From the NCBI GenBank assembly GCA_022709525.1, contig JAKLIQ010000003.1, positions 1,771 to 65,770 on the forward strand: DNA of 64,000 nucleotides. Direction: 5' to 3'. The notes under the pieces are model-generated. The model was not told the origin of the DNA. It was given only the letters and a program-made list of their open reading frames with translations, and ran no database searches. The position numbers and the translations under genes are program-made. Positions 1-64,000 of this stretch are shown here, one piece after another; the first letter of the stretch is position 1, and every line of letters begins with the position of its first letter. Origin of the DNA: Candidatus Omnitrophota bacterium. Lineage in GTDB: Bacteria; Omnitrophota; Omnitrophia; Omnitrophales; Aquincolibacteriaceae.

Positions 1-65
1 TCGGGTCGCAACCGCCGAGCAACCGTTTTAAATCCGTCGGCTCTCCCGACCCGGATCTTCACCCG

Positions 66-1139
66 TTGATTTTAGGACAATGTCCGGACTGCGGCTTCTT
101 ACAGCTGATCAACCCGATGCCGCCGTCCATGGTCCGCTCGCGTTATCCGTGGCTCATCTACCGCGAACCCGAAGAACATCTCGATGTCTTGGTCCGGCGC
201 CTTGCCGTTTCTCTTAGCAAGGATTCACTGATCATCGGCTTTACCGCGCAAGATGACCCCATGCTCGATCGTTTTAAAAAACTGGGGTATAAAAAGGCGT
301 TTTGCTGTGATAGAAAGGCCGACCTCGGCATTAGTGATCCTTGCGCCGGGCTGGAAACGATCCAGGAAACGTTCAACGATGCCGCGGCGGACCGTCTTAC
401 CGCAAAGCACGGTAAAGCGGATCTTTTGATCGCGCGTTATGCTTTAGAGCATGCCCACGCTCCCGTGAGTTTTTTAAAAACATTGAACCGCGTTCTTGCG
501 CCTTCCGGAAGGCTTGTTTTAGAAGTGCCCGATTGCCGGAAATTCATTGCCGCAGGCGATTACAGTTTTATCTGGGAAGAGCACATCAGTTATTTCTCAC
601 CGCAAACAGCGGCTGAACTAATCCGCCGCAATCACTTGGGAAAAGCGGGAATATCGGTCTATGCCCGCACGCTCGAGGATTCGCTGGTTATTATTATTCA
701 ACCAGACGGGGATCCCGCAGGACCTGCCGCAAGACCTTTTCAAGACCTTGAGTTTAAAACAATCCAACAATTTGCCGCCGGCTTCGATCCTGCCCGTTCG
801 GCTTTCCGGAATCACCTTAGCTTGCTGCAAAAAAGAGGAAAGCGGACCGCTCTTTTCGGAGCAGGGCATCTGGCGGTAAAATTTTTGAACTTCTTTGACT
901 TAAAAGGGCTCGTGGACTATGTTATTGATGACGATCCTCATAAACAAGGCTTAGCCATGCCGGGTTCGGGAATACCGATCGTTAATGCAGCATATTTACG
1001 GGAAATCGATCTGTGTTTATTGTCGCTTAATCCTGAGAACGAAAAGAAAGTCATTGCCAAACAACAAGTCAATGCGAAAAAGGGATGTTGTTTCGCCTCG
1101 ATCTTTAAGCGAAGCCCTCTTGCGTTGAAGGTCATATGA
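66..1139 (+). CDS. Class I SAM-dependent methyltransferase. It has an N-terminal CxxC...C zinc-ribbon and a C-terminal C-methyltransferase-type domain (NDP-sugar C-methyltransferase-like, TylCIII/Methyltransf_13-14 architecture). The start is TTG and the gene may begin upstream of the window edge.
   Basis: N-terminal CPDCGFLQL zinc-binding motif. Central Rossmann methyltransferase region (LLIARYALEHAHAP, GRLVLEVPD). C-terminal VIDDDPHKQGLAMPGSGIPIV motif, which is shared with the paralog at 2475..3719. Confidence 0.7.
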   Translation: MILGQCPDCGFLQLINPMPPSMVRSRYPWLIYREPEEHLDVLVRRLAVSLSKDSLIIGFTAQDDPMLDRFKKLGYKKAFCCDRKADLGISDPCAGLETIQETFNDAAADRLTAKHGKADLLIARYALEHAHAPVSFLKTLNRVLAPSGRLVLEVPDCRKFIAAGDYSFIWEEHISYFSPQTAAELIRRNHLGKAGISVYARTLEDSLVIIIQPDGDPAGPAARPFQDLEFKTIQQFAAGFDPARSAFRNHLSLLQKRGKRTALFGAGHLAVKFLNFFDLKGLVDYVIDDDPHKQGLAMPGSGIPIVNAAYLREIDLCLLSLNPENEKKVIAKQQVNAKKGCCFASIFKRSPLALKVI

Positions 1140-1690
1140 AAAAAACCGCTTTCCGTAGAATCAACAACGAAATTTTTGTTGCGCAAGACCCGATCGTTAA
1201 GATCGGGTCCGCGGAAATAAACTTTCTTAAAAAACGGGCCGTAGCAAACAAGCGGCAGCGGGCCCGGATCTGCGTGCATAAAAGTGATCGGGACAAACTG
1301 CATGAAATGATGATCGCGATCACGGCGAAAAGCTACATTCATCCTCACAAACATCCCGGAAAATCGGAATCCTTCCACGTTATTCAGGGCGCTGTCGATG
1401 TCGCTATTTTTAATGACCGCGGAGATCTTATCAATGTGGTGGAGCTCGGCGACGCATCCACCGGCAAACCTTTCTTTTACCGTTTCGAAAAAGCCGCTTA
1501 TCACACACTGCTTCTTAAGACCCCCTTTCTGGTAGTCCATGAGATCACGAACGGACCGTTTGTCCGCAAAAAAACACCGCTTGCTTCTTGGGCGCCCCCG
1601 GAAAGCCGGTTTTTCGAAGCGAAACGGTACATGAAATCTGTCGCAAAGCTTGTCAAAAGATTCAAATCGACCGCTGGGCGCGGCAAATAA
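1136..1690 (+). CDS. Cupin-fold metalloprotein, WbuC-like family, associated with sugar modification. It overlaps the upstream gene by 4 nt.
   Basis: ICVHKSD...IHPHKHPGKSESFHVIQGAVDVAIFNDRGDL is a cupin beta-barrel signature of the WbuC type. The gene is co-directional and translationally coupled within the sugar-modification cluster. Confidence 0.5.
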   Translation: MKKTAFRRINNEIFVAQDPIVKIGSAEINFLKKRAVANKRQRARICVHKSDRDKLHEMMIAITAKSYIHPHKHPGKSESFHVIQGAVDVAIFNDRGDLINVVELGDASTGKPFFYRFEKAAYHTLLLKTPFLVVHEITNGPFVRKKTPLASWAPPESRFFEAKRYMKSVAKLVKRFKSTAGRGK

Positions 1691-1705
1691 GATAGAGGAG
1701 CAATC

Positions 1706-2446
1706 ATGGTTCATACCATAGTGGTTGGCGGTACGCGGGGGCTCGGACGCGAAGTTGCAAAAACGCTTGGCATTGCAGGCCATCGGATCTCCGTTCTTGG
1801 AAGGAAGGAACCGCCGCAAAAAGACGGGAATATTTTGGGTGCGCAATACTATCAATGCGACCTTGCTGATGAACGGTCTTTGAAAAAAAAGCTTGATAGT
1901 CTGGTCAAAACACAAGGCAAACCCAGTTATATCGTATTTTGTCAGCGTTACCGGGGCCAAGGGAGCGACTGGCAAGGGGAGCTCGGCGTTACCCTTACCG
2001 CGACCAAAACCATCATTGAGACCTTAGAAAATAAATTTACTCGTTCCGGGGATAAAGGTATTGTTATGGTAAGTTCCGTTTTTGCGGAACGCGTCGGCGA
2101 CGGCCAGCCTGTCGGTTATCATGTATGTAAAGCGGGGCTGAACCAAATGATGCGTTTTTTTGCCGTCAAGCTCGGCCCGAAAGGAATCCGCGTGAACGCC
2201 GTAACGCCGTTCACTTTTTTAAAAGAAGAATCCAAAGAATTTTATCTAAAGAACAAGCCCCTTCATGATCTTTACCGGAGAATGATTCCTCTCGGGCGTA
2301 TGGCCACGAGCGAGGATAGCGCTAAAGCAGTTGCATTTTTGTGCAGTTCCCAGGCAAGTTTTATCAGCGGTCAGAATCTTTATATCGACGGCGGATTGTC
2401 TTTGGTGTGGCCTGAAACGCTCGCCCGGAAAATAGCGGCTTTATGA
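1706..2446 (+). CDS. SDR-family NAD(P)-dependent oxidoreductase (short-chain dehydrogenase/reductase).
   Basis: N-terminal VVGGTRGLGREVAK glycine-rich dinucleotide motif. An S...YxxxK catalytic region (YHVCKAGL). Length 246 aa. Confidence 0.85.
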   Translation: MVHTIVVGGTRGLGREVAKTLGIAGHRISVLGRKEPPQKDGNILGAQYYQCDLADERSLKKKLDSLVKTQGKPSYIVFCQRYRGQGSDWQGELGVTLTATKTIIETLENKFTRSGDKGIVMVSSVFAERVGDGQPVGYHVCKAGLNQMMRFFAVKLGPKGIRVNAVTPFTFLKEESKEFYLKNKPLHDLYRRMIPLGRMATSEDSAKAVAFLCSSQASFISGQNLYIDGGLSLVWPETLARKIAAL

Positions 2447-2474
2447 AAATTTCATTTTCATCCGGGAATCCTTT

Positions 2475-3719
2475 ATGATGCAAACCCTTCACCGCCGGGA
2501 ATGCTGCCGTTTGTGCGGCAGCCGCCGGCTCGAACTCGCTCTTCCGATGAAAGCATCTCCCATCGGGGATGCCTATGTGCCGGCGTCGCGCCTCAATGAG
2601 CCGCAAGATCTTTATCCATTGGACCTTTATCTCTGCGGGGATTGCGGTCATGTGCAGAATCTGGATATCGTAGACCCCGAAAGTCTATTCCGCGATTATC
2701 TTTTTACAACAAACAGTTCGAGCGGGCTTGTTGAGCATTTCCGTGCCTATGCCGAGGATGTGCTGTCTCGCCTGAAACCCAGGCCCGGCTCGCTCGTAGC
2801 CGAGATCGGCAGCAATGACGGCTCGCTTCTCAGATTTTTTAAAGACAAAGGCATGCGCGTCCTCGGCGTTGATCCCGCGCGCGATATCGCCAAACAAGCA
2901 ACGGCCTCGGGGATAGAAACCCTCCCGGAATTTTTTACTTCCGAGCTTGCTGCACAGATTCGGAAAAAGCATGGTCCGGCCGCTGTTTTTTGCGCCAATA
3001 ATGTTTTTGCGCATATCGACAATTTGACCGATATTGTGTTCGGCATCCGCGATCTTCTGGCCCAAGATGGGGTTTTTGTTTTTGAAGTTTCATACCTTGT
3101 GGATATCGTTGACCGATTTTTGTTTGACACGATCTACCATGAACATGTTTCGCATCATTCGATCGCGCCGCTCGCCAAATTTTTTGAAAAAACAGGTATG
3201 CAATTAATCGATGTGCAGCGGAATATGAGCAAGGGAGGTTCTATTCGCGGGTTTGCCCAGCGATTGGAAGGAAAACGCCCCGTCCAGCCTATTGTCAATG
3301 AGTTGATCGCGGCGGAAAAAACGAGAGGTTTTGACAGATTGCCACTTTACCGGGATTATGCCGCAAGGATTGAACGGCTTCGGGCGGCAGCCAATTCTTT
3401 TATTGATAACGAAATAGCTCGTGGCAAAACGGTCGCGGGATACGGCGCTTCGACCACCACCACCACCCTTATGTGGAGTTTTGATCTTGCCGGCAAGCTC
3501 GCTTTTGTTGCCGACGACAATCCAAAAAAACAAGGGCTTTTCTGCCCGGCCTGTCATATTCCGGTCTTGCCGTCCGCGGAACTTTACACACGACGGCCTG
3601 ATTATACGGTGATCCTTGCCTGGCAGTATGCCGACGCTATCCTGAAAAAACATGAACGCTTTATGAAGGAAGGCGGGAAATTCATCCTTCCGCTTCCGGC
3701 GCTGAAGATTTTTCCATAA
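2475..3719 (+). CDS. Class I SAM-dependent methyltransferase with an N-terminal zinc ribbon and a C-terminal C-methyltransferase domain. It is a paralog of the gene at 66..1139.
   Basis: CCRLCGS...CGDCGHVQN zinc-ribbon motif. Methyltransferase core (LVAEIGSNDGSLL, VFCANNVFAHIDN). C-terminal FVADDNPKKQGLFCPACHIPV motif. Confidence 0.8.
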   Translation: MMQTLHRRECCRLCGSRRLELALPMKASPIGDAYVPASRLNEPQDLYPLDLYLCGDCGHVQNLDIVDPESLFRDYLFTTNSSSGLVEHFRAYAEDVLSRLKPRPGSLVAEIGSNDGSLLRFFKDKGMRVLGVDPARDIAKQATASGIETLPEFFTSELAAQIRKKHGPAAVFCANNVFAHIDNLTDIVFGIRDLLAQDGVFVFEVSYLVDIVDRFLFDTIYHEHVSHHSIAPLAKFFEKTGMQLIDVQRNMSKGGSIRGFAQRLEGKRPVQPIVNELIAAEKTRGFDRLPLYRDYAARIERLRAAANSFIDNEIARGKTVAGYGASTTTTTLMWSFDLAGKLAFVADDNPKKQGLFCPACHIPVLPSAELYTRRPDYTVILAWQYADAILKKHERFMKEGGKFILPLPALKIFP

Positions 3720-3766
3720 AGCAACAAAAAACTTTACGCCTATCCGGTAAATTAGGATAAATCGCC

Positions 3767-4660
3767 ATGGATCAAAACAAGCCTCGTTTAATTCTTCATG
3801 TTGGGACCCCAAAGACGGGAACGACAACGCTGCAACAAAGCCTAAACGCCTCACAGAGCCGTTTGTTAAGCAAAGGGATTTTCTATCCTAATATCGAACT
3901 TCATCCCAGGGGCAGGGATAGCTGGATAGTTCATTGTTTGCTGAAAAACGATTTGGACAAACTCCGGAAAAACATCCGGGAAATAGCCGCAAAAGCGCGC
4001 CAAATCGGGGCGAAGCAGGTTGTGTTGTCCTGCGAAGGCATCTATACCCGTTTCCCGAATTTTTCTCGCGAAGCAAAAGAAGCGCTTCGTGAATTTGAAA
4101 AACATTTCACCGTCACCTTATGGTGTATTTTTCGAGAACCTGTTTCTTTCGCGATGTCGCTTTTTTCCCAACCTGTAAAGCATGCGCCGTGCGCCCTTTC
4201 ATCTTGCCACGGCACGTCGGAGCCACCGGAAATCGTGGCCGAACACCCGTGGTTTCAGGAGCGGCTTAACTATAAGGGCTTTATTCAGAACATCGAAGGC
4301 TTATTTTCATCTTCTGTTGTTTTGGCGACCCAATATGAACCGGGCGGCACCATTGAACAGGCAAGAAGCTTGCTGGGCGTTGATGCGGCGATCCTTTGCA
4401 GCGCGCCCGACGCTAACGTGTCCCTTAGCGCCTTAAGCGTTTATCTCATGCGTCGCTTGAATCGATTAACTCTGAAACCAAAAATGCATCGGAAACTTGT
4501 TTCAATCGTAAAAAAAATGGACAAATTTTTGAATAAAATAAGCCCTCCGTTAAGAGCATCCGATGCGATGAAAAGAAAAGTACAAGCCGTCTCTCAAAAA
4601 AGCGAAGAATTTCTCAAGAAAAAATTTGGGATTTGCTGGGATGAGGGGCTCAAATCTTAA
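3767..4660 (+). CDS. Sulfotransferase-family protein (PAPS-dependent).
   Basis: N-terminal LILHVGTPKTGTTTLQ matches the 5'-phosphosulfate-binding PKxGTT loop. A downstream REPVSFAMS-type 3'-phosphate-binding region is present. The gene lies 5 kb upstream of a cysD/cysNC PAPS-synthesis module. Confidence 0.65.
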   Translation: MDQNKPRLILHVGTPKTGTTTLQQSLNASQSRLLSKGIFYPNIELHPRGRDSWIVHCLLKNDLDKLRKNIREIAAKARQIGAKQVVLSCEGIYTRFPNFSREAKEALREFEKHFTVTLWCIFREPVSFAMSLFSQPVKHAPCALSSCHGTSEPPEIVAEHPWFQERLNYKGFIQNIEGLFSSSVVLATQYEPGGTIEQARSLLGVDAAILCSAPDANVSLSALSVYLMRRLNRLTLKPKMHRKLVSIVKKMDKFLNKISPPLRASDAMKRKVQAVSQKSEEFLKKKFGICWDEGLKS

Positions 4661-4689
4661 AGTTTGAAGGGTTTTTGGGGAGTTTCTAA

Positions 4690-5943
4690 ATGCGAGCGCA
4701 CCTCGAAGCTTTTTATTATGTGATTTTGGAACGGTGGAGACAAAAGGGATGGGCCTGGTTTTTCTCGGGGCTTGCCAGGCGCGTTGTCATTGAATTATTG
4801 TGGCTTGTTTTTTTACCCGTCAGTCTTTTGGGTCACCTGTTGGGCTATCGCTGGCTTTACGCGCAGACATGGCACATCGGACATCTGGCCGCAGACATCG
4901 ATACTTTTCTAAAAGAAAGCCGTCTCGGCCTCTTGTCTAAACGCCGCTGGTTTCTTACCGCGCCTGACCGCCTGACCGCCAATGTCCATTTGCTGCGGTA
5001 TTGGCGCGAGTTCATCCCTGTTGTTTCAGATCCTCTAACGGCTTTTGCGCTCGAATTGATCTCATGGCGATGGTTCATGAAAGAAGACCTGACGCGCTAT
5101 ATTTCAAAACACTTCGGGACGCAAGATATTTACCGGATCAACCGTCTCTGGGGCGACCGTTCTCCCATCCTCCGCCTCAACAAAGAAGATCATGCCTGGG
5201 TTCGGGAAGAGCTGGAAAGCCTCGGTTTAAAAAAAGATCAATGGTTTGTTTGTGTCCATGTTCGCGAGGGCAGTTACTTTCCTAAAAATGAGCCTATCCA
5301 GTCACACCGTAACGCCAGTATTATGAATACCGTATTAGCCATGAAAGAGATCGTTCGCCGGGGAGGGGCATGTATCCGTATGGGCGACCCGGGAATGACC
5401 CCTTTGCCGCCCATTGAAGGGGTGATCGATTATGCGCATCATTCCGCGAAATCCGAGCGGTTGGATATCGCGCTTTGCGCCCAAGCGCGTTTTTTTCTTG
5501 GCTGCACCTCAGGGCTGTCTTTTGTCAGCGCAGCTTTTGGCGTTCCGGTGGCGTTCGCCAATATGATCCCTGTCGAAACGCTCGGCATTCGAAGACACGA
5601 TCTGAGCATGCCAAAACTTCTTTGGAGCGAACCGCTGAACCGTCATCTTCGCTTCGATGAAATTTTTAATTCGAAGGCCAGCGGGTATTTTTTCACGTAT
5701 CAGTATCAAAAAGCCGGCATTCTTCCGGAGGAGAACAGTCCGGAGGATATTTACGACATAACCGTTGAAATGTTGGACCGTCTTGACGGTTGTTTTTATG
5801 AAAAACCCGAAGATCATCGCTTGCAAGCAGCCTATAAGGCGTTTTTTAAACCGGGACATTACAGCTACGGTTCGGATGCCAATGTTTGCGCCGGTTTTCT
5901 CAAGCGACATAAAGATCTTTTCGGCAATAACCCAACGCTTTAA
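4690..5943 (+). CDS. Hypothetical protein, possibly a GT-B-like glycosyltransferase (TIGR04372-like). It has an N-terminal hydrophobic segment.
   Basis: Long uninterrupted ORF with codon usage typical of neighbouring genes. The C-terminal FVCVHVREGS...GD...LGCTSGLSFVSAAFGVP pattern resembles nucleotide-sugar transferase folds. No firm family assignment is possible by eye. Confidence 0.35.
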   Translation: MRAHLEAFYYVILERWRQKGWAWFFSGLARRVVIELLWLVFLPVSLLGHLLGYRWLYAQTWHIGHLAADIDTFLKESRLGLLSKRRWFLTAPDRLTANVHLLRYWREFIPVVSDPLTAFALELISWRWFMKEDLTRYISKHFGTQDIYRINRLWGDRSPILRLNKEDHAWVREELESLGLKKDQWFVCVHVREGSYFPKNEPIQSHRNASIMNTVLAMKEIVRRGGACIRMGDPGMTPLPPIEGVIDYAHHSAKSERLDIALCAQARFFLGCTSGLSFVSAAFGVPVAFANMIPVETLGIRRHDLSMPKLLWSEPLNRHLRFDEIFNSKASGYFFTYQYQKAGILPEENSPEDIYDITVEMLDRLDGCFYEKPEDHRLQAAYKAFFKPGHYSYGSDANVCAGFLKRHKDLFGNNPTL

Positions 5944-6023
5944 GACGAACAAGTTGAAATTTTTCACGATTTAGTGTATTTCTAAAACATATAAGACCAG
6001 ACAACCCTTAAGGGTGGAAAATT

Positions 6024-7034
6024 TTGGATAGAAATCCTTCACAAAAGATCAAGCTTAGCGTTGTGATCGTTAACTGCGATACGGCCGAGATGACCCTTGG
6101 CTGCCTCCGCTCCGTTTATCAGTATAAGCCCGCCTGCTCTTTTGAAGTGATCCTGGTCAATAACGGCTCAAACGGCATCGCCCCGGAAGAGCTTGAAGAT
6201 TTTCCGCAGACCAGGATGATCAAAACCGGGAAGAATCTCGGATTCAGCAAGGCGAACAATCTCGGTATTTATAACAGTTACGGGGATTTTTTAGTTCTTC
6301 TTAATAGCGATACTAAATTGATTGATTACAGCTTCGACAAAATGATCGCTTATATGGAACAGAACGAACACGTCGGCGCTTTAGGCCCCAGGGAAGTGGA
6401 CGGGGAGCGGCGGTATCGCTTATCTTGCGGGCGTTTTCCAACCTTTTTTTCCGAACTTGCGCGCAAGATATGGCATTACCGGCTTTCAGTCAATGATTAT
6501 AGTTTTCGCGATTATCTTGATTCGAAACACGCCATGGTTAAAGACGTTGATTGGGTTTCCGGTTATTGTCTGATGCTTCGCCGGTCCGTGCTTTTGGAAA
6601 CGGGTCTTTTGGATGAGAATTTCTTCCTTTATTTTGAGGACATCGACCTTTGCACCCGTTTTTGGGAAAAAAAATGGGAGGTCCATTATTTTCCGGAAAC
6701 CAGCGTGATTCATTATGGAGGGGGATCGGCGCGACGGAATTTGATGCTCGCGATGACAGAATACCGCCGCAGCGAGATCTATTTTGCGAAAAAATATTAC
6801 GGCGCGCTTGGCGGGATCGGCATCCGCATTTTTCTGTTCTTGAAATACATCACTTATTTTTTAACCTGGACCCCCGTTTTGATTTTTCAAAAGATCATAG
6901 GCAAAGACACAAACCGGGCCTATACCATCGCGCTTCTTTCTAAGAAAGTCATTCAAATGGTTTTTACCATTTCGCATCCCGAACCGGTCGAACCCGCTTT
7001 GAACAAAAACGCGGCCAACCGGTCTTCCCCATAG
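6024..7034 (+). CDS. Family 2 glycosyltransferase (GT-A fold).
   Basis: LSVVIVNCDTAEMTLGCLRSV...ILVNNGSNG...LLNSDT (DXD-type) motifs typical of GT2. Confidence 0.85.
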   Translation: MDRNPSQKIKLSVVIVNCDTAEMTLGCLRSVYQYKPACSFEVILVNNGSNGIAPEELEDFPQTRMIKTGKNLGFSKANNLGIYNSYGDFLVLLNSDTKLIDYSFDKMIAYMEQNEHVGALGPREVDGERRYRLSCGRFPTFFSELARKIWHYRLSVNDYSFRDYLDSKHAMVKDVDWVSGYCLMLRRSVLLETGLLDENFFLYFEDIDLCTRFWEKKWEVHYFPETSVIHYGGGSARRNLMLAMTEYRRSEIYFAKKYYGALGGIGIRIFLFLKYITYFLTWTPVLIFQKIIGKDTNRAYTIALLSKKVIQMVFTISHPEPVEPALNKNAANRSSP

Positions 7035-7119
7035 TTTTTATCCGTTGAATCGATGATAAATATGGACAAAAACGCTATCGTATTTAATAATCCTACATTT
7101 CATGTAGGAGATAGATAAT

Positions 7120-7521
7120 ATGAAACTCACCACTCACAGCGAATACGGTCTTTTGGCGTTACTTTATATCTGCCGTTCAAAACGGGGGAAAAACATTCCC
7201 CTATCCAAGATCGCAAAAGCTCAAGGACTTCCGATCAAGTACATGGAACACCTCATGCAGGCTATGTGTCGAGCCGGTTACCTGGCTAGCGCTAAAGGTA
7301 AATACGGAGGGTACCTTTTGAACCGGCCCGCGGAAAAGATCACGGTCGCGGAGATCGTCCGACTTTTCGATGGGGCGCTGGCGCCGACCGGATCCGCAAG
7401 CCGCTATTTTTATAAACCTACTCCGATCGAAAAAGAAAAAAAACTATTGAAGCTCATGCGGGAAATCCGCGACTTGATCGCGAAAAAATTGGAACACACG
7501 ACCATCGCCGATATGTGTTGA
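7120..7521 (+). CDS. Rrf2-family transcriptional regulator (IscR/CymR-like).
   Basis: MKLTTHSEYGLLALLYI...SKIAKAQGLPIKYMEHLMQAMCRAGYL is the Rrf2 winged-helix signature. Length 133 aa. The gene sits immediately upstream of the sulfate uptake/activation genes. Confidence 0.85.
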   Translation: MKLTTHSEYGLLALLYICRSKRGKNIPLSKIAKAQGLPIKYMEHLMQAMCRAGYLASAKGKYGGYLLNRPAEKITVAEIVRLFDGALAPTGSASRYFYKPTPIEKEKKLLKLMREIRDLIAKKLEHTTIADMC

Positions 7522-7580
7522 TTTTTTTTGAGTAAATATCCTACCAATAATATAGGAATTAAAAACAAGGAGAGAAGATT

Positions 7581-9020
7581 ATGGACGCAGGTAAATTTTT
7601 AATAGCAGGCATCTTAGGGACGTTTTTATTGACCGCATCGTTCCACCCTCAGGCTTTTGCAGGCGACGAAGAGCTTTTGAGTCTTATCAAAGAATTGCAG
7701 AGAAAAATAGAGGCGCAGGAACAGCGCATCCAGAAATTAGAAGCGCAAGAACCCAGGATCCAGAACGACGAACTTATCAAGGATGTCGAGCTGCTCAAAC
7801 GGCAAAGAGAGGTGGATCAGGAGATCATGCTTAAAAAAGAAAAAGAAACTCCTATTGTCATCTCGAGCAAAGACGGGTTTTCTCTCAAATCGAAGGACGG
7901 CGACTTTCAGATCAAGCTCAAAGGTCAGATTCAGGCCGATGGCAGGTTTTATGCCAATGACGGCGTTCAGGCGACCCCTAACACTTTCTTGATCCGGAAG
8001 GCTCGCCCGATCCTTGAAGGCACCGCATTTCGGTACTTTGATTTTAAACTCATGCCGGATTTCGGCAGCAATCAAGTCCAGATTGTGGACGCCTATATCG
8101 ATTTTAAATATTGGAAACAAGCGGTGCTTCGGGCCGGAAAATTCAAACCTCCCATGGGCCTCGAGCGTCTTCAGCCGGACGCATGGAACCTTTTCCCCGA
8201 ACTTTCACTTGCTTCCAACCTGTTGCCTAACCGCGATCTCGGGGTAGGGATTCACGGGGAATTGTTCGGGGGCATTGTGAATTATGGCTTCGGTATTTTT
8301 AATGGCTCCGTGGATAATAGCAGCAATGATATTGATACGCAGGATGATAAAGATTTCATGGCGAGAATTTTCGTACATCCTTTTAAAAATTTTGCGCAGG
8401 ATTGGCTTAACGGACTGGGGCTTGGCTTTGCCGGAAGCATCGGAACGGCCCATTCAAACCTATTGCCTCAATATAAAACGTTCGGCCAACAGACCTTTTT
8501 TTCCTATAACAGCACGACCGAGGCGGACGGAGCGCGATATCGTTTTACCCCTCAATTTTATTATTATTTCGGTCCTTTCGGCATGCTGGGCGAGCTTGTG
8601 GAATCCATCCAGGAACTTAATAAGACAAACGCCCCGCGCGGCAGCTCCGCGTTCAGAAATAATGCGGGACAGCTCGCGGTTTCTTACGTGGTGACGGGGG
8701 AGAACGCTTCTTATACCGGCGTTACTCCGCGGAATAATTTTGATCCTAGCAAAGGAACCTGGGGGGCTTTTGAAGTCACTTCACGCTTTGACTGGTTGAG
8801 CGCCGAAAAGGATAACCTGGCCCAGTTTGCCAATCTTGCCGCATCAGCGCAACGCGCGGCCGGGTGGGCGCTCGGGTTCAACTGGTATCTTAATAAGTTT
8901 TTGAAATTTTCAACCGCTTTTGAGCAGACATTCTTTGACGATGCCGGGATCACGAAATTCGGGACCTCGCGCCATCCCAAGGAGAACGCTTTCATCGGGC
9001 GGCTTCAAATCGCATTTTAA
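7581..9020 (+). CDS. OprO/OprP-family anion-selective outer-membrane porin (Porin_O_P).
   Basis: Signal peptide. N-terminal heptad coiled-coil (LQRKIEAQEQRIQKLEAQ). A beta-rich remainder ending in an aromatic C-terminal residue (AF), typical of outer-membrane beta-barrels. The gene is located in a sulfur-assimilation context. Confidence 0.65.
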   Translation: MDAGKFLIAGILGTFLLTASFHPQAFAGDEELLSLIKELQRKIEAQEQRIQKLEAQEPRIQNDELIKDVELLKRQREVDQEIMLKKEKETPIVISSKDGFSLKSKDGDFQIKLKGQIQADGRFYANDGVQATPNTFLIRKARPILEGTAFRYFDFKLMPDFGSNQVQIVDAYIDFKYWKQAVLRAGKFKPPMGLERLQPDAWNLFPELSLASNLLPNRDLGVGIHGELFGGIVNYGFGIFNGSVDNSSNDIDTQDDKDFMARIFVHPFKNFAQDWLNGLGLGFAGSIGTAHSNLLPQYKTFGQQTFFSYNSTTEADGARYRFTPQFYYYFGPFGMLGELVESIQELNKTNAPRGSSAFRNNAGQLAVSYVVTGENASYTGVTPRNNFDPSKGTWGAFEVTSRFDWLSAEKDNLAQFANLAASAQRAAGWALGFNWYLNKFLKFSTAFEQTFFDDAGITKFGTSRHPKENAFIGRLQIAF

Positions 9021-9057
9021 GTTTTAAAAACCAGACAACCTAAAAAAGGAGTTTCCT

Positions 9058-9918
9058 ATGCCGGACATGACGTGGCAGCTTATCATCGGGATCATGGTGA
9101 TCGCTTTTTTCTGTGAATACATGGATTCAACGCTCGGAATGGGATATGGCACCACCATGACACCCGTTCTGATGCTTTTTGGCTTTACGCCGCTTGAAAT
9201 TGTCCCATCGGTTTTACTCTCAGAGCTTTTGACGGGCATGCTTTCAGGTGTAATGCATCACCGCGAAGGGAATGTGAATTTTCATTTCAAGATCTTAAAT
9301 TTTCAAAGAATAAAAGACAGCCTTAAACTTCCCGAGCCGGTCAACCCCGATTACCACACCTACGGGATACAGGTTTCCGCCCATCTTAAAGTGGTGATCC
9401 TGCTTTTAACGGCGACGATCCTCGGGTCAAGCAGCGCCGTGTTCACCGCGCGGATTCTTCCCAAACAATGGACCTCTCTTTATATCAGCTTGATGGTGAT
9501 TGCGATGGGGATTTTGATTCTGGCTTGTTTTAACAAACAATTTAAATATTCCTGGAAGAAAATCATAGGCCTTGGGCTTCTCGCGTCCTTCAACAAAGGG
9601 CTTACGGGCGGAGGGTACGGCCCTCTCGTGGTCAGTGGACAAATGCTTTCAGGGGTCCAGGGCAAAAACGCCATCGGCATTACGTCCTTGGCCGAAGGAG
9701 TCACATGCGCTCTGGGCGTGTTGATTTATTTTCTTACCGCAAAAAGCGGCATCGATTGGCGGCTCGCTCCGATCATTGTTGCGGGAGCGGTTTGCTCCGT
9801 GCCTTTTTCGGTCAAAAGCGTCAAAGTCATGCACCCTAAACTCTTAAAGGTTCTCATCGCGGTTCTGACGATTATTTTGGGGATCGTGACGCTTCTTAAA
9901 ACACTGCGTAGCTTTTAA
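9058..9918 (+). CDS. TauE/SafE (TSUP, DUF81) family anion permease, a likely sulfate/sulfite transporter.
   Basis: Eight predicted TM segments built from two repeated 4-TM units. Glycine-rich motifs (GMGYGTT, LTGGGYGPL). Directly upstream of cysD. Confidence 0.7.
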   Translation: MPDMTWQLIIGIMVIAFFCEYMDSTLGMGYGTTMTPVLMLFGFTPLEIVPSVLLSELLTGMLSGVMHHREGNVNFHFKILNFQRIKDSLKLPEPVNPDYHTYGIQVSAHLKVVILLLTATILGSSSAVFTARILPKQWTSLYISLMVIAMGILILACFNKQFKYSWKKIIGLGLLASFNKGLTGGGYGPLVVSGQMLSGVQGKNAIGITSLAEGVTCALGVLIYFLTAKSGIDWRLAPIIVAGAVCSVPFSVKSVKVMHPKLLKVLIAVLTIILGIVTLLKTLRSF

Positions 9919-9945
9919 TCCGCGTTGCGGGTATTATAAAAGGCT

Positions 9946-10851
9946 ATGGAGAATTATCGTATAAGCAAGCTCCGCCTTCTTGAGGCGGAGAGCATCCATA
10001 TCCTCCGCGAAGTTGTCGCAACGTTTGAGCGACCGGTCATGCTCTATTCGGTCGGCAAAGATTCCTCGGTCATGGTCCGCTTGGCCCAGAAAGCCTTTTT
10101 TCCCGGGAAGATCCCCTTTCCTCTGCTTCATGTCGATACAGGCATGAAATTTAAAGAAATGTATGAATTCCGGGATTGCTACATACAGCAGATCGGAGCG
10201 GATCTCCGCGTTTACATCTACCGCGAAGCGTTGGAAAACGGAGCCAATCCTTGGGACCTCGGAACCGTCAAATGCTGTGCTTTTTTGAAAACGCAGGCTC
10301 TTCTGAACGCTCTCAAAGAAGGCCGTTACGACGCCGCTTTCGGAGGCGCTCGCCGGGATGAAGAAAAGTCCAGGGCCAAAGAGCGCATTTTTTCTTTTCG
10401 GGATGAACACGGGCAGTGGGATCCCAAAAACCAGCGGCCCGAGCTTTGGGGTCTTTATAATACCCTGGTTAACAAAGGTGAAAGTATCCGCGTCTTCCCT
10501 TTGTCTAACTGGACCGAGCTGGATGTTTGGGAATACATCCATCTTGAGAGGATCCCCGTAGTTCCCATGTATTTCGCCAAGGAGCGGGATATGGTCGTAA
10601 GGGAAGGGCGCCTGATCCCGCTTGACGGTCCCGTCCCTTTGAAAGAAAACGAAAAACCCCAAAAAATCCTCTGCCGTTTCCGGACGTTAGGCTGTTATCC
10701 CTGCACAGGGGCGGTAACATCTTCAGCCGCGACCGTGCCCGAGATTATTCGTGAAATCATGACCGTTAAGAACTCCGAACGGATCACCCGCTTAATCGAT
10801 CACGACCAAGATTCTTCCATGGAGCAAAAGAAAAAAGAAGGTTATTTCTAG
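9946..10851 (+). CDS. cysD: Sulfate adenylyltransferase subunit 2.
   Basis: PAPS-reductase-fold motifs [19 protein letters not shown]. Length 301 aa. Stop/start abuts cysN. Confidence 0.9.
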
Positions 10852-12774
10852 ATGGGGCAAAAGAATGACGCCGAAAAATTAATTCTGACTCGCAGCGAAG
10901 ACGCCGAACTGCTCCGCCTCGCGACCGCGGGAAGCGTTGATGACGGAAAATCCACGCTGATCGGGCGGTTGCTCTATGAGGCGAACGGTCTTTATGAGGA
11001 CCAGCTTGCTTCGGTCCGTCAGGATTCAGGAAGGTTTAAAAGGGAAGAGCTGGATCTTTCGCTTGTTATGGACGGATTAAAGGCGGAGCGGGAACAGGGG
11101 ATCACGATCGACGTGGCTTACCGCTATTTTTCGACCCCCAAAAGAAATTTCATTATCGCGGATACGCCGGGCCACGAACAATATACCCGGAACATGGCGA
11201 CCGGCGCTTCGACCGCCGATCTCGCCATCATTTTAATTGATGCCCGCCACGGCCTGCTTCCTCAGTCAAAACGGCACGCTTTTATCGCCTCGCTTCTCGG
11301 GATCCGGCATATGGTCGTCGCGGTCAATAAAATGGACCTTGTCCATTATTCGGAGGAAATTTTTAGAAAGATTGAAAAAGACTTCACTAATTTTTCTGAA
11401 AAATTACGGATCTCGGACCTTCTTTACATTCCGATCAGCGCTCTGAAAGGGGATAACGTAGTCCGCCGGAGCCCGAACATGCCGTGGTATGAAGGGCCGG
11501 CCCTTCTAAGCCATCTGGAGAACGTTCATGTGACGAGCGACCGCAACCTCATCGACCTCCGTTTGCCGGTCCAATACGTTCTTCGCCCTAACATGGATTT
11601 TCGGGGCTATTGCGGCCGTCTCGCCGGCGGCGTGATCCGCAAGGGAGATGAAATTCTTATCCTGCCTTCCCAGCAACGTTCCCGCGTAAAATCCCTTGTC
11701 ACTTATGAAAAAGAAGTCCCATACGCCTTTACGCCCCAATCGATCACAGTGACGTTGGAGGATAATGTCGATATCACGCGCGGCGATATGCTGGTCCACC
11801 CCGGCAATCTTCCCCAGATCCGCCGGGAAATAGAGGCGATCCTTGTATGGATGGACCAAAAACCGCTTCAGGCGGGGCGTATCTATTGGATCAAGCACAC
11901 CTCTCAGTTATTGAAGGGAAGCGTCACCCAGCTGCATTTTAAGATCAACCCCGAGGATCTAGGACGTCAAAAAACGAAAGATTTCAAACTTAACGAGATC
12001 GGCCGCGTGACGATCCAGCTTTTCCGGTCAATTTTTTGTGACGAATATACCAAAAACCGTGAAACCGGAAGTTTTATCATGATCGACCCGGTAACACACG
12101 CCACCGTTGCGGCCGGAACTCTTATCGAGCGCGGCCGTTTGCCCGCCGCCACGAAAGAAAAAAAACATAAAACAATCTCGTTGCACCGCCAGGAAGGATC
12201 CATTGCCCCCAAAGACCGCGAACGGATTCTAAAACAAAAACCGGCCACTCTTTGGCTGACGGGGTTAAGCGGCTCCGGGAAATCAAGCATCGCTTTTGCG
12301 CTGGAAAAACGCCTTATGGCCGAAGGCCATCTTTGTTATGTTCTGGACGGCGATAACGTCCGCCATGGGCTGAATAAAGATCTCGGTTTTTCGCCTCAAG
12401 ACCGCAGCGAAAATATACGCCGCGTTGCCGAAGTCGCAAATCTTTTCAATGATGCCGGCATTTTAGTGATGACCGCCTTTATTTCTCCTTATCGCGAGGA
12501 CCGCGAACAGGCAAAGCAGATCATCGGCGAAGACCGTTTTCTCGAAATATTTGTCGATGCTCCCGTTGAAGTTTGTAAAAAACGGGACCCTAAGCGGCTT
12601 TACGAAAAGGCCGAAGCGGGTCTTATTCCGGAATTTACGGGAGTCAACGCCCCTTATGAAGTGCCGCTCACGTCCGCCGTTCATCTCAAAACCGATCAAG
12701 AAGACCTGAACGCCTGCCTTCAAAAAATCCTGGATCTTTTAAGAAGCAGGGGTTTTTTAAAAGGGAAAGACTGA
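10852..12774 (+). CDS. cysNC: Bifunctional sulfate adenylyltransferase subunit 1 (GTPase) / adenylyl-sulfate kinase.
   Basis: N-terminal GTPase motifs (GSVDDGKSTLIGRL, DTPGHEQY, NKMD). C-terminal APS-kinase P-loop (LTGLSGSGKSSIA) and the region around DGDNVRHGL. Confidence 0.9.
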   Translation: MGQKNDAEKLILTRSEDAELLRLATAGSVDDGKSTLIGRLLYEANGLYEDQLASVRQDSGRFKREELDLSLVMDGLKAEREQGITIDVAYRYFSTPKRNFIIADTPGHEQYTRNMATGASTADLAIILIDARHGLLPQSKRHAFIASLLGIRHMVVAVNKMDLVHYSEEIFRKIEKDFTNFSEKLRISDLLYIPISALKGDNVVRRSPNMPWYEGPALLSHLENVHVTSDRNLIDLRLPVQYVLRPNMDFRGYCGRLAGGVIRKGDEILILPSQQRSRVKSLVTYEKEVPYAFTPQSITVTLEDNVDITRGDMLVHPGNLPQIRREIEAILVWMDQKPLQAGRIYWIKHTSQLLKGSVTQLHFKINPEDLGRQKTKDFKLNEIGRVTIQLFRSIFCDEYTKNRETGSFIMIDPVTHATVAAGTLIERGRLPAATKEKKHKTISLHRQEGSIAPKDRERILKQKPATLWLTGLSGSGKSSIAFALEKRLMAEGHLCYVLDGDNVRHGLNKDLGFSPQDRSENIRRVAEVANLFNDAGILVMTAFISPYREDREQAKQIIGEDRFLEIFVDAPVEVCKKRDPKRLYEKAEAGLIPEFTGVNAPYEVPLTSAVHLKTDQEDLNACLQKILDLLRSRGFLKGKD

Positions 12775-12854
12775 GCCTTTTTCGCCGCAAGACGAGTCCC
12801 CATAGCTTTTTTATTTTCTTCCAGAACGGAATATCCGAATCTCGCCGGGAGGCG

Positions 12855-12875
12855 CTAATCCTTATTGAGGATTAG
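12855..12875. promoter_or_regulatory. Perfect 8-bp-arm palindrome CTAATCCT-tattg-AGGATTAG, 24 bp upstream of the phosphatase gene. Candidate operator.
   Basis: Read directly from the sequence. Position is about 24 to 44 bp upstream of the start codon at 12899. Confidence 0.25.
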
Positions 12876-12898
12876 TGTGAAGAGAGCTAAAATACGGC

Positions 12899-14461
12899 AT
12901 GTTCAAAAGTTTCGCGGCGCGCCTTTCGATCGTTTTTTTTCTTTCCACAGCGCTTGTCCTTCTCGGCCTTTTTTCCTTCTTTTATTTCAAAGCCGCCAAG
13001 CTTCGCGATGACGCGTTCAAACAATACCTCGAAAACCTGACCGAAGCGAGCGCCAACCTAATCCCCGGCGAAGACGTCCGGGCGGTCCCGCTCGAGCCGG
13101 GATGCGAAACATCTTCCGACGGGCAGGCGCTTATCAAAAAACTTCAAAGTATCCGTTCGGTCGATAAAGACGTCTTTGACGTTTATATCATGGTCCCCGA
13201 TCCGGATCCCGGGTTTTTGCGCTTTGTGACGAATGCCGACCGTGAACGCACACCGGTTGGCTGCGGGGAACGGTATGATATCCGCGAAGATCCCGGAATG
13301 CGGGCGGGCTTTATGAGTTCTTATGCGGATATGGTTCCCGGGACGGACAAATGGGGGACTTGGGTGTCAGCTTACGCCCCTTTAAAGACCCGCGCGGGAG
13401 AAACGGTCGGCATTCTCGGGATCGATATCGCTCAGCAAACCGTCGCTGAGATCCGGGGGGAGTTTTTCGGCCTTTTTCTTTTATCCATGGGCGTCTGTCT
13501 TGGGCTTTCGCTCGCCACCGGCCTTTTGTGTTCTTTTTGGCTCACGAAACCCATCCGTCAAACTGTCAAAGGCATGGAGATCGTCGCGGGCGGGAACATC
13601 GAGCACAAACTCGAACACTTCGCGGAAGCGGAGTTCGAACGCATGTCCGGCATTTTCAACCGCATGACGGATTCGCTCAAACGCATGATGCACGAACTGG
13701 CCGAGACTGTGCGCGAGAATGAACGCGTCAAGCGCGAGCTTGAGATCGCCTCCGAGATCCAGGAGTCCATTTTCCCCGCGCGTCCGCCCGAGGTCGAAGG
13801 CCTCGAGATCGAGGCCCGGAGCGTCCCGGCCAAAGAAGTGGGAGGCGATTATTTTGATTTTCTTCCCGTGCCGTCCAAAGACCAGACGGGCTTTATTATC
13901 GCCGACGCCTCCGGCAAAGGGCTTCCCGGCACCTTGTACATGACCCGCTCGCGAAGCGTTTTCAGGGTCATCTCTTCTGAAGAAAGCAGCCCCGGAGAAA
14001 CCCTGAACCGCTCGAATAATTACATCGCCGCGGACGCTTCATCAGGCAAAGGCATGTTCATCACGGTTCTTTATCTGATCTATGACAAGGATAAAAAACA
14101 GATGCGATACGCCAATGCGGGCCATTACCACCCGCTTTGGTACAAGGGCAAAGAAAGGACCTTCGCTGATTCTGAGATAAGCGGTATCCCCCTAGGCATT
14201 GTCTCCGGACAGACCTACCTTGAGGAGACGATCCAGCTCGCCTCCCAGGACCTGCTCGTTCTTTACACGGATGGCGTGATCGAAGCGAAGGCAGAGGACG
14301 GCCGGATGTTCGGCGTCGAAAAACTGAAAAAGATCATTGAAGAGAACAGCTCGCTCGGCGCACATGATCTTTTCGCGAAGATCGAAGCGGGGATCAAAGA
14401 GTTCATCGGAAAAGCGCCGCCTTTTGATGATCTGACTTTGATCGTGATCCGGGTAAAATAA
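12899..14461 (+). CDS. Membrane-bound PP2C-type serine phosphatase (SpoIIE/RsbU family) with an N-terminal extracytoplasmic sensor region and a HAMP domain.
   Basis: Two TM segments flank a roughly 170 aa periplasmic region. A HAMP-like linker follows (IRQTVKGMEIVAGGNIEHKLEHF...FNRMTDSLKRM). The PP2C core has metal-binding motifs (GGDYFDF, IADASGKG, DGV). Confidence 0.8.
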   Translation: MFKSFAARLSIVFFLSTALVLLGLFSFFYFKAAKLRDDAFKQYLENLTEASANLIPGEDVRAVPLEPGCETSSDGQALIKKLQSIRSVDKDVFDVYIMVPDPDPGFLRFVTNADRERTPVGCGERYDIREDPGMRAGFMSSYADMVPGTDKWGTWVSAYAPLKTRAGETVGILGIDIAQQTVAEIRGEFFGLFLLSMGVCLGLSLATGLLCSFWLTKPIRQTVKGMEIVAGGNIEHKLEHFAEAEFERMSGIFNRMTDSLKRMMHELAETVRENERVKRELEIASEIQESIFPARPPEVEGLEIEARSVPAKEVGGDYFDFLPVPSKDQTGFIIADASGKGLPGTLYMTRSRSVFRVISSEESSPGETLNRSNNYIAADASSGKGMFITVLYLIYDKDKKQMRYANAGHYHPLWYKGKERTFADSEISGIPLGIVSGQTYLEETIQLASQDLLVLYTDGVIEAKAEDGRMFGVEKLKKIIEENSSLGAHDLFAKIEAGIKEFIGKAPPFDDLTLIVIRVK

Positions 14462-14531
14462 GGCACGCAAGCGGGCTTTTTTGTGATGAAAGCCCTCCGA
14501 AAACCCCTATAATAAGCCCTCTTATTCATTT

Positions 14532-15038
14532 ATGGAAAAACCACATCACGAACATTTCATGAAAGAAGCGCTGAAACAAGCCGCGATCGCGCTTGAAAAA
14601 GGCGAGGTGCCGGTGGGCGCCGTGGTGGTGTGGAAGCAAAAGATCGTTGCGCGGGCTTACAATCAAATGGAAATGCTCAAAGACCCGACCGCGCACGCCG
14701 AAATGATCGCCCTGACACAAGCTTCGGAAACCTTAAGCCAGACGCCGGAGGCAAAACCGGCCGTCGGCCGGGAACACCGGGGGTCGCTTGAAGGAGCGAC
14801 GCTTTATGTGACGCTAGAGCCGTGCCCCATGTGCGCCGGGGCGCTTGTCATGACCAAATGCACGAGCCTTGTTTACGGCGCGCAGGACCCGAAGGCGGGC
14901 GCGTGCCGCAGTCTTTACCGGATCACCGAGGACGACCGGCTGAACCATCGCCTTAAGGTCACGGGCGGCGTGATGGCGGATGATGCGAAATTCCTCTTGT
15001 CGGAATTTTTTAAAAATCTAAGAAAAGAGAAACGGTAA
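14532..15038 (+). CDS. tadA: tRNA adenosine(34) deaminase.
   Basis: CMP/dCMP deaminase zinc motifs HAEMIAL and [10 protein letters not shown]. Confidence 0.9.
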
Positions 15039-15043
15039 AACGC

Positions 15044-15079
15044 GGAGAGGTGCCAGAGCGGTTGAATGGGGCAGTCTTG
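15044..15079 (+). pseudogene. 5' half of a tRNA-Ser(UGA)-type gene. It runs from acceptor GGAGAGG through the D-arm to anticodon-loop ...CAGTCTTG, and is interrupted after anticodon position 35.
   Basis: Near-identical to the first 36 nt of the intact tRNA-Ser at 15394..15481. The acceptor GGAGAGG is complementary to CCTCTCC in the 3' half at 15598..15604. Confidence 0.6.
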
Positions 15080-15129
15080 CCACCGCCTGCGAAGCGGCGG
15101 GGTCCCGCCTCTTTTCGGGCGGGAAAAAC
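15080..15129 (+). repeat. Copy 1 of a 50-nt double GC-hairpin element: CCACCGCCTGCGAAGCGGCGGGGTCCCGCCTCTTTTCGGGCGGGAAAAAC.
   Basis: Two stem-loops (CCGCC/GGCGG and CCCGCC/GGCGGG) followed by an A-run. Near-identical copies are at 15509..15558 and 60511..60559. Confidence 0.8.
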
Positions 15130-15145
15130 CAGTTGGGAAAACAAC

Positions 15146-15415
15146 ATGTGGTATGTTTATATTCTCAAGAGCCTGAAAACGGGGCGATATTATGTGGGGT
15201 ATGCAGAAGACCTCGAAAAAAGACTTGAGCAACACAATAGTGGAAAAACGAGATTGTTGAAATCCCATTTGCCACTAGCGCTCATTTATAATGAAAAATA
15301 TGCAAGCAAGTCCGAAGCTTATTTAAGAGAAAAGAAAATCAAGAGTTATAAAAGCGGAGAAGCGTTTAGGCGATTGATACGCAATCAAAATTTGGAGGCG
15401 TGCCAGAGCGGTTGA
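15146..15415 (+). CDS. GIY-YIG nuclease-family protein, small YhbQ/UPF0213 type, 89 aa.
   Basis: MWYVYILKS...GRYYVGYAEDLEKRLEQHNSGK is the GIY-YIG motif. The 15050..15415 ORF in the provided track starts inside the tRNA fragment. The first ATG with spacing from the A-rich leader is 15146. The stop codon lies inside the downstream tRNA gene. Confidence 0.8.
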   Translation: MWYVYILKSLKTGRYYVGYAEDLEKRLEQHNSGKTRLLKSHLPLALIYNEKYASKSEAYLREKKIKSYKSGEAFRRLIRNQNLEACQSG

Positions 15416-15481
15416 ATGGGGCAGTCTTGAAAACTGCTAAGGTCCTTGTGGCCTTCAGAGGTTCGAATCCTCTCGCCTCCG
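15394..15481 (+). tRNA. tRNA-Ser (anticodon UGA), intact, no encoded CCA.
   Basis: Acceptor GGAGGCG/CGCCTCC. 3-bp D-stem. Anticodon stem GCAGT/ACTGC with loop CTTGAAA. Long variable arm. T-arm AGAGG-TTCGAAT-CCTCT. Discriminator G. Confidence 0.8.
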
Positions 15482-15508
15482 ATTCATTTTGATTGCGGAG
15501 CGGTCTTG

Positions 15509-15558
15509 CCACCGCCTGCGAAGCGGCGGGGTCCCGCCTCTTTTCGGGCGGGAAAAAC
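15509..15558 (+). repeat. Copy 2 of the 50-nt double-hairpin element. It is preceded by a 14-nt remnant of a tRNA 5' half (GCGGAGCGGTCTTG).
   Basis: Identical to copy 1. The flanking 5' remnant matches the end of a tRNA-Ser 5' half. Confidence 0.8.
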
Positions 15559-15608
15559 TGCTAAGGTCCTTGTGGCCTTCAGAGGTTCGAATCCCTCCCT
15601 CTCCGCCA
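15554..15608 (+). pseudogene. 3' half of a tRNA-Ser(UGA)-type gene with encoded CCA. It runs from anticodon-loop AAAACTGC through the variable and T arms to acceptor CCTCTCC-G-CCA. Its T-stem is imperfect, so it is probably a decayed remnant.
   Basis: Matches the 3' portion of the intact tRNA. The acceptor pairs with the displaced 5' half at 15044. The T-stem 3' strand CCCTC does not pair well with AGAGG. Confidence 0.5.
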
Positions 15609-15610
15609 TG
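15588..15610 (+). repeat. 23-bp direct repeat, copy 1: CGAATCCCTCCCTCTCCGCCATG. This is the tRNA 3' end and candidate attL-like site.
   Basis: A perfect second copy lies at 15791..15813. Confidence 0.7.
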
Positions 15611-15635
15611 TTTTCATTATGATTCCAAGGAGAAC

Positions 15636-15779
15636 ATGACGACCTTATCGTCAAGATATAGAGAAATCTTGTACGATAAGGCCGTAAACTTTGGGGAGGA
15701 TTCGAAGGGAGCACTGATTGGAAATATGACAGATGTCATATTTACAGTGCGGGTGGCCGACCTGAAGCGAATGAAATGA
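15636..15779 (+). CDS. Small hypothetical ORF of 47 aa between the 23-bp direct repeats.
   Basis: ATG preceded by AAGGAG at 15626. The 15489..15779 ORF in the track starts inside repeat sequence. Weak support overall. Confidence 0.25.
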   Translation: MTTLSSRYREILYDKAVNFGEDSKGALIGNMTDVIFTVRVADLKRMK

Positions 15780-15790
15780 GCGGAAGGCGC

Positions 15791-15813
15791 CGAATCCCTC
15801 CCTCTCCGCCATG
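15791..15813 (+). repeat. 23-bp direct repeat, copy 2 (attR-like).
   Basis: Identical to 15588..15610. Confidence 0.7.
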
Positions 15814-15928
15814 ATTTTCTTTGATTTTTTGAATGGGAAATCCTGACGGTCCTGGCTACCGTTAAATTTTAATCAAAGTCAGGGACGTTTTGCTTGTGTA
15901 AAACAGCGGATTGACAGCGGAGGAAAAA

Positions 15929-16666
15929 ATGAAAAAAAACGCATGGATCGTTCTGGTTGTTTTTGGGTTTGCGGCGCTTTTTATGAGCGGCTGTACGCGA
16001 GATGCCGGTTATGGCCAAAGACTTGAAGACAGCGTTCCCACCCTTAGCGTTCAAGGGCAAGGCAAAGTAGAGATCGTTCCGGATGAAGCTACGGTGCGGT
16101 TCGGCGTTGTCAGCGATGAAAAAACGCTGTCGAAGGCCTATCAGGACAATACGGGCAAAATGAACAGGGCCATCGCGGCCGTTAAAGCGATGGGGATAGC
16201 CGACAAGGACATCCGGACATCTTCTTATAATGTTAGGCCTGTTTACGCTCAAGATGAAAGAGGGTATACCCTTCCGGGCAAACCCGTATCGTTCCAGGTC
16301 AGCCAGCAATTAACGGTTGTTGTCCGGGACCTTTTGAAGACCGGCGCCATGATCGACCAAGTGATCACCGGAGGCGTGAATACGTTCGACGGGATCCAGT
16401 TTACCTCGAGCAGGATCGACGACGTTGAGAAGGAAGCGAAATTAAAAGCGGCCCAGAACGCGAAAGAAAAAGCGCAGCTCCTTGCCAAAGGGCTGGGCGT
16501 CAAGGTCGGCAGGGTATTAAAGGCGGGCGAAGCGACGGTGTATCCGTCGCCGACGCCTATGCGCATGATGGCGTTTGACGCGGCGTCGGTCAAATCCAGT
16601 CCCGAGATCGAAGGCGGCTCCATAGAAATAAACGCCAGTTGCAGCGTCATTTATGAGATCGCTTGA
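15929..16666 (+). CDS. SIMPL-domain (DUF541) periplasmic lipoprotein.
   Basis: Start moved to the ATG after a GGAGGA RBS. Lipobox FMSGC. The N-terminal region has the pattern of the 26 kDa periplasmic immunogenic protein family. Confidence 0.6.
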   Translation: MKKNAWIVLVVFGFAALFMSGCTRDAGYGQRLEDSVPTLSVQGQGKVEIVPDEATVRFGVVSDEKTLSKAYQDNTGKMNRAIAAVKAMGIADKDIRTSSYNVRPVYAQDERGYTLPGKPVSFQVSQQLTVVVRDLLKTGAMIDQVITGGVNTFDGIQFTSSRIDDVEKEAKLKAAQNAKEKAQLLAKGLGVKVGRVLKAGEATVYPSPTPMRMMAFDAASVKSSPEIEGGSIEINASCSVIYEIA

Positions 16667-16684
16667 TCTCCGAAACGCGATGAT

Positions 16685-18361
16685 ATGAGTCTTCTTTTTT
16701 TGGTCCTTAGTTCGATCGCCGCCCTGATAACTGGGTACCGGCTCTACGGGGGTTTCTTAAGCCGCATGCTCAAACTCCGGGATGATATCCCCACTCCCGC
16801 TTGCGCGTTGCGCGACGACGTCGACTTTGTCCCCGCGGGGAAATGGTATCTGCTAGGGCAGCATTTTTCGGCGATCGCGGCGGCCGGCCCCATCGTCGGT
16901 CCCATCCTTGCCGGCATGTGGTTCGGCTGGCTTCCGACGCTTCTCTGGATCCTTTTAGGAGGCATCTTCATCGGCGGCGTTCATGATATGCTGACCGTCG
17001 CGGCTTCGGTCCGTCATCAGGGCCGCTCGATCGCCGAGATCCTCCGCGAATATATGAGCAAACGCGCCTACGTCCTTTTTCTGCTTTTTCTCTGGTTTTC
17101 GCTCATTTATATCATCACGACTTTCATGGATATTACAGCGGGAACCTTTACCGATCCGGTAAGGGGCGCGGGCGTCGCTTCTTCTTCCATGATGTATCTC
17201 GCGCTTGCCTTCGTGATGGGGATCGTTTTAAAACGGTTCAACCCGCCGCTCGGGGTTACCACGCTTATTTTTTTACCGCTTGTATTCGCGGCCGTTTTTT
17301 TAGGGCCGCATTTTCCTCTCACGATGCCGGCCTGGGGCGGTCATGATCCCCGGACGCTTTGGAACGGGGCCCTTCTTTTCTATTGTTTCGCCGCCGCAGT
17401 GATCCCTATGTGGCTTTTATTGCAGCCAAGAGGGTACTTGGGGGGATTCTTCCTTACCCTTATGGCCGGCTCAAGCCTGATTGGAATCGTCGTCGGGAGT
17501 TTTTTGCAGCCTCTCGCGATCCGTTACCCCGCTTTTACGGGCTGGGTCAGCCCGGGAGGGTTTCCGCTTCTTCCGCTTCTTTTTACGACCGTGGCCTGCG
17601 GGGCCTGCTCGGGGTTTCACGCGATGGTCTCTTCGGGTACGACATCCAAACAGGTCGCTAAAGAAAGCGACATCAAGCTGATTGGGTACGGAGGGCTTTT
17701 GCTGGAAAGCTTTGTCGCGGTCATCGCGCTTGCGACAGTCCTGATCCTGACAACAACAGGCGCGCGCGATCTGCAGGACCCCAACCAGGTCTTTGCGCAC
17801 GGCGTCAGCGCGTTTTTGTCGCGCCTCGGAGTCCCGGGCGAATTCGCCCTTAATTTCGCATTGCTCGCTTTTGCCACTTTCGTTTATGATACGCTGGATG
17901 TGGCGACGAGGCTCGGCCGCTACATTTTTGAAGAGCTGACGGGATGGCGCGGAAAATGGAGCCCCTACGCGGCATCGCTCATTACGTTGATCTTGCCCGC
18001 GATCTTTGTAACCACAAAGATGACGGATGCCCAGGGACAGGTGATCCCGGCGTGGAAAATGTTCTGGGCCGTGTTCGGTTCGAGCAATCAGCTTTTGGCG
18101 GCGCTCGTGCTTTTGGCCGCCGGGCTCTGGCTTTTTAAAAACAAAATGCGTTCCAGCGTCGCGCTTTGGCCTTCTTTTTTTATGATGGCTGTCGCGCTAT
18201 GCTCGCTTTTTTTCATTTTAAAGCCCTGGATCGCCGAGATGGTCTCGCAGCGGACGTTCCTGATGAACCCCATGGGGATCACCGGCGTTCTTCTGGCGGG
18301 GCTGGCTCTTTTGCTTCTAACGGAAGGCATTTCGATCTTCGTTAAAACGCGAAGATCTTGA
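16685..18361 (+). CDS. cstA: Carbon starvation protein A (peptide/pyruvate transporter family).
   Basis: Multi-TM protein of 558 aa with conserved CstA N-terminal motifs (YLLGQHFSAIAAAGPIVGPILA, GGVHDM). Confidence 0.85.
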   Translation: MSLLFLVLSSIAALITGYRLYGGFLSRMLKLRDDIPTPACALRDDVDFVPAGKWYLLGQHFSAIAAAGPIVGPILAGMWFGWLPTLLWILLGGIFIGGVHDMLTVAASVRHQGRSIAEILREYMSKRAYVLFLLFLWFSLIYIITTFMDITAGTFTDPVRGAGVASSSMMYLALAFVMGIVLKRFNPPLGVTTLIFLPLVFAAVFLGPHFPLTMPAWGGHDPRTLWNGALLFYCFAAAVIPMWLLLQPRGYLGGFFLTLMAGSSLIGIVVGSFLQPLAIRYPAFTGWVSPGGFPLLPLLFTTVACGACSGFHAMVSSGTTSKQVAKESDIKLIGYGGLLLESFVAVIALATVLILTTTGARDLQDPNQVFAHGVSAFLSRLGVPGEFALNFALLAFATFVYDTLDVATRLGRYIFEELTGWRGKWSPYAASLITLILPAIFVTTKMTDAQGQVIPAWKMFWAVFGSSNQLLAALVLLAAGLWLFKNKMRSSVALWPSFFMMAVALCSLFFILKPWIAEMVSQRTFLMNPMGITGVLLAGLALLLLTEGISIFVKTRRS

Positions 18362-18400
18362 CCCAAACCGTTCTTATACGGACCCACAAGGAGAGCGCTT

Positions 18401-18778
18401 ATGGCCAAGGAAAGCAAAAAACTCAAAGAAGGGTTTAGAGAGCGGAGAAAATTCGTCCGAGCGGATCTTTACGCCGTTACCCGGTACTTTTGCCCCTTGC
18501 GTGATAAAGAGGTCGGGGTTCACACCCGCATTTCCAATATCTCGGAAGGCGGGGCGCTGCTTGTGACCTTTGTCGAGGGAGTGCCGGTGGGGACATCGAT
18601 CGAAATGAGCTTTTTATTGCCGGGCGATAACCAAGGGCTTATTACCGTAAAAGGAGAGGTCCGGCACACACATATTTTTGAAAAAGGCCTTTGCCGTTCC
18701 GGCGTTGAATTTTCCAAGATCAAGGAAAAAGACCTTTTGGCCATCCGTAAATACGTCGCCTCGGCCGAGAAAAAATAA
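18401..18778 (+). CDS. PilZ-domain protein (c-di-GMP receptor).
   Basis: RERRKFVR (RxxxR) and ISNISEGG (D/NxSxGG) motifs with PilZ spacing. Confidence 0.7.
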   Translation: MAKESKKLKEGFRERRKFVRADLYAVTRYFCPLRDKEVGVHTRISNISEGGALLVTFVEGVPVGTSIEMSFLLPGDNQGLITVKGEVRHTHIFEKGLCRSGVEFSKIKEKDLLAIRKYVASAEKK

Positions 18779-18802
18779 CGCCCGCACGAACGAGGGGACG
18801 TT

Positions 18803-19171
18803 TTAAGGCTTTCCGATCAGATCCACCACGAACTGATGAAGCAGCGTTTCCAGGTTGATCGGCTTCGTCAGGTATTCGCAGGCGCCCAAAGACCCCATTT
18901 TTTTGACCGTTTCGGCGTCTTTGTGCCCGGTAAGGATGACGACGGGCAGGGAAGGGAATTCTTCGTGGATCAGCCGCATGACCTCGATCCCGTCCATTCC
19001 CGGGAGGCCGATATCAAGCAGCACAAGGGACGGCAGGTCTTTTTTGATCATCGCGAGGCCGTCCGGCCCGTTGAGTGCGTAGGAGGCCGTGTATCCCGCG
19101 TCAAAAAGGAACTCGGTCACCATTTTACAGATCTCGGGTTCATCATCGATCATCAGGATCTTTTTCGCCAT
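18803..19171 (-). CDS. Single-domain response regulator (CheY-like receiver).
   Basis: MAKKILMIDDEPE...LLDIGLPGMDG...LTKP receiver motifs. Start trimmed to the ATG with GGAGAG RBS. The upstream extension in the ORF track lacks an RBS. Confidence 0.85.
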   Translation of the reverse strand: MAKKILMIDDEPEICKMVTEFLFDAGYTASYALNGPDGLAMIKKDLPSLVLLDIGLPGMDGIEVMRLIHEEFPSLPVVILTGHKDAETVKKMGSLGACEYLTKPINLETLLHQFVVDLIGKP

Positions 19172-19315
19172 AGCACTCTCCGCTTGTTTCTTATTATAAA
19201 GCAATTTCCTTTCCGCCACCAAGAGCATTCGCTGTCCGGCCCGTTCGTTTTTTTGTGTCGCCAATCCGCCGGAGGATTGATAAGATAATCCCGTCTTGGA
19301 ACAGGAGCGTTTCCT

Positions 19316-20296
19316 ATGATCACAAGTTTTTACTATAAAAAGGGCGGGCAGGTCGAGACCAATCTTTCGAGGGCGCGGCTTTTTTCCGCGCTAGGCGAAA
19401 AAGACGGTCTTTTATGGGTCGACTTTGAAGCGCCCACCGAATTCGAGAGCGACATGCTCGTCGAGATCTTCAATTTTCACCCCCTTGCCGTCGAAGATTG
19501 CATTACCGATCATTCCGAACCGAAGGTGGATGACTACGAGGAATATCTTTTTCTGGTCGTGCACGCCCTTACCATGGTCCAGAACAACGGGCAAAAAGAG
19601 CTTTCAACGATCGAGCTCAACGTCTTTTTGGGGCCGAATTATGTGGTCACCTTTCATAAAGCGCCGGTCGAAAGCGTGGCGCAGGACCTTCTTAAGACCC
19701 AGCAGAAACCCGCCGGCATGATGAGCGCGGGCCCGGACCTTTTGGTGCACACGATCCTGGACCACCTTGTGGACCGCTATCTTCCGGCGCTCCATCAGTA
19801 TGAAGAGAAAGTCGATTTGCTCGAAAAAGACATTTTCAGCAAAAGCCCTTCGCGGGAAAAGCTCGCGACGCTTCTTCAACTGAAACAGGATATTTCCACG
19901 CTGCGGCGGATCGTCGGCCCCCAACGCGACACCATCCATTTTTTAACGCGCAACGCCGGCCATCTTATCAAGGCAAAACATTTGATCTATTTCCGGGATA
20001 TCAGCGACCATCTTTTCCGGATCTCCTCGCTGGCGAACGGGATGCACGACCACTTGACCAGCATGCTTGAGGTTTATTTCTCCTACCTTTCAAGCGAACT
20101 CAACGTGGTCATGAAACGCTTAACCGTCGTAGCTACCCTTGCGATGCCCGCCGTGATGATCGCCAGCATTTACGGGATGAACTTCAGGGTCATTCCCTGG
20201 TCGACCCACGAATATGGCTTCTGGGCCGTCGTGATCCTGACGGCCGCCGTGACCGCGGGAATGTTCTTCTGGATGCGGGTCAAGAAGTGGATGTAG
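19316..20296 (+). CDS. corA: Magnesium/cobalt transporter CorA.
   Basis: C-terminal two TM segments with the YGMNF signature. Confidence 0.85.
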   Translation: MITSFYYKKGGQVETNLSRARLFSALGEKDGLLWVDFEAPTEFESDMLVEIFNFHPLAVEDCITDHSEPKVDDYEEYLFLVVHALTMVQNNGQKELSTIELNVFLGPNYVVTFHKAPVESVAQDLLKTQQKPAGMMSAGPDLLVHTILDHLVDRYLPALHQYEEKVDLLEKDIFSKSPSREKLATLLQLKQDISTLRRIVGPQRDTIHFLTRNAGHLIKAKHLIYFRDISDHLFRISSLANGMHDHLTSMLEVYFSYLSSELNVVMKRLTVVATLAMPAVMIASIYGMNFRVIPWSTHEYGFWAVVILTAAVTAGMFFWMRVKKWM

Positions 20297-20315
20297 TTTT
20301 TTCAAAAACCCTTTC

Positions 20316-21398
20316 ATGAAAACCCTCTACGGCTTGACCGACAAAGAGGTTTTGGAGCTTGTCGGGAGCCTAGGCCTTCCTAAATACCGCGCGGCGCAAC
20401 TTCTTGGGTGGGTCTATCAAAAAAACGCCCTGGCGTGGGAAGAGATTAAAAATCTACCCAAAGCCGCTCTTCAGGAGCTTTCTAAAGTAACGGCCCTTGT
20501 CTCGCTCGAGCCCTTCGAAGAAAAAAGATCCGCCGACGGGAGTTCTGTAAAATTTCTTTTCAAGACCCGCGACGGGCACCTTCTTGAAAGCGTTCTGATC
20601 TCAAACAAGGACCGGCAGACTGTTTGCGTTTCAACGCAGTTGGGTTGCAAGATCCGCTGCGCTTTTTGCGCGAGCGGGCAGGGGGGGTTTGTCCGTGACC
20701 TGACCGCGGGCGAGATCGTCGAACAGGTCGCCCGCGTCAGCCGCATGACGGGAAAAAAGATCACCAATGTCGTCTTTATGGGGATGGGGGAACCTCTCGA
20801 TAATTTTGACGCGACGTTCAAAGCAGTCCATATCTTGATCGAACCCTGGGGATTTGCTTTTGGCGCGCGCCGGGTGACCGTTTCAACTTCGGGGATCGTC
20901 CCTAAAATACTCGATTTCGTGAAATCGGTCGATGGCCGCGTCCGGCTCTCCGTATCGCTTCATTCAAGCATCGAGGAAGTGCGCACCAAGCTTGTCCCGA
21001 TCAATAAACGTTACCCGCTCAAGGAGCTTTTAAGCGCCTTGCGGAAGGTCAATCAGGGCTTGAAACGCGAGATCACTTTTGAATACACGCTTATTGCCGG
21101 TGTTAACGATTCGGACGAAGAAGCCGAGGGCGTCGCCATGCTGGCGAGGCCGCTTCATGCCAAGATCAACATTATTCCCTACAATCCGGTCGCCGAATTT
21201 GATCATAAGGCGCCTTCGCCCGAAGCCGCAGAACATTTCTGCGCCCATCTTAAAAAGCTCGGCTTACACGTGACGCTTCGGCAGACCGAGGGAAAAGAGA
21301 TCGATGCGGCGTGCGGACAATTGCGGCTTGATCGCGCACAAAGCGCAGAACGGTCACTTAACACTGCAAGGGACTCGGGACTCGTTCCTCGGGACTAG
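20316..21398 (+). CDS. rlmN: 23S rRNA (A2503-C2)/tRNA (A37-C2) methyltransferase, a radical-SAM enzyme.
   Basis: CVSTQLGCKIRCAFCASG radical-SAM cysteine motif and RlmN-type N-terminus. The last roughly 10 codons and the stop codon lie inside an inverted-repeat element. Confidence 0.9.
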   Translation: MKTLYGLTDKEVLELVGSLGLPKYRAAQLLGWVYQKNALAWEEIKNLPKAALQELSKVTALVSLEPFEEKRSADGSSVKFLFKTRDGHLLESVLISNKDRQTVCVSTQLGCKIRCAFCASGQGGFVRDLTAGEIVEQVARVSRMTGKKITNVVFMGMGEPLDNFDATFKAVHILIEPWGFAFGARRVTVSTSGIVPKILDFVKSVDGRVRLSVSLHSSIEEVRTKLVPINKRYPLKELLSALRKVNQGLKREITFEYTLIAGVNDSDEEAEGVAMLARPLHAKINIIPYNPVAEFDHKAPSPEAAEHFCAHLKKLGLHVTLRQTEGKEIDAACGQLRLDRAQSAERSLNTARDSGLVPRD

Positions 21399-21810
21399 CT
21401 TTCTTTTTAAAATTCTTACGCTCTGCGATCGAGGCCTCGATTTTTTCAAGCAATTTTCTGATCATACGCGATTCATGGTTAATTTTATTCGCGATCTTTT
21501 GAACGTTATTAGCATCTAACATTTGAAGAGCAAGAACAATCTCTAGTTGAGTATCCAACTCACCGCAGGAGCCCAGCGCCGTAAACAGAAAACGTTTATA
21601 ATCGCTCGAATATTTTCTATTGAATCCCTCTGCGATATTGCTCGGAATTGAAACGGCGGCGCGGCGCATTTGATCTGCTAAACCAAACTTTTCCTCTTGC
21701 GGGAACAATTTCGTGAGACGGTAAATATCTACAACCAGTTCCTTACCCGTTTTCCATATAACCAGATCCTTAAAGTTAGAAATCGCTTTCAGCTTATTTT
21801 CTTCCGTCAT
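21358..21810 (-). CDS. Four-helix-bundle protein (23S rRNA intervening-sequence protein family).
   Basis: AAVSIPSNIAEGFNR and four predicted helices, about 150 aa. Lies inside the inverted-repeat-bounded cassette. Confidence 0.7.
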   Translation of the reverse strand: MTEENKLKAISNFKDLVIWKTGKELVVDIYRLTKLFPQEEKFGLADQMRRAAVSIPSNIAEGFNRKYSSDYKRFLFTALGSCGELDTQLEIVLALQMLDANNVQKIANKINHESRMIRKLLEKIEASIAERKNFKKKASPEERVPSPLQC

Positions 21811-21877
21811 AACCTCTCCTTGTTCATGCTGTTGGTTTTTCGTTCAATTCGAGTCCCGAGGAGCGAGTCCCGAGTCC
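21369..21877. mobile_element. Roughly 510 bp cassette bounded by 27-29 bp terminal inverted repeats (GGGACTCGGGACTCGTTCCTCGGGACTAG ... GAGTCCCGAGGAGCGAGTCCCGAGTCC). It carries a four-helix-bundle protein gene. Putative MITE/IVS-like mobile cassette.
   Basis: The reverse complement of the right end matches the left end with 1 mismatch in 26. Solo copies of the same inverted-repeat pair with short interiors occur at 52201..52252 and 60408..60465. Confidence 0.45.
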
Positions 21878-23538
21878 AAGGCGCCATCCTTCTGTTGAAA
21901 CTCCCACAATTGATTGAACTCGGGTTTTTCGTTATAGACCCGCTCCAGCCGCTTTGAAAAAAATCCGTCTGTCATGCCGTCCAAGAGCATGGTGAGTTCA
22001 TCCATGCGGACAAGCGATTCAAGAAATTCCTGCTCGGAGGCCGGAGGCGAAAAAACAAGACTGATCTGAAGACGGCGGCGTTCGTAATAAATGCGCGTTG
22101 CCTCGGAAAGCAGGTCATTGCGGAGTTCCACCATGAGCTTTTCCCGCGAATCGATCGAAGTTTGGTCGGAGCTGTAGATCATGTCGCCTAGATGCCAGCT
22201 TACATCCGCGTTCCATCCTTTGCTTCTGTCTTCCGGGCCAAGAATATAACGGTCAGCATCCGTCGTGCTGCCGCGGTCCAGATCGATCGAAGTTCCGGTC
22301 GAATAATCCTTTCCGAAAGACAGCGTTGGAAGCATTCCCGCCACCCTTGAGGCGGCATGCCACCGTTTGATCTTTCCGTTCGAAACATTGGCGTATTTGA
22401 TCACATGTTTTTGGACCTCGCGGGCGGAGGGCTCCAAAGCAAAAAGCTCCTTGAGGAGGACAAGCGTTTTCTCATCCGGCTGATAAATCCTCAAAGGCGG
22501 CGGCGCTTCTGGTCCCAGAAAGGCGAGAGGCGATTCGACAAACCCTTCTTCCGTGATTGCTAGTAATTTTTCATGATTTAAAACAGCGATACCTCGCACG
22601 TCATTTTGGGCCAACCCGTCAAAAAGTCCGCTCCATTTCGACTTTAAAGCGTCGTATTTGTAAGCACCTCGAGGCGTGGCGGCATAAAGACAGTCGGCAT
22701 AGGCCAGTTGGAACACCTCGGGGTTTTGTAAGCCGCTTTTCGGAAGGGCCGTCCAGCGGTAACCGCGATCCAAGCTTTGAAAAACACCGTTTCGCGTCGC
22801 TAAAAAAAGAACCGGAGAAGGATTTTTTGAAAAGATGAGGTCGTGGATCTTAAAAAGAAAAAAATGATTTTCCTCGTTTATGTCATCCAACTCGTCTTCT
22901 GTGAAATCCCGTTCGCCGGCAGGCATGGAGAACACGCGTTCGGCGGGCCTTCCGGCCAGTGACAGGTAAAGAGCGTTTTCAGTTGCTACAAAAAGCCGGG
23001 CTTCCTCCGAGAAAAGAACCGCAACGGGAACCGAGGGACGAAACACAGAAGAAGGAGACCATGTTTTTCCGGCGTTGCAGGTTTCCCAAAGCCCTTTTTG
23101 CGTCCCGAGGAACCAGCGGTTTGCGTTCTGAGCATCGACCGAAAAAGAGAGAGGCCGCCGGTCGGAATGCTCATAGATCTTTTGCCATGAAAGGTCCTGC
23201 AAGTTCCCGGCGAATAAGCTGTCGTTTGCCAGGACGAAAACAGCGCCCGGTAAAGCGCTAAAAGAAAAGATTTTTCTGATCCCCGCGGCCGACTCCGTAT
23301 GCGACCAAAGCTCTTTCCAGCGGCTTTCTTCTCCGCCTTCAAAAATATTTCTTTCGGAAGCAAGGAGGAATTTGGCCGGATCAAGCGGATGAGCCGCGAG
23401 GCAGGTAAGCGGCCCTCCGGACAGAGAAGGCTGCAATGGTTTTTGCCACTCAGCTTTTACGGGGCCCTGGACGCTCAGCATAGAGCCCAGCAGGAAAATA
23501 AAAATTCTTTTTGCTGCTTTGCTATTTGATCTGTCCAT
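21844..23538 (-). CDS. Secreted hypothetical protein, possibly a beta-propeller/BNR-like fold.
   Basis: Start set at the ATG after a GGAGGA RBS (MDRSNSKAAKRIFIFLLGSM signal peptide). Repeated W/G-rich segments. The last 11 codons and the stop lie within the right inverted repeat of the neighbouring cassette. Confidence 0.5.
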   Translation of the reverse strand: MDRSNSKAAKRIFIFLLGSMLSVQGPVKAEWQKPLQPSLSGGPLTCLAAHPLDPAKFLLASERNIFEGGEESRWKELWSHTESAAGIRKIFSFSALPGAVFVLANDSLFAGNLQDLSWQKIYEHSDRRPLSFSVDAQNANRWFLGTQKGLWETCNAGKTWSPSSVFRPSVPVAVLFSEEARLFVATENALYLSLAGRPAERVFSMPAGERDFTEDELDDINEENHFFLFKIHDLIFSKNPSPVLFLATRNGVFQSLDRGYRWTALPKSGLQNPEVFQLAYADCLYAATPRGAYKYDALKSKWSGLFDGLAQNDVRGIAVLNHEKLLAITEEGFVESPLAFLGPEAPPPLRIYQPDEKTLVLLKELFALEPSAREVQKHVIKYANVSNGKIKRWHAASRVAGMLPTLSFGKDYSTGTSIDLDRGSTTDADRYILGPEDRSKGWNADVSWHLGDMIYSSDQTSIDSREKLMVELRNDLLSEATRIYYERRRLQISLVFSPPASEQEFLESLVRMDELTMLLDGMTDGFFSKRLERVYNEKPEFNQLWEFQQKDGALDSGLAPRDSN

Positions 23539-23831
23539 TGAACAGTCCTCCTTAATATTCATATTTATCATAAAATATATTCATTATTTAAAATAATGTC
23601 AATAATTAATTTAGTTTTCTGAAAACCTCCTATACAAAATCTTGATTTAACGAGGAAAGGAGATCCAAAGAAACCCATTTAAAAAGTCGAAAATTGACTA
23701 TTTAACCCTTTCATAATAAGTAAGCCAGCAGGCTTAGAGAGCCGATGCCCGCGATATTTTCGGACATACGTTCCATGAAAATCAGGCGCGTGTTGTGCCC
23801 TTGTGATTTTTTTGGTATAGTGCGGCTCATT

Positions 23832-24926
23832 ATGGGTTTTAAATGCGGCATTGTCGGCCTTCCCAACGTAGGCAAATCCACCATTTTTAACGCGATCGCC
23901 AAGGCGCACGCGGCGGCTTCGAATTATCCTTTTTGCACCATTGAACCGAATGTCGGCATGGTCCCCGTCCCGGATTCGCGCCTTTGGGATCTCAGCAAGC
24001 TTTACAATCCCCAGAAGACCACTCCGACCACCGTGGAATTTTACGACATCGCCGGCCTCGTTGCCGGCGCTTCCAAAGGGGAAGGTCTGGGGAACCAGTT
24101 CCTGGGTCACATCAAGGAAGTCGAGGCGATCCTTCACGTTGTCCGTTGTTTTGAAGATCCCAACATCGTTCATGTTTCAGGCAATATCGATCCCGACCGC
24201 GACATCGATGTGATCGATACGGAGCTGTGTCTCAAAGATCTGGACACCATCAATGCCCGGTACGATAAAACGGAAAAACTCGCGAAGACCGGAGACAAGG
24301 AGGCCAAAGAAAAAATGCCGGCCTATGAAAAAGCAAAAAAAGCGCTTGAAGCCGGAACACCGCTTCGCCGGGCCGGTTTTACGGAGGAAGAAAAAAAACT
24401 CGTTAAAGACATGGCTTTTTTGACGCTTAAAACCGTGCTCTATTGCGCGAACGTCGCGGAAAAAGACCTTCCGGGCGGTGGCCCGTTCGCCGATCTTTTG
24501 CGTCAACGCGCGGCCAAGGAAGGCGCCGAAGCCGTTGTTATCTCCGGCAAAGTCGAATCCGAACTGATCGATCTCTCGGAGGAGGACCAAAAAGTTTTTT
24601 TAAAAGATCTCAACCTCGAAGAGCCGGGGCTTAACTCTCTTATCCGGGCTGGCTACACGGCGCTTCAACTCATCACTTATTTCACGGCAGGGGAAAAAGA
24701 AGTGCGGGCCTGGACTGTGCGGAAAGGCTCCAAGGCGCCGCAAGCTGCCGGGGTGATCCATTCTGATTTTGAGAGGGGATTCATTCGAGCGGAAGTCATG
24801 CGGTATGAAGACCTTCTGAAATACGGTTCCCAGCTTGCCGTGAAGGAAAAAGGTCTATTGCGGATCGAGGGCAAGGACTACGAGGTCCGCGACGGCGATG
24901 TGATGCTTTTCCGCTTCAGCGTTTAA
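23832..24926 (+). CDS. ychF: Redox-regulated ribosome-associated ATPase YchF (Obg-family GTPase fold).
   Basis: GIVGLPNVGKSTIFNA P-loop and C-terminal TGS domain. 364 aa after trimming the track ORF to the conserved start. Confidence 0.9.
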   Translation: MGFKCGIVGLPNVGKSTIFNAIAKAHAAASNYPFCTIEPNVGMVPVPDSRLWDLSKLYNPQKTTPTTVEFYDIAGLVAGASKGEGLGNQFLGHIKEVEAILHVVRCFEDPNIVHVSGNIDPDRDIDVIDTELCLKDLDTINARYDKTEKLAKTGDKEAKEKMPAYEKAKKALEAGTPLRRAGFTEEEKKLVKDMAFLTLKTVLYCANVAEKDLPGGGPFADLLRQRAAKEGAEAVVISGKVESELIDLSEEDQKVFLKDLNLEEPGLNSLIRAGYTALQLITYFTAGEKEVRAWTVRKGSKAPQAAGVIHSDFERGFIRAEVMRYEDLLKYGSQLAVKEKGLLRIEGKDYEVRDGDVMLFRFSV

Positions 24927-24989
24927 GGAATCCCAGCCTTTTTGGTTTGATTGACCAACCCCGCATAATCTGAAATAATACCTCCCGTT

Positions 24990-25664
24990 ATGAAAAACCC
25001 TTTCTATTCCGTTTATCGTGATTTTAAAGCTTGCTTTGAACGCGATCCGGCCGCCAGAACGCCGCTCGGGGCTCTTGAAGTTCTTTTTCTTTATCCGGGA
25101 TTCCACGCGATACTTTTCTACCGCTTCGCGCATGTGTTGTATGTATTAAGGATCCCTTTTATTCCGCGGCTGATTTCCCAGATCGCGCGGTTTCTGACCG
25201 GGGTGGAGATCCACCCGGGAGCGAAGATCGCCCCAGGATTTTTCATCGACCACGGCATGGGTGTTGTGATCGGAGAAACCACGGAGATCGGTGAGAATGT
25301 GACGATCTATCAGGGCGTGACGCTCGGCGGGACCGGAAAAGAACGGGGCAAAAGACACCCGACTTTGGGGCATAATGTCGTAGTGGGCGTCGGCGCCAAG
25401 GTCCTCGGCAACATCAAGATCGGGGACCATGTGAAGATCGGCGGCGGGTCCGTCGTCATTCACTCCGTACCGGATCACTGCACGGTGGTCGGAGTGCCGG
25501 CCGAGATCGTGCGGATCGACGGCAAAAAGGTGGATGATGTCGATTTGGATCACGGCGACCTGCCGGATCCGGTCAAAGAACTGAAGAATCGCGTCCGCGA
25601 GCTTCAAAAAGAAGTCGAATCCCTGGAAGCTTTTCACAAAGGTCAGAACCTTAAAAAGAGCTGA
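24990..25664 (+). CDS. cysE: Serine O-acetyltransferase.
   Basis: SATase N-terminal helical domain ([33 protein letters not shown]) and hexapeptide-repeat left-handed beta-helix ([24 protein letters not shown]). Confidence 0.85.
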
Positions 25665-25681
25665 CGCGTCGCGTCGAGATC

Positions 25682-26095
25682 ATGAAAAAAGCGAAAATAT
25701 ATTCCGACGGCGGTGCGCGGGGGAATCCCGGCCCCGCGGCGGTCGGCGTGCTGGTTTGCGACGAAAAAGACCACAAGCTAGCCGACCACGGCGAAACGAT
25801 TGGCGAAACAACCAATAATGTCGCGGAGTACACGGCGGTGATCCGGGGCCTTACGCTGGCGGCGGAACTGGGGATTTCGGAGGCGGACTATTTTCTTGAT
25901 AGCGAACTTGTGGCGCGTCAGCTCTCGGGGATCTATAAACTGAAAGCGGAGCATCTCAAAACGCTTTTTGCGGAAGTGAAAAGTCTCGAGAAAAAATTTA
26001 AACGCGTTTCTTATTTTCATCTGCCCCGGGAACATGCGAAGATCAAGCACGTCGACAAGCTTGTCAATATCGCCCTCAACCGGGCGGGACATTAA
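25682..26095 (+). CDS. rnhA: Ribonuclease HI.
   Basis: YSDGGARGNPGPAAVGV...VAEYTAVIRGL, with the DEDD catalytic pattern of type 1 RNase H. Confidence 0.85.
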   Translation: MKKAKIYSDGGARGNPGPAAVGVLVCDEKDHKLADHGETIGETTNNVAEYTAVIRGLTLAAELGISEADYFLDSELVARQLSGIYKLKAEHLKTLFAEVKSLEKKFKRVSYFHLPREHAKIKHVDKLVNIALNRAGH

Positions 26096-26107
26096 AGAGA
26101 ACAAAAA

Positions 26108-26461
26108 ATGGCCATTGCTTTGATCGGTGTTTTAGGCGGTTTTTTGGGAGGGCTTTTCGGTGTCGGAGGCGGCACTGTTTTTGTGCCTCTTTTGGTATTT
26201 CTAAAAGGCTTCGATATCCACCGCGCGATCGGAACCTCCCTTTTGATCATCATTTTTACGGCGATTGCCGGAGCTATTTTCCACGGCAGGGCGGGGATGG
26301 TGGATTGGAAGGCAGCCGTTGTGCTCGGGATCTTCAGCATGCTCGGCGTTTGGCTCGGAACGAAGCTGTCGCTGAAGCTGGAGACCGTCATGCTTCAGCG
26401 CGCCTTCGCGGTATTTCTTATCTTGATGGCGATCAAATTGTTCTTCGATAAGCAAGCATAA
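26108..26461 (+). CDS. Half-size TauE/SafE (TSUP) family membrane protein: a single 4-TM repeat, 117 aa.
   Basis: GGFLGGLFGVGGGTVFVPLL canonical TSUP motif. Only four hydrophobic segments are present. Full-length TSUPs have eight. Confidence 0.5.
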   Translation: MAIALIGVLGGFLGGLFGVGGGTVFVPLLVFLKGFDIHRAIGTSLLIIIFTAIAGAIFHGRAGMVDWKAAVVLGIFSMLGVWLGTKLSLKLETVMLQRAFAVFLILMAIKLFFDKQA

Positions 26462-26480
26462 GCTTTTATAAGGAGGATCC

Positions 26481-28004
26481 ATGAAAGTTTCATTGGCGGG
26501 TTTGACCAAGTCTCCAAGCAAAGCGGACCTTTTTGTGGTCGGTTGTTTTAAGGGAGAAAAAGATCTTAAAGCGATCAAAAAGATCGATCCTGCGTTTGCC
26601 AAAGTGGCGGAAGCGGCTATTTCCAAAAAACGTTTCGAAGGAAAAGCGGGCGAGACCTTCAGTTCCTATCAAGCCGGTTACCGTCAAGCATCGGAAATAT
26701 TGCTCATAGGGCTCGGCGAAAGAAAGGATTTCAAACCCGAATCGTTGCGAAAAGCCGTTGGCACGATGATCGCGGCCGCGAATGCGCGCAAGGCCCTCAA
26801 AGTCCGGGTATTCGCCGACTCTTTTGTGGGCGGCGATCTTCCCGCAGGGGAGATCGCGAAGACATTTACGGAGATCTCTTTTTTAGCGGCCTACCGGTTC
26901 ACGCCTTATAAGACCCGGAAAAAAGACGATCCGCCGCCGGCGCCGGACTCCGTCGAGCTTGTGACGGAAGCCAAAGAACTTTTCCCTTTAGTTCGACCTG
27001 TCATGGCGCACGCCGAGAAAGTCGCTAAGGCGGTTCTTTTTGCGAGGGATCTCAACAACGAGCCGGGGAACGTCATGAACCCTCCGCGTCTCGCGCAGGA
27101 AGCCAAAAAACTTGCCGCGGAAAAAAAATTAAAATGCCGCGTTCTAGGTCTCGCGGAACTTAAAAAAATGGGCATGAACGGCATTCTTGCGGTTAATCGC
27201 GGTAGCGTCACGTCGCCGGCCCTGATCATTATGGAATACGGGCAAGGATATAAAAGCAACGGAACAGTCTGTCTTGTGGGGAAGGGCGTCACTTTCGATA
27301 CGGGCGGCATTTCCATCAAGCCCTCAAAAGGAATGGAAGAAATGAAATACGACAAGTCGGGCGCTATCGCCGTGATCGCGACGATGGGGCTTGTGGCGGA
27401 TTTGAAATTACCGCTTCACATTGTGGGACTTGTGCCGGCCGTGGAAAATAATGTGGCCAATGATCCTCAAAGACCCGGCGATATCATCCGGATGTACAAC
27501 GGGAAGACCGTCGAAGTGATGAATACGGACGCCGAGGGCCGACTTATTTTAGCCGACGCGCTTTCTTTTTGCGCGGAATATAAACCCGCCGCCATCATCG
27601 ATGCCGCGACGCTGACAGGAATGTGCCACCATACTTTTGGCGATAAAACCTGCGGCATTCTCGGCACGGACCAGAAATTGGTCGACGCGTTGATGGAGGC
27701 CGGGCAGAAAACCGGCGAACGGTGCTGGCAGTTGCCGCTTTGGGATGAATACGGGGAGTGCATCAAATCGCACCACTCCGACCTGAAGAACGTGGGAGAC
27801 GGTTATGCCGGAACGATTACGGCCGCGATGTTCCTTAAAGAATTTGTCCCGGCAAAAACGCCTTGGGTTCATCTGGATATCGCTGGAACGGCGTATTGTT
27901 CGCAAAACCGGTTCGATTGCCAAAAAGGGGCCACGGGATTCGGTGTGCGACTGTTCGCCGAGGCGCTTTCGAACTGGAGTTCGGAGAGCATTTCAGCGGC
28001 CTAA
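26481..28004 (+). CDS. pepA: Leucyl aminopeptidase (M17 family).
   Basis: NTDAEGRLILADAL signature plus GKGVTFDTGG. Confidence 0.85.
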   Translation: MKVSLAGLTKSPSKADLFVVGCFKGEKDLKAIKKIDPAFAKVAEAAISKKRFEGKAGETFSSYQAGYRQASEILLIGLGERKDFKPESLRKAVGTMIAAANARKALKVRVFADSFVGGDLPAGEIAKTFTEISFLAAYRFTPYKTRKKDDPPPAPDSVELVTEAKELFPLVRPVMAHAEKVAKAVLFARDLNNEPGNVMNPPRLAQEAKKLAAEKKLKCRVLGLAELKKMGMNGILAVNRGSVTSPALIIMEYGQGYKSNGTVCLVGKGVTFDTGGISIKPSKGMEEMKYDKSGAIAVIATMGLVADLKLPLHIVGLVPAVENNVANDPQRPGDIIRMYNGKTVEVMNTDAEGRLILADALSFCAEYKPAAIIDAATLTGMCHHTFGDKTCGILGTDQKLVDALMEAGQKTGERCWQLPLWDEYGECIKSHHSDLKNVGDGYAGTITAAMFLKEFVPAKTPWVHLDIAGTAYCSQNRFDCQKGATGFGVRLFAEALSNWSSESISAA

Positions 28005-28080
28005 CGCCGGAAGTAAAGATTTCTTTGCGGAAGCCGTTAGACTAGACGGTAGAAAAATCACCTATTGAAGGAGAGGAACC

Positions 28081-28518
28081 ATGAAAAAAACCTTTTCTTG
28101 CTTGCTCGCTTTTTTGATGATCTTCGCGTCCGTATCCGCGCCGGCTTTTGCCGCAGGAGGCAAGGAGTTCGGAGCTTCGCTCCTTCTGCCGACTACGGGC
28201 CAAGCCATGAACGGAGAGATCGGGGCTACGAAAACCAAGATCATGGCCGGCATTGAAGTGGCCGCCGTGACCACCACGATCCTTTTGGCCACGCTGACGA
28301 CCGGCGGTGTTTTTTGGGCGGGTCTCGGGCCCTTGATCGCGAATCACGCTTGGAGCGCTTTTGACGCTTTCAAGACCGCGCGAAGCAACAATAATGATCC
28401 CTATGTCCAGCAGCAGCTTGCCGCAGCCCAGAGGACTTTGGATGTTTCCCGTCAGAACCGTTTTGACCGGGAGTCCGATATTCGGCAGAGGATCTTAAGA
28501 GCCGGCGAACAGGCCTGA
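28081..28518 (+). CDS. Secreted hypothetical protein.
   Basis: Signal peptide ending AFAAGG. RBS GGAGAGG upstream. No recognisable domain. Confidence 0.45.
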   Translation: MKKTFSCLLAFLMIFASVSAPAFAAGGKEFGASLLLPTTGQAMNGEIGATKTKIMAGIEVAAVTTTILLATLTTGGVFWAGLGPLIANHAWSAFDAFKTARSNNNDPYVQQQLAAAQRTLDVSRQNRFDRESDIRQRILRAGEQA

Positions 28519-28599
28519 TCCTCAAGCGCCTATTTTTAAAGTTCAGAAAGGCCTGATCATTAACGATCAGGCCTTCTTCTTTTAACCCTCGGCGGTTTC

Positions 28600-29910
28600 A
28601 TGAAAGACAATCAAAAACGGCTTATCCTTTCCCAACTTCGCATGGCGGCCGAAGTGTGGCGCGGGATCGAAAAAGATCCGCTGCCGGCCGACCGGTGGCT
28701 CGCGCGTTATTTTTTCCAGAACAGGAAAAAGGTCGGCTCCCGCGACAGGAAATTCCTTTCTGAAACGACTTACGCGGCCTTCCGGCACAAAAGCTTCCTT
28801 GAAGCATGGGTTGAAAAAGCCAAGCCGCGGCCGGTCGTAAGCGATGCCGAAAAAGCGGAATCGCTTTGTCTTTTTGCGGCCGTCAAAGAAGGCTTTGTGA
28901 CGTCTGAGGATTTCCGCGAAGTTTTTGGATACGGCGAAAAACTTTACAAGGCCCTCCGCGAGCACTTGCCTCCCGAAGGCGGAGAAAAAAAATCCAAAGA
29001 AGAAATGATGGCGTTTCTTTACTCGTTTCCTCTTTGGCTTGTGCAAAGGTGGGCTCAAGCGTTCGGCATCCGCGAAACCGAACACCTACTCGGATTTTTC
29101 CAGCAAAGGCCGTTTCTGGTGCTTCGCGCCAACACGCTTAAGATCAGCCGGAAAAAACTTGTGGATATGTTCCGCCGGCTCGGCGTTGAAGCGAATCAGA
29201 CCGAAAGGTCCTATTTCGGCTTGATCCTGAAAGAACGGCGCAATGTTTTCGATACCCCGGCTTTTCGCGACGGATGGTTCGAAGTCCAGGATGAAGGCAG
29301 TCAGATGATCTGCCAGAAGATGGACCCGAAGCCGGGCGAAAATATCTGGGACGTCTGCGCCGGCGGGGGAGGGAAGAGCCTGCTTCTTGCCGCCATGATG
29401 GAAAACAAAGGGCGCATTGTAGCGACGGATCTCCGGTCTTTTAAACTCGAAGAGCTCAAAAAGCGCGCCAAGCGCGCCGGTGTTTTTAATATATTCCCCG
29501 CCGAGTTGGAACGCCTGGCGGAATTGAAGGTGGCGCGAAAAGGATTCGATAAGATCCTGGTCGACGCTCCTTGTTCCGGTACAGGGACGCTTGGGCGTAA
29601 TCCCGACGCCAAATGGAAGTTGGCCCCTTCGTGGTTTGAAGCGCTTCCCGTCGAACAGCTTGCGATCCTCGAAAAAGCTTTGCCATATCTCGCGAAAAAC
29701 GGCAAACTATACTACGCCACCTGCTCCGTCGAGGCGGCTGAAAATGAAAAGGTCGTTGAGAAATTCCTTTCAGCCCATCCGGAATTGAGAACGATTCCCT
29801 GCGGAGAAAAGGGCGACCCTTTTTTCAAGTTGTGGCCTCCCGAGACCGGGACGGACGGTTTTTTTCTCGCAGTTTTTGAAAAACAAATAAGCTCCAATAA
29901 CGGAGAATAG
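28600..29910 (+). CDS. rsmB: 16S rRNA m5C methyltransferase of the RsmB/Sun (NOL1/NOP2) family.
   Basis: NusB-like N-terminus. SAM-binding DVCAGGGGKS. Catalytic DAPCSGTG and a second cysteine motif. Confidence 0.8.
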   Translation: MKDNQKRLILSQLRMAAEVWRGIEKDPLPADRWLARYFFQNRKKVGSRDRKFLSETTYAAFRHKSFLEAWVEKAKPRPVVSDAEKAESLCLFAAVKEGFVTSEDFREVFGYGEKLYKALREHLPPEGGEKKSKEEMMAFLYSFPLWLVQRWAQAFGIRETEHLLGFFQQRPFLVLRANTLKISRKKLVDMFRRLGVEANQTERSYFGLILKERRNVFDTPAFRDGWFEVQDEGSQMICQKMDPKPGENIWDVCAGGGGKSLLLAAMMENKGRIVATDLRSFKLEELKKRAKRAGVFNIFPAELERLAELKVARKGFDKILVDAPCSGTGTLGRNPDAKWKLAPSWFEALPVEQLAILEKALPYLAKNGKLYYATCSVEAAENEKVVEKFLSAHPELRTIPCGEKGDPFFKLWPPETGTDGFFLAVFEKQISSNNGE

Positions 29911-29913
29911 CCC

Positions 29914-30279
29914 ATGAAAAAAATAGCTTTTTTCTTTCTCGTCAGCATTTTGTTTTCAGGCGGTGCGGCCCTTTTTGCCGCGGAAACCGGAGAAAAAACC
30001 AGCGGTTTGAAGCAGATCCTCGAGATCGAAAAACGCGGATGGATGAATTTCTTCACTTTCGGCGGCGAAACCGTGAATGTCTACAAAATGGACAAAAAGG
30101 ACCACCCGAAGGCCTGGCCGGCCATGTATATCCCTCATATGTTCGCCAATCTTACCATGCGCCTCGCTTCCGGCATTCATGACATCGGCATGCTGCCATG
30201 GTACGCGGGGATCATTAACGATTCAACGCCCCTGACGCGGCATTTCGATATGCCGGATTACGTTTGGGAAAAAGAATAA
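29914..30279 (+). CDS. Secreted hypothetical protein.
   Basis: Signal peptide, 121 aa, no recognisable motif. Confidence 0.4.
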   Translation: MKKIAFFFLVSILFSGGAALFAAETGEKTSGLKQILEIEKRGWMNFFTFGGETVNVYKMDKKDHPKAWPAMYIPHMFANLTMRLASGIHDIGMLPWYAGIINDSTPLTRHFDMPDYVWEKE

Positions 30280-30310
30280 TCCCAAAACCACCTCTCCTTT
30301 CGGGCTTTTC

Positions 30311-31027
30311 ATGAAACAAGAGAACATCGTCACAATACTCGTTTCTCCCGAAAACTCCGACAATATCGGCGCCGCCGCGCGCGCCATCAAGAATATGGGT
30401 TTTTCCGAATTAAGGCTGGTGCGGCCTCCGCGCGGGTGGAGGGGAAAGGCCAAGAAGATGGCTATGTCGGCCGGTGACATCCTTCAAGCAGCCGCGACTT
30501 TCTCCTCCCTGTCTCAAGCCGTCCGGGATTTAAGCCTTGTGGTGGGGACAACGCGGCGCATCGGAGGGCATCGCGGAAGTTTTCTGTCGTTTGACGCAGC
30601 GCTTGTAAAAATAAAAAAAGATTCTTTAAAACAGAAAGTTGGTATCGTTTTCGGCCGGGAATCCAAAGGCCTGGCCAACAATGAAAGCGCCTTATGCGAT
30701 CACCTGATAATCATTCCTACCGGAGCAAGTTATCCTTCGATCAACCTGGCCCAGGCCGTCATGATCCTCTCGTTCGCTCTTTCACGGGGCCGCCGAGGAT
30801 CCGACGAAAAAAGGGAAAAATTTTTAAACAAAAAAGAAACCGAACAGACGATCGCGTGTTTTGAGAACGCGCTTAAGGCCCTGGGCTATAAAAAAGGCGG
30901 AGCCGATCTTCTGCCAAGGATCCTCAAGACCTTTCGCGGGCTTTTGAAGCGGAGCGGTCTTTTACGGGCCGAGGCTCAAATGATCAAAGGACTTTCCCGG
31001 AAAATCCGAGAAAAGGTTTTGAGTTGA
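30311..31027 (+). CDS. SpoU/TrmH-family tRNA 2'-O-methyltransferase (TrmJ-like).
   Basis: SPOUT motifs ILVSPENSDNIGAAARAIKNMG, VFGRESKGL and SINLAQAVMI. Confidence 0.75.
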   Translation: MKQENIVTILVSPENSDNIGAAARAIKNMGFSELRLVRPPRGWRGKAKKMAMSAGDILQAAATFSSLSQAVRDLSLVVGTTRRIGGHRGSFLSFDAALVKIKKDSLKQKVGIVFGRESKGLANNESALCDHLIIIPTGASYPSINLAQAVMILSFALSRGRRGSDEKREKFLNKKETEQTIACFENALKALGYKKGGADLLPRILKTFRGLLKRSGLLRAEAQMIKGLSRKIREKVLS

Positions 31028-31071
31028 ATGCTGAGCGCGAGTAGAATAACCCGCAAAGGAGTTATCAGATC

Positions 31072-31617
31072 ATGGATGAACAAACACTGAAAGAATCTTT
31101 ACTTAAGGCCATCCAGGAAAAGGCTGTTGTGCGCGGCGAACGCAAACTCGCTTCGGGAAAGATCTCGCAATACTATATTGACGGCAAGCAGGTCACGCTC
31201 GACCCGCAAGGCCTTTTCCTCACGGCCAAGATCATTCTTCATATGGCGCAGGCGGCGGGGGCTGATGCCGTCGGCGGGCCGACGCTCGGCGCCGATCCTA
31301 TCGCAGCCGCTGTATCGCTTTTGAGTTCCCAAAGCGGGAAGCCGCTTAAGGCCTTCATTGTTCGCAAGGAAGCCAAGGACCACGGGATGCAGAAAATGAT
31401 CGAAGGGCCTGCCTTGGCCCCGGGAGATAAAGTCGTCATGCTCGAGGATGTCATTACAACGGGGGGATCAGTCCTTAAGGCTATTCAGGAGGTCGAAAAG
31501 CTTGGAGCTAAAGTGATCAAGACGGTCTGCCTTGTGGACCGCAACGAAGGAGCCGCGGAAACGCTCACCAATTACAATTACTCGCCGATCTTTACGCTTC
31601 GAGATCTCGGTTTGTAA
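31072..31617 (+). CDS. pyrE: Orotate phosphoribosyltransferase.
   Basis: PRPP-binding motif VVMLEDVITTGGS. Length 181 aa. Confidence 0.85.
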   Translation: MDEQTLKESLLKAIQEKAVVRGERKLASGKISQYYIDGKQVTLDPQGLFLTAKIILHMAQAAGADAVGGPTLGADPIAAAVSLLSSQSGKPLKAFIVRKEAKDHGMQKMIEGPALAPGDKVVMLEDVITTGGSVLKAIQEVEKLGAKVIKTVCLVDRNEGAAETLTNYNYSPIFTLRDLGL

Positions 31618-31654
31618 TGTTCCGTTAGAGACCCGAAGACCTCCCAATAAAAAA

Positions 31655-31684
31655 AGCGCCTTACTTTTTGGTAAGGCGCTTTTT
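31655..31684. terminator. Bidirectional rho-independent terminator. Stem AGCGCCTTAC/GTAAGGCGCT with loop TTTTTG, an A-run upstream and a T-run downstream.
   Basis: Perfect 10-bp stem between convergent pyrE (+) and the 31702..32214 gene (-), flanked by AAAAA and TTTT. Confidence 0.8.
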
Positions 31685-31701
31685 GTTTTAAAGCCGAACG
31701 T

Positions 31702-32214
31702 TTATTTCTTTACGTAATCGTAAGCGTTGTGTTTTTTCACAACATGTTTCTGGACCGGAGCGGACTGTGTTTCCGTTACCGTCACGATCGGTTGAGGCGC
31801 AGCTTCTGAAATGTAAGAAGAGACGGGAGCTTGAACTGTTTCCGGAACAGAGGAAGGCTCTTCCAGGCAGTTATCGTAAGACTTGGCCACGGGGAAACCG
31901 TTAAATCCGGGAACCCAGAACAAGGCGACATCCACGATGCCGGAGCTCGCGCGAAGCGCGGTGCAGCCAAGGCCTCCTGCCATACCGGTCAAAGTTCCGA
32001 CGAGCGGGGGCCCATCCTTGGTCCTGTTTACGGTTTGAACAAAAATATCCACGGGGCTTGTCGCGGCATTGACGAAACCGCGGCCTAACATCCCGCCCAT
32101 TTTTTCTTTATAAACGTCGGATTGAGCATTTTCCCAAACATCCCCCGCGAAGCCCGCCGGAGCCAATAAAAAAGCGCAGATCACGAGAGCCGCGAGCATC
32201 TTTGCTTTCTTCAT
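31702..32214 (-). CDS. Small secreted protein. It is a paralog of 34041..34376.
   Basis: Start set at MKKAK with GGGAGG RBS. Signal peptide present. Shares the G-x-x-N-x...D-x-F...GM...VGG-x-I-x-L-V pattern with the 34041 gene. Confidence 0.55.
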   Translation of the reverse strand: MKKAKMLAALVICAFLLAPAGFAGDVWENAQSDVYKEKMGGMLGRGFVNAATSPVDIFVQTVNRTKDGPPLVGTLTGMAGGLGCTALRASSGIVDVALFWVPGFNGFPVAKSYDNCLEEPSSVPETVQAPVSSYISEAAPQPIVTVTETQSAPVQKHVVKKHNAYDYVKK

Positions 32215-32496
32215 GAACAACCTCCCTTTTAATTTTGAAGACGGCCAATGGGCCGAGAACATTGCCTCAGAAGCGAACAGGCGATGATGATACAATGAAT
32301 AAAAAAAACAAGCAATAATATTTTTATTTTAAGCCCCAATTTTTTGTAAGCACAATAAATCCAATGAGTTACAAAAACATAAGAAAATCGTAAAAACTAG
32401 CAACTATTGACAATTTATAGTATATAGGATAGGTTATGTTGTAGTATATAGCTATAGTTATCTCAAAAATAGCAATAATAAACAAGGAGCGTTAAG

Positions 32497-32718
32497 ATGG
32501 AACAGGCAAAAGAACAGGGCCAGGAGTACCAGTATCCTAAAAAAGAAAGGACCCAGATCATGACGCCCAAGGAAGCGGCGAAGTATCTTGGGTTCCATCT
32601 TGTCACGATCTACCGTCTGCTGAAGAAGGGCGAAGTCCCGGCAACGAAGATCGGCGGACAGTGGCGTTTCAAAAAAGACGTCTTGGATGCTTGGTTAACT
32701 GACCGCATGAATCAATAA
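32497..32718 (+). CDS. Excisionase/MerR-type helix-turn-helix DNA-binding protein, 73 aa.
   Basis: MTPKEAAKYLGFHLVTIYRLLKKGEVPATKIGGQWRFKKDVLDAWL matches the excisionase-family HTH pattern. Preceded by an AAGGAG RBS. Confidence 0.65.
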   Translation: MEQAKEQGQEYQYPKKERTQIMTPKEAAKYLGFHLVTIYRLLKKGEVPATKIGGQWRFKKDVLDAWLTDRMNQ

Positions 32719-32799
32719 AGGCTGCCTGGGCTCGCAAAAACAAAATTAATCGGTGAGTCGAGCCCGTCGCCTCCTTTTGAAGGGCTACGATCAGCGCTT

Positions 32800-33846
32800 T
32801 TACCGGTTTGCGAGAAAATCCGCGATCTTTCTGTGAGGAGAGGGAAGCGCAAGCCGGGATGACCCGGCGACAGAAAACCATTTTCCGCGCTTTTTCTTCG
32901 AAAAAGGACCTTTTAAAAAAAACGATGCTTCGTAAACTTCAAGCGTGATCCTGTATTTTGTAAAGGCGTGCCCTACTTTTAACAAGAAAACAGGCTTTGA
33001 GCAAACCCCGCTTATTTCCGAAAGCATATCTTTCTGACTCGTCCAGAAAGGGAACATCCATAATCCTCCCCAACGGGTATGTTCAACCCGCTTTTCAAGC
33101 CAAACCTCTTTTTTTGCATTTCTGACCACCAAAGCCGCCATTTGTAATTTTTCGTATTTATTTTTTGAGGATCTGACCGGAAAAGAAATCTCACGGCGTT
33201 TTCGATGAGCAAAGCAGATTTTTTTTACGGGGCACCGGCCGCATTGAGGATTAAGAGGAAAACAGACCGTCGCGCCTAATTCCATAAGCGCCTGGTTAAG
33301 ATCACCTGGGCTTTTGTCGGGTAGAAGCGCCGCCGAGATCTTCCAAAGACGCTCGAGCGTTGCGGGACGATCGATGCTTTGAGGCACGGCAAAGATCCTT
33401 GTGAGGATGCGGATCACGTTACCGTCCAGAACAGGCGTTTTTTCGCCGAAAGCGATGCTTGCGACCGCTCCAGCCGTGTAACGTCCGATCCCCGGAAGCT
33501 TTCTTAACGCCTCGGCCGTCTGGGGGACCCTACCTTTGAATTCCTTCATGACCCGACGAGCCGCCTCATGGAACATCCGGGCCCGGCGGTAATAACCCAA
33601 TCCGGCCCAATACCGCAAGGCTTTCGAAAGGGGAGCTTTTGCGAAGGCGGAAAGAGATGGAAAAATCTTGAGCCACCGTTTGTAATAAGGAATAACCGTA
33701 GCCACCTGGGTTTGCTGAAGCATGATCTCGGAGACCCAGATCCTGTACGGGTCGCGGGTCCGCCTCCAGGGGAGGTCGCGCTTAGAAAGCGCATACCAAC
33801 GCAAGATCTTTTGCCGGATTTTCGGGAAAATCAAAGGGTTGACCAT
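32800..33846 (-). CDS. mutY: A/G-specific adenine DNA glycosylase.
   Basis: HhH-GPD motifs (VSEIMLQQTQV, LPGIGRYTAGAVASIAFG). A 4Fe-4S cysteine cluster (CxxxxxxCxxCPxxxxC) and a NUDIX-like C-terminal domain. Confidence 0.85.
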   Translation of the reverse strand: MVNPLIFPKIRQKILRWYALSKRDLPWRRTRDPYRIWVSEIMLQQTQVATVIPYYKRWLKIFPSLSAFAKAPLSKALRYWAGLGYYRRARMFHEAARRVMKEFKGRVPQTAEALRKLPGIGRYTAGAVASIAFGEKTPVLDGNVIRILTRIFAVPQSIDRPATLERLWKISAALLPDKSPGDLNQALMELGATVCFPLNPQCGRCPVKKICFAHRKRREISFPVRSSKNKYEKLQMAALVVRNAKKEVWLEKRVEHTRWGGLWMFPFWTSQKDMLSEISGVCSKPVFLLKVGHAFTKYRITLEVYEASFFLKGPFSKKKRGKWFSVAGSSRLALPSPHRKIADFLANR

Positions 33847-34040
33847 GCGCGTATCATATCGGGTCAGAGGAGGGGCAGCAAGGGTCTGATAAAAATTGAT
33901 AAAAAACGATAAAGGAAATACTTCTAAGGACGATAACTTCCAGGAATATTAGAAGTTGTCGAAGGCGTCAAGTTATGGCACAATGCAATTACGTAAATGA
34001 CGCTGTATCAAGGCTTACAAAACAACAGGGAGGAAAAGCA

Positions 34041-34376
34041 ATGAAGAAAATTCTGAGCTTAGCAGTGGTTCTCTCCATGCTTCTCGCGCCGATGGCTTTC
34101 GCTACGCCGAGTGCTTGGACCGAAGAGAAGAACTACGGGGACAGAGTGTCCGGCAAGCTGCAGTTCGGGCTTACCAACACCCTTCTCGGCTGGATCGACC
34201 TCTTCGCTGAACCCAACAAGTTTGCCAATGAAGGCAAGAATGTTTGGTCCGGCGTTGGAAAAGGCATGGTAGATAGCGTTGTCAACACTGTTGGCGGCGC
34301 GATTCATCTCGTGACCTTCCCGATCCCAGCAGATCTTCCGCTTCCGGATGGTGGCGTGGATCTCGGCGGGAAATAA
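34041..34376 (+). CDS. Small secreted protein. It is a paralog of 31702..32214.
   Basis: Start at MKKILS with GGGAGG RBS. Signal peptide present. Conserved C-terminal VGGAIHLVTFP region. Confidence 0.55.
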   Translation: MKKILSLAVVLSMLLAPMAFATPSAWTEEKNYGDRVSGKLQFGLTNTLLGWIDLFAEPNKFANEGKNVWSGVGKGMVDSVVNTVGGAIHLVTFPIPADLPLPDGGVDLGGK

Positions 34377-34399
34377 GAGCCGAATCTCTGTTTTTCACG

Positions 34400-34434
34400 A
34401 AAATGCCCCGCTACAAAGCGGGGCATTTTTGTTT
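34400..34434. terminator. Bidirectional rho-independent terminator. Stem AAATGCCCCGC/GCGGGGCATTT with loop TACAAA.
   Basis: Perfect 11-bp stem followed by TTTGTTTT. Located between convergent genes. Confidence 0.8.
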
Positions 34435-34454
34435 TCAGCCCTGTCAAATCCTGG

Positions 34455-34604
34455 TTAATTTAAAAGCCCATTCTCCCAACCCTCGTCGGTTTTTTTGAGG
34501 GCTTTCCGGTCGTAGTTTTTCTTGGAAGGTTTTACGCGCGTTTTGGGGTTGATCGCCCAAACATGGCGCGGTTTGGGGTCCTTGGCGGGTTTTTTCTTTT
34601 TCAT
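34455..34604 (-). CDS. Small lysine-rich hypothetical protein, about 49 aa.
   Basis: ATG with an upstream purine-rich RBS. Very basic, low-complexity sequence. Weak support. Confidence 0.25.
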   Translation of the reverse strand: MKKKKPAKDPKPRHVWAINPKTRVKPSKKNYDRKALKKTDEGWENGLLN

Positions 34605-34626
34605 CGCGGCACCTCTTTTGAAGCGA

Positions 34627-35415
34627 TCACCCGAGGCGTTTAAAAGGCTCAAGCGATCTTAACATTTCTTCGTGGATCAAGCCGTTCGTGGCGAGGTTTT
34701 GAACGCTTTCAAGCGTTAAAGGATTCCCTGAAAAATCCGTGAGTTTTCCCCCCGCTTCTTCAACCAGGAGCATGCCCGCCGCCTTATCCCAGGGGTTCAG
34801 CTTCATTTCATAGTACCCGTCAAAGCGGCCGCAGGCGACATAACAGAGGTCGATCGCGGCGGATCCCGTGCGGCGAATGCATTGGACCTGGGTCAAAAAA
34901 GCCCGGAGCAGGGAAAGATAATGGTCGGGATCCTGTTTTCGGTCGTAGGGGAACCCCGTCACCACAAGAGAATCGGTAAGGGTCTTGGCTTTTGAAACAT
35001 GGATCCGCTTGCCGTTTAAAAAAGCGCCTTTGCCTCTTTCGGCAAAGAAAAGTTCGCCGCGCGTAGGATCCAAAACCCCGCCCATTTCGAGCCGCCCGTT
35101 TTGTTCAAATCCTATCGAAACGGAAACGATCGGGAACCCATGGGCAAAATTGGTCGTACCATCAATAGGGTCGATGATCCAGCGGCATTCCGAGCCTGTG
35201 ACGGCAGGGGATTCTTCAGCCAGGATCGAATGGCCGGGAAACCGTTTTAAAATCAGGTCGACGACGGCTTTTTCCGAGGCCTTGTCGATCTCGGTCACGA
35301 GGTTGAATTCGCCCTTTTTTGTGATCTTTTGTTCTTTGCCGAAATGGGAGCGGATGATCTTGCCGGCTTTGGCGAGCGCTTCCAAGAGCGTTCTTTTAAT
35401 TTTGTCGTTCTTCAT
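34627..35415 (-). CDS. Inositol monophosphatase family protein (SuhB/ImpA-like).
   Basis: WIIDPIDGTTNF and metal-binding motifs of the IMPase/FBPase superfamily. Confidence 0.85.
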   Translation of the reverse strand: MKNDKIKRTLLEALAKAGKIIRSHFGKEQKITKKGEFNLVTEIDKASEKAVVDLILKRFPGHSILAEESPAVTGSECRWIIDPIDGTTNFAHGFPIVSVSIGFEQNGRLEMGGVLDPTRGELFFAERGKGAFLNGKRIHVSKAKTLTDSLVVTGFPYDRKQDPDHYLSLLRAFLTQVQCIRRTGSAAIDLCYVACGRFDGYYEMKLNPWDKAAGMLLVEEAGGKLTDFSGNPLTLESVQNLATNGLIHEEMLRSLEPFKRLG

Positions 35416-35530
35416 ATAGTATAGAGACCCTTTTGATGAACCCGCTTGCGGGATGAGGCATTCTATCCGAAGGCGCTTTGACCCGCAATGTTCTCATTGG
35501 AACCAATAACCCTTAAAATCGAGGCATTTC

Positions 35531-36616
35531 ATGAAATCCTATTCTGTCACGCTGATCCCCGGCGACGGCGTCGGGCCCGAGCTCGCAAAAGTCACCCAGG
35601 CATGCCTGGAAGCCACCGGAGTGAAATTCAACTGGGACATCCAGACGGCCGGCACAGACGTGATGGCCAGCGAAGGGACACCGCTTCCGGATCGCGTGTT
35701 GGAGTCCATCCGCAAGAATAAGATCGCCATTAAGGCCCCCATCACGACGCCCGTCGGGACCGGTTTCCGTTCCGTGAATGTCGCGCTCCGTAAAGAGCTC
35801 GATCTTTACGCCTGTTTAAGACCCTGCAAATCTTATGAGGGGGTTCGGTCGCGTTACAAGAATATCGATCTTATCGTGGTGCGCGAGAACACCGAAGATC
35901 TTTACGCGGGCATTGAATTTCAAAAAGGGACCGCCGAGGCCAGCGAGCTTATCCGGGAGATCGAAAAGCTTTCCAATCGGAAGATCCGGCCGGATTCCGG
36001 CGTGAGCATCAAACCCATTTCCGTCGCAGGCAGCGAGCGTATCGTCAAGTTCGCATTTGATTATGCGCGGCAATATAGACGCAAAAAAGTAACGGCCGTC
36101 CACAAAGCGAACATCATGAAATTTTCAGACGGGCTTTTTCTTGAGGTTGCGCGCGAAGTCGCTAAAAAATATTCCGATATCGAATTTGAGGACCGTATCG
36201 TGGATAACATGTGCATGCAGCTTGTCCAAAAGCCCGAGCTTTATGATGTCATCGTCCTGCCGAACCTTTACGGAGACATCCTTTCGGATCTCTGCGCGGG
36301 GCTCATAGGCGGTTTAGGAGTGGCTCCGGGCGCCAATATCGGGACGAACGGCGCTCTTTTTGAAGCGACGCACGGTTCCGCGCCAAAATATAAGGGACTT
36401 AACAAAGTCAACCCTGTCGCGATGATCCTCTCCGGCGTTCTGATGCTACGGCACCTTGGTGAAACGCAAGCGGCCGACAAGCTTGAAAAGGCCGTTGCCG
36501 ATGTGATCCGCGAAGGCAGGCAAGTTACCTACGATCTTAAAGCGGACCGTAATGACCCAACAGCCGTCGGGACCAAAGAAATGGGCGAAGCGATCATTAA
36601 GAAGATGGGGAAATGA
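35531..36616 (+). CDS. icd: Isocitrate/isopropylmalate dehydrogenase family enzyme, most likely NAD(P)-dependent isocitrate dehydrogenase given the TCA neighbours.
   Basis: [29 protein letters not shown] and [10 protein letters not shown] motifs. First gene of a contiguous icd-mdh-acnA-gltA block. Confidence 0.7.
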
Positions 36617-36617
36617 C

Positions 36618-37547
36618 ATGAAAAAAGCGAAAGTCACTGTCGTCGGCGCGGGATTTGTCGGCGCGACCGCGGCTCAGAGGATCGTCGAAAAAGATCTCGC
36701 CGATGTGGTTTTGATCGATATCGTCGAAGGCCTGCCCCAAGGAAAAGCCCTCGATATGATGGAATCCGCGCCGGTGGAAGAATTTTCCTCCAAGATCCTC
36801 GGCACCAACCGCTATGAAGATACGGCCGGTTCGGATGTGATCGTCATTACGGCAGGCCTTGCGCGGAAGCCCGGCATGAGTCGTGACGACCTTCTTTTCA
36901 AGAACGCCGAGATCGTCGGGGGGATCGTGGACGCATGCGCGAAACATTCTCCGGACGCTGTGATCGTAATGGTCACGAACCCTCTCGATGTGATGACCTG
37001 GCTTGCCCAGAAAAGATCCGGATTTCCCGCGGAGCGGGTGATCGGTATGGCGGGAGAACTTGATTCCGCGCGGTATGCTTATTTCATTTCCGAAAAACTG
37101 GGGTGTAAGCCGGGCGATGTCAAAGCCATGGTGCTTGGCGGTCACGGCGATCAAATGGTGCCTGTTCCGCAAGAGACCAAAGTTAAAGGAAAACCCATCA
37201 CCAAACTTTTGGATACTCCGGCCATCGAAACTATCAACCAGCGGACACGCGACGGCGGAGCGGAGATCGTTAAGCTTCTTAAGACTGGGAGCGCTTATTA
37301 CGCGCCATCTTCTTCAGCCGTCAAAATGGTGCGCGCGATCCTCAAAAACACGGGCGAAACGATCCCGTCCTGCGTTTATCTCAAAGGCTCATACGGTTTG
37401 GCGGACGTTTATTGCGGTGTCCCAGCCAAGATCGGCCGCGGCGGTGTTCAAAAAATTGTCGAGATCTCCCTCACCGGTCAAGAGCGTCAAGAGCTTCACC
37501 GGTCAGCCGAGGATGTACGGCAAAATTTCCAAAAACTCAAGATCTAG
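36618..37547 (+). CDS. mdh: Malate dehydrogenase (LDH-like MDH type).
   Basis: KVTVVGAGFVGATAA Rossmann motif. The LDH/MDH catalytic region includes GGHGD. Start set at the ATG 2 nt after the icd stop. Confidence 0.85.
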   Translation: MKKAKVTVVGAGFVGATAAQRIVEKDLADVVLIDIVEGLPQGKALDMMESAPVEEFSSKILGTNRYEDTAGSDVIVITAGLARKPGMSRDDLLFKNAEIVGGIVDACAKHSPDAVIVMVTNPLDVMTWLAQKRSGFPAERVIGMAGELDSARYAYFISEKLGCKPGDVKAMVLGGHGDQMVPVPQETKVKGKPITKLLDTPAIETINQRTRDGGAEIVKLLKTGSAYYAPSSSAVKMVRAILKNTGETIPSCVYLKGSYGLADVYCGVPAKIGRGGVQKIVEISLTGQERQELHRSAEDVRQNFQKLKI

Positions 37548-37556
37548 GGTCTTTTC

Positions 37557-40268
37557 ATGAGCCTTCTTAATAGCTTTGGCAGCAAGGTAACGCTTCGGAT
37601 CGGGGGGATGGATTACACCATCTATCGTCTGCGCGCTCTTCAGGAATGCGGCGTTGCAAAGGTTCTCCGCCTGCCTTATTCGATCCGGGTGCTTCTTGAG
37701 AACTTGCTCCGCAACGAGGACGGAAAGAATGTCACCCGTCACGATATCGAGAATCTCGCGAACTGGGATCCCAAAAAAAAGAGCGAATACGAGATCGCCT
37801 TTACTCCCGCGCGGGTCCTTTTGCAGGATTTTACGGGCGTTCCGGCTGTGGTCGACCTTGCGGCTATGCGCGAAGCGATGGTTAAAATGGGCGGCGACCC
37901 CAAAAAGATCAACCCTCTTCAGCCCGTCGATCTTGTGATCGACCATTCGGTGCAAACGGATTTTTATGGAACCCCCGAAGCGTTCGGAAAAAATATCGCC
38001 AAGGAGTTCGAGCGCAACAAAGAACGCTATCAGTTCCTTAAATGGGGGCAGAAGGCTTTCAATAATTTCCGCGTGGTACCGCCGGCGACGGGCATTATCC
38101 ACCAGGTGAACCTTGAATATCTTTCCCCGGTGATCTTCAGCCGCAAAGAAGGCGGAAAAACATTCCTTTATCCGGATACGCTTGTGGGAACCGATTCGCA
38201 TACGACCATGATCAACGGGCTTGGCGTGCTCGGGTGGGGCGTGGGCGGGATCGAAGCGGAAGCGGCCATGCTCGGGCAGCCGGTTTCCATGCTGATCCCC
38301 GAGGTTGTTGGTTTTCGTTTCACAGGAAAATTAAAAGAAGGCGTGACGGCGACGGATCTCGTCCTGACTGTCACGCAAATGTTGCGCAAAAAAGGCGTGG
38401 TCGGAAAATTCGTTGAATTCTTCGGCTCCGGCGTGACAGAACTTTCACTTGCCGACCGCGCGGTTGTTGCGAACATGGCCCCTGAATATGGCGCCACCGC
38501 CGGATTTTTCCCCGTGGACCAGGAAACCCTCGCTTTTCTCAAATTGACCGGCCGAAGTGAAGAACAGATCAAGCTCGCGGAAACCTATTTGAAAGAACAA
38601 GGGCTTTTCCGCGAAAGCGGCGAAGACCGCATTCTCTATTCGGATACGCTCGAACTCGATCTTTCGGACGTGACCCCGAGCCTTGCCGGGCCCAAACGGC
38701 CCCAGGACCGCGTTACCCTTAAAGAAGCGGCGCCTTCTTTTAAAAAAATGCTGGCTGAAACGGTAAAAAATAAAAAAGATCTTGCCAAAAAAGCCCCTCT
38801 TGAGATCGCCGGCGAAAAGTGCGAGCTGGAGCAAGGCTCTGTCGTGATCGCTTCGATCACAAGCTGTACGAACACTTCAAGCCCTTCCGTGATGCTGGCG
38901 GCGGGGATCCTTGCAAAAAAAGCGATTCAAAAAGGATTAACGGTCAAACCGTGGGTCAAAACCAGTCTTGCGCCGGGCTCGCAGGTCGTAACCGATTATT
39001 TGGCGGCAAGCGGGCTTCTTTCCTGCCTTGAAGTGCTGAAGTTTAATCTCGTAGGTTACGGTTGTATGACCTGCATCGGAAATTCCGGACCCTTGCCCGA
39101 ACCGGTCGCAAAAGCAATCAAGGAGAAAGATCTTGTCGTGGCTTCAGTCCTTTCGGGAAATCGGAATTTCGAAGGGCGCGTGCATTCCCAGGTTCGGGCT
39201 AATTATTTGGCCTCACCGCCGCTGGTGGTGGCTTATGCGATCGCCGGAACGATCATGATCGATCTTGAAAAAGATCCTCTCGGCAAAGGAAAGAACGGCA
39301 AACCCGTTTTTCTGAAAGACATCTGGCCAAGCTCAGCCGAGATCCGCGAGGCTTTAAAAAGCGTCGATGCGGCCATGTTCCGGAAACGGTATAAAAATGT
39401 TTTTGAAGGGAACGAATCCTGGAAAGCCCTGACGGCGCCTTCGGGCGACACCTTTTCTTGGGACAAAAAATCCGCTTACGTCAAACAGCCGCCTTATTTT
39501 AAAAAAATGCCGGCATTACCGCAGGAACTTAAAAATATCAAAAACGCCCGCGTCCTGGCCATGCTCGGAGATTCCATTACGACGGATCACATTTCTCCGG
39601 CCGGCCACATCGCTCCGGCAAGCTCCGCCGGGAAATACTTGATCGAGCGGGGGATCGAGCCAAAAGATTTTAATTCTTACGGGGCAAGGCGCGGCAACCA
39701 CGAGGTCATGATGCGCGGAACTTTTGCGAACATCCGCCTCCGGAACCTTCTTGTGCCTGGGATTGAAGGCGGCATGACAAAATATTTTTCAGAGAAAAGC
39801 CTGCCTGCCGGCAGGCAGGGAAAGCCCGCCGTTATGTCGATCTTTGACGCCGCGATGGCCTATCAGGAAGAAGATCGTCCGCTCGTGATCCTTGCCGGCA
39901 AAGAATACGGTTCCGGTTCATCGCGGGACTGGGCGGCCAAGGGTCCTGCGCTTTTAGGGGTTCGCGCGGTCATTGCCGAAGGTTACGAAAGGATCCACCG
40001 CAGCAATCTGATCGGAATGGGTATCCTTCCGCTCCAGTTTTTCCAAGGACAAAACGCCGCTTCTTTTAAATTAACGGGAGAGGAGACCTATTCGATCGAA
40101 GGGATCTCAAAAGGGTTGAAACCGGGAAAGATCCTGACGGTAAGGGCCTTCGCCGGGGGCAAGGAGAAGGTTTTTGAAGTGGTTTGCCGTATTGATACGC
40201 CGGTCGAACTGGAATATTACAGGCACGGCGGCATCCTTCCTTATGTCTTGCGGCAGCTTTTGAAATAA
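37557..40268 (+). CDS. acnA: Aconitate hydratase A.
   Basis: 903 aa with Fe-S ligand motifs ([15 protein letters not shown]) and the C-terminal swivel domain. Confidence 0.9.
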
Positions 40269-40344
40269 AAGACAGTTCCTGTTTTTTCCGCTTCGAGTAT
40301 AATAACCGCATTCGTTCATCCGACAATCATTCAGGGATCATAAA

Positions 40345-41502
40345 ATGCCTCACAAAATAAAAAAAGAACCTTCAAGCGCTTCAAAACTGGTCAAGGGTCT
40401 GGAAGGGGTCGTCGCCGCTCAAACATCCTTAAGCGATGTGGATGGCGAGAACGGCCGGCTTCTCTATCGCGGTATTCCGATCGGGGAATTGGTCGAAAAA
40501 TCCCACTTTGAAGAGGTGGCTTATCTTCTCTGGTACGGAAAACTTCCGACCGCCACAGAACTCGATGATTTTAAAAACACTCTCAAGGTCCAGCGGCCTC
40601 TTTCTGACAGGGCCTTGGAGGTTTTAAAACTTATCCCGACCACAACGCATCCGATGAGCGCGCTGCGCACCATGTGTTCGCTGATGGGCAGCCTGGACCC
40701 CAGGGCGCATATCGTCAATCCCGAAGAATCCCTGCGCAAGGCGTATCATCTGACCGGCGTTTTCCCGACGATCATCGCCGCTTTTTACCGGCTTCGTGAA
40801 GGCAAAGAACCCATCGCTCCCGACATGAGCCTTTCTCACGCGGCAAACTTTCTTTACATGATGCACGGCAATAAGCCGACCCCTGAAATGGAAAAAGCGC
40901 TCGATGCTTACCTGATCCTTTTAGCCGATCACGGGCTTAACGCTTCAACCTTCGCAGCTCGCGTAACAACGGGAACATTATCCAATCTTTACTCGGCGGT
41001 TACTTCCGCCGTCGGGACCCTGGCCGGCGAACTGCACGGCGCGGCCAACCAATATGCCATGGAAATGATCCTTGAGATCGGTTCTCCGAAGAACGCCGCG
41101 GCGTATGTGAACAAACTTTTGGATGAGAAAAAGAAAGTCATGGGTTTTGGACACCGGATTTACAAGACCCGCGATCCGCGCGCCGAAGCTTTCCGCCAGA
41201 TCGCCCGCAACCTTTGTGTCAAAGCCGGAAAAACAGAATGGCTTGAGATCGCGGATCAAGTCGAAAAAGTGATGATGGAGCGGAAGAACATTCCTTGCAA
41301 CGTCGACTTTTTTTCGGCGCCGGTCCTTTATGTCCTGGGGTTTCCCCCGGACTTTTTTACCACCGTTTTTGCCGCAAGCCGCGTTGCCGGGTGGAGCGGG
41401 CATATCATCGAGCAGCAGCTTGACAACCGTCTTATCCGTCCGCTGGCGGAATACATCGGTCCGCAGGAGCAATATTATATTCCGCGCGAAGAGCGGAAGT
41501 AA
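40345..41502 (+). CDS. gltA: Citrate synthase (small, 385 aa type).
   Basis: Citrate synthase active-site regions GFGHRIYKTRDPRA and HIIEQQ. Confidence 0.85.
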   Translation: MPHKIKKEPSSASKLVKGLEGVVAAQTSLSDVDGENGRLLYRGIPIGELVEKSHFEEVAYLLWYGKLPTATELDDFKNTLKVQRPLSDRALEVLKLIPTTTHPMSALRTMCSLMGSLDPRAHIVNPEESLRKAYHLTGVFPTIIAAFYRLREGKEPIAPDMSLSHAANFLYMMHGNKPTPEMEKALDAYLILLADHGLNASTFAARVTTGTLSNLYSAVTSAVGTLAGELHGAANQYAMEMILEIGSPKNAAAYVNKLLDEKKKVMGFGHRIYKTRDPRAEAFRQIARNLCVKAGKTEWLEIADQVEKVMMERKNIPCNVDFFSAPVLYVLGFPPDFFTTVFAASRVAGWSGHIIEQQLDNRLIRPLAEYIGPQEQYYIPREERK

Positions 41503-41544
41503 CCGGACCCCTACTGAACGAAGCACCTACAATCCGGGCTGGCC

Positions 41545-42909
41545 ATGACCGCGAACGTTGATTACGCGTATGATCAATATCTAAAGGCCCACGAAGCGCA
41601 AGCCGTCCCCGCCATCCTCCGCTTCAAGGAAAAGCTCAAGGGGCCCTCTTTTTCTTACGGCCGGTTCTCCGTTCCCGCTTTTTACAAAGGATATTTCGTT
41701 TCTTCCAGGCAGCAGCGGCTTCTTAAGCGCGTTTCGTCGGCTTTTTCCGAGATCATGAATAAGACCGCCCGCCTTTATTTTGAAGAAGCCCAGATGAAAA
41801 CACACTTCCGCCTCTCGCCCGAAGCCGAAGAGCTGATCCGGATCGATCCGGGCTATTCGCGTTATGTGGTCTTCAGCCGTTTTGACGCTCTTATGGAAGG
41901 GGAAAGCCTGAAACTTCTGGAATTCAACAGCGACGCTCCCACGGGCGCTTCCTACACCGATCAGCTTGAGTCGGCCTTTCTTTCCGAAGAACTGGTATGG
42001 CCTTTCGCCGGCGAACATCATTTGGCCGCCAGCGAACGCGTCCAAGGGATCCTTTCGACCTTATTGTCCGTTTATGAAGAATTCGGCGGCTACGAGACGC
42101 CGCAGATCGCGATCGTGGACTGGCGTCATGCCAAAACGGCCGCTGAATTTGAACATATGAAAGGACATTTTGAATCCAAGGGATATAAAACCACCATCGC
42201 CGATCCACGCGAGCTTCAATACAAAGGCGGCAAGCTTTATCACAAAGGTTTCCGGGTGCACCTTATTTACCGTTGCGTGGCTTTTGATGAGCTTGTGGAG
42301 CGGCTTGACGAGGTCCAGGATCTTTTGCGCGCTTATAAGGACAAAGCGGTGTGCATGGTCAATCCCTTAAGATCGCGGCTTGCGTCCAGCAAATCGGCTT
42401 TTTCTCTTTTAACGACGCCGGAGTTTGACCGGTTCTTTACGGAAAATGAAAATGAGATCAAACGCCAACATCTTCCGTGGACCCGCTGCCTTTCCGCCGC
42501 GGAGGATTTTTACGGCCACCGGAAAGTTTTTCTGATCGATTTTTTAAAAGACGAAAAGGAGACCGTTGTCTTAAAACCTTCCGGTTCCAGCCATGGCGCC
42601 AGGAATGTCGCGATCGGAAGGGAAACGCCCGACAGCGATTGGAACGCGGTCGTGGACAGGGCGCTCAAAGAGGAAGATTGGGTGATCCAGGAATATGTTT
42701 CGGTCCCCGCCATGACCGTTCCTGAGGTCGTGAACCAAAAACTGGATTTTATTTACAAAAAATACAATTTTAATCTCCTGGTTTTCGGCGGAAAATACGC
42801 CGGGGGTTTTGCAAGATTGAGCGATGAGAGCGTGATCAACGTGGCGACCGGCGGCGGCTTGATGCCGGCCATCTGGTCCGATGTCGCGCCGGAACATTTT
42901 GGGACTTGA
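41545..42909 (+). CDS. Glutathionylspermidine-synthase-like / circularly permuted ATP-grasp family protein.
   Basis: LEFNSDAPTGASY resembles the pre-ATP-grasp EnNaDtPT motif of the YgiC/Gsp family. The C-terminal portion is ATP-grasp-like. Confidence 0.45.
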   Translation: MTANVDYAYDQYLKAHEAQAVPAILRFKEKLKGPSFSYGRFSVPAFYKGYFVSSRQQRLLKRVSSAFSEIMNKTARLYFEEAQMKTHFRLSPEAEELIRIDPGYSRYVVFSRFDALMEGESLKLLEFNSDAPTGASYTDQLESAFLSEELVWPFAGEHHLAASERVQGILSTLLSVYEEFGGYETPQIAIVDWRHAKTAAEFEHMKGHFESKGYKTTIADPRELQYKGGKLYHKGFRVHLIYRCVAFDELVERLDEVQDLLRAYKDKAVCMVNPLRSRLASSKSAFSLLTTPEFDRFFTENENEIKRQHLPWTRCLSAAEDFYGHRKVFLIDFLKDEKETVVLKPSGSSHGARNVAIGRETPDSDWNAVVDRALKEEDWVIQEYVSVPAMTVPEVVNQKLDFIYKKYNFNLLVFGGKYAGGFARLSDESVINVATGGGLMPAIWSDVAPEHFGT

Positions 42910-42940
42910 AGCTTCGGAAAACGAGGTGTAGTTTAGTAGC

Positions 42941-43414
42941 GTGCATCATCCGGAGGCGGCTGTGAAGCCAACAAAAAAAAGACGCGTTTTTTCAAAAGAA
43001 GAAGCCGACGCCCTGGTGCCGGAGCTTGAAAAACGCCTTAGAAACCTCCGCGAAAAAAAAGAATCTTACAGCCGCACTCACGACTCCCTTTTCATGCACG
43101 AGCTGGTCTGCGCCGCCGAACGCTCCAACGGCCTCCCTGAAGAACGCGACGATCTCGAGGCCGGTATTCACGCCCTTGAAGAAGCGATCGAAGAACTCGC
43201 CAAAGACATCGAAGGCATTTTTGCGATAGGGTGTTTTCTTCGCGACATCGAGACCGGTTATGTCGAGTTCCTCGGCCTTTACGACGGGCAAGAAGTTTAT
43301 TTTTCCTGGCGGCTGGGAGAGCCCGGCGTTGCTCACTACCGGCTTATGAACGGGAAAAGACACGACCGCATTCCCTTAAGCGGCGAAAAAACCGCGAATA
43401 AGAAAAGCAAGTAA
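42941..43414 (+). CDS. Hypothetical protein.
   Basis: ORF with local codon usage. Acidic helical N-terminus. No recognisable domain. Confidence 0.4.
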   Translation: MHHPEAAVKPTKKRRVFSKEEADALVPELEKRLRNLREKKESYSRTHDSLFMHELVCAAERSNGLPEERDDLEAGIHALEEAIEELAKDIEGIFAIGCFLRDIETGYVEFLGLYDGQEVYFSWRLGEPGVAHYRLMNGKRHDRIPLSGEKTANKKSK

Positions 43415-43430
43415 CACCCTCCCCACAAAC

Positions 43431-44507
43431 TCAAGCGACGGAAGGCTCTAAGGAAGGGTCGAGACTGTCCGAATCTTCGGAGCTCGAGAGCGAGGCGGCT
43501 TCCGGCTGGTTTTCCAGGGAAATATCCGCGTCTTTTTCAGGCTCTGTCTTCTGGAGAGGAAGGGGAGTTTCTTTTTTGGGACGGCCAGTCGCAGGAAGCG
43601 CCTCCGCCCGGGAAGGGATTTCTGCAAAGGCCTTCGTTTTTGAAGGTTTTTCACCTGGTCTGAATTGCCGCATCATGAAGCGCGGGTCTTTTTCATCCAG
43701 GAAAATCTCTTTAGTCCCGTAAGGTACCCTCAAGATAAATTCCAGAGGATCGATAACGTCCAAAGCATCCACTTGAGTAAAAAAGATCGCGCTTCCTTTT
43801 TTTGTTTCGGGAGAAGCGATCGTGATCTTCTTGGGAAAAATCACCGGGCCGAAAGCGCCGCCGCGGTCCGGAAGTTTTTTAAAATCATACCGCCGGATCT
43901 CGGTCATGGGGCGCCCCTTGGGATCGTAAAAAATTTCTCCGCGGACATCGCCTTCCGGGGTCAAATAAAGTTTTCGCGTGAGCGTTTCCTCCCCGTCCCT
44001 TTTCCCGTATACATCCAGGCTTGTCACGATTGCATTTGCCCTCTCAACTTTTGTCCGCCGCGGGTCGACGGCCATGGGCTTTAAGGCCCGGTAAAGATCG
44101 CGGGCTTTCAGATGGCTTTCGATCTCGGGGGAATCCTCCAGGTCGAAGATCGAGCCGTGGTAAACGGTATTTTGTGCAGGAAGGTAAAGGTCGAAGCGCC
44201 GGTCAAGCGTCCGGAAGGCGAAGACGAGCTCGCTTTGACTGTCGACGCAGGCAAGGAAGAGTCTCTCCTCCAGCCGCTGGTAAAGAAGTTCTCCGCCGCA
44301 CATGGCCCGGGAGCCTTCCGCCGTCGCAAAGAAAAGAAGCACATCCGCCCTGATCGCGATCCAGCGGTAATGCCTGTCCTCGATCTTGCGGAGGATCCCT
44401 TCAAGCTCTCCGCCGGGGGCGGAGGCCGCGAAAATGCGGCAGGAAAAACCAAGGCAAAAAAAGGCCAGGAAAAAAATCAAGATCTGCGAGCGCGGGATGC
44501 GGCTCAT
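43431..44507 (-). CDS. Secreted or membrane-anchored hypothetical protein with a proline/serine-rich acidic C-terminus.
   Basis: N-terminal signal peptide (ILIFFLAFFCLGFSCRIFAASA). Abuts the downstream phosphatidyltransferase gene, so it is likely co-transcribed. Confidence 0.5.
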   Translation of the reverse strand: MSRIPRSQILIFFLAFFCLGFSCRIFAASAPGGELEGILRKIEDRHYRWIAIRADVLLFFATAEGSRAMCGGELLYQRLEERLFLACVDSQSELVFAFRTLDRRFDLYLPAQNTVYHGSIFDLEDSPEIESHLKARDLYRALKPMAVDPRRTKVERANAIVTSLDVYGKRDGEETLTRKLYLTPEGDVRGEIFYDPKGRPMTEIRRYDFKKLPDRGGAFGPVIFPKKITIASPETKKGSAIFFTQVDALDVIDPLEFILRVPYGTKEIFLDEKDPRFMMRQFRPGEKPSKTKAFAEIPSRAEALPATGRPKKETPLPLQKTEPEKDADISLENQPEAASLSSSEDSDSLDPSLEPSVA

Positions 44508-45104
44508 TTAGCTTTTCGGGGCTTCTTCGAGGGTCTTTTTTGCGTGGAGGATGCGCTGGACAGCGTTGACATGGGTGCCGATGAGAAGGACAAGCAAGGA
44601 AAGCTTCAGCAGGGGGAAAAAGATCGTGCCTGCCGCTAAAATAAAGATCCGCTCCGCCCTGCCGAACATCCCGACACCGCAATGCTTGATGAAATTCTCT
44701 GCCCGGGCTTTTGTATAGCTAACTGCAAAGGTTCCGAGCAGGATGCCGAGCGAGACGATGAACCAAAAAATATCGCCGCCCCGGACGAAAAAGACGGCCA
44801 AGCCGGCAAAGATAAAAAAATCTGAATAACGGTCCACCGAAGAATCCAAAAAGGCCCCGAAGGGGCTTGTTTTTCCCGTCGCGCGAGCCAGGGGACCGTC
44901 CAGCAGGTCTCCCAATCCGGCCACTAGCAGCATGATCCCGCCCAGGAAAAGAAAACCTTTCGCGTAGATAATGCCGGTCAAAAAATTAAGCGCCGCGCCG
45001 GCAAACGTCAATTGGTTTGGAGAAATACCCTGCGCGCTCAAAAAAGCGACGATCTTAGCGATCGCCGGCTCGAATTTAGGGTAAAGACTTTCGCGCAAGG
45101 CCAT
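44508..45104 (-). CDS. CDP-alcohol phosphatidyltransferase family protein. Candidate phosphatidylinositol-phosphate synthase.
   Basis: D-G-x2-A-R-x8-G-x3-D-x3-D motif (GDLLDGPLARATGKTSPFGAFLDSSVDRYSD). Multi-TM protein. Located immediately downstream of the myo-inositol-1-phosphate synthase gene. Confidence 0.8.
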   Translation of the reverse strand: MALRESLYPKFEPAIAKIVAFLSAQGISPNQLTFAGAALNFLTGIIYAKGFLFLGGIMLLVAGLGDLLDGPLARATGKTSPFGAFLDSSVDRYSDFFIFAGLAVFFVRGGDIFWFIVSLGILLGTFAVSYTKARAENFIKHCGVGMFGRAERIFILAAGTIFFPLLKLSLLVLLIGTHVNAVQRILHAKKTLEEAPKS

Positions 45105-45110
45105 GATGTC

Positions 45111-46226
45111 CTAGCGGGGGCAGGTGCCCTGGATGAACTTGCGAACAAGCTCTTTAGCTTCGTAGTCCACGATCTGTTTGGGCGGATGCTTCATTGTGTA
45201 AGCCGATATGGAGATCAACGGTCCGCCGATCTTGCGGTCCCGGGCGATCCGGCAGGCCCGTATAGCATCAATGGAACAACCGGCGCTGTTCGGGGAATCT
45301 TCGACTGAAAGGCGCATTTCCGCTGTCACGGGAAAACCGCCGAAGCCGCGGCCTTCGATCCGAAGGTAGCAGACCTTGTTGTCGTTTTGCCAGGGAACAT
45401 AATCCGAAGGGCCGATGTGGATATTGTCTTCCTCCAAAGGCGCATCAAGCTGGCTTTGGACGGCGGAAGTTTTCGAGATCTTTTTTGACTCCAATCGCGA
45501 GCGGTTCAGCATATTCAAGAAATCCGTGTTGCCGCCCGTATTAAGCTGGTAAGTGCGGTCGATCTTCACGCCCCGATCCATGAAAAGTTTCGCGAGCGTC
45601 CGGTGAGTGACCGTGGCGCCGATCTGCGCTTTGATGTCGTCACCGACGCAGGGGATCCGTTTTGTTTCGAAGCGTTTCGCCCAGGCGGGGTTGGACACGA
45701 TAAAAACCGGCATGCAATTGATAAGACTGACACCCGTTTTTAGGCAAGCTTCAGCGTAGAACTCAGTGGCTTTCTGGGATCCGACCGGAAGATAATTAAT
45801 GAGGATCTCCGCGCCGCTTTCTTTCAGCACCTTCTCGACGTTACAGGGTTTTTTGCTCGCAGGGACAAAGGTGCGGTCTTCCTTATAATTCGCCATGTGT
45901 TCGGAAACACCGTCCAAAATATTCCCCATCTCCACTTTTACCTTGCTTTTGGAGACCGCCCCGATCGGCCAGACACAGTTGGGTTTGGCGTTAAGCGCCA
46001 CATCTAAGCGCTCGCCGACCTTGCGCTTATCAATATCAAAAGCGGCGACGACCTCGATATCCTGGGGGAAATAGCCGCCCATGTCATAATTCATCAGGCC
46101 GAAACAATCGATCGGCTTATCTTTGCTTGATTTTTGGTTAGCCAGGCCCCGGTAATGCTCAATGCCCTGCACAAGCGATGCCGCGCAGTTCCCGGCGCCG
46201 ACGATGGCGATCTTGATCTTGCTCAT
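45111..46226 (-). CDS. ino1: myo-Inositol-1-phosphate synthase.
   Basis: KIAIVGAGNCAASLVQG Rossmann motif and MIPS-family pattern. Start set at the ATG with GGGAGGAG RBS. Confidence 0.85.
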   Translation of the reverse strand: MSKIKIAIVGAGNCAASLVQGIEHYRGLANQKSSKDKPIDCFGLMNYDMGGYFPQDIEVVAAFDIDKRKVGERLDVALNAKPNCVWPIGAVSKSKVKVEMGNILDGVSEHMANYKEDRTFVPASKKPCNVEKVLKESGAEILINYLPVGSQKATEFYAEACLKTGVSLINCMPVFIVSNPAWAKRFETKRIPCVGDDIKAQIGATVTHRTLAKLFMDRGVKIDRTYQLNTGGNTDFLNMLNRSRLESKKISKTSAVQSQLDAPLEEDNIHIGPSDYVPWQNDNKVCYLRIEGRGFGGFPVTAEMRLSVEDSPNSAGCSIDAIRACRIARDRKIGGPLISISAYTMKHPPKQIVDYEAKELVRKFIQGTCPR

Positions 46227-46483
46227 TGACTCCTCCCGGTTGATCATGATGAAGACAAAAAGGGGATCTATTTAGCAGATGGCCGAGTATCATAACAGCA
46301 AACGGGCGAAAATCAAGGAAAACAAGGCGCTTCTAAGCGTTTTTGCCAGATGAAGTTACGTTTTATACGTCCGATAACCCTAAAAATCATGATTTCTATC
46401 GAGCCCCAAAGGTTTTATGCTACAATGCGTTGCTTTGAAAAAAACAGTCTATTAAGTCCGATAACTCTTGGAGGAAAGAGCAA

Positions 46484-46804
46484 ATGGCGTCTTATGAGGA
46501 TTTTCAAAAACTAGAGATCAAAATCGCCCAGGTTGAGGCCGTCGAACCGCATCCCAACGCGGACCGGCTTTACGTCCTTAAGATCAAGGTCGGGGAAGTG
46601 CACAAACAGATCGTGGCGGGCATCAAAGCCCATTATACCCCCGAAGAATTACAAGGGAAAAAGATCGTCATTATTGATAATTTGGACCCCGCCGTGATCC
46701 GGGGAGTGGAATCGAACGGAATGCTTTTAGCCGCTTCTGACCCCACAACATTAACGCTCGTTGTTCCCGAACGTCCCATTCCCGATGGCGCAAAGGTCAA
46801 ATAA
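46484..46804 (+). CDS. csaA: tRNA-binding protein (CsaA/EMAP-II-like OB fold).
   Basis: KIAQVEAVEPHPNADRLYVLKIKVGE...IVAGI pattern of the Myf/CsaA tRNA-binding domain. Confidence 0.7.
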   Translation: MASYEDFQKLEIKIAQVEAVEPHPNADRLYVLKIKVGEVHKQIVAGIKAHYTPEELQGKKIVIIDNLDPAVIRGVESNGMLLAASDPTTLTLVVPERPIPDGAKVK

Positions 46805-46867
46805 GGGTCGGTTTTTAAAAAGCAAACGGCAAAGAACAATACGCCCGATTCTTTTTTGCCGCTCTTA

Positions 46868-46896
46868 TTGTCAAAGACCATGCCGCGTGCTATCAT
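46868..46896 (+). promoter_or_regulatory. Sigma70-like promoter: TTGTCA-17 nt-TATCAT. It is upstream of a roughly 110 nt leader for the DUF1015 gene.
   Basis: The -35 and -10 hexamers have optimal 17-nt spacing. Located downstream of a csaA terminator-like hairpin. Confidence 0.35.
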
Positions 46897-47016
46897 CCCG
46901 TCTCTATGAACCTCGTTAGATCTCTGGTTTGAGATTGCATGAGGAACTTTCGGGAAAAATGAAATTATGGGATTTTCTTAAATCTCAGAACCCAAGCGAA
47001 AAGGAGATCTAACGGG

Positions 47017-48351
47017 GTGAAAGACCTGCGCGGGTCCCTCAACAAAACAAAATATCTGGATTTCCAGCCCTTTAAGGCGTGGCGGTATGACACCCAGCGG
47101 GTGGATGTTTCTACCGTTCTGGCTCCTCCTTATGACGTGATCTCCCAGGAGAAACAGCAGAAGCTTTACGACCGCTCCGCCTACAACTGTATCCGTCTTA
47201 TTTTAAATAAGAAAAATCCCAACGATACAGATCAGAATAACGCCTACACGCGCGCCAGGGACGCTTTTCAGCATTGGCAGAAAGAAGGCATCCTTATCAG
47301 GGAAAAAGAACCCTGCTACTACGTTTATCGCCAAACTTTTAAAGACCCCGTGACCGGTTCCATTAAAAATCGCTTCGCGTTGCTCGGGCGCGTACGCCTT
47401 GAGCCTTTTGAAAAAGGGATCATCGTTCCTCATGAAAAGACCCTTCGCGGGCCTAAAGAGGACCGCATGAAACTTTTAAGGACCGTCCAGACTAATTTTT
47501 CTCCCGTTTTCGGTCTTTATAAGGACAAGGAATTTACGATTCGCGGCATCATCCAGGACCCCATGAACTCTAGGCCGATCTTTGAGGCCGAGGACGACGA
47601 CAAGATCGTGCACACGCTTTGGGCGATCGAGGACGTCGACATTATTGCCAAAGTCCAAAAAGCCCTTCTTTCGCAAAAAGTCTATATCGCCGACGGGCAT
47701 CATCGCTACGAAACCGCGCTGGAGTATGCCCGGCATCAAAGGGAAGAGGAAAGGTCCTCCGATCTTGTGCTTTTCCCCTACGATTATATGTACATGGCGC
47801 TCGTGAGCTTTGACGATCCCGGTTTTATCGTGCTTCCCACGCACCGCATCGTGACCAAGCTGGGCATGGAGAACGGAGAGATCATCCGCCGTCTTGAAGA
47901 GTATTTTAAGGTGGAAAAAGTTCCCCTCGAGAAACTCAAGCAAATGACCGCCGCTTATGATAGCGCCGGGAAGACCTTCGGGCTCGTCATGGAAGAGGGG
48001 AGTTTTCTCCTGACCATGATCGATAAAGAAAAGGCCAGAAAAAAGATCGCCCAGCAAAAGCCCGCCATCTGGTACGACCTGAACGTGAATATCCTTGGCC
48101 ATCTGATCTTCGCCGAATTGCTTGATCTCAAAGAGGACCGGTGGGAGGCGACGCTTAAATTTGAGCATACGGTCGACGGCGCTGTAGCGCCGGTTCAAAG
48201 AGGCGAGGCGCAAGCCGCTTTTCTTTTACAGCCGCCCAAGGTGGAGATGCTTGAAAAAATGGGCGTTGTCAACGAGCGCATGCCCCAGAAATCCACCTAT
48301 TTTTATCCCAAGCTCGCGAGCGGGCTCGTTTTTTATTCGCATAAAGAATAA
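47017..48351 (+). CDS. DUF1015-domain protein (GTG start).
   Basis: N-terminal F-x-A-W-R-Y motif (PFKAWRYD) and the overall 444 aa length typical of DUF1015 proteins. AAGGAG RBS upstream. Confidence 0.65.
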   Translation: MKDLRGSLNKTKYLDFQPFKAWRYDTQRVDVSTVLAPPYDVISQEKQQKLYDRSAYNCIRLILNKKNPNDTDQNNAYTRARDAFQHWQKEGILIREKEPCYYVYRQTFKDPVTGSIKNRFALLGRVRLEPFEKGIIVPHEKTLRGPKEDRMKLLRTVQTNFSPVFGLYKDKEFTIRGIIQDPMNSRPIFEAEDDDKIVHTLWAIEDVDIIAKVQKALLSQKVYIADGHHRYETALEYARHQREEERSSDLVLFPYDYMYMALVSFDDPGFIVLPTHRIVTKLGMENGEIIRRLEEYFKVEKVPLEKLKQMTAAYDSAGKTFGLVMEEGSFLLTMIDKEKARKKIAQQKPAIWYDLNVNILGHLIFAELLDLKEDRWEATLKFEHTVDGAVAPVQRGEAQAAFLLQPPKVEMLEKMGVVNERMPQKSTYFYPKLASGLVFYSHKE

Positions 48352-48387
48352 TTGTTAGACCTGGACCGGCCTTTTCGCCGGCGACCT

Positions 48388-49746
48388 ATGCCTCTTAAGA
48401 TCGAAACCATTCGGTCCTCTCAAACCCCTTGGGAAATTTTTCAAGCCGTTCACGCCGTTTCTCAAACCTGTTTTTTTCTGGACAGCCCCCGCTACGCGCC
48501 GCCTAACCAGGTTTATTCCTACATCGGCATGGATCCTGTCCTTGAAATGCGGCTTGATAAAAGAACGGTCCGGATCCGCGGCCTCGAAAATAAAAACTAT
48601 CCGGCCGGACAATTATTCCGTGTCCTAAAAGAAATCTTTCAAAAACACCGGGACCGCGCCGTCAATACGCGCCCCTTTTTTACAGGCGGATTTGTCGGCT
48701 ATTTCGGGTACGAAACGGCCGAGTTCTGTGACAAGATAAAATTCCGGGCCAAGCCCTTGCCAAAGACACCGCAGCTTTTCTTCGGGCTTTTTACGAAGAT
48801 CATCGTCTTTGATCACAAAAAACAGATGTACTATCTCGTTTCCAGGGGCCGAAGCGCCGAAGAAATAAAAAAATATTTCCGGCAAACCTCTCTTAAGCCG
48901 GACCGGCGGTTCAAACTTATAAAATTCATTCCCGAAATGAAAAAAGCCCGTTTTAAGGCCATGGTTTTAAAAGCCAAGGAATACATTGCAGCGGGCGATA
49001 TTTATCAGGCCAACCTTTCCCAGCGTTTTGCCTTTGATTATCAAGGATCACCGCTGGAACTTTACGGCAGGCTTCGCGCGATCAACCCGTCGCCTTTTTC
49101 ATGTTTTTTAAAAGCGGGGGATCTTGAGATCGTCAGCGCCTCTCCCGAAAGACTGATCCAAAAAAAAGGCCGCATTTGCGAAACCCGGCCGATCGCCGGT
49201 ACCTGTCCGGCCCGCGGCCCGAAGGCCCGGCTCAAGGAATGGCGCCGGAAACTTCTTCAAAATGAAAAAGAAAAAGCGGAACATTTGATGCTGGTGGATC
49301 TTGAGCGTAATGATCTCGGCCGCGTTTGCCATTACCGCTCCGTTCAAGTGAAAGAATTCATGACGCTTGAGAAATATTCGCATGTGGTGCATATCGTTTC
49401 GAAGATTTGCGGGTCTCTTAAGAAAAGTAAAGACGCCTTTGACCTCATCAAGGCGATGTTCCCGGGCGGGACGATCACAGGTTGTCCGAAGATCCGTTGT
49501 ATGGAGATCATTGATGAACTGGAACCTGTTCATCGCGGCATTTATACCGGTTCGCTCGGTTATATCGATCTTTATGGCGATATGGATCTTAACATTGTGA
49601 TCCGGACCATGCTGCTTAAGAAAGGAAAAGGCCATCTTCAGGTGGGCGCGGGGATCGTGTATGATTCCAATCCTGAAAAAGAATATTACGAAACTCTTCA
49701 CAAAGCCCGGGCGCTTGTTCAAGCGCTTCGGGAAGCGGGCGCTTAA
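48388..49746 (+). CDS. pabB: Aminodeoxychorismate synthase component I (chorismate-binding enzyme, PabB/TrpE family).
   Basis: GDIYQANLSQRF and the C-terminal chorismate-binding signature (GGTITGCPK...YTGSLGY). Followed by a class IV aminotransferase. Confidence 0.8.
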   Translation: MPLKIETIRSSQTPWEIFQAVHAVSQTCFFLDSPRYAPPNQVYSYIGMDPVLEMRLDKRTVRIRGLENKNYPAGQLFRVLKEIFQKHRDRAVNTRPFFTGGFVGYFGYETAEFCDKIKFRAKPLPKTPQLFFGLFTKIIVFDHKKQMYYLVSRGRSAEEIKKYFRQTSLKPDRRFKLIKFIPEMKKARFKAMVLKAKEYIAAGDIYQANLSQRFAFDYQGSPLELYGRLRAINPSPFSCFLKAGDLEIVSASPERLIQKKGRICETRPIAGTCPARGPKARLKEWRRKLLQNEKEKAEHLMLVDLERNDLGRVCHYRSVQVKEFMTLEKYSHVVHIVSKICGSLKKSKDAFDLIKAMFPGGTITGCPKIRCMEIIDELEPVHRGIYTGSLGYIDLYGDMDLNIVIRTMLLKKGKGHLQVGAGIVYDSNPEKEYYETLHKARALVQALREAGA

Positions 49747-49750
49747 GATC

Positions 49751-50650
49751 ATGGAGTATCGCGTCTATTCAGGCGGTCAAGAAATAAACGGGGAGATCCC
49801 TTTCGATCTTATGCGGACGGAAGCCGCAGGCATTTTTGAAAGCATGCGAGCTTATCGCGGCAAGATCTTCCTTGAGGAAGAGCATCTTTCACGTCTTTTG
49901 GAATCGGCCAAAACAATAGGCTACAAGCCGGCGCCAAAGATCCCCGAGCTTCGCCGGGAATTGGCCCTCGCCCTCCGTTCTTATGGACGCCAGGAATGCT
50001 ATGCCCGGCTGACTTTATGGGAAGGCCGGACCTTTGTGATCATAGGGTCGCGCGAACACGCCAAGGAGCTTTATCAAAAAGGCGTTGCGCTTAAAACAGC
50101 GTCTTTTCCGCGCGGCGGGCCCAATACTTTTCCCTGGCAGGCAAAAGCGTCCGCTTATCAGCAGGCGATCTTAGCCAGCACCGAACCTCATCCGGACAAG
50201 ATCTACGAATGGGTTTTTCTGGATCAACAGGGCTGTCTTACCGAAACCCGTACCGGAAACTTTTTTATCATTAAAAACCCTTTCAGAGATCGGGTCTCAG
50301 CCGATGCAGAGACTCGGTCTCTGCGGATGAAAGGCGCGGTTTTGCTTACGCCGCCCGAGCGTCTAATCTTGAATGGAGTGACCCGCCGGTTTGTGATAAA
50401 ATGCGCCCTCGACCTCGGATTTCAGGTCCAAGAGGTTCCGCTGACCCGACACGAGTTTTTCAGTGCGGATGAGGCTTTTCTTTCCAATACTTCCTGGGAG
50501 ATTCTGCCCGTTCGCGAACTGGATGCCCGTTCGATCGGGGCGGGAAAACCGGGTCCCGCAACTTTGAAACTGCACCGCTTTTTTAAAAGGAGGGTTCAAC
50601 AAGATGTCGCGTCATACCGTTCGCAGGGCACTGATCAGCGTTTCCGATAA
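49751..50650 (+). CDS. pabC: Class IV aminotransferase-fold protein, a likely 4-amino-4-deoxychorismate lyase.
   Basis: PLP fold-type IV pattern. Stop/start adjacent to pabB. The track ORF 49661.. starts inside pabB, so the start is trimmed to the ATG after the pabB stop. Confidence 0.7.
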   Translation: MEYRVYSGGQEINGEIPFDLMRTEAAGIFESMRAYRGKIFLEEEHLSRLLESAKTIGYKPAPKIPELRRELALALRSYGRQECYARLTLWEGRTFVIIGSREHAKELYQKGVALKTASFPRGGPNTFPWQAKASAYQQAILASTEPHPDKIYEWVFLDQQGCLTETRTGNFFIIKNPFRDRVSADAETRSLRMKGAVLLTPPERLILNGVTRRFVIKCALDLGFQVQEVPLTRHEFFSADEAFLSNTSWEILPVRELDARSIGAGKPGPATLKLHRFFKRRVQQDVASYRSQGTDQRFR

Positions 50651-52181
50651 AAACGGCCTTATTCCTTTCGCTAAAACTTTACACAAACACGGGGTGGAAA
50701 TTCTCTCCACCGGCGGCACGCTAAAGGCGTTAAAACAAGCCCGGGTGCCGGCCATCGCCGTGGAAGATTACACAGGATTTCCCGAAATGCTCGACGGCCG
50801 CGTAAAGACCCTGCACCCGAAGATCCACGGCGGGCTTTTATTCCTTCGTCATAAGAAAAGCCATCAAAAACAGGTCAAAGCGCACGGGATCAAACCGATC
50901 GATCTCGTCGTTGTGAACCTCTATCCCTTCGAAGAGGTTACAAGCAAGGGGAATCTGAACATGGACGGGGCCAAAGAGTTCATCGATATCGGCGGACCTT
51001 CCATGTTGCGTTCCGCAGCAAAGAACTACGAGTCTGTGACGGTCATTACCGATGTTGCCGACTATGAACGCGTCGCTAAAGAGCTGGACGAACATAAAGG
51101 GAGCGTAACCGATGAGACCCGTTTCGCGCTCTCCCAGAAGGTTTTCGAAAGAACCTCGGCTTATGACGCTGTCATCAGCCAATTCATGGCGAAACACAAG
51201 AAAAAAACAGAAACCGAAGCCGCGCTCCCGCCCCAATTTGTTTTCCATTTCAAAAAATCACAGGATTTGCGTTACGGCGAGAATCCTCACCAGAAGGCCG
51301 CTTTTTATATCCCGACCACGCACAAAGCGTCTGTTTCCTGGACGCAGCTTCACGGCAAAGAACTTTCCTTTAATAATCTTATGGATGTTGATGCCACGTT
51401 GGACGTGCTCGCCGAATTCAACGCGCCGGCGGCGTGCGTGATCAAACACAATAACCCTTGCGGCATTGCGCAGGACACGCAAGCGCTTGTGGCGGTCGAG
51501 AAAGCGATCGACGGAGATCCTCTCTCGGCTTTTGGCGGGATTGTGGGCGTCAACCGCTGCTGCGACCGGAAGATCGCCGAGAAGATCCTTGAGAAGCTCG
51601 CCTTTTTTGAAGTTCTGGTAGCGCCTTCCTTTAAACCGGGGGCTTTGAAACTTTTAAAAGCCCGAAAGAACCTCCGGTTGATCGAAGTCCATCAATTCCG
51701 CGACGAAAACCTCTACGATGTGAAATTCCTGCGCACCGGTATTCTTGTTCAGGAAAAGGACCGGCCCATTAAAGACCACATGGCGGAACTTAAAAAGAAA
51801 CTCCATTTTGTGACGAAAACAAAACTTTCCGAGACCGAGATCGACGAGCTGCTCTTTGCGTTCCAGTGCTCCAAGGTCGTCAAATCGAACGCGATCGTGT
51901 TGACCCAAGGGAAACGCACCGTCGGGATCGGGGCGGGGCAGATGTCGCGGGTGGACTCGGTGCAGATCGCGATGCAAAAGGCCGGCTATCTCGCTGAAGG
52001 CGCCATGCTCGGCAGCGACGCTTTTTTTCCGATGCCCGACTCCATCGAGATCGCGGCTCAGCACAAGATCAAGGCCATCATCCAGCCCGGTGGCTCGATC
52101 CGGGACGCCGATGTGATCGCGGCTTGCGACCAGGCCGGTATCGCGATGGCTTTTACCGGCGAGCGGCATTTCAAACATTAA
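50604..52181 (+). CDS. purH: Bifunctional AICAR transformylase / IMP cyclohydrolase.
   Basis: MGS-like N-terminus ([11 protein letters not shown]) and AICARFT C-terminal domain. 525 aa. Confidence 0.9.
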
Positions 52182-52200
52182 AAACAGGGGCCTGTAGCCC

Positions 52201-52252
52201 GGGACTCGCCCCTCGTAAAAGCGGGGCATCCAAACGAGTCCCGAGTCCCGAG
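52201..52252. repeat. Solo miniature copy of the GGGACTCG...CGAGTCCCGAG inverted-repeat element: GGGACTCG, a 26-nt interior containing its own small hairpin, then CGAGTCCCGAGTCCCGAG.
   Basis: Same terminal motifs as the inverted repeats at 21369 and 21851. Fills the purH-folC intergenic spacer. Confidence 0.6.
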
Positions 52253-52254
52253 CA

Positions 52255-53505
52255 ATGAACTACACCCAAGCTCTTCATTATCTTGATTCCTTTTTGAATC
52301 TCGAAAAATTAAGCCGCTTTCCGGCGAATCCTTTCTTTAATCTCAAGCGGATGGAGTATTTGCTTCAAGCGGGAGGTCATCCCGAAAGAAGTTTTTTCCC
52401 TATCCTGATCGCAGGGACGACGGGTAAAGGATCGACGGGTTTTTTCCTTGAGTCGATCCTTAAAGCCAACCATCTTCGCGTTGGCTATTATCATTCTCCT
52501 CATGTTGAAGACCCGCGCGAAAGAATTCGCGTCCAGGGGTGCATGGCCTCCCGGACAATGTGGGCTCAAGGGCTCTCCGAGATCCGAAAACTTCTTCGGT
52601 CCGGGCCCATGCCAAAAAAACTGGGAGTTCTGACTTATTTTGAGATCCTGACGTTCCTTGCCATATGGATCTTCTCAAAGCTGGATGTGAAGATCGGTAT
52701 TTTTGAGATCGGTCTCGGCGGCCGGCTTGACGCAACCAACGTTCTTCGGGCGCCGCTTGTGATCCTGACGCCTATTCATCTGGATCACGAAGCGTTTTTA
52801 GGCAATACGGTCGCTAAGATCGCGGCGGAAAAAGCGGGCATTATCAAATCCCACGCTCATGTGGTGACGGGAAAACAATACCCGGAAGCATTCCGGGTGA
52901 TCCAACGCGCCGTCAAAAAGAACCGCGGAGTCCTATGGCGCACCAAACCGGTTTCGGGCATACCGCTCGGGCTTGCGGGGGATTTCCAAAAAATGAATGC
53001 CGGCGCAGCCTGGAAAGCCGCGGAGATATTAAAAACGCATTTTGGTTATCCGATATCTTCCGAACAGGCGAAAAAAGGATTACAGGACGGGAACTGGAAA
53101 GGCCGGATGGAAAAATTCCAGCGGAATGGACGACAAGTCATCCTGGACGGCGCGCACAATCCTCTTTCGGTCCGGGAACTTGTCCGGTCGCTTAAAAAAG
53201 AAAAGATCAAAGATCCCTGGCTTTTATTCGGCGCCATGAATGATAAGAACAGCCGTGAAATGCTCAAGGTTTTAAGCGGGTATTTTTCCAGAGCGATCTT
53301 AACAGGCATCGAGGGCAATCGCGCCAAATCCGTCGGGGAACTTGTCGAAGAAGCCAAAGGGCTTTTCAAATACGTTCTAACGGCTCAGAATATCAGGGAA
53401 GCATTTTTTATGACCGAAAAATTTTTAGAGCCGGGAAAATGCGCCGTCATCACGGGATCGTTTTATCTGGTCGGAGCGGCGCGGAGGATCCTTACTCATG
53501 TCTAG
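52255..53505 (+). CDS. folC: Folylpolyglutamate synthase / dihydrofolate synthase.
   Basis: Mur-ligase P-loop IAGTTGKGST and the FolC middle and C-terminal domains. Confidence 0.85.
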   Translation: MNYTQALHYLDSFLNLEKLSRFPANPFFNLKRMEYLLQAGGHPERSFFPILIAGTTGKGSTGFFLESILKANHLRVGYYHSPHVEDPRERIRVQGCMASRTMWAQGLSEIRKLLRSGPMPKKLGVLTYFEILTFLAIWIFSKLDVKIGIFEIGLGGRLDATNVLRAPLVILTPIHLDHEAFLGNTVAKIAAEKAGIIKSHAHVVTGKQYPEAFRVIQRAVKKNRGVLWRTKPVSGIPLGLAGDFQKMNAGAAWKAAEILKTHFGYPISSEQAKKGLQDGNWKGRMEKFQRNGRQVILDGAHNPLSVRELVRSLKKEKIKDPWLLFGAMNDKNSREMLKVLSGYFSRAILTGIEGNRAKSVGELVEEAKGLFKYVLTAQNIREAFFMTEKFLEPGKCAVITGSFYLVGAARRILTHV

Positions 53506-54889
53506 ATTCGAGCTCGACGACACCATCGCAGCAATCGCGACCCCCGCGGGGGAAGGCGGCATCGCGGTGATCCGTGTGTCCGGCCCCGGCGTTTTTGATG
53601 CGGTCGATCCTTTTTTTATTTCTCATGAAAATAAAAAACTTCGGGACCGCTCCGCCAACACGATCCATTGGGGAAAATTTACCGATCCCTCCGGGCTTGC
53701 CGTGGATCAAGTGCTTGTCAGTATTTTTAAAGCCCCGCAATCCTATACCGGCCAGGATGTGATCGAGATCAGCTGCCACGGCGGCCTTGCCGTCACAAGA
53801 AAGATCCTCGGTGTTCTTCTTGAAAAAGGAGTCCGTCACGCCGAACCGGGGGAATTCACCCGCCGCGCGTTCCTCGCGGGCAAGATCGACCTTACGCAGG
53901 CGGAGGCGGTACTGGATCTTATCCGCGCCAAAAGCGACCGCTCGCTTGAGATCGCCGCTTGCCAGCTTTCAGGGTCGCTTTCCCGCGCTTTCAAGGAGTT
54001 AAAAGAAAAGATCCTGCGGCTTTTGGCGCATATGGAGGCCTATCTTGATTTTCCGGAGGAAGACCTGGAGGTCGACGTGAAGGCCGGCATGCAAAAACAG
54101 TTCACGGAGATTTTGGAAAAAATCCGTTCGCTTCTTTCCGGATTCGAACGCAACGCGCGTCTTCGCGAAGGAATCGTTGTGGCGCTTGCGGGAAAACCCA
54201 ATGTCGGAAAATCCTCCATCTTTAATGCGCTTTTGGAACGTGACAGAGCGATCGTTTCGGAATTGCCGCACACGACACGCGATCATTTGGAAGAGCCGCT
54301 TGAGATCGGCGGCGTTTATCTTCGTTTACGGGACACGGCCGGGCTTATTTCCACGCCGGAACATCCGCTGGACAAGATCGGCATGGACCGGACACTTGAA
54401 ACGCTGCAGGAAAGCTATTTGATTCTTGATGTGATCGATGGATCCGCGCCGCTCGATGAAACAGACAAGCATGTTCTCTCCCAAGTGCCCGAAAACAAGA
54501 AGAAGGTCATCCTCGTTAATAAATCTGATCTGCCGCTGCGCATCAAAATGGTCGAACTTAAGGCCTTTGCAGGAAAACAACCCCTGATCCGCCTTTCAGC
54601 AAAGACGCGGGAAGGGTTCAAGGAACTCGAAGAGAGCATCACAAGACTTTTGGAACGTGGCGCAGGCAGTGAAGGAGAACAGATCACGCGATTGCGGCAT
54701 CAAAAAGCTTTGGAGGCAACGCTTGACGCCTTGCTTCGCGCCGAAAGCTCTTTTCGGAAGAAAACATCATTTGAATTCATCACACCGGATCTTCATGTAG
54801 CCCTTGGATCGGTCAAAGAGCTTATCGGGGAAGTTTATTCAGAGGATCTTCTCGATGTGATCTTCTCGGAATTCTGCATTGGCAAATAA
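53498..54889 (+). CDS. mnmE: tRNA uridine-5-carboxymethylaminomethyl modification GTPase.
   Basis: N-terminal IAAIATPAGEGGIAVIRVSG. G-domain GKPNVGKSS. C-terminal CIGK tetrapeptide. Confidence 0.9.
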   Translation: MSRFELDDTIAAIATPAGEGGIAVIRVSGPGVFDAVDPFFISHENKKLRDRSANTIHWGKFTDPSGLAVDQVLVSIFKAPQSYTGQDVIEISCHGGLAVTRKILGVLLEKGVRHAEPGEFTRRAFLAGKIDLTQAEAVLDLIRAKSDRSLEIAACQLSGSLSRAFKELKEKILRLLAHMEAYLDFPEEDLEVDVKAGMQKQFTEILEKIRSLLSGFERNARLREGIVVALAGKPNVGKSSIFNALLERDRAIVSELPHTTRDHLEEPLEIGGVYLRLRDTAGLISTPEHPLDKIGMDRTLETLQESYLILDVIDGSAPLDETDKHVLSQVPENKKKVILVNKSDLPLRIKMVELKAFAGKQPLIRLSAKTREGFKELEESITRLLERGAGSEGEQITRLRHQKALEATLDALLRAESSFRKKTSFEFITPDLHVALGSVKELIGEVYSEDLLDVIFSEFCIGK

Positions 54890-55258
54890 TTTTTTCAGGG
54901 AATCCGAAAAAAAATTCAATTTGCGTTTGACTTCGGAACTTTCTTTGCTATCCTTGTCTGGAATTTATTTCTAAATGGTTGACAAGGATTGCCCCCAATT
55001 TCAATTTTATTGAAATTGATAGGTATTGGGACTAAAATCCCTTTCGTTAAAGATTGCTGGAAGAAAAATCTTTAGAAAAAAGAATTTATAAATCTTAACA
55101 GTGAACGCAAGAAGCGTTCGAAATGTCTTATTCAATTTGAGCGACCCTAGCAGCTGTTTTTGAAACAATAAAAAAGGGGTTAGGGCGACACGAACTGCAA
55201 AAAGCGATACTTAAGGGAAAAATCACCTGTCATGCAAGAAGTAAAAATTTCAAACCGA

Positions 55259-55308
55259 ATACTATATATAGTATGTGCTTTTAATAACCTCACCTACATA
55301 TAGTAATA
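55259..55308. promoter_or_regulatory. Two tandem NrdR-box-like palindromes upstream of nrdJ: atACTATATATAGTat and ccTACATATAGTAat. Their centres are about 33 bp apart.
   Basis: Core CTATATATAG matches the published NrdR box consensus acaCwAtATaTwGtgt. Tandem spacing of about three helical turns is typical. The pair lies 40-90 bp upstream of the GTG start. Confidence 0.45.
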
Positions 55309-55349
55309 TTTAATAAGCTTTTAAAAAGTTTATCGGGAGAATACAAAGC

Positions 55350-58523
<3,174 letters not shown>

Positions 58524-58576
58524 CGGCCCTTTCCTTCTCTGGCTCTTTGTAGGGAAATACGGTAAAATTTTCTCCT

Positions 58577-60349
58577 ATGAATTCCCATGAACCCATCGAA
58601 GCGACAGAGAAACTTTTCACGCGCACCCGTTCGCGCGATTACCGTGACTGGGCTCATTTCGGCATCTTTTTCCTGATCATCGCCGTTTTTACCCTTTTGC
58701 TGGCGACCCATCGGCTCGACCGCTTGGAAGATCTGGTTCGTGACGGATTTCTCAAGCATGCGGCCTGGAAACAGACCCATTCCGATATCGCTCTGGTCGA
58801 AATATCCGAGGCCGCCATCGACGAAATAGGCCCTTGGCCGTGGCCAAGAAGTTATCATGCGATCATCGCGCGGCTTCTAAGCGAATGGAAAGCGGCCGCC
58901 CTTGTTTTTGATCTGGACCTTTCTGAAACAACGGACCCCAAGAACGATTCGGACCTCGCGCAAGCGCTTTCGAGGATCGAAGCGCCCTTTTATTTCCCCG
59001 CGGACCTTCGGCCGCAAAAAGAAAAGAAATTCTGGGTGCATGGCATCCCGGTGGTCCTCGATACGGGGGAAGGAAAACGAAGCTGGGTCCACGTTCTTCC
59101 GGAATTCGAAAAACAGGCCCAAGGCGTGGGGCACGGCTATCTTTCGCCGGATCCCGACGGGGTTTTAAGGCGCTTTGATCCGGTGGTGAAGGACGGAAAG
59201 GAGGAGCATCTCTTTCTTCCGTTGCGGGTCGCTTCCGATTACAAAAAAGACCCCGCTTTTGCTCCCCGGGATTGGAAGCCGCTCAAAGACAGCGGCGGCA
59301 AGATCCTCATTCCCTGGAATGAAAATCTTGGCTGGGAAATGACCCGTTATTCCTGCTCGGACCTGATCCACAGTTTTTACGCCCTTCAGAAGGGAGCCCG
59401 TCCGGTCATCGACCCGGGAAAGATCTCCGGGAAAATATGCCTGATCGGGCCGACGGCCTCCGGCGCCGCGGAACTTAAAACAACCCCCTTAGGCACCGCT
59501 TACCCTAAGGTCAATATTTACGCGCAGGTCCTGAACGCGGCGCTGACCGGGAACTGGATCCGGCCCGTTCCGTTCTGGGGGAATCTCCTGTGCCTTTTAG
59601 GTGTTGGTGCTCTGACGATGTTTCTTTTTGTGACGCTCCGGGGCGCGTGGTTTTTTATCGCAGGCCTTTCGCTCGCGGCGGGATGGTTCCTTTTTTGTTT
59701 CCTGGCTTTTACGCGCGGGCATCTCTGGTTTTACGCCGTTTACCCGGTCCTTCTCATCCTCTGCTTATTTATTTTCTCGGCGATCTATGTGCAGATCATA
59801 GCAACACGCGAGAAATCCCATCTTTTCCATCTCGCGACGCGCGACGGACTGACCGAACTTTACGTGATCCGTCATTTCCGGTTGATCATGAACCAGATCG
59901 TAAGGGAAGCGAGCCTGCGCAAGGAGCCTTTGTCCGTCATTTTGCTCGACATCGACAATTTTAAAAGCATCAATGATACTTACGGCCATCCGGCAGGGGA
60001 TATGGTGCTTAAAAAAACCGCTTCCATTATCTTGCATTTTATCCGCAAAAGGCGCCCCTTCCGGGAGATCGATTTTGCCGCCCGTTACGGAGGCGAGGAA
60101 TTCATCATCATGCTCCGGAAGGCGGGCCTTAGGGAGGCGGCTTCCGTTGCCGCGGAACGCATCCGGAAGAAGATCGAAGAAACAAGGTTTGAATGGGAGG
60201 GTAAGCTGATCCGCGTCACGGCCAGTCTCGGCGTCGCCTTCCTTCATCAGGGCGAGAACGTCCCGGACTCCATGGTCCACCGCGCGGACGCCGCGCTTTA
60301 TAAAGCCAAGGCCTCCGGAAAAAACCGGGTTTGCACCGAAAACCGCTGA
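58577..60349 (+). CDS. CHASE2-sensor diguanylate cyclase (GGDEF domain).
   Basis: N-terminal TM, periplasmic CHASE2-like region, three TM segments, then a GGDEF domain with RYGGEEF active site and RxxD-like I-site region. Confidence 0.85.
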   Translation: MNSHEPIEATEKLFTRTRSRDYRDWAHFGIFFLIIAVFTLLLATHRLDRLEDLVRDGFLKHAAWKQTHSDIALVEISEAAIDEIGPWPWPRSYHAIIARLLSEWKAAALVFDLDLSETTDPKNDSDLAQALSRIEAPFYFPADLRPQKEKKFWVHGIPVVLDTGEGKRSWVHVLPEFEKQAQGVGHGYLSPDPDGVLRRFDPVVKDGKEEHLFLPLRVASDYKKDPAFAPRDWKPLKDSGGKILIPWNENLGWEMTRYSCSDLIHSFYALQKGARPVIDPGKISGKICLIGPTASGAAELKTTPLGTAYPKVNIYAQVLNAALTGNWIRPVPFWGNLLCLLGVGALTMFLFVTLRGAWFFIAGLSLAAGWFLFCFLAFTRGHLWFYAVYPVLLILCLFIFSAIYVQIIATREKSHLFHLATRDGLTELYVIRHFRLIMNQIVREASLRKEPLSVILLDIDNFKSINDTYGHPAGDMVLKKTASIILHFIRKRRPFREIDFAARYGGEEFIIMLRKAGLREAASVAAERIRKKIEETRFEWEGKLIRVTASLGVAFLHQGENVPDSMVHRADAALYKAKASGKNRVCTENR

Positions 60350-60407
60350 TTTTTCGCGCCTTGACCGCAACGCCGCGAACACATAGACTTTAACGCGTTT
60401 TCACGCG

Positions 60408-60465
60408 CGGGACTCGTAAAGAACAAGAAACTAATACGAGTCCCTAGTCCCGAGGCGCGAGTCCC
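60408..60465. repeat. Solo copy of the GGGACTCG...CGAGTCCC inverted-repeat element, with extra GAGTCCC units.
   Basis: GGGACTCG-20 nt-CGAGTCCCTAGTCCCGAGGCGCGAGTCCC. Lies immediately upstream of the second tRNA/GIY-YIG locus. Confidence 0.6.
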
Positions 60466-60474
60466 TGATTAAAA

Positions 60475-60510
60475 GGAGAGGTGGCAGAGTGGTCGGATGC
60501 GGCGGTCTCG
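60475..60510 (+). pseudogene. Displaced 5' half of a tRNA-Ser-type gene: GGAGAGGTGGCAGAGTGGTCGGATGCGGCGGTCTCG. It ends in the anticodon loop after position 35.
   Basis: About 85% identical to the first 36 nt of the intact tRNA at 60831. Its acceptor GGAGAGG does not match that tRNA's 3' strand. Confidence 0.6.
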
Positions 60511-60559
60511 CCACCGCCTGCAAAGCGGCGGGGTCCCGCCTCTTTTGGGCGGGAAAAAC
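60511..60559 (+). repeat. Copy 3 of the double-hairpin element. It is 49 nt, with 2 differences from copies 1 and 2.
   Basis: CCACCGCCTGCAAAGCGGCGGGGTCCCGCCTCTTTTGGGCGGGAAAAAC. Confidence 0.8.
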
Positions 60560-60578
60560 TCAAAAATTTATTTGAATT

Positions 60579-60825
60579 ATGTGGTATGTTTATATTTTAA
60601 AAAGCGAAAAAAACAGGTCGGTATTATACCGGTTATACGGAAGTCCTCGAAAAACGTTTGAAGCAACACAATAGCGGAAAGACAAAATCGCTCAAAGCGC
60701 ATCTGCCAGTTCAAGCTGTTTATATTGAAAAATTTATAAGCAGGCGTGAAGCATTTCAAAGAGAGCGACAAATTAAAAACTACAAAGGCGGAAAAGCATT
60801 TAGACGGTTGATTGAGAAAGGCTGA
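60579..60825 (+). pseudogene. Second GIY-YIG (YhbQ-type) nuclease gene. It is interrupted by a +1 frameshift in an A7 homopolymer at 60607..60613.
   Basis: MWYVYILKSEK- then, in the +1 frame, -TGRYYTGYTEVLEKRLKQHNSGKTKSLKAHLPVQAVYIEKFISRREAFQRERQIKNYKGGKAFRRLIEKG. Its first 18 nt are identical to the 15146 gene. The stop lies 5 nt before the tRNA. Confidence 0.65.
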
Positions 60826-60830
60826 TTCGC

Positions 60831-60917
60831 GGAGGTGTGGCAGAGCGGTCGAATGCGGCAGTCTCGAAAACTGTTAACCGCGTAAGCGGTTCGGAGGTTC
60901 GAATCCTCCCGCCTCCG
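60831..60917 (+). tRNA. tRNA-Ser (anticodon CGA), no encoded CCA.
   Basis: Acceptor GGAGGTG/CGCCTCC with one G-U pair. 3-bp D-stem. Anticodon loop CTCGAAA. Long variable arm CCGCGTAAGCGG. T-arm GGAGG-TTCGAAT-CCTCC. Confidence 0.75.
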
Positions 60918-60958
60918 TATTATTTTTTAAGAAAGCAATAATTAAAGAAGGAAAAATT

Positions 60959-62632
60959 TTGGACTATTTAATTTTTGCCAGGAAATTCAGACCTCAAACC
61001 TTTGAGGAGATCGTTGGGCAGGGGACCATCACGACAACCCTGAAGAATGCGATCCGCCAGGAACGCGTGCCGCAAAGTTTTCTTTTTTCCGGCCCCCGCG
61101 GTGTGGGAAAAACCTCGACGGCGCGCATTCTCGCCAAAGCTCTCAATTGCAAAGAGGGTCCCACCGAAAAACCCTGCGGCAAATGCGTCTCCTGCAAAGA
61201 GATCGAACAGGGAAGCTCCATGGACGTTCTCGAGATCGACGGCGCGTCGAATCGCGGCATTGAAGAGATCCGCACACTGCGGGAAAACGTCAAATTCAAA
61301 CCTTCAGCGGGTCGTTACAAGATCTATATTATCGACGAAGTCCATTCCTTGACCGGCGACGCTTTTAACGCGCTCCTCAAGACCCTTGAAGAGCCGCCTG
61401 CCCATGTCAAATTCATTTTTGCCACGACCGAATCCCACAAAGTGCCGCTTACCATCCTGTCGCGCTGCCAGCGGCTTCAGTTCCAGCGGATCTCGGTTCC
61501 GGAAGCCGTCGAAAAGCTCGAAAAGATCGCGCAGAAAGAAAAATTAAAATACGAAAAGAACGCACTTTTTCTGATCGCCAAGAATACCGAAGGCGCGCTT
61601 CGCGATGCCGAAAGCCTTCTTGATCAACTGGCGAGTTTTTCGGAAGGAAAGATCAAAGAAGAGGATGTTCTGACGCTTTTAGGGCTCGCCTCGGAGGAGA
61701 CCTATCTTTCGGTCCTTGGGGCGATCCGAGCCAGAAAGGGCGAAGAAGTTTTTGAATTCGTCAAAAAGATCTACGCGGAAGGCGCCGATCTCGCGCAATT
61801 CGCCAAAGGGCTTTTCGAGACCTTCCGCAATCTTTTAATGCTCCAAACAGCGCCCGGCGCCAAATCCCTTATCGAAGCGAACCCTGAAACCATCTCCAAC
61901 CTTCAAAAACTGGCGGCCGGTTTTTCTCAAGGGGAATTGCTTTTGGGCCTTTCGATCCTTCAAAATCTCCAGGCCCAGTTGCGCCGACCGGTGGCGTCGC
62001 CCAAACTTCTTTTGGAAGCCGCGCTTCTCAAGCTTGTTTATATGGAAAACTTAAGACAGATCGATGAAGTCATTCGAGAGGGGGAAGCGGGCAAAAAGAG
62101 CAGCGAAGCGGTTTCGGTTGTGGAAAAAAAAACTCAAAAACCGGATATAATCGCCCCCGAAAATAAAACCAATCCAAAACCGCGAAAAATCCCCGAAGCG
62201 TCCGATGCCGGAATGTCGTCTGCGGCATCTTTGCAACCGGCGCCGAGCGGCGATCTGACGCTTAACGAGGTTGAAAAAGCTTGGCCTCAGGTGATCGAGC
62301 GCGTTAAGGCAAAACGCATGTCGACAAGTCTTTTCCTGGCGGAAGCCGAACCCGCGGAGGTCGAAGGATCCGTCATTATTTTAGGCCTGCCCTCGGAATT
62401 CCGTTTTCATAAAGAGACGCTCGAAAAAGATTCTAACAAACAGATCATCGAAGAGGCGTTCACTCAGGCGCTTGGGAAAAAAGTCCGCGTCCAATGCGTC
62501 GTGACCGAGCGCGAAGGCGCGGTCCAGGGAGCGCCTGAAGAAATTCCTCCCGTCAAAAATGAAGAAATGCCGGACATTGTTTCCAAGGCCCTTGAGATCT
62601 TTGACGGTTCCAAGGTGATCCGTAAAGACTGA
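60959..62632 (+). CDS. dnaX: DNA polymerase III subunits gamma/tau.
   Basis: AAA+ motifs GPRGVGKTS and DEVHSL. Zinc-module cysteines (CKEGPTEKPCGKCVSCK). Confidence 0.9.
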   Translation: MDYLIFARKFRPQTFEEIVGQGTITTTLKNAIRQERVPQSFLFSGPRGVGKTSTARILAKALNCKEGPTEKPCGKCVSCKEIEQGSSMDVLEIDGASNRGIEEIRTLRENVKFKPSAGRYKIYIIDEVHSLTGDAFNALLKTLEEPPAHVKFIFATTESHKVPLTILSRCQRLQFQRISVPEAVEKLEKIAQKEKLKYEKNALFLIAKNTEGALRDAESLLDQLASFSEGKIKEEDVLTLLGLASEETYLSVLGAIRARKGEEVFEFVKKIYAEGADLAQFAKGLFETFRNLLMLQTAPGAKSLIEANPETISNLQKLAAGFSQGELLLGLSILQNLQAQLRRPVASPKLLLEAALLKLVYMENLRQIDEVIREGEAGKKSSEAVSVVEKKTQKPDIIAPENKTNPKPRKIPEASDAGMSSAASLQPAPSGDLTLNEVEKAWPQVIERVKAKRMSTSLFLAEAEPAEVEGSVIILGLPSEFRFHKETLEKDSNKQIIEEAFTQALGKKVRVQCVVTEREGAVQGAPEEIPPVKNEEMPDIVSKALEIFDGSKVIRKD

Positions 62633-62651
62633 TTTTAAAGGAAGACCCGCC

Positions 62652-63254
62652 ATGAAAGCTTATTCGGAATTGATGACAAAGCTCGTGGAAGCGCTTTCTA
62701 AATTGCCCGGCATCGGGCGGCGCTCCGCCGAACGTATCGTTTTTTATCTTCTCAAAACCAAAAAGGAAGAAGCGCTTACGCTCGGCGAGCTCGTCAAGCA
62801 GCTCCGCGAAAGCGTGGTTTTCTGCGGTGTTTGCCATAATTTCTCCGATCAAAAAACCTGCCATATTTGTTCGGATCCCGGCCGCGATCAGGGGGTCATC
62901 TGTGTCGTAGAAGACCCTAAAGATGTTGTTGCGATCGAAAAGACAGGAAGCCATCCCGGCGTTTATCACGTGCTTCTCGGCGCGCTTTCGCCTCTCGACG
63001 GGATCGGTCCGGACCAGATCTGCATCCAGGATCTTTTGGAACGCGTAAAGCAAAAAAAGGTTCGTGAAGTGATCCTTGCGACCAATCCCAATACGGAAGG
63101 GGATGCGACCGCGCTTTATCTTGCCAAGGTCTTGACGCCGCTTAAAGTCAAAGTGACGCGCCTTGCGCGTGGCATCCCGGTCGGAAGCCACATCGAATAC
63201 ACCGATCAAGCCACGCTGTCCCGCGCGTTTTCTGGGCGCCATGACTTTCGTTAA
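62652..63254 (+). CDS. recR: Recombination protein RecR.
   Basis: HhH N-terminus (LPGIGRRSAERI), C4 zinc finger (CGVCHNFSDQKTCHIC) and Toprim domain. Confidence 0.9.
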   Translation: MKAYSELMTKLVEALSKLPGIGRRSAERIVFYLLKTKKEEALTLGELVKQLRESVVFCGVCHNFSDQKTCHICSDPGRDQGVICVVEDPKDVVAIEKTGSHPGVYHVLLGALSPLDGIGPDQICIQDLLERVKQKKVREVILATNPNTEGDATALYLAKVLTPLKVKVTRLARGIPVGSHIEYTDQATLSRAFSGRHDFR

Positions 63255-63277
63255 ATTAAAAAATCAATAAGGATGTC

Positions 63278-64000
63278 ATGACTGTCCAAGTCACCACAAA
63301 AGAAAAGAAAGTCAAGACTTGGGCGTCATCCCGCATGATGCGCTCGCTTCAAGGGATCACGGCGCTTGTGACGGGGGCTTCTTCCGGTATCGGAAAAGCC
63401 ATGGCGCGGGAACTTGCAAGTCATGGCGCCCATCTCATTCTAGTTTCCCGGAACGCTCAGCGCTTGGAACAGGAAGCCGAAGATCTCCGGATCCGTTTTG
63501 GCGTAGCCACCCATGTTTTTCCGGCGGACTTGAACCGTCCTGAAAAAAGACAAGAACTTTTTGACCGGATTCTTGCTCAAGGGTTTACCGTCGATCTTTT
63601 GGTCAACAATGCCGGTCTCGCTCACTATGGGCCTTTCGTCGGATCAAGCCTTGAAGAAACCGATGAGATGCTCACGCTGAACGTTCAGGCGCTCACACAC
63701 CTTACGAGACTGTTCCTTCCCGGCATGATTGAAAGGAAAAAAGGGGGTGTTTTAAACGTGGCGTCGACGGCGGGCTTCCAGCCCATACCCAATCTTTCGG
63801 TCTACGCCGCGACCAAAGCGTTCGTTCTTAATTTTTCCGAGGCGTTATGGGAAGAATGCAGAGGGTCCGGCGTCCGCATTTTTTGCCTTTGTCCCGGGAA
63901 TACCCTCACGCGTTTTCATCAGGCCGCGGGGATCGACCGGCAGAGGATGTTCTTCAGCGCGTCCGCCGCCGATGTGGCGCGTTTTGGTTTGAAAAAATTC
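63278..64000 (+). CDS. SDR-family oxidoreductase, 3'-truncated by the window end.
   Basis: TGASSGIGKA dinucleotide motif, NNAG and S...YAATK catalytic triad. The open frame continues to the last base of the window. It is not in the supplied ORF track because no stop is present. Confidence 0.75.
   Translation, partial: MTVQVTTKEKKVKTWASSRMMRSLQGITALVTGASSGIGKAMARELASHGAHLILVSRNAQRLEQEAEDLRIRFGVATHVFPADLNRPEKRQELFDRILAQGFTVDLLVNNAGLAHYGPFVGSSLEETDEMLTLNVQALTHLTRLFLPGMIERKKGGVLNVASTAGFQPIPNLSVYAATKAFVLNFSEALWEECRGSGVRIFCLCPGNTLTRFHQAAGIDRQRMFFSASAADVARFGLKKF

Follow-up and report, generated by a model that had tools for sequence, protein, structure and literature searches.

The window analysed here is a stretch of 64,000 nt from Candidatus Omnitrophota (GCA_022709525.1, contig JAKLIQ010000003.1, positions 1,771–65,770 of the forward strand), and all coordinates are positions in this window. 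The locus of interest (locus 2, 60475–60918) carries on the + strand, in this order, the 5' half of a tRNA-Ser(CGA) gene, a double-hairpin element (DHE), an ORF coding for a GIY-YIG nuclease and an intact tRNA-Ser(CGA) gene. The displaced 5' half (60475–60510, 36 nt, GGAGAGG...GGTCTCG) covers tRNA positions 1–35 and ends after G35; its terminal GGTCTCG (60504–60510), composed of anticodon stem and loop bases, stands directly 5' of the 48-nt DHE (60511–60558). The ORF follows at 60579–60825 (81 codons when frame-corrected), and the intact tRNA-Ser(CGA), with acceptor strands GGAGGTG/CGCCTCC, at 60830–60918. On the same strand, some 85 nt before the 5' half begins, lies a sigma-70-like promoter match (TTGACC-17-TAGACT, 60361–60389), a consensus match only, which may have been the promoter of the original tRNA and may now drive the cassette as a whole.

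The same order is found on the + strand at locus 1 (15044–15608). There, the 5' half of a resident tRNA-Ser(TGA), with acceptor strand GGAGAGG (15044–15079), is followed by a left DHE copy (15080–15128), an intact ORF for an 89-aa GIY-YIG protein (15146–15415), whose last 7 codons overlap the next tRNA, an inner intact tRNA-Ser(TGA) with acceptor GGAGGCG/CGCCTCC (15393–15482), a GGTCTTG with a right DHE copy (15502–15557, the DHE itself at 15509–15557), and the displaced 3' half of the resident tRNA (15554–15608), whose last bases, CCTCTCCGCCA, pair with the outer GGAGAGG. The T-stem of this outer tRNA is disrupted, as read directly from the sequence. The DHE is thus on both sides of the gene at locus 1 and only upstream at locus 2, where no displaced 3' half was found; a separate, extra duplicate of a tRNA 3' end lies at 15787–15811. 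The two intact tRNA-Ser genes are the only tRNAs of the window. GC skew, considered for the direction of replication, was too flat to read.

An earlier sequence-only reading of this DNA had described locus 2 as a repetition of the architecture of locus 1, and all the features it named were present where it had placed them, including the complete tRNA with anticodon CGA. It had also noted that the two 5' halves are cut at the identical position of the anticodon loop, and both indeed end after the second anticodon base. In shuffled sequence, matches to the patterns searched for were never seen. When the two loci were aligned, their similarity was limited to 15044–15490 and 60475–60926, at 73% identity, and stopped at the edges of the cassette, the flanks being unrelated. 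For comparison, 80 related loci were collected from GTDB genomes of several phyla (labelled L001 and so on).

Both ORFs match the Pfam GIY-YIG family (PF01541) with 55.9 and 61.7 bits (E 5e-15 and 9e-17; cut-off 22.6 bits), the only other Pfam match being T5orf172, which is marginal (E 4e-4) and on the same residues. The proteins, of 81 and 89 aa, are single-domain, with a chain that ends about 15 residues past the catalytic domain, and a C-terminal DNA-binding domain tethered to the nuclease, as in I-TevI and the Seg proteins, is absent in both. The length of the family is mostly 80–130 aa (best 150 members), and Y5, Y16, R26, H30, N31 and E62 are shared by all 24 sequences compared. An AF2 model (pLDDT 77) agrees with the beta-beta-alpha-beta-alpha fold of the superfamily and gave UPF0213, Slx1 and the I-TevI catalytic domain as top Foldseek matches; a PDB sequence search likewise returned only these three and no solved Ssn structure. 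The score for NCBIfam TIGR01453, a family of group I intron endonucleases, was 20 bits, far short of the cut-off of 56. When profiles were compared, a 94-aa GIY-YIG protein of Shinella, which came from the plasmid protein search and is flanked by four Ssn-related motifs (SRM), matched with a probability of 98% (E 2e-13); it should be noted that the profile fits UPF0213 (PDB 1zg2) equally well (E 3e-13). On these comparisons, the nuclease is a single-domain GIY-YIG protein, probably of the Ssn/UPF0213 type, and not a classical two-domain homing endonuclease, and its closest characterised relatives appear to be the Ssn single-stranded-DNA nucleases.

The ORF of locus 2 is present as had been described, but it is not in frame throughout: a +1 frameshift lies in an A7 run (60607–60613), where the relative L009 has A6 and remains in frame. 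With the frame corrected, the identity between the two proteins is 68% over 78 residues, in place of the roughly 50% that had been estimated; the two ORFs do begin with the same 18 nt, as the earlier reading had noted. Synonymous sites between the two nucleases are saturated and dN/dS is about 0.1, which demonstrates purifying selection. In the nuclease phylogeny, each of the two has a closer relative in another genome than its paralogue, the locus-2 protein being closest to those of L007 (TGA, 77%) and L009 (CGA, 72%), and TGA and CGA loci are mixed within the Omnitrophota clade. Because of the saturated synonymous sites and the closer relatives elsewhere, the two nucleases of the window are regarded as old paralogues.

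The DHE is made up of CCA, a first hairpin H1 (CCGCC/GGCGG), GG, a second hairpin H2 (TCCCGCC/GGCGGGA) and AAAA. A covariance model found exactly three copies in the 64 kb, each scoring 48 bits on the + strand (48.4 bits for that of locus 2) and 11 bits on the reverse strand. The two differences from the locus-1 copies that had been counted in the locus-2 element are a G-to-A substitution at 60522 and the loss of a single nucleotide, and the element is 96% identical between the loci in spite of the saturated synonymous sites of the adjacent ORFs. Over 26 copies from several phyla, 97.7% of the cells are paired and 5 of the 12 pairs show compensatory changes, values that were reached in none of 500 shuffles. 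The DHE is strand-specific, and its strong matches in the GTDB loci only adjoin the ORF or a tRNA; about half of the copies from metagenomes are solo, far from any tRNA or ORF. Solo copies occur in AT-rich repeats and in the loops of unrelated hairpins, including NTS-like ones, and DHEs at non-TTG sites carry CTTG or TAAA along. Up to three hairpins were seen within one 45-nt tRNA fragment (L103, L018, L029, L033). A function of the DHE as terminator was considered and set aside, the score not being above shuffled expectation.

The GTCTTG before both DHEs of locus 1 is the equivalent of the GGTCTCG of locus 2, and both match the conserved 'GTC' flank of Ssn-related motifs, a correspondence that may reflect a link between the two. 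As at locus 1, (A)CGGTCTTG and a DHE follow the tRNA in L006, L007, L008 and L112. The published degenerate SRM pattern had no matches in the window, in our reading because the H1 loop exceeds the permitted 5 nt; it is matched by eight DHE copies in related loci, in the form 'AGTCTTG + H1', with the GTC coming from the tRNA. Viral contigs scanned for the hairpin pattern gave no matches and the plasmid protein search only remote GIY-YIG relatives, so that there is no known vector.

A search for further copies showed the architecture to be widespread. In 60 of the 80 related loci a same-strand tRNA, mostly Ser or Tyr, starts no more than 60 nt after the ORF, in 11 more a tRNA lies just upstream, and in 79 there is a tRNA somewhere in the locus. 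The tRNA genes occupied in these 71 loci are those for Ser (all four isoacceptors), Tyr, Glu, Pro, Gly, Ala, Cys and Thr. A preference for tRNAs with a long variable arm, which had been anticipated, is borne out by Ser and Tyr, which make up 49 of the 60; the ORF was never seen immediately before a tRNA-Leu. An ungapped copy of the 5' end of the tRNA stands upstream in 37 of 62 loci and breaks off within the D-loop or the anticodon arm (stem or loop); gapped alignment showed that most upstream copies are interrupted by DHE-type hairpins, located in tRNA loops, and across the other loci the outer fragments are cut off at many different positions. The same architecture was present in metagenomic loci fetched by the hairpin element alone. 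It has been seen in well over 100 independent assemblies, and the nuclease-hairpin-tRNA unit occurs in at least five phyla.

Some of these loci are more elaborate. Stacked 5' halves, with a hairpin element after each, are present in L001, L124 and L162, and tandem units composed of trailer, CGGTCTTG, DHE and 3' part in L006/L089 and L008; taken together, they fit repeated nested insertions at the same tRNA position. Forms lacking the ORF (5' half, DHE, about 35 nt, tRNA) were found in L108, L124 and L162, and closely similar ones in L103 and L137, L162 being an ORF-less, differently occupied version of the same site. Tandem tRNA-plus-ORF arrays also exist, such as tRNA-Pro plus ORF in L030 and L060. 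An uninterrupted (empty) site was sought via DnaX homologues and none was found; in relatives whose DnaX is 65–79% identical, another gene precedes dnaX and no tRNA lies there. No description of small GIY-YIG genes nested in tRNA genes turned up in the literature searched, which takes in only a minor part of the subscription journals.

The 5' half of locus 2 is identical at 35 of 36 positions to the functional tRNA-Ser(CGA) of L124, at 34 of 36 to that of the syntenic L162, and at 31 of 36 to its own neighbour, with whose 3' end its acceptor strand cannot pair. GGAGAGG, the acceptor strand of the outer halves, is the functional acceptor in L009, L108, L124 and L162, and the acceptors of the inner tRNAs differ from it, in each case with a 3' strand that fits the 5' strand. 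Because related genomes have the outer acceptor in a functional tRNA, it is the inner tRNA that seems to have been imported. The displaced half had been correctly described as carrying GGAGAGG, unlike its neighbour, and had been linked on this ground to the outer tRNA of locus 1; the link is less likely than descent from a resident gene, and the half is better explained, from these comparisons, as a remnant of the ancestral resident tRNA of this lineage. The intact tRNA-Ser(CGA) of locus 2 is probably both the cargo of the cassette and the functional gene. A different arrangement, with only the 5' half imported and the inner tRNA a chimera of donor and target, was rejected for the window, since the two strands of the inner acceptor fit together and the outer 5' strand does not pair with the inner 3' strand.

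On balance, we consider it reasonably probable that a selfish, homing-like cassette resides within tRNA genes and that locus 2 is its second copy here, acquired independently of the first. The two loci had already been attributed to a targeted process, possibly akin to homing, as opposed to a chance rearrangement, and this is supported by the unrelated flanks, the old paralogues, the recurrence at many tRNA genes and the stacked remnants. The cassette would consist of the GIY-YIG nuclease, one or two cognate DHE copies and a complete replacement tRNA. It would have split the resident tRNA-Ser(CGA) gene by inserting between bases 35 and 36 of the anticodon, leaving the resident 5' half upstream, probably with the promoter, and passing its function to the cargo tRNA; the resident 3' half would have been kept at locus 1 and lost at locus 2, where the cassette may now be decaying. 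By analogy with SsnA, from which the specificity of the nuclease, the strand and position of its cut and the copying pathway are all extrapolated, the enzyme would bind the DHE and the preceding GTCTYG on the single-stranded sense strand and nick nearby. The break would then be repaired by recombination through the tRNA-homologous arms, in a homing-like manner, or an excised single-stranded unit would re-insert; by either route, the cassette would gain a further copy, in the same tRNA gene or in a related one. The DHE would also move alone, into loop sequences of the TNG|AA type.

Several observations speak against this reading. The intact inner tRNA holds the loop sequence of the presumed target, which poses a problem of immunity. 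The deep divergence of the copies, together with purifying selection, is in line with long vertical inheritance no less than with mobility. Further points are the lack of a clean empty site, of a separate DNA-binding domain in the nuclease, of a match to the SRM pattern in the window, and of a known vector.

The strong purifying selection and the saturated synonymous divergence between the copies would also be expected if nothing at the locus were mobile today, and a long-resident host GIY-YIG gene were transcribed together with the tRNA from the latter's promoter. The upstream tRNA fragment and the hairpins would then be a leader, serving in processing, stability or attenuation, and the tRNA fragments would be relics of one ancient event. 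Such a domesticated operon would agree with the tadA-linked arrangement common to L001, L002 and probably L006, with the very tight spacing of ORF and tRNA in 60 of the 80 loci, which suggests one transcript, with the position of the DHE always on the transcribed strand, with an alternative central hairpin plus T-run that scores terminator-like, and with the promoter-like site upstream of the 5' half. However, the stacked 5' halves and tandem 3' parts require repeated insertions, varied tRNA species are occupied, with isoacceptor switches within one nuclease clade, and the acceptor stems differ between inner and outer tRNA. In addition, ORF-less and frameshifted copies exist, and about half of the metagenomic DHEs are far from any tRNA or ORF. 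We regard the operon as rather unlikely.

It is also conceivable that the hairpin element is itself the primary, MITE-like mobile agent, with a preference for TNG|AA loops, and that the GIY-YIG protein is a nearby mobiliser acting in trans. Insertion would kill a tRNA copy, and the survivors would be cells with a duplicated tRNA, the duplication being a rescue. The solo DHEs in AT-rich repeats and unrelated hairpin loops, the crowding of up to three hairpins in a 45-nt tRNA fragment, the CTTG or TAAA brought along at non-TTG sites and the ORF-less loci are all in line with this, but the placement of the ORF exactly between fragment and intact tRNA in 60 of the 80 loci and the foreign acceptor stems of the inner tRNAs are left unaccounted for. 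We find it quite unlikely that the hairpin element is the primary agent, and this idea is largely compatible with the preferred cassette, not an exclusive alternative to it.

The anticodon-loop position and the GIY-YIG ORF recall the group I introns of phages and bacteria, and the TIGR01453 match, far under its cut-off, points in the same direction; the insert could therefore be imagined as a tRNA-gene intron, of group I or of a new kind, which encodes a homing endonuclease and from which the outer halves are spliced into a functional tRNA. This idea was dropped after Rfam scans with the gathering threshold, and again with E values of up to 1, had yielded only tRNA and chance matches, with no intron, ribozyme or other known RNA. 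An intron is very improbable also because the insert contains a complete tRNA, the 3' half is absent at locus 2, the outer T-stem is disrupted at locus 1, and the outer fragments of other loci end at many different positions. A segmental duplication within the genome, which the sequence-only reading had named as the outcome that would overturn its proposal, or a mis-assembly of the metagenome-assembled genome, could be suspected from two similar loci in one 64-kb window, but is already refuted by an identity of only 73%, confined to the cassette between unrelated flanks, by the closer relative of each copy in another genome and by the number of independent assemblies with this architecture.

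Among known systems, the Ssn nucleases, characterised in 2025, are the first site-specific single-stranded-DNA endonucleases (Chenal et al., PMC11893778). Enzymes of the SsnA type bind flanking hairpin repeats in single-stranded DNA and cut 5' of them, and the NTS-gene-NTS layout has been termed IS-like; beyond Neisseria, the biological role of these enzymes and the origin of the hairpin repeats were left open (PMC11893778). The present family shares with them a single-domain GIY-YIG protein of about 90 aa with the same spacing of the catalytic Tyr/Tyr/Glu, a gene flanked by oriented hairpin repeats of 20–50 nt in a repeat-gene-repeat layout with many solo copies, and stems of the TCCCGC...GCGGGA type preceded by GTC. 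Homology is clear to the SRM-flanked member from Shinella, with placement in cd10448 and specificity for single-stranded DNA only presumed. On the other side, the SRM pattern is unmatched by the double-hairpin repeat of the window, the C-terminal motif is KSYKSGxAF in place of KRWxRxWK...NPxW, the cassette is nested in tRNA genes, which are not mentioned in PMC11893778, and only the present cassette carries a cargo tRNA.

Oriented one-strand hairpins, solo intergenic copies and a small repeat-flanked nuclease gene are also known from REP/BIME-RAYT and IS200/IS605 (PMC11893778). No HUH/Y1 transposase was found at either cassette, where the only ORF with a domain match is that for the GIY-YIG protein, a hydrolase of a kind not known to rejoin DNA.

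In phage T4, SegB is a free-standing GIY-YIG homing endonuclease within a tRNA gene cluster; it is reported to cleave in the tRNA gene region, to promote inheritance of itself and of neighbouring tRNAs, and to be able to drive segmental amplification (PMC2330249; PMC13096335). A GIY-YIG gene among tRNA genes is common to both systems, and the amplification may be compared with the tRNA-Pro plus ORF arrays of L030 and L060. SegB-like enzymes carry an added DNA-binding domain. SegB is a phage protein and is not known to be accompanied by hairpin repeats, split tRNA halves or nested remnants, whereas the present family is chromosomal, about 85 aa long, and accompanied by a hairpin that is absent from the viral contigs scanned.

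Mobile endonuclease ORFs of fungal mitochondria (Allomyces atp6, Glomus mORFs) insert in a gene and supply a substitute for the end that they displace, and small GC-rich double hairpins (double-hairpin elements, GC clusters) spread alongside. The likeness would lie in the disruption of an essential gene, the substitute copy carried and the displaced part left as a pseudogene; these ORFs differ in being organellar, with protein-coding targets, other endonuclease families or two-domain GIY-YIG proteins, and no known targeting of tRNA loops. Integrative elements that target tRNAs use tyrosine integrases and duplicate the 3' part of the gene. They too have a tRNA as landing site, keep its function by a carried tRNA sequence and leave a partial copy, but at both cassettes of the window it is the 5' part that is displaced, upstream, and a whole tRNA is carried; no integrase ORF was found in or next to either cassette.

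The arrangement, present twice in this genome and in many other bacterial phyla, looks like an undescribed tRNA-targeting form of a recently discovered nuclease-plus-hairpin system. It would provide a natural context for relatives of Ssn, in which nuclease gene, hairpin and tRNA are one unit that has repeatedly entered tRNA genes, and it offers candidate substrates, namely GGTCTYG plus hairpin and tRNA-Ser loops, together with a concrete model of how hairpin repeats may spread. Replacing the essential gene that its insertion destroys would be a new strategy for a selfish element. There are also traps for annotation: tRNA halves and hairpin-interrupted pieces near real tRNAs pass for split or intron-containing tRNAs, and gene callers run these GIY-YIG ORFs through the tRNA fragment.

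A wider proposal, which we put forward only tentatively and consider doubtful, is that the GIY-YIG protein and the DHE are a new class of mobile DNA, which would read tRNA genes as folded single-stranded cloverleaves, enter their D, anticodon and T loops without transposase or recombinase, and persist in essential single-copy tRNA genes by means of the complete replacement tRNA. If this were true, the Ssn/NTS hairpin repeats of Neisseria and elsewhere would be tRNA-free descendants or relatives of such elements, and their 'GTC' flank would derive from the anticodon stem of tRNA-Ser.

Only two tRNA genes were detected in the 64-kb window by ARAGORN and Rfam, and each is preceded by the same arrangement. 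At locus 2, the order proposed by the sequence-only reading is real and can be read directly: the first 36 nt of a tRNA-Ser (60475-60510, from GGAGAGG to GGTCTCG, ending after the second anticodon base) are followed by a 48-nt double-hairpin element (DHE) made of two GC-rich hairpins, H1 and H2 (60511-60558), a 20-nt spacer, a GIY-YIG ORF beginning at 60579 with ATGTGGTATGTTTATATT, an intact tRNA-Ser(CGA) (60830-60918) and dnaX, which starts at 60959. At locus 1, a tRNA-Ser 5' half (15044-15079), a first DHE copy (15080-15128), the ORF (15146-15415) and an intact tRNA-Ser(TGA) (15393-15482) are followed by GGTCTTG with a second DHE copy (15502-15557) and by the matching 3' half, which ends at 15608 with CCTCTCCGCCA and pairs perfectly with the outer GGAGAGG. 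The two loci had been described as having the same architecture, which holds for the 5' half, DHE, ORF and tRNA, but not for the displaced 3' half, absent at locus 2. Their BLASTN alignment is limited to 15044-15490 and 60475-60926 (73% identity), so that it ends at the cassette and the flanks are unrelated, as previously stated; by segment, identity is 96% for the DHE, 81% for the tRNA, 75% for the 5' half, 69% for the ORF and 29% for the spacer. The stretch upstream of the 5' half of locus 2 (60408-60470) contains an inverted repeat, GGGACTCGTA...TACGAGTCCC, with more copies of AGTCCC after it, and a similar motif, also upstream of displaced 5' halves, is present at 2125-2195 of L001 (L-numbers denote related loci from other genomes or metagenome contigs).

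Both window proteins match the Pfam GIY-YIG domain well above threshold, and this domain is the whole protein. Residues Y5, Y16, R26, H30, N31 and E62 are invariant in 24 homologues. The AlphaFold model (pLDDT 77) shows strands and helices in the order expected (strand-strand-helix-strand-helix-helix), and among solved structures it comes closest to those of UPF0213 proteins, Slx1 and the catalytic domain of I-TevI. Lacking a DNA-binding domain, the nuclease does not qualify as a classical homing endonuclease, and its score against the NCBIfam model of group I intron endonucleases was far under the cut-off. The family is large: in a library of 50%-identity representatives, 26,691 proteins match with E no greater than 1e-3, and 6,655 with E no greater than 1e-10. 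It should be noted that mechanical ORF calling runs the locus 1 gene back through the DHE and the 5' half, giving a 121-aa call from GTG at 15050, and that the N-terminal extensions of 20-50 residues on many database members of the family are probably the same artefact.

The GIY-YIG ORF announced at locus 2 is present but not intact, its frame being shifted by a run of seven A (60607-60613); the equivalent site of the relative L009 has six A, and the ORF is in frame. Once one A is removed, the two window nucleases are 68% identical over 78 residues, rather than about 50% as first estimated. The frameshift may reflect recent inactivation or an error of assembly, or the A run may be a slippage site, transcriptional or translational, that limits nuclease expression; the rest of the ORF still looks selected. 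The window itself belongs to a metagenome-assembled genome of Candidatus Omnitrophota. Among Omnitrophota copies, non-synonymous differences amount to 13-22% and synonymous sites are saturated, which implies that the nuclease is under purifying selection and that the copies are old. Neighbour-joining groups the Omnitrophota nucleases into a single clade in which TGA and CGA loci are mixed (closest to the locus 2 nuclease are L007, TGA, 77%, and L009, CGA, 72%; closest to that of locus 1 is L006, 70%), and the cassette has therefore moved between isoacceptors.

The consensus of 26 DHE copies from different phyla is CCACCGCC-loop-GGCGG-GGT-CCCGCC-loop-GGCGGG-AAA. With the two helices imposed, pairing is seen in 97.7% of cells, and 5 of the 12 pairs have changed on both sides: C-G is replaced, for example, by T-A at the base of H1 and by T-A or G-C in H2. 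None of 500 shuffles attained the observed values, and pairing dropped to 41-60% in slid controls. As DNA, both strands fold equally well. The covariance model gave 48 bits to each of the three window copies on the + strand and 11 bits to their reverse strand, with no other match above 12 bits in the window. An alternative fold, in which the 3' arm of H1 pairs with the 5' arm of H2 (GGCGGGGTCCCGCC) ahead of TCTTTT, is possible at 60527-60546, 15096-15115 and 15525-15544; to judge from its sequence it resembles a terminator and could attenuate read-through into the ORF, although the count of terminator-like folds showed no excess over the shuffled expectation.

The sequence-only reading proposed, as a check, to look in the genome for further tRNA-Ser, tRNA-Leu or tRNA-Tyr genes with the insertion; the search of GTDB genomes gave many tRNA genes with the arrangement, Ser and Tyr foremost. 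One genome per GTDB species was searched with a peptide pattern of the family; of the 416 relatives found, the best 80 (L006-L085), from Omnitrophota, Patescibacteria, Bacteroidota, Ignavibacteria and other groups, were analysed. A same-strand tRNA starts within 60 nt after the ORF in 60 of these 80, a tRNA lies immediately upstream of the ORF in 11 more, and 79 have a tRNA somewhere in the locus of about 3 kb. Among the downstream tRNAs, Ser accounts for 39 (with all four isoacceptors represented), Tyr for 10, Glu for 5 and Pro for 2; Ala, Gly, Thr and Cys occur once each. Of the 62 cases with the tRNA after the ORF, 37 have an ungapped copy of the 5' end of that tRNA in the 100-200 nt preceding the ORF; the copies stop at linear positions 13-16, 20-22, 29-30 or 35-36. 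Because gapped alignment shows that in most loci this copy resumes beyond an inserted hairpin element, the upstream piece is a tRNA 5' portion, extending to about position 30-55 and interrupted in its loops. The complementary 3' part is found downstream in several loci, including L007 (1-36 and 37-87) and L068 (1-14 and 15-86). The nuclease gene, the structured repeat and the tRNA are a conserved unit.

Insertion at tRNA loops has occurred repeatedly: in the anticodon loop (YTNG/AAAA in Ser, CTG/TAAA in Tyr, the slash marking the insertion point), on the 3' side (GGYTG/AA) and the 5' side (GA/GTGG) of the D-loop, and in the T-loop (GTTCG/AATCC). Where the site lacks TTG or AAA, the DHE itself brings CTTG or TAAA (L005, L025, L033, L063, L018, L029, L085), which suggests, from the sequences, a complete unit CTTG-hairpins-AAAA with microhomology at the junctions. 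Strong matches to the DHE model in the 80 GTDB loci are confined to two places, the roughly 100 nt that precede the ORF and the sequence directly after the tRNA. The DHE pattern had no match in viral contigs and at least 118 in metagenome contigs; among the matches listed, 22 of 84 copies (80 loci) have a GIY-YIG ORF 11-71 nt after them, 38 of 84 have a tRNA within 600 nt, and about half of the metagenome DHEs are solo copies. ORF-less derivatives also exist: L108, L124 and L162 consist of a 5' half, a DHE, about 35 nt and a tRNA, and L137 and L103 are near variants with somewhat longer spacers. Solo copies lie in AT-rich repeats or in loops of unrelated hairpins (L095, L127), and in L160 within the loop of a hairpin matching the Neisseria NTS consensus. 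In heptamer-like repeats AAAATTG stands on both sides (L102, L120, L135, L147, L149, L159 and others); this may be a duplication of the target site, a repetitive sequence preferred as target, or the footprint of earlier events. Canonical Neisseria-type NTS repeats (TGTCATTCCCGCGAAAGCGGGAATCCAG) were also seen on DHE-bearing environmental contigs (L160 at about 4245-4320, L103 at 1540 and 1611, L123, L187).

The outer, displaced 5' half of locus 2 matches the functional tRNA-Ser(CGA) of L124 at 35 of 36 positions and that of L162 at 34, as against 31 for its own neighbour. Its acceptor strand does not pair with the 3' end of the neighbour; the two acceptor strands of the inner tRNA do match. 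Throughout the Omnitrophota loci the outer halves carry mostly GGAGAGG, and the inner acceptors GGAGGCG, GGAGGTG, GGAGGAG, GGAGGGA or GGAGAGG. It follows that the resident tRNA gene has been replaced by an imported one.

Nested remnants were found at several loci. In L001, which is located downstream of tadA as locus 1 is, the ORF comes after two stacked 5' halves whose hairpin elements differ, and L124 also has stacked tRNA 5' fragments. L006/L089 and L008 have two or three tandem units downstream of the tRNA, each composed of trailer, CGGTCTTG, DHE, variable arm, GGTTCG, a second DHE, and AATCC with the acceptor 3' strand. L162, syntenic with locus 2 (tRNA-Ser(CGA), then dnaX), shows a 15-nt tRNA fragment, an NTS-like hairpin, a UPF0213-like GIY-YIG gene, a 5' half, a DHE, 34 nt and the tRNA; since the UPF0213-like gene has its own tRNA fragment and hairpin, at least two GIY-YIG subfamilies use the tRNA-nested arrangement. 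This second gene (12240-12580, hairpin TCATTCGCGG...GCGAATGA) is 40% identical to the locus 1 protein.

Two further features accompany the cassettes. A module of about 120-200 nt follows the cassette (15609-15811 in the window), with an inverted T-arm-like motif (GGAGGATTCGAA...) and, at its end (15787-15811), a second direct copy of the tRNA segment from T-loop to 3' end. Its layout recurs in several phyla (L005, L022, L027, L033, L063, L069, L079, L124), and at several of these, such as L005, L027 and L069, a terminator-like hairpin opens it; the module may represent either the element's right end or a second type of insertion at the T-loop. A different insert of about 75 nt interrupts the D-loop of stacked 5' fragments (ggcag/ccctgatttt...aggcagg/gcag; L001 2210-2290, L008 about 1385-1460, L124 about 4905-4985), and its repeated GCAG flanks suggest another small mobile element in the same pseudo-tRNA sink.

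The selfish tRNA-nested cassette is the reading that we regard as reasonably probable. The unit DHE-ORF-tRNA-trailer-CGGTCTTG would repeatedly enter the anticodon loop of the currently functional tRNA, every round pushing one 5' half upstream and one 3' part downstream; stacked 5' halves and tandem 3' units would follow, and locus 1 is exactly one round under this nested model. The nuclease may recognize GTCTYG plus hairpin on the sense strand, which would be exposed in single-stranded form by the transcription bubble and, where genes are co-oriented, as lagging-strand template, and may nick near the hairpin; copying could then proceed either by recombination that uses the tRNA-homologous arms or by inserting a single-stranded unit again. 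A difficulty is that the inner intact tRNA retains the target sequence. The cassette encodes no rejoining enzyme, and a search through DnaX homologues found no empty, uninterrupted site. One main alternative is a long-domesticated host gene, which purifying selection and deep divergence fit equally well; the other is that the hairpin element is the real mobile agent. An intron (the Rfam scan revealed no intron or ribozyme) and a duplication or assembly artefact (similarity is confined to the cassette) are effectively excluded.

Comparators include mitochondrial mobile ORFs, which bring a replacement gene end, and mitochondrial double-hairpin elements. The closest characterized system is the Ssn family of GIY-YIG single-stranded DNA nucleases. 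SsnA of Neisseria meningitidis, a 94-aa single-domain protein, binds the oriented NTS hairpin repeat in single-stranded DNA only and cuts a few nucleotides 5' of it; Ssn homologues are usually flanked by repeats, NTS-ssnA-NTS resembles an insertion sequence, and tRNA is not mentioned (PMC11893778). The present nuclease shares the size, the catalytic spacing, the flanking hairpin repeats and the stem type TCCCGC...GCGGGA, but its family differs in the C-terminal motif and is as similar to UPF0213 proteins as to Ssn-type proteins. A GIY-YIG protein of a Shinella plasmid, surrounded by four copies of the hairpin repeat SRM, is a clear homologue (hhalign, probability 98%, E 2e-13). The published SRM pattern has no match inside the window, and matches eight DHE copies of related loci as AGTCTTG plus H1, the conserved GTC coming from the tRNA-Ser anticodon stem. 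Consistent with this, each of the three window copies is preceded by GTCTTG or GTCTCG, a motif kept before right-hand DHE copies even where the rest of the 5' half is lost. T4 SegB, a GIY-YIG homing endonuclease whose gene lies in a tRNA cluster, is another comparator and can amplify tRNA loci; tandem arrays in which tRNA-Pro, hairpin and GIY-YIG ORF repeat about every 363 nt (L030 1010-2460, L060 1020-1990) recall the segmental amplification driven by SegB in T-even phages.

The targeted, possibly homing-like process proposed by the sequence-only reading holds in outline. The literature searched contained no description of a tRNA-nested GIY-YIG arrangement, and the cassette belongs to an apparently undescribed and very widespread tRNA-associated branch of the systems that combine a single-domain GIY-YIG nuclease with hairpin repeats.
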